DNA of 32,000 nucleotides, taken from assembly GCA_000175855.1 (NCBI GenBank), contig ACYB01000031.1, positions 60,001-92,000 on the forward strand. The letters are read 5' to 3'. Below are positions 1 through 32,000 of this stretch, piece by piece. The notes under the pieces were generated by a model. It was not told the origin of the DNA. It saw only the letters and a list, made by a program, of their open reading frames with translations, and did not search any database. The translations under genes and the position numbers were made by a program. Every line of letters begins with the position of its first letter. The stretch's first letter is position 1. Origin of the DNA: Raphidiopsis brookii D9 (lineage in GTDB: Bacteria; Cyanobacteriota; Cyanobacteriia; Cyanobacteriales; Nostocaceae).

Positions 1-691
1 CTGATTTGAGATATCTAGCTAACTGTCTAGCCTCTGTTGTTGCCTGCTTTAAAGTATCCACATCAGGACTCACCTCTATTTCTCTTTGTAAGACCTTCTG
101 ATGTGATTCTGGTAGTTTCTCCATTTCCTTAACTAAGGGAGCTATATATCTAGCAGGAAGGCTATTATCTGCAGCTTTCTCCCTCACTGGTGTGGGTAAT
201 AATTCTGAGGACATGGCAGTCCATTCATCAGTCAATTGACGAACTTCTCGACGAGTAATGCGATCGCCTTTTTGAGCTGCTTCACTGACCATTTGCTGTA
301 CCTCTGGGGTTGCTTTAGCAGTTTCCACAAAAGCCCGTTTGCTAAAATTATTGACTTTACCGGGGTCGAGCTTACCATCTTGTATTAAGGTATCAGCACT
401 ATTAGCCAGTTGAATCCATTGATATGCTTGACTTTTGCTAATTTCCCTTTCTTTTAACCATTGGATAAACCCAGTTCCCCTGCTGTCTCCACCTTTTTTT
501 TCCCGGTCACGGATGGCACGTAAAATCCGACCCCGCCAGATTTCTGTCTGGAGGTCAAAACGGTCACATACCTGCCAAACTACCTCTAACCTCTCTAAAA
601 AGTCAGTTTCGTCAATTTCTTCATCTTCTGGATCTGGTATTTCAAAGTCTAAATCCACAGGTTGTTGCAGTACAGCTGCAAGGTTATTCAT
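1..691 (-). CDS. conserved hypothetical protein, N-terminal part (ORF runs off the left edge)
   Basis: Own minus-strand translation. ATG at 691-689, then an open frame to position 1 (MNNLAAVLQQPVDLDFEIPDPEDEEIDETDFLERLEVVWQVCDRFDLQTEIWRGRILRAIRDREKKGG...TLKQATTEARQLARYLKS). It is missing from the ORF track because it has no stop inside the window. The + ORF 435..728 is its low-complexity antisense shadow. Confidence 0.6.
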   Translation of the reverse strand, partial: MNNLAAVLQQPVDLDFEIPDPEDEEIDETDFLERLEVVWQVCDRFDLQTEIWRGRILRAIRDREKKGGDSRGTGFIQWLKEREISKSQAYQWIQLANSADTLIQDGKLDPGKVNNFSKRAFVETAKATPEVQQMVSEAAQKGDRITRREVRQLTDEWTAMSSELLPTPVREKAADNSLPARYIAPLVKEMEKLPESHQKVLQREIEVSPDVDTLKQATTEARQLARYLKS

Positions 692-820
692 AGGGTCGGT
701 ATCTTGCACGATCAATAAATATGGATAAAATTTACGTATATTTGGAAATTATAGCTGACAATGTTGTCAAAATTTTCGAGCCTAGGAAAATAGAAAGTAT
801 CAAAACGCGACTAAACAAAA

Positions 821-1807
821 ATGAATCAGATCAACTATTTACGTATTAGTTTAATAGATCGCTGTAATTTTCGTTGTCTCTACTGTATGCCAAATGATAC
901 AGAATTAAACCATATTCTCAAAAAACAACTATTAACCAATGATGAACTATTAACCCTAATTCAAGACGTATTTATTCCTGTGGGATTTAACCGGTTTCGT
1001 TTAACTGGTGGTGAACCCTTACTCCGTCCCGGGGTGGTGGACTTGGTAAATAAAATTGCCCATCTCCCCCCAAACCCAAGATTTATCCATGACCACCAAT
1101 GGTTTTTATTAGCGCCCTTGGCACAGGATCTCTATAATGCAGGACTAACCAGAATTAACATTAGTTTAGACTCCCTTAACCCCAATACCTTTAATTTAAT
1201 TATTGGAGATCATAGTCCTCATGGTTGGGAACAAGTTTGGCATGGTATTCAATCCGCTTACAAGGTTGGATTTAACCCCTTAAAGTTAAATGTAGTGGTC
1301 ATTCCAGGTATCAATGACCATGAAATTCTCAACCTAGCTGCTCTAACCCTGGACAAAAACTGGCATGTTAGGTTCATTGAATTTATGCCCATTGGTAACA
1401 CCTCTCTGTTTAGCGATCGCGGTTGGGTATCTTCCGCACAATTACGAGATCAGATTGGTCAGCGTTGGGGTTTGACAGAATCACAGGTTCGTGGTAATGG
1501 ACCTGCGGATGTATTTCAAATTCCCGGAGCCAAGGGAACCCTAGGTTTTATCAGCCAGATGTCTGAATGCTTTTGTGATCGCTGTAACCGGCTGCGTCTT
1601 TCCGCTGATGGTTGGTTGCGTCCTTGTTTATTGAATGAATCTGGACAAATAGACCTAAAAACAGCCCTGCGATCGGGTCAGACCATGGGGGAGTTACAAC
1701 AACAAGTAGGGGAGCTATTACACCTGAAGTCAGAAATTAACTTTAAAGAGAGGAACCCGGGTACAATTGGCACTTACAGTCGTACCATGTCCCAAATTGG
1801 GGGATAG
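821..1807 (+). CDS. moaA: GTP 3',8-cyclase MoaA (radical-SAM molybdenum cofactor biosynthesis) with an internal frame-swapped segment
   Basis: N-terminal radical-SAM cluster motif CNFRCLYC. Also [11 protein letters not shown]-terminal CxxC..C ([21 protein letters not shown]) and the terminal SQIGG typical of MoaA. The conserved (S/T)TTNG motif is missing from the annotated frame but is encoded in the +1 frame at 1071-1106 (see findings). Confidence 0.85.
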
Positions 1808-1820
1808 AGTAGGATCAGCA

Positions 1821-1859
1821 CCAAAACTACTTAGTAGGATATAGGATAAGTAGTTTTGG
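1821..1859. terminator. hairpin between convergent moaA and rpsD (possible bidirectional terminator)
   Basis: Perfect 13-bp inverted repeat, CCAAAACTACTTA (1821-1833) / TAAGTAGTTTTGG (1847-1859), with a 13-nt loop. It lies in the 77-nt gap between two convergent genes. No strong U-tract. Confidence 0.4.
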
Positions 1860-1884
1860 ATAGACTCAAAAGCCAAAAGGCAAA

Positions 1885-2493
1885 TTATGCCTGACGTGAA
1901 TAGTATTCCACAACGAGCAGTTCATTCACCTGCAGTGCCACCCATTCCCGCTCAATCACACCATTGACCTTACCAGTCAACTTGTTCTTATCGAATTCCA
2001 AATGGTTAGGAAGATTAGCCAATCCAGGATACTGCAAATTATTTTCTACTAGTTTTCTGGATGCTTCCTTATCTTTAACACCAATTTCTTCTCCCGGACG
2101 ACATTGATAACTGGCAATGTTGACCACCCGTCCATTTATCGTCACATGACCATGACTGACTAATTGTCTTGCTGCTGAGATAGTGGGGGCCATTCCCAAT
2201 CGAAAAACCGTGTTATCCAAGCGCATCTCCAATAACTGAAGTAACACTTGTCCAGTAGAGCCAGTGACTCGTCTGGCCTTGCGAACATAGCGTAACATTT
2301 GCTTTTCCGTTAACCCGTAATTCAATCGGAGTTTTTGCTTTTCTTCCAGACGGATAGCATACTCAGATCTTTTCTTACGATTTTGACCGTGTTGCCCGGG
2401 TGCGTAAGCACGTCTGGCACTTTTGCGAGTTAATCCTGGTAATTCCCCCAGACGGCGCACAATTCTGAGGCGCGGACCTCTATATCGAGACAT
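1885..2493 (-). CDS. rpsD: 30S ribosomal protein S4
   Basis: [24 protein letters not shown]... N-terminus and an S4 RNA-binding domain. Length 202 aa. Confidence 0.95.
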
Positions 2494-2610
2494 GAGTTTC
2501 CTTATCTAATCCTGTTTAAACTTTACCTAAACAATCCATTATCACATAAATTCTAGCAATTAGCCAAGAACTAGAGAAAATTGAGTGTCATGATGACTTA
2601 TTTTTCTGGT

Positions 2611-2640
2611 ATTATAGTCTTAATACTAAGTAGGTAGCAA
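2611..2640 (-). promoter_or_regulatory. candidate sigma70-type promoter for rpsD
   Basis: On the minus strand: TTGCTA (2640-2635), 18-nt spacer, TATAAT (2616-2611), about 115 nt upstream of the rpsD ATG. Based on motif resemblance only. Confidence 0.3.
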
Positions 2641-2652
2641 GTTAGTTGCACT

Positions 2653-2693
2653 AAAAAAGCCAAAGATCTCTGACCCTGAAGGTCAGAGATCTT
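2653..2693 (-). terminator. Rho-independent terminator downstream of CDS 2727..3626
   Basis: 13-bp perfect stem AAGATCTCTGACC (2663-2675) / GGTCAGAGATCTT (2681-2693) with a 5-nt loop. On the minus strand it is followed by TTTGGCTTTTTT (2664-2653). Confidence 0.6.
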
Positions 2694-2726
2694 GACAAAG
2701 AGAAATACGGCTAAGGTATTGGGAAT

Positions 2727-3734
<1,008 letters not shown>

Positions 3735-3739
3735 CTAAA

Positions 3740-4926
3740 TTAAGAGGGATATACTGGTAAAGTAAAATGAAACCAAGCGCCACCATTAGGGGTAGAATCT
3801 ACCCAAATCTGACCATAGTGGGCACGGATAATACGTTGACACAGGGATAAACCAATGCCATAGCCATCCGCTGCTTGATCTCGTTCCAGACGGAAATGAT
3901 TTTCGAAAATGTGATCTCGGTTTTCATGGGGAATACCAGGACCTGTATCACCAACACTAAATTGTACCTTTTGTGTTGTCCTATGCAGTCCTGCCAAACT
4001 AATTTTCCCTTCTTTGGGTGTGTACTTGATAGCATTGTCTAATAAATTAATCAAAACTTGACGAATTCTTTCTGGATCCGCATACACACAAGGCAGATCA
4101 GATGGAAGATCGGTCTCTACTGTTTGAGACTTACCAACATAACGATCTCGTAATTCTTCTAGTACTTCAAAACTGAGTTTGCCCAATTCCAACCTTTGTG
4201 GTGCTATATTAAAATCGTTATCGTTTTCGCGTCCGATTTCCAACAGATCGGCTATCATCCTATCAATAATCCGGGTTTGATGGCGGGCCTGTTTGAGTAA
4301 ATTTTCCGTCATGTTTGGTTTTAGGCGTTGAAACTAACCCAAGTCGGGATTATAATCGGATTGAAGAGTATCTATAGCTATGGCAGCAGCAGTTAAAGGG
4401 TTGCGAAGGTCATGAGCTAGCATAGCTATGATACGCTCTTTAAATTGTAACTGTTCTTGAAGTTTTGCTTTTCCTGGTTGAGGTAAAAAATCTGGTCTGA
4501 CAGCTTAATTCGCTCAGCAGAAAGGGCCACAGAGTGTATAGTAGATGGGGGGTGAGTCATAGAAATATCTGGTTCTGGAAGTTCGTGTAGGTCTTTCTGT
4601 AAAGCCAGGGATGTATCTATGACAGTTTGCCACCGTGGCCACCAATTTTGTAATTGGGCAATGATATTACTTCCAGCCAAAGTTTGTTGCGGTTCTGGAT
4701 GGATTTTGACTAAAGCTGGTGTTGCAACCAGTCTGAAATGTTCTGCTAAATAGGGTTCCTCTCGGACATCAATGATTTGCAGATCAAAACTATAGTCTAC
4801 TTCGAGATCTTGTAGGTACGCGCATATTCGTTGCACTTGTTGGCGAGACTTGGGTCTTCCATCAACAAAGAGCAACAGTTGGAGTGGAGCCTCAAAATGA
4901 ATAGGCTGATCCTGGGAAACTTCCAT
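3740..4926 (-). pseudogene. sasA: adaptive-response sensor histidine kinase SasA (KaiB-like N-domain + HisKA + HATPase_c), disrupted by one frameshift and one in-frame TAG
   Basis: ORF 4426..4953 carries the KaiB-like fold ([22 protein letters not shown]...VATPALVKI). ORF 3740..4312 carries the N, G1 and G2 boxes ([25 protein letters not shown]). The H-box ([25 protein letters not shown], 4409-4456) lies in a third piece that neither ORF covers. Confidence 0.8.
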
Positions 4927-5218
4927 GTAATCTTGTTTCAGCACTGGTAACAACCTGGCAACGCCTGAGAAATACTAAAATACTGAGTTACTTGGGCAAA
5001 ATTGTTTAAGTTAGACTAGTTATTCTATTCATCCCTAGTTTAGCACTCCAGATGTCCATAAATTCCATAAGTTAAAATTTATGGGGTTAGTAGCTGAATA
5101 AAAATATCTAGGCCTAGGCAATTCTTCCGAAATGCCTATATAATGAACGATATGGAGGCTCTAACCGGTTAGGGAATGCTAGTCTAGTAGTTAATATTAA
5201 ACATACTTGTGATTTTCT

Positions 5219-6592
5219 GTGGTTATTTATAAACCTTACACTACTTTTATTAGTATAACTGTTTCGCTATTTACCTTAACAGGTTGTGCTAATGCACCCG
5301 TTGCCAAAAACTGGGAACGTAATTTGGCTGCGGACCCGCAACTACAGGAGAGATCGGGACTTTTTGGTGTTCCTCAGCAGCAACAAACACCCCTAACACC
5401 TGTAGTTAGTTTACCTAGTGATTTTCCTAAAGTAATTCCCTTATATTCTAATGCTAAGTTGATAGAAGTTGAACGGTCACAAAATAATCCACAAGACCCA
5501 ACACATTTGACTATAACTCGCTGGGAAAGCTCTGATCCCAGTAACATGATTGCCGGTTTCTATGCTAGCAAACTGCAAACAGACAATTGGCAAATTTTAC
5601 AAAAGCCAGGAAATGATGGAGATGGGATCTTTGAAGCTCGAAAAACCGATATATTATTGAAGTTAACTATTAAACCTACAACAGTCACTAATACCAATGC
5701 AAGTCAACCTATAAGCTCCACTGAATTAACAATTGAATATCAGTTGAGTAACAACTTAAAAAACAGTGATTTAGGAGAAAATATAACGTCTCAACCTGAC
5801 CCATCCCCAATCATAACTGATTCAACTAACACCAGTCAACAATCTACTGAGCAAATTGACTACAATCAAAATTTCCATCCTCTGGAATTTACCGATTTAC
5901 CACAAGTACCATTAGAATGGAGAAAACCAATTGAGGATTTAGGCAAGTTGGGAGTTTTGTCCATAGATAATAAGGTGCTGAGGAATAATCAACAGACTAA
6001 AAAATATTCTGGGCAACCACAAAAACTGCAACCCAACAAAATAATTACACGCCGAGATTTTGCTAGATGGTTACTAACTGGTAACAATGTGATGTATGCT
6101 AATAAGCAGGCTAAAAAAATCCGTTTACCATCCCCGGGTTCCCAACCCATCTTTAAAGATGTTCCACCCACTGATGTTGATTTTCCGTTTATTCAGGGTT
6201 TAGCAGAAGCTGGACTAATTGCCAGTCCTCTCTCAGGGGATATAACGGAAGTCTTGTTTCGTCCCGATGCACCTCTAACCAGAGAAAACCTCCTAATGTG
6301 GAAAGTTCCCTTAGATACTCGTCAATCTCTACCCAATGCTAGTATGGAAGCAGTAAAGCAAACCTGGGGGTTTCAGGATACAGAAAAGATTGACCTAAAA
6401 GCCCTTAGAGCAGTCCTAGCTGACTTTCAAAATGGGGAACAATCAAATATTAGAAGAGTTTTTGGATATACAACTCTGTTTCAGCCTAAAAAAGCTGTGA
6501 CCAGAGGGGAAGCTGCTCTAACTATATCCTATTTTGGTTTTCAAGGTGAGGGAGTGTCAACGACGGAAGCACTAAAGTTAAAGAGTGAGTAA
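5219..6592 (+). CDS. putative lipoprotein with C-terminal SLH-like repeats
   Basis: Signal peptide plus lipobox (LFTLTGC). The C-terminal region has SLH-like motifs (ITRRDFARWLL; FKDVPPTDVDFPFIQGLAEAGLI...LTRENLLMW; VTRGEAALTISYF). GTG start as in the track. Confidence 0.55.
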   Translation: MVIYKPYTTFISITVSLFTLTGCANAPVAKNWERNLAADPQLQERSGLFGVPQQQQTPLTPVVSLPSDFPKVIPLYSNAKLIEVERSQNNPQDPTHLTITRWESSDPSNMIAGFYASKLQTDNWQILQKPGNDGDGIFEARKTDILLKLTIKPTTVTNTNASQPISSTELTIEYQLSNNLKNSDLGENITSQPDPSPIITDSTNTSQQSTEQIDYNQNFHPLEFTDLPQVPLEWRKPIEDLGKLGVLSIDNKVLRNNQQTKKYSGQPQKLQPNKIITRRDFARWLLTGNNVMYANKQAKKIRLPSPGSQPIFKDVPPTDVDFPFIQGLAEAGLIASPLSGDITEVLFRPDAPLTRENLLMWKVPLDTRQSLPNASMEAVKQTWGFQDTEKIDLKALRAVLADFQNGEQSNIRRVFGYTTLFQPKKAVTRGEAALTISYFGFQGEGVSTTEALKLKSE

Positions 6593-6616
6593 TATTGACT
6601 TACATAAGGTGTGTTT

Positions 6617-7048
6617 ATGCGTTTCCGATCAGTTATCCTAGTCTTTTTTGTTTGTTTAACTAGTTTTCTTGGATTGATAATTACTCCATCAGCTTTAGCA
6701 TTAACTAGTATTAAGCTGTTCGATTTATCCTATCAAGATTGTCCTTCAGACCTAGCTCAAGGTGCTGTGGTCAGTGGTAGTTCCAGATTCGCTAACTGTT
6801 TTATAATTACAGGCAAGGCAGAAAATGGCACTTACAAAACCGTTTATGATGCTGATGTATACGGTAGGATCTATGATGCAAACAATGACCCCATCTTACA
6901 AAATCGCTCCCGCTTGGGGTCAATTGCGCAAGTACCACCCGGTATCAGTAATTTTGAGTTAAGAATTTCTGTACCAGCTAATCAACCAACTCCACTCAAG
7001 TTGAAACAGTTTAAAGCATCAGGGTTTAGCACTATGATCCGAAAATAG
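6617..7048 (+). CDS. small secreted hypothetical protein, probably co-transcribed with 5219..6592
   Basis: Cleavable-looking signal peptide (MRFRSVILVFFVCLTSFLGLIITPSALA). Begins about 20 nt after the upstream stop. ATG 6617 is preferred over GTG 6611. Confidence 0.5.
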   Translation: MRFRSVILVFFVCLTSFLGLIITPSALALTSIKLFDLSYQDCPSDLAQGAVVSGSSRFANCFIITGKAENGTYKTVYDADVYGRIYDANNDPILQNRSRLGSIAQVPPGISNFELRISVPANQPTPLKLKQFKASGFSTMIRK

Positions 7049-7140
7049 ACCTATGCCTTTGACTTCTTCCCGATTTAAACAAATGGGGAGTGTCAATGAC
7101 TCCATCCAAAAACAATTCTACCAATTCAGTCATGGTTAGT

Positions 7141-7419
7141 CTAAAATCCCCCTAAAGAAGTTACACGACTAAGGTTCTCCAACAAACTAGAGACTATATT
7201 GAGTACCAAGAAGGCCAAAATAGGGGAAATATCAATACCCCCTAAGGAAGGAATGATATTGCGGAATAGGTTGAGGTAGGGGTCACTGACCTGACTTAGT
7301 GCAGCAAATGGCTGATTGTACCAGTTAATTTGTGGGAACCAGGTTAGCAGAACCCTGACGATTAGCACGTAGCTATAAATTTCCACAAAGGAGGCTAAAG
7401 TTTGGAAAAGTAAATACAT
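7141..7419 (-). CDS. YggT/Ycf19 family membrane protein
   Basis: 92 aa with two TM segments. Characteristic Y..LI.R.LL.W and P.L.P.R..IP..GG.D.SP motifs (YVLIVRVLLTWFP; DPYLNLFRNIIPSLGGIDISPI). Confidence 0.85.
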   Translation of the reverse strand: MYLLFQTLASFVEIYSYVLIVRVLLTWFPQINWYNQPFAALSQVSDPYLNLFRNIIPSLGGIDISPILAFLVLNIVSSLLENLSRVTSLGGF

Positions 7420-7447
7420 AGTTAGGGGAGTTTTTTACCTTAGGTGA

Positions 7448-7786
7448 TTATTCCTGAATTAACGAGGATTGAGAGGAAGTAGGAGAACTACTATTAACAC
7501 TGTTTAATTGTTCTCGCACATCATCAATTGTAGCATTGAGCTGGGCAATTTTGTCTTCTAGAGACCGCCTTGCTGTTTCCATGGCTAGATCTTGACTAAT
7601 TGCTGATTTCATCTGTTTTCTTCTCGTCCCACCTTTACCCACTTCTAAATCATCACTGTTACCTCCATCCTCCCTTTCTACTGTTTCCCTTCTCGATGCT
7701 AATACAGTGCCCAAAATGCCACCTACCACACCTCCAACAATTGTCCCCAGTAGAAAACCACTCCCAAACCCATCTTTCTGACTCAT
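7448..7786 (-). CDS. YtxH-like small membrane-anchored protein
   Basis: Gly-rich N-terminal helix (GFGSGFLLGTIVGGVVGGILGTVLASRR) followed by a charged coiled region. Family resemblance only. Confidence 0.5.
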   Translation of the reverse strand: MSQKDGFGSGFLLGTIVGGVVGGILGTVLASRRETVEREDGGNSDDLEVGKGGTRRKQMKSAISQDLAMETARRSLEDKIAQLNATIDDVREQLNSVNSSSPTSSQSSLIQE

Positions 7787-7828
7787 ACTTTCACCGCCTT
7801 CAATAAATAGTAGCTAATATGGTAGCTT

Positions 7829-8479
7829 TTAAGTACCAAAAATGCGATCGCCTGCATCTCCTAGTCCCGGAACAATGAATCCTTGGTCATCTAGGTTTTC
7901 ATCAATGGTGGCACTGTAGATGACTAATTGAGGATAAGTAGCATTTAGTCTTTGCAAAGCAGGTTTTGCTGCAATTACACAAACAATTCGAGTTAATGCT
8001 GGTTCCACACCTCTTTGTGTCAATTCTGCCATTGTTGCCATTATAGATCCTCCTGTGGCCAACATAGGATCGGCAATTAAAACCCTAGTGTCAGGGGCAA
8101 ATTTTTCTGGTAACTTATTGAGATAACAGGATGGCTCTAGGGTTTTTGCATCTCGGGTTAATCCCAAATGGTAAACACTAGCTAAGGGTAACACAGTTTG
8201 AGCTCCTTCCCATAAACCCAATCCTGCACGGAGAACAGGGACAACTGCTAGGGGTACTTGTGAATTGATAAAAGTGGCTGGGCATGGAGCTAAAGGAGTT
8301 TGAACTACGCTTTCTTGAGTAGGTAGCCATTCTCTAGTGGCTTCATAGGTTAACCACCTTCCTAATTCAGTAATAGCAGAGCGGAATAGCACTGAAGGGG
8401 TAGCTGCTTCACGAGCTACAGACAACCAGTGTTTAATTAAGGGATGGGGTGGGACATAAACAAGCAATTGTGGTTTCAT
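7829..8479 (-). CDS. upp: uracil phosphoribosyltransferase
   Basis: PRPP-binding motif VLIADPMLATGGS and C-terminal GLGDAGDRIFGT. Length 216 aa. Confidence 0.9.
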   Translation of the reverse strand: MKPQLLVYVPPHPLIKHWLSVAREAATPSVLFRSAITELGRWLTYEATREWLPTQESVVQTPLAPCPATFINSQVPLAVVPVLRAGLGLWEGAQTVLPLASVYHLGLTRDAKTLEPSCYLNKLPEKFAPDTRVLIADPMLATGGSIMATMAELTQRGVEPALTRIVCVIAAKPALQRLNATYPQLVIYSATIDENLDDQGFIVPGLGDAGDRIFGT

Positions 8480-8611
8480 GGAAAAAATTCTTTAGTGGAC
8501 AGGATCAAAAGGTTCCATAGTAGTATATTAGGTAGATTTCACATGAAACTCTTTTGTTTGATCCGGATTTTGATAGTATATTTCGTTAAATTCCCAACCT
8601 CATAATCAAAC

Positions 8612-9208
8612 ATGCACATGCGAGCAACTACGGGTGATATTAATGGCAAACCATCCCATCCCACATATTCCCCCTCCGTTCCTATTTCCGTTTATCGAGA
8701 ACTGGTGACAGAATTAAAAGCCATACAGTCCAAATTAGATGTGGTTACCAACCATAATCAAAAATTAGTCCAGGAAAATCAGTATTTATGCCAGGAAGTC
8801 AATCGAGTTGTTCAGTCTTGTTTGGAATTACAAAATTTGCTTGATTCCAAAAATGACCCTGGTAAATATTCTCAGCCGGGATTAAACACAGATTATAGCA
8901 CTAAGACTGGTCCCCACCCTACTAATACGGAGAATACACCCTATGATCATTCAAAATCTCTCAGGGAGCAACCTACCCACCCAAAAATGCACCCAAACCT
9001 AAGCCAGAACGGGATAAAAAAGAACACACAAATCAAGAACAAAACCCATATTAATTTTAAAACCACACCTAATCCATCTAAGTCCGTTAGTAGAGGAATA
9101 AATGGTTGGTGGTTGTTTTTAACCATTCTTGTGGTGATGGTTTCTGGTTTTAGTGCTGGATATTTAGTGGTGCGCCCCTTTTTGCAAAGGGCCCAAATTA
9201 CACGTTAA
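8612..9208 (+). CDS. hypothetical protein with coiled-coil segment and C-terminal TM anchor
   Basis: ORF only. Has a heptad-like region (YRELVTELKAIQSKLDVV...), a low-complexity middle, and a C-terminal TM helix (WWLFLTILVVMVSGFSAGYLVV). Its 3' end overlaps the gatD 3' end by 11 nt. Confidence 0.4.
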   Translation: MHMRATTGDINGKPSHPTYSPSVPISVYRELVTELKAIQSKLDVVTNHNQKLVQENQYLCQEVNRVVQSCLELQNLLDSKNDPGKYSQPGLNTDYSTKTGPHPTNTENTPYDHSKSLREQPTHPKMHPNLSQNGIKKNTQIKNKTHINFKTTPNPSKSVSRGINGWWLFLTILVVMVSGFSAGYLVVRPFLQRAQITR

Positions 9209-9995
9209 TCATTAAACTACTTGTCAATTTTAAACGATTAAACATAGACTCTCTTCCTTGTAGTGCTAAAGTATCATCTAAAGGTGAGAGTTCAAATTCT
9301 TGTTTATACTTGAGCTTTAATGCTGTGACAATTAACCAGTCCGCAACAAAGGGATTTTTAGGTAGTAGAGGACCATGTGAATAAGTGGCGATCGCATTTT
9401 GATAAAAAGCACCCTCAGTGCCATCTTCCCCATTATTACCTAGACCATAAACAACACGTCCTAGGGGTTCTACTGTTCCTAACTTAGTTCTACCCCCGTG
9501 GTTTTCAAAACCAACCAAATAGGGTTTAATTCCCGTCATTGCTTTTAGTTCTCGTGCTAAACGGGAAGCAGTCACCTCTATAACCAGATTGCCAATACAG
9601 CGTTTAGAGGTTTCTCCTGGGTGAACAGAAACTAAATCCAATATTCCTAAACCTTGTATTCTTTTTCCCAAAGCGGGTTCATAATAATGTCCTAGTAGTT
9701 GGGGTGAACCACAGGTAAAAACTCCCGGTGTACCTTGCTCTATTTTCTCCTTAATTGCGTCAGCTTTTGCTCCTTGTAAATCACGCATAACAATTTCTTG
9801 CTGACGGTCTTGGGCACCTCCCCCCACAATAACATCGACAGATTTGATGTCCTGGGGGGTGGAATTTTGGTCTAAGGGTAATATGGTGACATCGTATCCG
9901 CGCCATTGGGATCGACGTTGGAGAGTGATAACATTACCTCTATCTCCATAAGTGCTCATCAGTTTTGGATATAACCAACCAATAATAATTTCCAT
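9198..9995 (-). CDS. gatD: glutamine amidotransferase GatD-like (CobB/CobQ-type GATase, partner of MurT)
   Basis: Class-I GATase-like protein with a candidate nucleophile in VFTCGSPQLLG and a downstream SHGPLLPKNP His. Located immediately downstream of murT. Confidence 0.75.
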   Translation of the reverse strand: MEIIIGWLYPKLMSTYGDRGNVITLQRRSQWRGYDVTILPLDQNSTPQDIKSVDVIVGGGAQDRQQEIVMRDLQGAKADAIKEKIEQGTPGVFTCGSPQLLGHYYEPALGKRIQGLGILDLVSVHPGETSKRCIGNLVIEVTASRLARELKAMTGIKPYLVGFENHGGRTKLGTVEPLGRVVYGLGNNGEDGTEGAFYQNAIATYSHGPLLPKNPFVADWLIVTALKLKYKQEFELSPLDDTLALQGRESMFNRLKLTSSLMINV

Positions 9996-10047
9996 TTGAA
10001 GTCTGTTAGTTTTTTTTAAAAAGTGCCAGAAAAAAGAAGATAAAACA

Positions 10048-11373
10048 TTAGAGAATCTTTCTCCCTGTTAAAATCCCCCGTACTTCCAACATAGCTGAAT
10101 AGGTAGGAAGAATGTGTAGGGTTTCATTCTGAGGAGTATTTTCCAGAGCAATCTTGATAGCTTGCTGCAAATCCTCCTCAACGATTAAACGGATCTTACT
10201 ATCCAAAGAACTTTGGCTATAACGCAACCTTAAAGCCATATCATAGAGACGATCTCCACTCACAATTAATGTTCCACCTCGTTCCACCAATTTTTCCGTA
10301 TCCACATCCCAAATCCAGGAAACATCAGTACCATCAGGGATCCGATCATTTAACACCAACAAAGTAGTTTTATCTTGACTTTGGGTGACTACCCTAATAG
10401 TTTCATTAGTTCCCACGGGATTTTTGGATAACAAAATCCGCACCTTTTTACCGCTGACCAATAAATCTTCAGCTCGACCAAAAGCAGCTTGGAAATTGTC
10501 AATACTGTTTCTAATGGTTGGTTCGTCAATACTTAATTCCTGAGCAGCAGTGACAGCAGCTAGGGTATTATATTTGTTGTATAATCCTATGAGAATCTGT
10601 GACCATTCACCACTTAATAGCAAAGGTTGACTTTTGTTAAATCCACAACTAGGACAGGTGAAATCTCCCAAGTGGGATAAATAAACCCCCTGATAATCCA
10701 AAGGATCTCCACAACGGGGACAGTAAATAGAATCTACTGCATGGGGAATGGAGTCTAAATAATTTTCCGGTTCACTTAAACCAAAAAATAACACTCTCTG
10801 ATGTAACTGCTGACCTAAATATGATAAAGTAGGGTCATCAGCGTTGGGAATAACTACAGTTTCCCTGGGTAAGGTGGAAATTGCCCTTGTCCATTTTTTG
10901 CTAATGGTATCAACCTCCCCATATCTGTCTAGTTGATCTCTAAACAAATTTAAACAAATAATCAGATTTGGTTGTAAAGGTTGTAATACCTTAGGAACAA
11001 TATTTTCATCAACCTCTAAAATTGCATAGTCAACATTTAAATAACCCATTAAGTTAGTGTTTTCTATTAAAGCAGTTGCTAAACCATTTTCCAGATTCGC
11101 ACCAGTGGAATTATGGGCAATTTTAAACCCTTTGTTTTCCAAAATAGTACACAACAACAAAGCAGTCGTGGTTTTGCCATTAGTTCCTGCAATTAAAATT
11201 ACACCTTTTTTTACCTGCTGACTCAAAAGCTGTAAAAGTTTAGGCTCGATGCGTCGTGCAATAGCACCTGGTAACACACTAGCAGCTCCAAAACCCAGGG
11301 AACGCACTAAAAAGGTGATAGTTTTGGCGATAGATACTGCCAAATATAGTTTAATTCTGTTTATAATTGGCAT
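10048..11373 (-). CDS. murT: Mur ligase family protein MurT-like (lipid II isoglutaminyl synthase subunit)
   Basis: Mur-ligase P-loop IAGTNGKTTT. Cys4 ribbon CPRCG...CPSCG, typical of MurT, and a DUF1727-like C-terminus. ATG 11373 is preferred over the TTG at 11406. Confidence 0.8.
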   Translation of the reverse strand: MPIINRIKLYLAVSIAKTITFLVRSLGFGAASVLPGAIARRIEPKLLQLLSQQVKKGVILIAGTNGKTTTALLLCTILENKGFKIAHNSTGANLENGLATALIENTNLMGYLNVDYAILEVDENIVPKVLQPLQPNLIICLNLFRDQLDRYGEVDTISKKWTRAISTLPRETVVIPNADDPTLSYLGQQLHQRVLFFGLSEPENYLDSIPHAVDSIYCPRCGDPLDYQGVYLSHLGDFTCPSCGFNKSQPLLLSGEWSQILIGLYNKYNTLAAVTAAQELSIDEPTIRNSIDNFQAAFGRAEDLLVSGKKVRILLSKNPVGTNETIRVVTQSQDKTTLLVLNDRIPDGTDVSWIWDVDTEKLVERGGTLIVSGDRLYDMALRLRYSQSSLDSKIRLIVEEDLQQAIKIALENTPQNETLHILPTYSAMLEVRGILTGRKIL

Positions 11374-11572
11374 AAACTTTGATTTCTTTTTCACGGGCGC
11401 TCCCAAGAAATTTCCTGATTGTTAAAAACAATCCCCCTAGTGTAGCTAATGTTTACCAAAACCGCTAGGGTGCCAAACCCCAAAAAATTCTTCACAAATA
11501 TCCCCCAGTTGTCACTATAGGTGTAACTGTTATATATAGACTATATGTAGACAAACGTGTTAAATAAGGTTT

Positions 11573-12182
11573 TTGTTAATGAATGAGATAGAGTTTCCTT
11601 TTTTACTAGCATCCCTAACTGGCAAATGGCAGAGATTTTGTTTACAGTTCCTATTATTCTTAGTTTGCCTGTTGATTATTGCCACAAGTATAAATATAGA
11701 TACTGCACTGGCAGGTAGTAAAGATGACAGATATGAGGGTAATATTTTTGTGGTTTTTGCGGGAAATGGTTCCCTAGTCCCCCCCAAACCAAACCCTGGA
11801 ACAGAGTTTAGCAGAACACAAACCCATTCTACTAACGTTTTATATTGATGACAGTAGGGATTGTAAACAGTATGCGGTATTTATTTCCCAGACTCAAGCG
11901 TTATATGGTAGAGAGGTGCGGATTATTCCAGTGAGTGTGGATGCTATTCCGCCCAAAAAAGTCTATAATCCCAATGAACCAGGATACTATTATTCTGGTA
12001 GCGTACCTCAAATAGTGATTTTTGATCAATCAGGTAAAGTTGTTCTCAATAAAAATGGGCAAGTACCCTTTGAAGAAATAGATGATAAGTTCCGACAAGT
12101 ATTTAATTTAGCCCCTAGGGATCAATCCATCAAGTACCAACAACGTTCATTTAACGAGTATAGCAGCGAGTTAAGTCCTTAA
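11573..12182 (+). pseudogene. thioredoxin-like protein resembling the cyanobacterial thylakoid photosystem I accumulation factor family, split by a +1 frameshift in a C7 run
   Basis: ORF 11573..11848 (TM anchor, DDRYEGNIFVVFAGNGSLVPP) changes frame at 11779-11785. The frame of ORF 11916..12182 is open back to 11778 and reads PPNQTLEQSLAEHKPILLTFYIDDSRDCKQYAVFISQTQALYGREVRIIPVSVDAI... Confidence 0.6.
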
Positions 12183-12207
12183 AATCACTGAATCCCACCA
12201 TTCCATG

Positions 12208-12245
12208 GGTGATCTCTAGAGGGATCACCCCAGTCTAATTTTTGG
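12208..12245 (+). terminator. hairpin plus T-run downstream of 11916..12182
   Basis: GGGTGATC (12208-12215) / GATCACCC (12224-12231) stem around TCTAGAGG. A TTTTT run follows at 12240-12244, 8 nt after the stem. Confidence 0.4.
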
Positions 12246-12334
12246 TTTGTTGTGATACCGCATTTTGTTAATCACTAAAACATAATAATTAAGTCATCCA
12301 CAAATAACAAATAACTAATACTCAATGATTACCA

Positions 12335-12943
12335 ATGAACAAAGTCTATTCAACCTGGGAACTGATTCAGATTTTAGCAGCAGAGCGCCAAGCTTGCTTA
12401 AAAGGGGAACGTTTAAAATTAGATGTGAAAGTTTCAGGTAATCCTATCATCGACCAGTTCATTCCCACGGAAGGATTACAAAAATTCACAGCTTACCAAG
12501 ATTTTAAATATTCCATTCATCAATATCAAAGAGAACATCAGGTTTCTGGTATTGTGTGGAAAGACTTAACCATCAATGCTCAAACTTTACATTATCCAGA
12601 GGTTCATGGACAGTTAGTAGCCTTAGATACTGATTTACAAATATTGAAAGGAGCAAAGAAGTCTATGCTGACATATTGGGAGCAAGTGACAGCCAATATG
12701 GATTTATATTTGAGTATGAGCAATGGTAGAGAACATGAAAGAATCCATAAGTTAGATGTGGAAAGAATTGCCCAAAGAACAGAATGGGTGAGTTTTTTAA
12801 AATGGGAAAATGGCAATTTTTTAGAGTTAATCTTACAGATGGGTTGGGGTAGACCAGAGGAAGCAGCTTATAAGCGAGGAAGACCTCATTCCGGTAGCGA
12901 GTTTATTCATGCAGTCAAACCTGGTAATTATCCCATTGGCTAG
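12335..12943 (+). CDS. hypothetical protein
   Basis: 202-aa ORF with normal composition. No family recognised from the sequence. Confidence 0.5.
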   Translation: MNKVYSTWELIQILAAERQACLKGERLKLDVKVSGNPIIDQFIPTEGLQKFTAYQDFKYSIHQYQREHQVSGIVWKDLTINAQTLHYPEVHGQLVALDTDLQILKGAKKSMLTYWEQVTANMDLYLSMSNGREHERIHKLDVERIAQRTEWVSFLKWENGNFLELILQMGWGRPEEAAYKRGRPHSGSEFIHAVKPGNYPIG

Positions 12944-13002
12944 AATTATAAGGCTTTATTTATTTGGCATTGCATAATAAAGTATGAGTTCAAGCAAGAG
13001 AG

Positions 13003-13694
13003 ATGAAATGTCCAAAGTGTGGATCAGAACACATACGCAAAAATGGTATTAAGAAAGGAAAACAAAATCACATTTGCGCTGAATGTGGACGACAGTTTAT
13101 AAATCCCAGTGAACAAACCAAAGCATTCCCAGAAACTACCAAACAAACTTGCCTGAAGATGTATCTCAATGGCATGGGATTCAGGGCTATAGAAAGAGTG
13201 ATGGGAGTACATCACACCACAGTCATTGATTGGGTTAAACAAAAAGGCAAGAAGTTACCTGATGCAATCGCCCCAGAGAATATCCCCGATGTTGGCGAAT
13301 TGGATGAACTGGAAACATTTGTCGGATCAAAAAAAACAAGATTTGGGTGTGGACAGCAGTAGACCATTTCCGTAAGGGCATCCTAGCTTGGACTTTAGGT
13401 GATCATAGTGCTGAGACTTTTGAGCCATTATGGACAATAGTGGTGGCATGGCAATGCCATTTCTACGTCACTGATGGATGGACTGTATATCCAAGTTTTA
13501 TCCCTGATGGTGATCAGATTATTAGCAAGACTTACATGACGCGAGTTGAGGGAGAAAACTCTCGGTTACGTCACTATCTGGCACGATTGCACCGTAAAAC
13601 CTTCTGCTATTCCAAGTCTTTAGATATGTTGCGTTACTCTGTGCGGTTGCTGATTCATTATCTTCATGACCCTTCTGTCCTGTTCTCTTCATGA
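13003..13694 (+). CDS. IS1-family transposase InsAB' (two overlapping frames joined by -1 frameshift)
   Basis: InsA-like zinc finger and HTH (CPKCGSEHIRKNG...CAECGRQF). InsB-like DDE part (IWVWTAVDH...YVTDGWTVYPSFIP...TRVEGENSRLRHYLARLHRKTFCYSKS). The frames overlap at the A8C run. Confidence 0.85.
13329..13337 (+). other. slippery A8C -1 ribosomal frameshift site of the IS1 transposase
   Basis: AAAAAAAAC at 13329-13337. Frame 0 reads GSKKTRFGCGQQ*, and the -1 frame reads KKNKIWVWTAVDH. This matches the classic IS1 A6C arrangement. Confidence 0.7.
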
Positions 13695-13702
13695 TTCATA
13701 CT

Positions 13703-16700
13703 TTATCCTGCAACGCCTCCATTAGAATCAGTAAATACATCTCTAACCATTTCTTCCAAAGTATTTACGTTAGTGTTAGCAGCGCGAGTGAAACGATTGA
13801 GTTTTACTACGTCAGAAGATGAATATGATGGAGATGAATGTATCCTAAACATATCCTCACCGATGGTAAAGTCGTAAATATAATCGGGTTTGGTTACGAG
13901 GGAATCAGCAGAGATTATGGTTTTATTTCCCAACACCTCTATTGCCATTCCAAAACGAAATACAAAAATATCTTTTCCTGGACCTCCATACAAGTAATCT
14001 ATACCTTGAAATCCTGTCAATATATTATCACGTTCATTTCCAAATAAATAGTCTTCACTTCCAAACCCAGTTGTGTTAGTACCATTAATCTCTAATGCGT
14101 CACGATCTTCCTGCACAATAATGTGACCTTCCCCTTGTACTTCGGTGTCATAAAGATCGCTTATATCAAACATGTCCTTAAATAAGTTTTTACTATTTTG
14201 GACTGGAACATGTCTGGTACCGTTAATTAGTGATCGATATATATCCTTTACGTATGAATGATCTCCAATACTTTCTCCCTTCTGATTATTTACATACACA
14301 TCGAGATGCCCATAGCGTTTCGGATCTCCGAACCCTTCAGGATCAGTATGAATTCCAACTACTCTCTTCGCATCCGATGAATCTAAACGATCAATAGGAC
14401 CGGTTTTTTCATACTTTACCCCTGCTGCATCTAATCCAATTATTAGTCCTAATTTTTCTCCGGTCTTATTATAGTATGTTGACCCAGCTATACCAGCAAC
14501 ATGAGAACCCAGACTATGACCTATTAATTCTATTTTTTTAGGATCTATTTGTAGGGATATTAGGAAATCACTAAGTTCATCACCTATAGGAATGGTACTT
14601 ATTTTAGCCTCTTCATAAACTCCCTCTTCATAAACTTGAAAAGAATAAGAGGCATCTTCTGACCAGTCAACAAGGATAACGTTTGTGTCTGGATGCAATT
14701 TTCGATATTCAATTGGTATGTTTTCAAAAGAATTCAGTTGGTTTGAAGAGATAGGTTCGTAACCATGAATAAATAAGACGGTTTTGGAATTTTTATTTAA
14801 ATAATTACCGATATTAGAGGAATTTAGCTCCTTAAACATATCTCCTGAATAAAGGTAGAACCGAGTATCACTAACCATTCCTTTTACAGGATCTTCCGTC
14901 TGAATTGTATATTGATTTTGATCCCGTCTTGGTTTTTCCAATTGTAGACTTATATCCTCAATCCGCTCGTTTTCTTTATCAAGATGGGGAGTAATTTCAA
15001 AAAAAGCGGTTTTTTGACCTTCCTTAAACTCAATTTGCCCTTCATTATATTTTCCTGGTCCCCCTCTAGTTGTCCTGTTCCTTAAAACAGTATTAGTACT
15101 AGTTTTATAGGAAAAATCATTCGGGTCCAGCTCCCTGCCCAGCGTGCCGCCAATTTTAAAATATACTGTCAACGAATCTGAATTTGAACCAATACGAGTA
15201 AATTCATATTTCAGAGACGTACCTCCCGATTCCCTAACAATGTTTGGTGAAGATAGTTTTAGACTAACTAATGGTGGCTCATCATCAGTAATAGTTCCCA
15301 TAACAGCAGATGGGGTGCCAATAGTGTAACCACTACCCGCTGCTAGGGTTAAAATTACAGTCTCATTCTCTTCAACGGTGGTATCAGCAGTGGGGTCAAT
15401 AGTCAGGGTGGCCTTATTGCTGTTTGCTGCAAAGGTTATGGTTCCGGTTGTGCCTGTGAAGGTTGCCGCACCTTTTTGGGTATAATCATTAAATTGGGTA
15501 TTATTATCGTTGTAATATGCTGTACCTCCAATACTATAGTTGACGGTAAGGGCGTTAGCTATATTTACATTAGTTCTGGTGAAGGTGTAAACTAAGTTTG
15601 TTGTACGATCTTCTTGTACATTACTTGGTGTTGGTGATACTTCTAGGGTAATGTTAGGTTCTAAGACATCAGTAACAGTAATAAGAAATTGTTTTTCATA
15701 GGATAGTCCACTCTTGTCAGTGGTTTTGACTCGAATGTTATAACTGTTCTTGGTTTCAAAGTCAAACTGAGCCTCAGTTTTTAACTGATTGCCAGAAATG
15801 CTAAATAAATTATGGTTATCGCTATTTTGTACTGGTACTAGACTATAAGTAAAAGTGTTACCTGTATCTGGGTCTACAGTGTCGAAATCACCTACTGGTG
15901 TACCAATGTTTTGATTTTCAAGAACACTCGTCTTACTAAGATTGATCCCAGTGGGTGCCTCATTAACATCAGTAACATTAATGGTAAATTGTTTTTCATA
16001 GAATAGTCCACCTTGGTCAGTGGTTCTGACTCGAATGTTATAACTGTTCTTGGTTTCAAAGTCAAACTGAGCCTTAGTTTTGGTTTTGAGTTCATTACTG
16101 CTAATGGTAAATGAATTATTGTCATTGCTATCTGTTCCTGACACCAGACTATAAGTGAAGGTGTTATCTATATCTGGGTCTTTAGTACCGAAATAACCTA
16201 CTGATGTAACTGAGTTAACATTTTCCTCGACTACGTTTTTGGTAAGATTTAAGTCCGTAGGAGCTTTGTTAGTTGTGAATCTCCATGTTGTTGTTGAGTT
16301 GGGAAAACCAGCATAGTTGTTACCAGCTATGTCCCGAATGGCGGTGTTAGCAATTTGTACATAATAGTTTGTTCCTGATGCTAAATCATTCGTGGGATTA
16401 ATGGTTAGTTGAGTACCACTAATGGTGACATTGCTATTAGTCACTGCAATGGTTTCTACTGTGGAATTATCTGATACCTTTTTGATAAAAATGTTGCCTG
16501 TACCTTTTTGAATGGCCTCATTAAAGTTCATCACTAAATTGGCATTTACAGCCACACCTGTAGCATTATCTGTGGGGGTTAAACTGGTAGCTAGTGGAGG
16601 TGTTGTGTCTTGTATATCATCATTGGTAATAGTTCCCGTAACAGCAGAGGTTGTTCCCACAGTGTAACCTGTTCCAGACGCTAGGGTAAGGCTTACAGTT

Positions 16701-17752
16701 TCGTTGTTTTCCACTGTGGTATCAGCAGCGGGGTCCACAGTCACAGTAGCTGTAGAGGAGTTGGCGGCAAAGGTGACAGTTTTTGTAGTTCCTGCAGTCG
16801 AAATCCCAGTGTAATCTGTACCAATAGTAGCACTACCTCCAACTGTATAGTTCACCGTCAGGGCATTACTAATCACTCCAGTGCGTGTAAAGGTATAGAC
16901 TAGATTAGAACTGCCATCTTCCATAACACTGCTAGGGGAAACGGCAAGAGTGACTTGGGTATCGTCATTGGTAATAGTTCCCGTAACAGCAGATGCGGTG
17001 CCAATAGTGTAACCTGTTCCAGACGCTAGGGTAAGGCTTACAGTTTCGTTGTTTTCCACTGTGGTATCAGCAGTGGGGTCCACAGTCACAGTAGCTGTAG
17101 AGGAGTTGGCGGCAAAGGTGACAGTTTTTGTAGTTCCTGCAGTCGAAATCCCAGTGTAATCTGTACCAATAGTAGCACTACCTCCAACTGTATAGTTCAC
17201 CGTCAGGGCATTACTAATCACTCCAGTGCGTGTAAAGGTATAGACTAGATTAGAACTGCCATCTTCCATAACACTGCTAGGGGAAACGGCTAAGGTAATG
17301 ATCGGAAAATCATCATTGGTAATAGTTCCCGTAACAGCAGAGGTTGTTCCCACAGTGTAACCTGTTCCAGAAGCTAGGGTAAGGCTTACAGTTTCGTTGT
17401 TTTCCACTGTGGTATCAGCAGTAGGATCTACGGTTACCGTAGCTGTAGAAGAGTTGGCGGCAAAGGTGACAGTTTTTGTAGTTCCTGCAGTCGAAATCCC
17501 AGTGTAATCTGTACCAATAGTAGCATTACCTCCAACCGTATAGTTAACTGTCAGCGCATTACTAGTCAATCCACTGCGTGTGAAGGTGTAGATTAGGTTA
17601 CTTGTGCCATCTTCCATAACACTGCTAGGGGAAACGGCTAGAGTGACTTGGGTATCGTCATTGGTAATAGTTCCCGTAACAGCAGATGCGGTGCCAATAG
17701 TGTAACCTGTTCCAGACTCTATGGTAAGGCTTACGGTGTCGTTGTTTTCCAC
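13703..17752 (-). CDS. distal part of giant Ca-binding exoprotein: Calx-beta x3.3, SbsA/Big_5-like Ig, cadherin-like x2, Calx-beta x2, pancreatic-lipase-type hydrolase, RTX repeats; C-terminus truncated by IS1
   Basis: Domains mapped from the translation: Calx-beta units at aa 1-381 (16610-17752); Ig-like at aa 382-499; cadherin-like at aa 500-700 (15653-16255); divergent Calx-beta at aa 701-963; lipase at aa 964 to about 1230 (GHSLG Ser at 14513-14515); RTX nonapeptides at aa 1234-1265 (13958-14053). The track start is an internal GTG inside a repeat. The last 4 codons and the stop are IS1 sequence. Confidence 0.8.
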   Translation of the reverse strand: MENNDTVSLTIESGTGYTIGTASAVTGTITNDDTQVTLAVSPSSVMEDGTSNLIYTFTRSGLTSNALTVNYTVGGNATIGTDYTGISTAGTTKTVTFAANSSTATVTVDPTADTTVENNETVSLTLASGTGYTVGTTSAVTGTITNDDFPIITLAVSPSSVMEDGSSNLVYTFTRTGVISNALTVNYTVGGSATIGTDYTGISTAGTTKTVTFAANSSTATVTVDPTADTTVENNETVSLTLASGTGYTIGTASAVTGTITNDDTQVTLAVSPSSVMEDGSSNLVYTFTRTGVISNALTVNYTVGGSATIGTDYTGISTAGTTKTVTFAANSSTATVTVDPAADTTVENNETVSLTLASGTGYTVGTTSAVTGTITNDDIQDTTPPLATSLTPTDNATGVAVNANLVMNFNEAIQKGTGNIFIKKVSDNSTVETIAVTNSNVTISGTQLTINPTNDLASGTNYYVQIANTAIRDIAGNNYAGFPNSTTTWRFTTNKAPTDLNLTKNVVEENVNSVTSVGYFGTKDPDIDNTFTYSLVSGTDSNDNNSFTISSNELKTKTKAQFDFETKNSYNIRVRTTDQGGLFYEKQFTINVTDVNEAPTGINLSKTSVLENQNIGTPVGDFDTVDPDTGNTFTYSLVPVQNSDNHNLFSISGNQLKTEAQFDFETKNSYNIRVKTTDKSGLSYEKQFLITVTDVLEPNITLEVSPTPSNVQEDRTTNLVYTFTRTNVNIANALTVNYSIGGTAYYNDNNTQFNDYTQKGAATFTGTTGTITFAANSNKATLTIDPTADTTVEENETVILTLAAGSGYTIGTPSAVMGTITDDEPPLVSLKLSSPNIVRESGGTSLKYEFTRIGSNSDSLTVYFKIGGTLGRELDPNDFSYKTSTNTVLRNRTTRGGPGKYNEGQIEFKEGQKTAFFEITPHLDKENERIEDISLQLEKPRRDQNQYTIQTEDPVKGMVSDTRFYLYSGDMFKELNSSNIGNYLNKNSKTVLFIHGYEPISSNQLNSFENIPIEYRKLHPDTNVILVDWSEDASYSFQVYEEGVYEEAKISTIPIGDELSDFLISLQIDPKKIELIGHSLGSHVAGIAGSTYYNKTGEKLGLIIGLDAAGVKYEKTGPIDRLDSSDAKRVVGIHTDPEGFGDPKRYGHLDVYVNNQKGESIGDHSYVKDIYRSLINGTRHVPVQNSKNLFKDMFDISDLYDTEVQGEGHIIVQEDRDALEINGTNTTGFGSEDYLFGNERDNILTGFQGIDYLYGGPGKDIFVFRFGMAIEVLGNKTIISADSLVTKPDYIYDFTIGEDMFRIHSSPSYSSSDVVKLNRFTRAANTNVNTLEEMVRDVFTDSNGGVAG
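15653..16255 (-). repeat. two tandem ~300-bp coding repeats (cadherin-like domains)
   Basis: Long shared strings occur in both units, e.g. GACTCGAATGTTATAACTGTTCTTGGTTTCAAAGTCAAACTGAGCC. The protein units share QFDFETKNSYNIRV(R/K)TTD...YEKQF.I.VTDV. Confidence 0.8.
16610..17752 (-). repeat. tandem 345/348-bp coding repeats (Calx-beta units)
   Basis: The marker CCATAACACTGCTAGGGGAAACGGC recurs at 16921, 17266 and 17614. More than 200 nt are identical between the units ending at 16945 and 17290. Confidence 0.9.
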
Positions 17753-18277
17753 TGTGGTATCAGCAGTGAGGATCCACGGTTACAGTCTTCTGTAGAGGAG
17801 TTGGCGGGAAGGGTGACAGTTTTTGTAGTCTCCTGCAGTCGAAATTGCATGGTTACCCGTGCATAAATGAAACTACCCTCCAACTGAGTTCCTTCACCGT
17901 CAGGGGCTGTTTAATCCCTCCCCAGGCGTGTCAGGGTGTGACTAAAATAACAATGGTCATCTTTGCTACAATGGCTAGGGAAACGACAAAGAGTTGTGAT
18001 CGGCAAATGCTTGTGGAATGGCTACCCGTAGCCGTACCGTTGCTAAATGAAGCCTGTTCCTGACCTAGACCCATCGCTCTTCTTGCTGCAATCTATCGTG
18101 ATTTCAGAAAAGTTGGCTCACATCACCAGACATGTGAATGACTACACTTGCATAACTGTAAATACCGTAGTTCCAAGTTGCTATACTGCTGTTCCCTCCA
18201 TCCCAGTCAGACCCCAGGTAACCACAGACCCATCGCTCTTCAATGCTGCAAAGGCATGCACATTAGAGAAATCTGGG
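17753..18277 (-). pseudogene. frame-broken linker made of degenerate RCC1-like and Calx-beta repeat copies
   Basis: 18060-18277 aligns to the 126-bp blade unit with single-base losses. 17753-18010 aligns to the 345-bp Calx unit at roughly 70% identity with many indels. All minus frames contain stops. Confidence 0.6.
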
Positions 18278-19105
18278 TCACACCGCTGCTAATTGACTAG
18301 CTACACTACTGCTGTCCCCTCCACTTGATGAATCCCCCCAGGTAACCACAGACCCATTGCTCTTCAACGCTGCAAAGGCACTGTTGTTAGAGAAAATTTG
18401 GGTCACACCAGCAGTCAATTGACTGGCTACACTACTGCTGTCCCCTCCACCTGATGAATCCCCCCAGGTAACCACAGACCCATTGCTCTTCAACGCTGCA
18501 AAGGCACTGTTGTTAGAGAAAATTTGGGTCACACCAGCAGTCAATTGACTGGCTACACTACTGCTGTTCCCTCCAGCCCAGTCAGACCCCCAGGTAACCA
18601 CAGACCCATCGCTCTTCAATGCTGCAAAGGCATGCACATTAGAGAAAATCTGGGTCACACCGCTGCTTAATTGACTAGCTACACTACTGCTGTTCCCTCC
18701 AGCCCAGTCAAACCCCCAGGTAACCACAGACCCATTGCTCTTCAACGCTGCAAAGGCAATGTTGTTAGAGAAAATTTGGGTCACACCAGCAGTCAATTGA
18801 CTGGCTACACTTGCATAACTGTAACTACCTGTGTTGGAGTTCCAAGTTGCTATACTGCTGTCCCCTCCAACCGAGTCAAACCCCCAGGTAACCACAGACC
18901 CATCGCTCTTCAACGCTGCAAAGGCATGCACATTAGAGAAAATCTGGGTCACACCGCTGCTTAATTGACTGGCTACACTTGCATAACTGTAACTACTCCT
19001 TTCTACTATAATGTGGCTCCCTCCATACCCGTTATCACCCCAGGTGACAACGGACCCATCGCTCTTCAACGCTGCAAAGGCACCTGCATTAAGCACTTCA
19101 TACCG
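18278..19105 (-). repeat. tandem 126-bp (some 147-168-bp) coding repeats (RCC1-like blades)
   Basis: The CCAGGTAACCACAGACCCA marker occurs at 18338, 18464, 18590 and 18716, exactly 126 nt apart, and again at 18884. Units 18338-18463 and 18464-18589 differ by about 1 nt. Confidence 0.85.
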
Positions 19106-19648
19106 AGTTCTACCAAGTAAAGCCGGGGCAATGGGTATACGGGTTACGGGGTTACTTTCTTCCACCAACACCCTCTCTCCATCCACACTAATCCAATTAC
19201 TATCATTCTCCGCTTTTAACTGTGCTAGAGCAGCACGTTCTGGAGTCTTTCCCTCTACCACTGCTGAAAAAATTGCCCCTTCATCCCCCAGGCTATCTGT
19301 TGTATTCACCTGGGCATCTACATAGTGCCCATACTCTTCCAATAGTACTCGTACTAACTCGCTAGAGGGTACATTATTTATAAACTGCTCAGACAAGAAT
19401 ATCTTACCGTTACCGTATGCTCCTACTGCACTTCCTAATGTTTGTTGACTCACAATCTCCAATGTAGGCAATACCCCTTCTCCTGAAAGCCACTGACTAC
19501 GGAGTGCTTCCCCCCGATTACGGTCATAGGATTGCCCAAAGGGTACGGCAAAAACCGTCCAAAAATCCCCACGACCGGCAAAGGTTTGTAATTGCTCCAT
19601 TGCTAGGACCTGCGCCCTATTTAGCTTATTAGTGTATTCCTGACTCAT
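18278..19648 (-). CDS. proximal part of the exoprotein: N-terminal module plus six RCC1-like AFAALKSxGSVVTWG blades
   Basis: ATG 19648 is preceded by GAGGGGA; the track gives an upstream GTG at 19750. Six blade repeats start at about aa 216. The stop at 18278 is created by a 1-nt loss relative to the upstream units. Confidence 0.7.
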   Translation of the reverse strand: MSQEYTNKLNRAQVLAMEQLQTFAGRGDFWTVFAVPFGQSYDRNRGEALRSQWLSGEGVLPTLEIVSQQTLGSAVGAYGNGKIFLSEQFINNVPSSELVRVLLEEYGHYVDAQVNTTDSLGDEGAIFSAVVEGKTPERAALAQLKAENDSNWISVDGERVLVEESNPVTRIPIAPALLGRTRYEVLNAGAFAALKSDGSVVTWGDNGYGGSHIIVERSSYSYASVASQLSSGVTQIFSNVHAFAALKSDGSVVTWGFDSVGGDSSIATWNSNTGSYSYASVASQLTAGVTQIFSNNIAFAALKSNGSVVTWGFDWAGGNSSSVASQLSSGVTQIFSNVHAFAALKSDGSVVTWGSDWAGGNSSSVASQLTAGVTQIFSNNSAFAALKSNGSVVTWGDSSGGGDSSSVASQLTAGVTQIFSNNSAFAALKSNGSVVTWGDSSSGGDSSSVASQLAAV

Positions 19649-20048
19649 TGCCCAATCTCTCCCCTCTATGTTTATTGTAAATATTTGTTCTGACAAAATT
19701 TGCTCGTGAACAAGATGTAGTTTGTCTTTAAGGGATAAAACCTTATACACTTTATTTTAATGTGGAAGTGTTTACAGTATAACACAGAAATTATGTTATG
19801 GCACACACCTTATACCAGAATTTTTTAAGCATACCCACTAATCATACCCGCATAAATTAGGGTATGTGTGAGTTTTTAAAAAGGGTGATCCGCTATGGGA
19901 TCTCGCGAGACCGCACGGAGATTATGAACATGGTAAAGGGCGATCGCAGCGCACTCGCACTTGCGAGATCACCCATCAAACGCAGACGAAAAATCAAATG
20001 CTAACGCAAACGGAGGCGAAACGGTTTGCAATACCTGAGATGGGCAAC

Positions 20049-20411
20049 TTATGGCAATGGCAAATATGAAATCCGATCGCAATACTCGTCATCAAGAGAA
20101 GCAAGAGCAGCTAATACTAATTCTTCAATAGTTTCACCCAAACTCATACTGGGATTAATTTGGAAGATTCCACGAATGTGATGCCCCCGAGCAAGATGAT
20201 CGATCAGATGAACAGGCATAGAACTGCGATTATTCGTTACAAGAACAAAATCGTATTTTTCACACCAGATTAGGATATCTGGATCTAAAGTGCCTTTTGC
20301 CGGCGTGTTGGGATCGCCAATTGCCCAGACTACTAAATCAGGTTCTTTGCGTCGTAGCTGTATTTGATAAATTGGAGGGAGATTTTCATCCATCAAATAC
20401 TTGATTTGCAT
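20049..20411 (-). CDS. DUF5615-family PIN-like protein (putative toxin)
   Basis: N-terminal IKYLMDENLP motif and a later VLVTNN segment, typical of DUF5615. Its start overlaps the upstream DUF433 gene by 26 nt. Confidence 0.7.
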   Translation of the reverse strand: MQIKYLMDENLPPIYQIQLRRKEPDLVVWAIGDPNTPAKGTLDPDILIWCEKYDFVLVTNNRSSMPVHLIDHLARGHHIRGIFQINPSMSLGETIEELVLAALASLDDEYCDRISYLPLP

Positions 20412-20739
20412 AGGATTTACCTGATATTAGTCTTTCGGCTCGAAGTTGACGCAATTTTTTAAAAATTGGCGGTGGATTATGTTTTTGCTCTTCTCGCATT
20501 TTGTGTCCCCACTCTAGCCAATTAGTCAGGTACTCATCAATCTCTTGTTTATTGTGAAGATAGTATAGCACTGTGGCGTAAACTTGTTCTAGACTTAACG
20601 ACAGATAAGTTTTGGCAATTTCTTCAGGTGTTCGACTGCGGTAAATATAGTCATACAAGACTGTTTCAATCCCAATTCGCGTATCTTTTAGACGAATGTC
20701 ATTGGTAGCGAGAAAGACAAAGTAGTCTTCTAGTTGCAT
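20386..20739 (-). CDS. DUF433-domain protein (putative antitoxin)
   Basis: DTRIGIETVLYDYIYRSRTPEEIAKTYLSLSLEQVYATVLYYLHNKQEIDEYL matches the DUF433 helix-turn-helix-like core (TRI.V..VL....G..PEEI...YP.L.L..VYAAL.YY). Confidence 0.7.
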   Translation of the reverse strand: MQLEDYFVFLATNDIRLKDTRIGIETVLYDYIYRSRTPEEIAKTYLSLSLEQVYATVLYYLHNKQEIDEYLTNWLEWGHKMREEQKHNPPPIFKKLRQLRAERLISGKSYANQVFDG

Positions 20740-20860
20740 TCTTTATATCTCCATAGTGTTAGAACTAAACGAAAAGATCTTCGCCGCTTCTAAAAACCTA
20801 CGCATATCTAGGCATAAATCCGAAAATATGGGCAAGTCCAACTCTACGGTATAAGTTCGC

Positions 20861-21289
20861 TCAACTAGAAGCGCCTTTCGGCTTGGTTCCATTGCTCCGT
20901 AACTCAGGTTCCTTGACCACTAGTCCCCAGTTAGAGATACTGTAAAAAGAGTGGCGACTCTTAATATCAGTACGAGACTTAAGAGTTTTATTCAGTTGAT
21001 TCCACTGACTCCATACGTGCTTTCCATCCTTCACGGAGAGATAGGCGGTTATGGAGTCATGCATTTTTTCTTTTTATTATATGGGTATTCCCGAAGATTT
21101 GCCAAGATATACCCAGATATTTTCATTCACATACCAACCCTGCCAGAGGGATCGCACTTCATCAATAATTTTACGGTTATATTCTGTCCCAAAAGCTGTA
21201 TCGATAGCTTCCCAGAAATCACTTGACAAAGAGAAAGAGGCAAGTTGATTCTGAACTATATCTAGGGCTTTCTTAATCAAGGAGGTCAT
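20861..21289 (-). pseudogene. orphan fragment homologous to the exoprotein N-terminal module, interrupted by in-frame TAATAA
   Basis: ORF 21077..21289 (ALDIVQNQLASFSLSSDFWEAIDTAFGTEYNRKIIDEVRSLWQG) parallels aa 48-90 of ORF 18278..19750 (VLAMEQLQTFAGRGDFWTVFAVPFGQSYDRNRGEALRSQWLSG). ORF 20861..21064 is in the same frame, 12 nt after a double stop. No repeats or enzymatic domain follow. Confidence 0.4.
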
Positions 21290-21958
21290 GAATTCACACC
21301 TTATAAAATAAAACAGTAGTGTTGAAATACGGTTAATATGCGTAATAAAACAAAACTTTTCACTAGCGACTCGGATTAAGTGTTAAGTTATAATTAGCAT
21401 AACGCGAAAATCTATCTAATGTCAATACTACCACTTAGTCTTTGGCTCTGGATAATCCCCCGGGGCCAATTATCACTCCTAGCTTTTAGTAGCTTTTAAG
21501 ACTCAGCTAATTTCCACTGGCTCTGTAAATCGCCAATAGATGCCACTATCTTGCCCTATACAATAATCCTTGTCTGGATGTATTTTGTCTAATAGCGGTT
21601 AAATAGATGCGGTCAGGATTACACTTTGTGGATGTTCTTGAAAGTTTTTCACAAAGTTATTATCAGAGTCGGGGAGCTGGGTATGATCCGGCCAGCTGGA
21701 GGGTGATAGCTCTCCTGGTGAGAGGGGAGTTGAGGTGGTATGCGGGGTAGTGGGATAGGTTCTAGTTTTATTAGGTTAATTAATTCTAGACTATTTATTA
21801 ACTTTCCTTGGTTTGGGGATGGTCGCATTAGAGTCGTGGTCGCGTCTCTCGTAGGAAGGTAGTGTTTGAAGTATGTCACAAGTTTAATTAATAAATCTTA
21901 ATAGCAAATTGCTCCATTTCATGGTGATAATCCATCCAGTAGAAAAGTAGTTAAAACA

Positions 21959-23374
21959 ATGAAAAATGAAAAACTAAACCTAGCTACCAAATTAGCCTAT
22001 GGTGCTGGAGATTTAGGACCTGCAGTAACCTCTAATATAGCCATATTTTTTCTCCTGGTCTTTTTTACTAATGTAGCTGGTATTCCTCCAGGTTTGGCGG
22101 GTAGTATTTTAATGATTGGTAAGGTATGGGACGCAATTAACGATCCCATTGTGGGAGTGCTAACCGATAAAACTAAATCCCGTTATTGGGGTCGTCGTTT
22201 ACCTTGGATGTTTTATGGTGCAATTCCTTTTGGAATTTTCTTCTTTCTCCAATGGACTATTCCTCAATTTTATTTAGACCCCGGTCAAAATACCCTAGCT
22301 TTATTTTGGTACTATGTAGCTATTGGCATTTTATCTCAGGCCTTTTTTACCATTGTTAATTTGCCCTACACCGCTATGACACCAGAGTTAACTCAGGATT
22401 ATGATGAAAGAACTAGTTTAAATAGTTTTCGCTTTAGTTTCTCTATTGGTGGTAGTATTTTATCCTTAATTTTTGCCCAGGTGGTATTTTCTCTAGTGAA
22501 AAGTCCCCAAGCACAGTATTTGGTTTTGGCAGCTTCATGTACTGTTATTGCAGTTATATCTTTATATTGGTGTGTTTATGGAACAAGGGAGCGGATTTTA
22601 GCTTTTGAAGCTAAACGTACTCAAATAGAAGAACCAGCGGAAATTCCCTTTATTGACCAAATTAGAATTGCTTTTACTAATAAACCATTTTTATTTGTTA
22701 TCGCAATTTATCTTTTTTCTTGGTTGGGTGTGCAAATTACTGCTACGGTCATTCCCTATTTTGTGATTTACTGTATGAAATTGAATAATTCTCAAGTTCC
22801 TACGGTTTTAATTGCCGTCCAGGGAACAGCTTTGTTAATGTTATTTGTTTGGAGTTATTTAAGTAAACGATATGGCAAGAAAATAGTTTATTTTTTGGGG
22901 ATGACCCTATGGATTGTTGCTGGTGCTGGTTTATTTTTCCTTCAACCTAATCAAATCCCATTGATGTACGTGATGACTGTTATGGCAGGTTTTGGGGTTT
23001 CCACAGCTTATTTAATTCCCTGGTCAATGATTCCTGATGTTATAGAGTTAGATGAACTACAAACCGGACAAAGAAGAGAAGGTGTTTTTTATGGTTTTAT
23101 GGTTTTACTCCAAAAGTTTGGGTTAGCTTTTGGTTTATTTCTAGTTGGCCATGCTTTACAAGTTTCAGGATTTAAAGAGGTTACTGCTGGAACTGCCAAT
23201 ATATTGCCCTCCCAACCTGATTCGGCATTATTTGCCATTAGGCTGATTATCGGACCGGTGCCAACATTTTTTTTAATTATGGGTTTAATTATCAACTTTT
23301 TTTACCCCATCACTCGTGAGATGCACTCGGAAATTATGTTGAAGTTACAAGAGAAAAGGCAAAATTTACAATGA
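21959..23374 (+). CDS. GPH-family (glycoside-pentoside-hexuronide:cation symporter-like) MFS transporter
   Basis: 12-TM profile. N-terminal KLAYGAGDLG and GKVWDAINDPIVGVLTDKT..R.GRRLPW motifs characteristic of MelB/GPH-type carriers. Confidence 0.75.
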   Translation: MKNEKLNLATKLAYGAGDLGPAVTSNIAIFFLLVFFTNVAGIPPGLAGSILMIGKVWDAINDPIVGVLTDKTKSRYWGRRLPWMFYGAIPFGIFFFLQWTIPQFYLDPGQNTLALFWYYVAIGILSQAFFTIVNLPYTAMTPELTQDYDERTSLNSFRFSFSIGGSILSLIFAQVVFSLVKSPQAQYLVLAASCTVIAVISLYWCVYGTRERILAFEAKRTQIEEPAEIPFIDQIRIAFTNKPFLFVIAIYLFSWLGVQITATVIPYFVIYCMKLNNSQVPTVLIAVQGTALLMLFVWSYLSKRYGKKIVYFLGMTLWIVAGAGLFFLQPNQIPLMYVMTVMAGFGVSTAYLIPWSMIPDVIELDELQTGQRREGVFYGFMVLLQKFGLAFGLFLVGHALQVSGFKEVTAGTANILPSQPDSALFAIRLIIGPVPTFFLIMGLIINFFYPITREMHSEIMLKLQEKRQNLQ

Positions 23375-23435
23375 CTCCATATCAACCTGTCTGTTCTGGG
23401 TAAGCTATATTTTTAAAAACAATCTCCAACAATCT

Positions 23436-24614
23436 TTAGAGATAACCCAGAAGTCCAAGACCTATACTAATTAACCCTCCACCCAATACTAACCATGGAG
23501 CATTAATCCGAAAACGTGTAATCAAAACAGCAGCAATTAGGAACATAAATACACTAAACAAGTCTAGCAGTGGAAATTTTGCTAAATCCAAGGTTTTGAC
23601 TGCTATTTGCAAAGTTGTTACTATCATCAGGGCTACTGCGCTGGCGTTTACTGCATCTAAAAAACCCCTTGTCCAGGGAGACTTGCGTAACCAGGGAATA
23701 ACTGGGTTTAAGAGTATGACAAATAAAAATGAGGGAAGAAAAATTCCTACTGTTGCTACAATTGCTCCCGGTAGTCCAGAAATTATATATCCAATAAATG
23801 TGGCGGTTGAAAGTATAGGACCTGGAGTAAATTGACCAATAGCAATAGCATCTAATAATTGTCGTTGTGTTAACCAATGATATTGATCTACTAGCTCCCC
23901 TTGCAAAAATGCAATTAGTAAATAACCCCCACCAAATAATACACTGCCAACTTTCAAAAAGAATAATCCCAATTGCCATATCGAAACGGTAGGAGTTAGG
24001 GCAACTTTTGGTAGGGTTGTGCCTAGGGTAAGGGCGGTAATTAATAGGTTTGTTTGCTTATTGTTATGGGTAGCATTATGTAACCAAATCATGCCTAAAA
24101 TTCCACCTAGCAATAAGGTGATGACTTCATTCACTTTACCGAAATAATTTACTAAGGCAACTAATACGGCAATAATCAGTAGTTGTTTGTTTTTCAGGGC
24201 TTTTTTACCTAACCCGAAAACAGCATTGAGAATAATTGCTAAAACTACTGGTTTAATCCCATGAAGTAAGGGAGAAAATTCTGGTACACTACCATAACTA
24301 ACATAAATAAAGGCAAAAACACCTGTAATTAAGACAGCAGGTAAAATAAAACTGATACCAGAAACAATTAATCCTAACCATCCAGCATAGATATATCCTA
24401 TATGAATGGCCATTTCAGTGGAATTTGGTCCAGGAATTAGATTGGTTGCACCCAGTAAATCTAAAAAATGTTCTTGTGTTAACCACTGACGACGTTTAAC
24501 TACTTCATCCTCTATCATGGCAATATGGGCAACTGGTCCACCAAAACCGGTCACACCTAGTTTAAGAAAGAGTTTTGCCAATTCAATCAGTCGGTTTAAT
24601 GGTATGTTGTACAT
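23436..24614 (-). CDS. chrA: chromate transporter ChrA (CHR family, two-domain)
   Basis: Duplicated CHR motif: GVTGFGGPVAHIAMIEDEVVKRRQWLTQEHFLDLLGATNLIPGPNSTEMA, and a second half VGSVLFGGGYLLIAFLQGELV...WLTQRQLLDAIAIGQFTPGP. Confidence 0.85.
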   Translation of the reverse strand: MYNIPLNRLIELAKLFLKLGVTGFGGPVAHIAMIEDEVVKRRQWLTQEHFLDLLGATNLIPGPNSTEMAIHIGYIYAGWLGLIVSGISFILPAVLITGVFAFIYVSYGSVPEFSPLLHGIKPVVLAIILNAVFGLGKKALKNKQLLIIAVLVALVNYFGKVNEVITLLLGGILGMIWLHNATHNNKQTNLLITALTLGTTLPKVALTPTVSIWQLGLFFLKVGSVLFGGGYLLIAFLQGELVDQYHWLTQRQLLDAIAIGQFTPGPILSTATFIGYIISGLPGAIVATVGIFLPSFLFVILLNPVIPWLRKSPWTRGFLDAVNASAVALMIVTTLQIAVKTLDLAKFPLLDLFSVFMFLIAAVLITRFRINAPWLVLGGGLISIGLGLLGYL

Positions 24615-24638
24615 GACTATCGTTGTTGTTTTACGTTT

Positions 24639-25667
24639 CTATAACTTTCCCCGCGCATACACAGCAGTATCTGTAAAATCACTAAACACCCCATCTACGC
24701 CCAAATTGAAAAACAATTCATATTCTCCCTGGGGGTGATTTTGATAATCTAGTGGGAGGAAACAATTCTCATTACGAAAAGTCCAGGCGTGAATCAACAA
24801 GTTCTGTTGATGAGCATCCTCAACTAAAGATGTGGGTGACAGTAATTTACCTTGACTATTTCTAGGTATTAGTAAATTTTTATTTACCCCTATAGCTTGT
24901 GCATATTGAGCTATTTTTTTTAGTCCATCAGGTTTAATCATATCCTGATAGGTACAGGATTTACCATCCATAGAAAAATCATTTGGTTGACCTGAATCAT
25001 TAATTAATTGTACCAGCGGAAAATCCGTGTTTTCGTTTAATTTTTTTAGATTACCCACTTCAAATGATTGGATAAATATGGGCAACTGGGTATTGGATAA
25101 GGATATTAACAAAGCTGGTTCCAATGGTAAACCTATTGATTGAAAATAACTGGGATGTTTGGTTTCTGGATAAATGCCAATCTTATAACCCCTTTGTGAA
25201 TTTTGGGTTTCAGCTAAAGCAATTATTTCTTCTAGGGTAGGAATGGTCTCTAGTCCATCATATATGGTGTTTTGGGGACGGATTTGCCCAATTCTTTCTT
25301 TTGTAGTTAAGGTCTTTAATTGTTTTAGGGTGAAGTCCTCTGTAAACCAACCTGTTTTTAGTTCCCCATCAATGATTTTTGTAGTTCGCAAATGGGCAAA
25401 TTCAGGGTGATGCTCCACATCTGTGGTCATTGATATTTCATTCTCATGACGAGCAATTAATACTCCATCTTGACTGATGACTAAGTCTGGTTCAATATAA
25501 TCAGCTCCCATATCAATTGCTAGTTTATATGCTGCTAATGTATGTTCTGGTCTATACCCGCTGGCGCCTCGATGGGCAATGATAATTGGTGTTGGCATCG
25601 GTAGTTTATAATCTAATCCCATTAAACTGGCGGTGGAGTTAATATCTTTCTGACTAAACTGTGACAT
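24639..25667 (-). CDS. glycerophosphodiester phosphodiesterase (GDPD family)
   Basis: IIAHRGASGYRPEHTLAAYKLAIDMGADYIEPDLV carries the GDPD catalytic His/Arg/Glu/Asp signature. Length 342 aa. Confidence 0.85.
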   Translation of the reverse strand: MSQFSQKDINSTASLMGLDYKLPMPTPIIIAHRGASGYRPEHTLAAYKLAIDMGADYIEPDLVISQDGVLIARHENEISMTTDVEHHPEFAHLRTTKIIDGELKTGWFTEDFTLKQLKTLTTKERIGQIRPQNTIYDGLETIPTLEEIIALAETQNSQRGYKIGIYPETKHPSYFQSIGLPLEPALLISLSNTQLPIFIQSFEVGNLKKLNENTDFPLVQLINDSGQPNDFSMDGKSCTYQDMIKPDGLKKIAQYAQAIGVNKNLLIPRNSQGKLLSPTSLVEDAHQQNLLIHAWTFRNENCFLPLDYQNHPQGEYELFFNLGVDGVFSDFTDTAVYARGKL

Positions 25668-25862
25668 GGATTATACTTCTAACAGAAAATTCTACTCTTA
25701 TTCTATATTACTGTTTTATATTTAAAGCCTAAAATAAAGATTTTATAAAAAACAATAGGTACTATTGACAGTTGATAATAACGAAGTCTATTATTGATTT
25801 TTATGAATGATTTTTATGAATCATGAAGAAAAAATTCCTAGCGTTAATTATTTTTGGCAGCG

Positions 25863-28562
25863 ATGAATAATATTTTTTCTACAATTCCCACCAATATTTT
25901 AAATCAACGATTTGTGGCTAATAAGTTGATTACTGCACCAGCGAAATTTATTCCCTTTGATCCTAAGGACATTAATAAATCTATAACTTCTAGGTTTGAA
26001 CAGCAAGTTAATAAATATCCTGATGCTATAGCTATTAAAACAACTTATGAAACTCTTACATATCATAAATTTAATCAACGAGCCAACCAATTAGCCAATG
26101 CTATTCTCTCTCAAAGAGGAGAGAAAGTAGAAGTAATTGCTTTGTTGCTGGAAAAAGGTCTGGATTTCATTACCAGTATCTTTGGTGCTTTAAAAACAGG
26201 CAAGATTATTGTACCTCTTGATTCTACATTTCCTGTTGATAGACTTGCTTATATTCTGGAAGATGCTCAAGCTGTTTTGCTTATTACCAATAATCAGAAT
26301 TTACCTTTAGCTCGTGAATTAGGGCATTATGGTTGTGAGATATTTAATATTGATGAAATTAGCAATCATATCTCTACGGAAAATCCCCACGTTCACATAG
26401 TACCGGAGAATCCAGCTTATATAATTTATACGAGTGGATCAACCGGTAAACCTAAAGGAGTAGTCCAAAGTCATGTCAATTCTTTGCACTACTGTATGAC
26501 TGATACAAATACCTTACTCGTCAGTCCAGAAGATAGGGTAATTTTTCTCTACTCATGCAGTACATTAGGTGGATTGTTATGTATTTTCTATACTTTGCTT
26601 AATGGTGCATCTCTATATTCCTATGATGTGAAAAAAGAGGGATTAAACAATTTAGTTCATTGGCTAGTTGCGGAAGAAATTACTATTTACCATTCATTTA
26701 CAACTCTGTTTCGTCATTTTGTTGATACCCTTACAGAGGATGTAAAATTTCCCAAAATTCGTTTAGTTAAATTAGGTGGAGAAGCAACTTTAATTAGAGA
26801 TGTAGAAAATTATAAACATTATTTTGCTGATGAATGTATTCTCTATGGAAGTTTAGGTGCTAGTGAAGCGGGAACTTTTAGGAATTTTCTAATTGATAAA
26901 ACTACGAAAATTCAAGGAAGCAATGTTCCCATGGGTTATGCAGTTGAAGGAATGGAAGTTGTACTCTTGAATGATACGGGTGCAGAAGTTAAAACTGGCA
27001 GTATTGGGGAAATTGCTATTCAAAGCAAGTATTTAGCTTTGGGTTATTGGCAAAAACCAGAACTAACAAAAGCTGTATTTACCTCAGATTTTCAAGATGG
27101 AGATGCAAAAATTTATCGCACTGGTGATTTGGGACTTATTCAGGGTGATGGTTGTTTAATTTATATGGGGAGAAAAGACTTTCAGGTAAAAATTAGAGGT
27201 TTCAGAATAGAAGTGACAGAAATTGAGATGGTACTTTTTCAAAGTGCTAATCTCAAGGAAGTTGTAGTTATAGCTCGTGAAGATATTCCTGGAGAAAAAC
27301 GGTTAGTAGCCTATGTTGTACCTAAATACCAACCTGGACCAACTACTCAAGAATTACGACAATGTTTGCAAGATCAACTACCAGAATACATGATACCTAG
27401 TGCTTTTGTATTTTTGGATGCCCTACCATTAACACCTAATGGAAAAACAGATAGACGAGCTTTACCCGCACCTGAATTGACAAAACCAAAAATAACAGCC
27501 AACTTTGAAGAACCTATTGATGATATAGAATATCAGCTAATACAAATATGGGAAGAATGTTTAGGTATTAAACCTATTCATAGACAAGATAACTTTTTTG
27601 AACTGGGTGGAAATTCCTTGTTAGCTGTGCGGATTTTTGCAATTATAGAACGGAAATTTGGACAGAAATTACCTTTAGCATTTTTGTTTCCTGTTGGAAC
27701 AGTAGCTGCGATCGCCCAGATTATTCGTCAAAATCAAGGTTTAGTTCATTCATCTTTGGTAGCAATTCAACCCCAAGGTTCTCAACCACCTTTGTTTTTA
27801 ATTCATTCTCTCGGTGGAGAATTACTATGTTATCGTCATTTAGCCATACATTTGGGGACTGAACAACCTGTTTATGGACTCCAATGTCAAGGACTAGATG
27901 GGGAAGAACCCCCTTTAGTGCGAGTGGAAGATATGGCTGCACATTATCTTCAAGAAATACGAACTGTTCAACCACAAGGACCTTATTTTCTGGGAGGATA
28001 TTCTTTTGGTGGAGTTGTTGCTTATGAAATGGCGCGACAATTGGAAAAACAAGGCGAAAAGGTGAGTTTTTTGGCTATGTTGGATACCTGTCGTACAGGG
28101 TATGCCCAACGTTTACCATTTGTGCAAAGAATTCCCTTGCATTTAAGGAATATTATTAAGGGTGGATCTAGATATTTGGTGAAGAAAGTTTTAGGTTGGA
28201 GTCAACATACTCAACATCGTCTCAAATATTATCTCCAGGTAGCAATTCAATTTGAGAAAAAGTTCTCAACTGCAAAAGATATAGACAAATATATAACAAC
28301 TATGGATGCTAATACCCAAGCTTTGCAGCACTATCAATTTCCTAGTTATTCAGGTAAAGTAATTTTATTCAGAACTGAGGATGAACATCGGGGTGATCAT
28401 GTAGGTACTAAATATGATCATCAATTTGGTTGGGGCGATATAGTTACAGGAGAATTAGATGTTTATCACATTCCTGGTTCTCATCTTTCCCTACTAAATG
28501 AACCTTATGTTAAAGTGCTAGCGGAAAAATTGCAGCAATCTCTCCAAGAAGTTCGACGCTGA
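25863..28562 (+). CDS. stand-alone NRPS-like enzyme: adenylation - thiolation (PCP) - thioesterase, no condensation domain
   Basis: A-domain cores YIIYTSGSTGKPKGV (A3), YRTGDLG (A7), GRKDFQVKIRGFRIE (A8), PLTPNGKTDRRAL (A10). PCP motif FFELGGNSLL (Ser codon 27615-27617). TE motifs GYSFGG (Ser codon 28002-28004) and IPGSHLSLL. ATG 25863 is preferred over TTG 25854. Confidence 0.85.
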   Translation: MNNIFSTIPTNILNQRFVANKLITAPAKFIPFDPKDINKSITSRFEQQVNKYPDAIAIKTTYETLTYHKFNQRANQLANAILSQRGEKVEVIALLLEKGLDFITSIFGALKTGKIIVPLDSTFPVDRLAYILEDAQAVLLITNNQNLPLARELGHYGCEIFNIDEISNHISTENPHVHIVPENPAYIIYTSGSTGKPKGVVQSHVNSLHYCMTDTNTLLVSPEDRVIFLYSCSTLGGLLCIFYTLLNGASLYSYDVKKEGLNNLVHWLVAEEITIYHSFTTLFRHFVDTLTEDVKFPKIRLVKLGGEATLIRDVENYKHYFADECILYGSLGASEAGTFRNFLIDKTTKIQGSNVPMGYAVEGMEVVLLNDTGAEVKTGSIGEIAIQSKYLALGYWQKPELTKAVFTSDFQDGDAKIYRTGDLGLIQGDGCLIYMGRKDFQVKIRGFRIEVTEIEMVLFQSANLKEVVVIAREDIPGEKRLVAYVVPKYQPGPTTQELRQCLQDQLPEYMIPSAFVFLDALPLTPNGKTDRRALPAPELTKPKITANFEEPIDDIEYQLIQIWEECLGIKPIHRQDNFFELGGNSLLAVRIFAIIERKFGQKLPLAFLFPVGTVAAIAQIIRQNQGLVHSSLVAIQPQGSQPPLFLIHSLGGELLCYRHLAIHLGTEQPVYGLQCQGLDGEEPPLVRVEDMAAHYLQEIRTVQPQGPYFLGGYSFGGVVAYEMARQLEKQGEKVSFLAMLDTCRTGYAQRLPFVQRIPLHLRNIIKGGSRYLVKKVLGWSQHTQHRLKYYLQVAIQFEKKFSTAKDIDKYITTMDANTQALQHYQFPSYSGKVILFRTEDEHRGDHVGTKYDHQFGWGDIVTGELDVYHIPGSHLSLLNEPYVKVLAEKLQQSLQEVRR

Positions 28563-28591
28563 AAAACTTGTTCCTCCCCAACAGTCCTTAA

Positions 28592-31335
<2,744 letters not shown>

Positions 31336-31493
31336 AATTCAATACTTAACTGGTTGAGCTGTTATGATTTAATTGTATTGCGATCGCACCCCAGTGTAAC
31401 GGAAGATATGCCAAAAATATACCAAGATCTCATACCCATTCGACTTTGTCAAATAGGAAGCGATTTACCACTCTTATTCCTCCCTTTGCTGTA

Positions 31494-32000
31494 ATGACAC
31501 ATCAAACCTCTGGTCACTGGCGTTTAGGACTAACCTTGTCTTTACTCACGGCATTTTTATGGGGAGTTTTACCAGTCGCTTTAAAAATGACTCTCCAGGT
31601 ATTAGATATATATACTATTGTCTGGTTTCGGTTCTCTTTAGCATTTGTACTTTTAGGAGCTTATTTGTTCACCCAAAAGAAGCTACCAACGCAACAACAA
31701 ATATTTTCTGCGCCTATCAAATTGTTAATTATTACCACTATTTTCCTGTGTAGTAATTATATACTATTCATGCAAGGTATAGCCTTAACCACTGCTAACA
31801 ATACAGAAGTTCTAATTCAACTCGCAGGCGTTTTATTCGGACTTGGAGGTTTGGTGGTTTTTAAAGAACGTTATACCCTATGGCAATGGTTGGGTATTAG
31901 TATCTTAACTTTCGGTTTTTTGTTATTTTTTAAATCCCAAATTAGCAATCTAATTACCAGTCAGGGACAATACCTCTTAGGTAGTGGGTTAGTAATATTA
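31494..32000 (+). CDS. EamA/DMT-family transporter, N-terminal part (runs off right edge)
   Basis: Own translation from ATG 31494: MTHQTSGHWRLGLTLSLLTAFLWGVLPVALKMTLQVLDIYTIVWFRFSLAFVLL... It stays open to 32000 and shows multiple TM helices with EamA-like LWG..P motifs. The track ORF 31559..31753 is a different, implausible frame. Confidence 0.7.
   Translation, partial: MTHQTSGHWRLGLTLSLLTAFLWGVLPVALKMTLQVLDIYTIVWFRFSLAFVLLGAYLFTQKKLPTQQQIFSAPIKLLIITTIFLCSNYILFMQGIALTTANNTEVLIQLAGVLFGLGGLVVFKERYTLWQWLGISILTFGFLLFFKSQISNLITSQGQYLLGSGLVIL

What the first reader, a model, noticed from the sequence alone, without database searches (positions are those of the whole stretch)
13703..19750. Giant mosaic exoprotein gene (RCC1-like blades + Calx-beta + Ig-like + cadherin + lipase + RTX) present as two ORFs plus a decayed linker
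Seen on the minus strand. ORF 18278..19750 (likely start ATG 19648) encodes an N-terminal module followed by six near-identical AFAALKS(D/N)GSVVTWG blades. It stops at 18278 only because the next unit has lost single bases (TTAAGCAGC -> TTAGCAGC; CAGATTTTCTC -> CAGATTTCTC). ORF 13703..17752 has no N-terminus of its own. Its 'start' is the GTG that encodes Val within the repeat motif TVENN(E/D)TVSLT, so it opens in the middle of a Calx-beta unit, with no signal peptide or RBS context. The 525 nt in between still contain recognisable copies of both repeat types. Joined together, the locus reads: N-module, at least 7 RCC1-like blades, 4-5 Calx-beta, SbsA/Big_5-like Ig, 2 cadherin-like, 2 divergent Calx-beta, pancreatic-type lipase, 3 RTX nonapeptides (GNERDNILT/GFQGIDYLY/GGPGKDIFV). 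By inference this was a single calcium-dependent surface or secreted protein of about 2,000 residues that couples adhesion-type modules to a lipolytic domain. I do not know a characterised protein with this domain order.
Basis: partly seen in the sequence, partly recalled or inferred. Interest (0 to 1): 0.75.

Follow-up and report, generated by a model that had tools for sequence, protein, structure and literature searches.

The report
Broken giant secreted lipase-adhesin gene
This is the wreck of one very large cyanobacterial gene for a calcium-dependent secreted protein that joined sticky repeat modules to an animal-type lipase; in this strain a mobile element cuts off its tail and a garbled 520-base stretch splits it, so it is ordinary gene decay with an unusual enzyme module.

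Summary
The window is Raphidiopsis brookii D9. ORF 18278-19648(-) encodes a conserved cyanobacterial N-module plus six RCC1-like blades. ORF 13703-17752(-) encodes Calx-beta x3, Big_5, cadherin x2, two weak Calx-like units, a PF00151 lipase (102 bits; GHSLG Ser, GLD Asp) and three RTX nonapeptides. The 520 nt between them holds two more blades, the blade/Calx junction and a Calx unit, with about 11 frameshifts and 3 stops.

Relatives carry RCC1->Calx, Calx->Big_5->cadherin->Calx, and Calx'->lipase->RTX->bluetail inside single ORFs. One ancestral gene of about 2,040 aa is therefore well supported, but no full-length intact orthologue was seen.

- An IS1 element (12966-17717... precisely 12966-13717) supplies the stop codon and removes the roughly 66-aa bluetail tail. 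It sits at an inversion breakpoint.
- The GTG at 19750 lies in a D9-only 316-bp insert. ATG 19648 is the real start.
- Four C. raciborskii assemblies keep only the leader plus six codons at this locus.
- All lesions cluster in 520 nt, while 5.4 kb has none. D9 was assembled from 454 GS20 reads, so the "decay" may partly be an assembly artefact.

Verdict: a disrupted new member of the modular RTX/bluetail exoprotein kind. Interest is modest.

The parts
19649..19704 (-). Conserved 5' leader with a GAGGGGAGAG ribosome-binding stretch just upstream of ATG 19648
   Evidence: Region 19630-19704 is 98.7% identical to L005, L036, L037 and L040 of C. raciborskii. Sequence read.
19705..20020. D9-specific 316-bp insert between the DUF5615 gene and the leader. 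It contains the GTG at 19750 that the ORF listing uses as the ORF start.
   Evidence: It is absent from all fetched Cylindrospermopsis loci, and the flanks are contiguous in them. It has small palindromes only and no terminal inverted repeats.
19153..19648 (-). N-terminal module of about 165 aa, with an EEYGHYVD...GDEGAIF motif. It is conserved at the N-terminus of many cyanobacterial giant exoproteins.
   Evidence: 25 loci across cyanobacteria are 30-45% identical. There is no Pfam or NCBIfam family, and SprT-like scores only E=0.075. The AF2 model has pLDDT 84. No significant PDB fold match was found, but the top-ranked folds are zincin metalloproteases at E about 0.2.
18278..19152 (-). Six intact RCC1-like (BLIP-II-like) beta-propeller blades, ending at the premature TGA (18278-18280)
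   Evidence: RCC1_2 scores 73.6 bits. Blade anchors are at 19078, 18922, 18754, 18628, 18502 and 18376. There is BLIP-II sequence similarity.
17753..18289 (-). Damaged linker: the end of blade 6, blade 7, the nearly erased blade 8, the blade/Calx junction (AFADHNSLSFP, compare VSFADPFNDDRLVP) and Calx-beta unit C0. It carries about 11 frameshifts and 3 in-frame stops.
   Evidence: Three-frame translations. Unit alignments: blade 8 is 51-61% identical to the other blades. C0 is 64-67% identical to C1-C3, which are 87-95% identical to each other. Frameshift-aware alignment to P0113, P0003 and P0001.
16616..17752 (-). Tail of C0 plus three complete, near-identical Calx-beta units (345-348 nt each)
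   Evidence: Calx-beta scores 72.1 bits over 3 stretches. Unit boundaries.
16271..16609 (-). Big_5 bacterial Ig-like domain
   Evidence: PF13205 scores 72.8-80.1 bits.
15671..16252 (-). Two cadherin-like domains
   Evidence: PF00028 scores 63.1 bits over 2 stretches. The first alone scores 38.9 bits.
14903..15670 (-). Two divergent Calx-beta-like units, both below the Pfam threshold
   Evidence: They score 21.1 and 14.0 bits against a cut-off of 27. The second unit is shared with the lipase-bearing relatives P0122-P0124.
14108..14887 (-). Pancreatic-lipase-family alpha/beta-hydrolase domain. Ser1080 lies in GHSLG (14513-14515), Asp1108 in GLDAAG (14429-14431) and the candidate His1165 in GDHSY (14258-14260). 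There is almost no lid and no PLAT domain.
   Evidence: PF00151 scores 102.5 bits. PDB sequence matches are to pancreatic lipase, LPL, PLRP and hornet PLA1, with Ser and Asp aligned. In the Foldseek search of the AF2 model the top 21 hits are all from this family. Residue positions.
13961..14041 (-). Three RTX nonapeptides: GNERDNILT, GFQGIDYLY, GGPGKDIFV
   Evidence: HemolysinCabind scores 19.2 bits in the whole ORF and 23.1 bits for the tail alone, against a cut-off of 23. There is similarity to the serralysin C-terminal domain. Coordinates.
13718..13960 (-). Post-RTX tail up to ...VFTDSNG. It breaks off just before where relatives have the 55-aa bluetail domain.
   Evidence: It aligns to P0121 residues 231-349 of 415 and to P0209 residues 704-796 of 863. 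Bluetail NF041519 lies at P0121 356-414 and P0123 678-738.
12966..13717 (+). IS1-family insertion sequence (752 bp) with 22-nt imperfect terminal inverted repeats and the two-ORF InsA/InsB' layout. Its right end supplies the last five codons and the TAA of 'ORF1'.
   Evidence: Inverted repeats at 12966-12987 and 13696-13717. NF033558 IS1 transposase scores 128 and 111 bits against a cut-off of 100. DDE_Tnp_IS1 scores 70.8 bits. Homology to other strains stops exactly at 12965. No target-site duplication is seen.

Best explanation
The locus is the disrupted remnant of ONE gene for a modular, calcium-dependent exoprotein. It belongs to the RTX/'bluetail' kind that is common in bloom-forming cyanobacteria, and was about 1,977 codons plus roughly 66 that are now missing.

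Reconstructed order:
- a conserved N-module;
- a beta-propeller of about 8 RCC1-like blades;
- 4 Calx-beta units;
- Big_5;
- 2 cadherin domains;
- 2 Calx-like units;
- a pancreatic-lipase-family catalytic domain;
- a short RTX beta-roll;
- a bluetail tail.

Inferred mode of action, from family knowledge:
- The protein is exported unfolded by a type I secretion system, using its C-terminal end.
- It folds outside the cell when Ca2+ binds the RTX, Calx-beta and cadherin modules.
- The stalk and propeller hold or target the protein.
- The lidless lipase, with its short beta9 loop, hydrolyses exposed acyl esters. By analogy with the short-lid members of the family it is more likely a phospholipase A1-type or general esterase activity than an interfacially activated triglyceride lipase.

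State in R. brookii D9 as assembled: the gene cannot make this product.
- An IS1 element at an inversion breakpoint replaces the bluetail tail.
- A 520-nt stretch between the last blades and the first Calx unit carries about 11 frameshifts and 3 stops.

Shown here: domain identities, lesions, the IS boundary, the synteny break and the architectures of relatives. Inferred: secretion route, Ca2+ dependence and substrate.
For: Domains.

Lipase:
- Ser and Asp align to human pancreatic lipase Ser152 and Asp176.
- The fold search returns only pancreatic-lipase-family structures in the top 21 hits. The best target coverage is on the single-domain hornet PLA1 (TMt 0.53).

Single-gene architecture in relatives: RCC1 -> Calx; Calx -> Big_5 -> cadherin -> Calx; Calx' -> lipase -> RTX -> bluetail.

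Reading frame and start:
- ORF2 and ORF1 are in one frame.
- ATG 19648 is preceded by a leader conserved in other strains.

IS1:
- Its boundaries and family are established.
- The tail breaks off immediately before the bluetail position.
- Gene order from 13.7 kb to 32 kb is inverted relative to ten other Cylindrospermopsis contigs, with the IS at the breakpoint.

Lesion count.

Cargo-swapped relatives:
- P0209 carries a Lipase_3-like hydrolase at the same position on a 72%-identical scaffold.
- Other relatives carry GDSL, GH18 or glycanase domains with cadherin/Calx plus RTX.
Against: - No intact orthologue with the whole domain order was found. The search for homologous proteins only listed proteins up to about 1.75 times the query length, so giant proteins were invisible.
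- In A. gracile the lipase cassette stands alone with its own start. The D9 order could therefore be a late fusion.
- The lesions are wildly non-uniform: 14 in 520 nt and none in 5.4 kb. Simple neutral decay of a dead gene does not predict that.
- The catalytic His could not be placed with confidence. The model has pLDDT below 50 there, and MAFFT does not align it with the metazoan His.
- No T1SS genes lie in the window.
- dN/dS is 0.75 over Big_5 plus cadherin against Cuspidothrix. That is compatible with relaxed constraint, but also with a fast-evolving surface protein.
Confidence: 0.72

Rival explanations
1. The 'decayed linker' is wholly or partly an assembly or sequencing artefact. In the living strain the blades run straight into the Calx units, and the gene is one open frame from 19648 down to the IS1. 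The GenBank consensus over this repeat boundary would come from 454 homopolymer miscalls and a poor gap-closing read.
For: [quoted passage not shown]
- The first three lesions are 1-nt losses in short homopolymers (AA, TTTT, GGGGG), and together they restore the frame.
- All 14 lesions fall in 520 nt at the boundary between two repeat families, while 5.4 kb of flanking gene has none.
- The net frame is preserved.
- Divergence of blade 8 and C0 from their sister units is 35-45%. That is far older than the roughly 1% divergence of D9 from C. raciborskii in flanking DNA. Positions that are invariant in all relatives (AFAALK, VTWG) are lost.
Against: - There are no ambiguous bases.
- Several lesions are not in homopolymers.
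- Conserved genes elsewhere in the window show no frameshifts relative to other strains.
- The reads are not available, and a 25-mer from the linker found nothing in JGI metagenomes either way.
Confidence: 0.35
2. The locus is a late chimera. The Calx...lipase part arrived by lateral transfer or recombination from a Cuspidothrix- or Aphanizomenon-like donor. It was joined to a resident N-module/RCC1 gene through an already degenerate stretch, so a functional 2,000-aa protein never existed in this lineage.
For: - dS is only 0.12 between D9 and Cuspidothrix issatschenkoi over Big_5 plus cadherin (84% nt identity overall). That is low for two different genera (the expectation of much higher genome-wide dS is my own knowledge).
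- No other Cylindrospermopsis or Raphidiopsis protein in the collections matches the lipase.
- The lipase cassette is an independent gene in A. gracile.
- The locus is a rearrangement hot spot, with IS1, an IS5-type end, an inversion and a D9-only insert.
Against: - P0166 shows that canonical Calx units precede Big_5 in the donor-like gene too.
- RCC1 -> Calx joins are the normal architecture in relatives. A plain full-length gene is therefore the simpler origin.
- The linker still contains the specific blade/Calx junction motif.
Confidence: 0.15
3. ORF2 and ORF1 are two independent functional genes. One would be an RCC1 propeller protein and the other a Calx/cadherin/lipase protein, and the stretch between them would be an ordinary spacer.
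For: Both ORFs are long and free of lesions. The lipase cassette can exist as its own gene elsewhere.
Against: - ORF1 begins inside a Calx-beta unit at a Val codon, with no RBS.
- The 'spacer' is made of blade and Calx remnants.
- ORF1 ends in IS sequence and lacks the bluetail tail.
- ORF2 lacks any C-terminal RTX region or tail.
- Promoter-like matches are at the background level.
Confidence: 0.05

Closest known systems
Pancreatic lipase gene family (Pfam PF00151: pancreatic lipase, lipoprotein lipase, PLRP2, vespid/PS-PLA1)
   Same: The catalytic alpha/beta-hydrolase core matches, with the GHSLG nucleophile elbow and the GLD(P/A)A Asp. HMM, PDB sequence and fold matches are all confined to this family. 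The short beta9 loop and minimal lid resemble the PLA1 members (alignment; the lid/beta9 rule is from my knowledge of the family).
   Different: It is bacterial. It has no C-terminal PLAT/colipase-binding domain, no Cys-bounded lid and no signal peptide. It is embedded at the C-terminal end of a 2,000-aa repeat protein and followed by RTX repeats. It is only about 30-35% identical to animal members. Its nearest cyanobacterial relatives, P0121-P0124, have Gly in place of the nucleophile Ser.
Type I-secreted RTX lipases and esterases (family I.3 lipases such as Pseudomonas/Serratia LipA/TliA; PueA/PueB)
   Same: A lipolytic alpha/beta-hydrolase sits N-terminal to an RTX beta-roll and a C-terminal export region. 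There are weak NCBIfam matches of the tail to PueAB and the serralysin C-terminal domain.
   Different: The catalytic domain belongs to a different lipase family (PF00151). The protein carries a long adhesin-type stalk and a propeller. The tail is of the cyanobacterial bluetail type in relatives and is missing in D9.
Giant RTX adhesins (LapA, MpIBP, SiiE/FrhA type)
   Same: These are large Ca2+-binding tandem Ig-like, Calx or cadherin stalks with a ligand-binding region and a C-terminal RTX plus T1SS signal (general knowledge; domain).
   Different: It has an enzymatic cargo. Its N-module is unrelated to the known retention modules: there is no family match and the fold hints are zincin-like. 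It is much shorter.
Cyanobacterial modular RTX/bluetail exoproteins with swappable hydrolase cargo (for example P0209 Lipase_3-like; P0216/P0246 GDSL; P0201 GH18; P0205/P0215 ExsH glycanase)
   Same: They share the same building blocks and tail. P0209 shares 72% identity over the cadherin/Calx scaffold and has a hydrolase at the same position, followed by RTX and bluetail.
   Different: The cargo here is a PF00151 lipase, seen in only a handful of cyanobacterial proteins. None of these proteins is characterised, as far as the paper searches show.

Membership tests
Pancreatic lipase family (PF00151) | Profile match above the curated threshold | tested here: met
   102.5 bits against a cut-off of 27, residues 956-1156 of ORF1.
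Pancreatic lipase family (PF00151) | Nucleophile Ser in G-H-S-L-G and Asp in G-L-D-P/A-A | tested here: met
   GHSLGSH and IIGLDAAG align to 1LPA GHSLGAH (Ser152) and ITGLDPA (Asp176). Coordinates.
Pancreatic lipase family (PF00151) | Catalytic His after the lid region | tested here: inconclusive
   The candidate His1165 (GDHSY) aligns with AHDY of the cyanobacterial relatives but not with the metazoan C-x-H column. The HMM and PDB alignments stop before it. The model has pLDDT below 50 there.
Pancreatic lipase family (PF00151) | Disulfide-bounded lid of about 23 residues and a C-terminal PLAT domain (true pancreatic/LPL lipases) | tested here: not met
   Only about 8 residues lie between VYVNN and the His. 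There are no Cys residues and no PLAT match; RTX repeats follow instead. The domain therefore resembles single-domain PLA1-like members, not classical pancreatic lipase.
Pancreatic lipase family (PF00151) | Fold | tested here: met
   In the Foldseek PDB search, ranks 1-21 are all pancreatic lipase, LPL, PLRP or hornet PLA1 (E 3e-10 to 1e-7). Generic esterases appear only from 5e-5. The model confidence is modest (pLDDT 60; core 70-92).
RTX / type I secretion substrates | Tandem GGxGxDxUx nonapeptides | tested here: met
   There are three repeats. HemolysinCabind scores 19.2 bits in the whole ORF and 23.1 bits for the tail alone against a cut-off of 23, which is a borderline pass. There is similarity to the serralysin C-terminal domain.
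RTX / type I secretion substrates | Intact extreme C-terminus carrying the export signal (bluetail domain NF041519 in cyanobacterial relatives) | tested here: not met
   The D9 sequence ends in IS1 DNA at the position of P0121 residue 349, where bluetail spans 356-414. There is no bluetail match in D9.
RTX / type I secretion substrates | Dedicated ABC transporter, membrane-fusion protein and outer-membrane genes nearby | tested here: not met
   None is present among the ORFs of the 32-kb window, as annotated through the syntenic loci. Linkage is not obligatory for T1SS substrates.
RCC1-like beta-propeller (PF13540 RCC1_2) | Seven or more blades matching the repeat profile | tested here: met
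   73.6 bits. There are six intact blades plus two damaged ones. BLIP-II gives the best PDB sequence similarity. The blade number may be underestimated in a 454 assembly.
Calx-beta (PF03160) | Profile match per unit | tested here: met
   72.1 bits over 3 stretches for the canonical units. The two 'divergent' units reach only 21.1 and 14.0 bits, so their status is inconclusive.
IS1 family insertion sequence | IS1 transposase in two frames, terminal inverted repeats and a target-site duplication | tested here: inconclusive
   The transposase halves score 128 and 111 bits against a cut-off of 100, and there are 22-nt inverted repeats. No target-site duplication flanks it. That fits an IS-mediated inversion, whose second junction lies outside the window.
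Zincin-like metalloprotease (N-module) | HExxH motif and a significant fold or profile match | tested here: not met
   The motif is EEYGH, and only one His is invariant in the family. SprT-like scores E=0.075. The best Foldseek hits (SPRTN, selecase, AsaP1) have E >= 0.2. The module is not filed as a protease; this is only a fold hint.

The most novel reading that the evidence does not exclude
Pancreatic-lipase-family (PF00151) domains form a small, uncharacterised cyanobacterial clade. The family is otherwise overwhelmingly animal. On this reading:
- The clade's members are lidless and PLA1-like.
- They serve as one of several interchangeable C-terminal 'cargo' enzymes on Ca2+-dependent RTX/bluetail giant exoproteins of bloom-forming Nostocales.
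- These cassettes move between genera by recent lateral transfer (dS 0.12 between Raphidiopsis D9 and Cuspidothrix).

D9 would then preserve the only copy in its clade that still has the catalytic Ser on a full adhesin scaffold.
Probability: 0.3. Interest if true: 0.55.

Novelty: new member of a known kind. Interest (0 to 1): 0.32.

Why it matters
For D9 itself this is one more example of IS-driven gene loss in a genome already known to be reduced. It is also a warning that repeat-rich genes in 454-era assemblies can look 'decayed'.

The wider point is modest but real. Bloom-forming cyanobacteria carry a toolbox of giant Ca2+-dependent exoproteins whose C-terminal enzyme can be swapped. The options seen here are a PF00151 lipase, a class-3-like lipase, GDSL, a glycanase and GH18.

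A bacterial, lidless member of the animal pancreatic-lipase family fused to RTX repeats has not, as far as I could find, been characterised. If it is active it would bear on two questions: how these cyanobacteria attack or harvest foreign membranes and lipids, and the evolutionary origin of the lipase family.

Tried and rejected
- Looking for the other inversion junction and the missing 3' end in D9. Exact-protein look-ups for Uma2, the ligase, the AMP-binding protein and the DUF5615 protein found nothing. The MFS look-up did not return the D9 contig. This stays unresolved.
- Searching genome contigs with the N-module. It found 25 distant cyanobacterial loci but no Cylindrospermopsis or Raphidiopsis locus, not even D9.
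- Searching for a full-length orthologue with the search for homologous proteins. The listings never exceeded about 1.75 times the query length, so giant proteins could not appear.
- The exhaustive HMMER search with the lipase and RTX part. The large top hits (4,769 aa and others) turned out to be insect multi-lipase proteins, not bacterial giants.
- A metagenome scan for a 25-mer of the linker, to test whether the decayed sequence exists independently. It gave 0 hits, which is uninformative.
- A global DNA alignment of the linker to the intact junction of L045. It is out of register because D9 has an extra blade, so I used it only for baseline identity.
- A promoter and terminator scan. Counts were at shuffle background, so I gave it no weight.
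- The N-module as a metalloprotease. I rejected membership.
- Programmed frameshifting or phase variation as the cause of the split. I rejected this because there are 11 shifts plus stops, not one slippery site.

Full report
**Source and observation**

Exact-sequence look-ups place the window in Raphidiopsis brookii D9. The matching records are EFA73128, EFA73130 (CRD_01534, a 985-aa call inside ORF1) and EFA73132.
- ORF2 has six AFAALKS(D/N)GSVVTWG blades.
A third loss (GGGGG -> GGGG) sits in blade 7.
- ORF1 opens at the GTG that encodes Val of TVENNDTVSLT inside a Calx-beta unit.

**Domains**

- RCC1_2: 73.6 bits.
- Calx-beta: 72.1 bits.
- Big_5: 72.8 bits.
- Cadherin: 63.1 bits, two stretches.
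- Lipase PF00151: 102.5 bits.
- HemolysinCabind: borderline, 19.2 bits in the full ORF and 23.1 bits against a cut-off of 23 for the tail alone.
- The two 'divergent Calx-beta' units reach only 21.1 and 14.0 bits on their own.

**The lipase**

The lipase domain matches only pancreatic lipase, lipoprotein lipase, PLRP1/2 and hornet phospholipase A1 among solved structures. GHSLGSH aligns to Ser152 and GLDAAG to Asp176 of human pancreatic lipase.

An AlphaFold model has modest confidence (pLDDT 60; core 70-92). In the Foldseek search its first 21 matches are all from that family. Target coverage is best on the single-domain hornet PLA1.

Three features set the domain apart from classical pancreatic lipases:
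- Only about 8 residues separate VYVNN from the candidate His (GDHSY), so there is essentially no lid.
- The beta9 loop is short.
- There is no PLAT domain.

By the known lid/beta9 rule of this family (my knowledge), that points to an open, PLA1-like or esterase-like site. The His itself could not be confirmed.

A 752-bp IS1-family element occupies 12966-13717.
- It has 22-nt imperfect inverted repeats at 12966-12987 and 13696-13717.
- The two halves of the IS1 transposase score 128 and 111 bits against a cut-off of 100.
- Homology of the left flank to ten other Cylindrospermopsis contigs stops exactly at 12965.
- The last five codons and the TAA of 'ORF1' are IS sequence.

The native tail ends at ...VFTDSNG. 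That aligns to residue 349 of 415 in P0121 and to about residue 796 of 863 in P0209. In those relatives the next 55-60 residues are the NCBIfam 'bluetail' domain, NF041519. D9 has lost it.

No target duplication flanks the IS.

Gene order shows an inversion:
- Gene order from the giant gene to EamA is the reverse of that in the other strains, where the order is 202-aa gene, EamA, Uma2, ligase, AMP-binding, GDPD, chromate transporter, MFS, 70-aa ORF, DUF433, DUF5615.
- The IS therefore marks one breakpoint of an inversion.
- The other breakpoint lies beyond the window and could not be fetched.

**The 5' end**

Homology to other strains runs from 22000 down to 20021, skips a D9-only 316-bp insert (19705-20020), and resumes at 19704-19630.
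- The GTG at 19750 is inside the insert, so ATG 19648 is the start. It is preceded by GAGGGGAGAG.
- In four C. raciborskii assemblies the shared sequence ends after codon 6 (MSQEYT). It then runs into a 29-nt-identical end of a mobile element.
- The same element interrupts the gene of the closest relative, P0001, in a JGI contig, where it encodes an HTH_Tnp_4 transposase.

At the syntenic site the other strains therefore keep only the leader and six codons. D9 holds the only surviving body of the gene in this clade.

**Was it one gene?**

Relatives answer this piecewise.
- P0001 (61% identical, about 75% in the N-module by eye) has the N-module, ten blades, 'GVVSFADPFNDDRLVP' and then Calx-beta in one ORF.
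- P0003 and P0113 (C. raciborskii) and P0018 (Microcystis) show the same RCC1 -> Calx join.
- P0166 from Cuspidothrix issatschenkoi (81% identical) has Calx -> Big_5 -> cadherin x2 -> Calx in the D9 order.
- P0121-P0124 have Calx' -> PF00151 -> RTX -> bluetail.
- ORF2 and ORF1 are in the same frame in the raw DNA.
- The linker still holds the junction motif in degraded form.

One ancestral gene of 1,977 codons plus about 66 missing is the best reading.

I did not find an intact orthologue with the whole order. The protein search listed nothing longer than about 1.75 times the query, and the one genome scan missed the genus. In Aphanizomenon gracile the Big_5 -> Calx' -> lipase -> RTX cassette has its own ATG and a Pro/Thr-rich N-terminal repeat, and it too is broken before its tail.

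**The linker**

A frameshift-aware alignment to three templates gives about 11 frameshifts and 3 in-frame stops between 18289 and 17768. The 1.37 kb of ORF2 and the 4.0 kb of ORF1 have none.
- Blade 8 is 51-61% identical to its sisters. Calx unit C0 is 64-67% identical to C1-C3, which are 87-95% identical to each other.
- Residues that are invariant in all relatives are lost.
- Such old-looking damage next to pristine sequence is not what uniform decay of a dead gene gives. Flanking DNA differs from C. raciborskii by only about 1%.

The D9 genome was assembled from 454 GS20 reads at 27x with newbler. Gaps at repeats were closed by primer walking with few Sanger reads (PMC2821919). The first three lesions are homopolymer losses that together restore the frame.

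I therefore give about 0.35 to the linker being at least partly an artefact. Against that: there are no ambiguous bases, several lesions lie outside homopolymers, and other genes in the window are clean. A metagenome scan for a linker 25-mer found nothing.

**Distribution and evolution**

An exhaustive HMMER search of 1.84 billion representatives with the lipase and RTX part gave 4,222 hits at E <= 1e-3. Only 12 were at E <= 1e-30.
- The big top hits are insect and crustacean multi-lipase proteins.
- The bacterial ones are a handful of cyanobacterial proteins: Aphanizomenon gracile; Dolichospermum DET73, with the RTX region N-terminal to the lipase; an Oscillatoriales MAG; and metagenomic sequences.
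- P0121-P0124 have GHGLG, with Gly in place of the nucleophile Ser, and a long insert at the lid position. D9, P0287 and P0289 keep GHSLG.
- No other Cylindrospermopsis or Raphidiopsis protein matches the lipase.

Over Big_5 plus cadherin, D9 against Cuspidothrix gives dS 0.12, dN 0.09 and dN/dS 0.75. That dS is low for two genera, which suggests recent lateral exchange. The ratio suggests relaxed or diversifying evolution.

P0209 shares 72% identity over the cadherin/Calx scaffold. It carries a Lipase_3-like hydrolase (GHSLGG) at the cargo position, followed by RTX and bluetail. Other hits combine cadherin or Calx plus RTX with GDSL, GH18 or glycanase domains. The D9 gene is thus one variant of a common modular kind.

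**N-module**

This 165-aa module occurs at the N-terminus of many cyanobacterial giant proteins, with 25 loci at 30-45% identity. It matches no curated family. Its model is confident (pLDDT 84) but has no significant PDB neighbour. The top-ranked folds are zincin metalloproteases at E about 0.2, and Pfam SprT-like scores E = 0.075. The motif is EEYGH, not HExxH. Its function remains open.

**Verdict**

As assembled, however, the D9 copy is non-functional: its tail is removed by an IS1 at an inversion breakpoint, and the blade/Calx junction is scrambled. Part of that scrambling may be technical.

It is a new, broken member of the known kind 'modular Ca2+-dependent RTX/bluetail exoprotein with enzyme cargo'. 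The PF00151 cargo is the only unusual element. Paper searches found no description of bacterial PF00151/RTX proteins.

Noticed in passing
window 12966-13717: This is an IS1-family element with 22-nt imperfect inverted repeats and an A8 run at the InsA/InsB' overlap. It has no target-site duplication. It marks one breakpoint of an inversion of at least 18 kb relative to ten other Cylindrospermopsis contigs. The D9 genome paper reports only 9 transposase genes, of which one is full length.
   Followed up: partly
window 19705-20020: This 316-bp insert is present only in D9. It lies between the DUF5615 gene and the leader of the giant gene. It contains a HIP1 site (GCGATCGC) and small palindromes but no terminal inverted repeats, and its origin is unknown. 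It creates the spurious upstream GTG start at 19750.
   Followed up: partly
L036:10794-10826, L037, L005, L040; L045:1986-2467: In four C. raciborskii assemblies the homologue of the giant gene stops after codon 6. It abuts a 29-nt-identical end of a mobile element. The same element, here encoding an HTH_Tnp_4 transposase, interrupts the first Calx unit of the closest relative's gene in a JGI metagenome contig.
   Followed up: partly
window 21077-21289 (-): This 70-aa ORF is conserved in other strains. Its sequence (…SLSSDFWEAIDTAFGTEYNRKIIDEVRSLWQ…) resembles the first 50 residues of N-module proteins such as P0066. It is probably the 5' stump of a second giant exoprotein gene.
   Followed up: no
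window 20049-20739 (-): This is an overlapping DUF433 (117 aa) and DUF5615 (120 aa) gene pair, which looks like a toxin-antitoxin-type cassette. It lies immediately upstream of the giant gene. Similar DUF433 cassettes flank the lipase gene in Aphanizomenon gracile (L046).
   Followed up: no
P0121-P0124 (for example L046:10001-12268): The Aphanizomenon-type PF00151/RTX proteins have GHGLG instead of GHSLG, so the nucleophile Ser is replaced by Gly. They also have a 60-150-residue insert where the lid would be, so they may be catalytically dead binding proteins.
   Followed up: partly
L046:9100-12900: The A. gracile lipase gene starts with a long tandem Pro/Thr-rich repeat (KPATPPASSTPVATA / NIPIGIT). 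It is itself split by about 130 nt between the RTX repeats and the bluetail tail.
   Followed up: no
L041:300-8841: In C. raciborskii GCA_002027345.1 the region upstream of the MFS gene differs. It carries an ISL3 transposase, a C39-peptidase ABC exporter with a cNMP-binding domain, an AprE/HlyD-type membrane-fusion protein and a rotamase. That is a T1SS-like export cassette where D9 has the giant gene.
   Followed up: no
window 15671-16609 vs L047: Synonymous divergence between D9 and Cuspidothrix issatschenkoi over Big_5 plus cadherin is only 0.12, with dN/dS 0.75. This suggests recent lateral exchange of this cassette between genera.
   Followed up: partly
tool behaviour: the search for homologous proteins never listed a protein longer than about 1.75 times the query length (797, 757 and 921 aa for queries of 456, 496 and 526 aa). 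Giant orthologues cannot be found with short queries.
   Followed up: no
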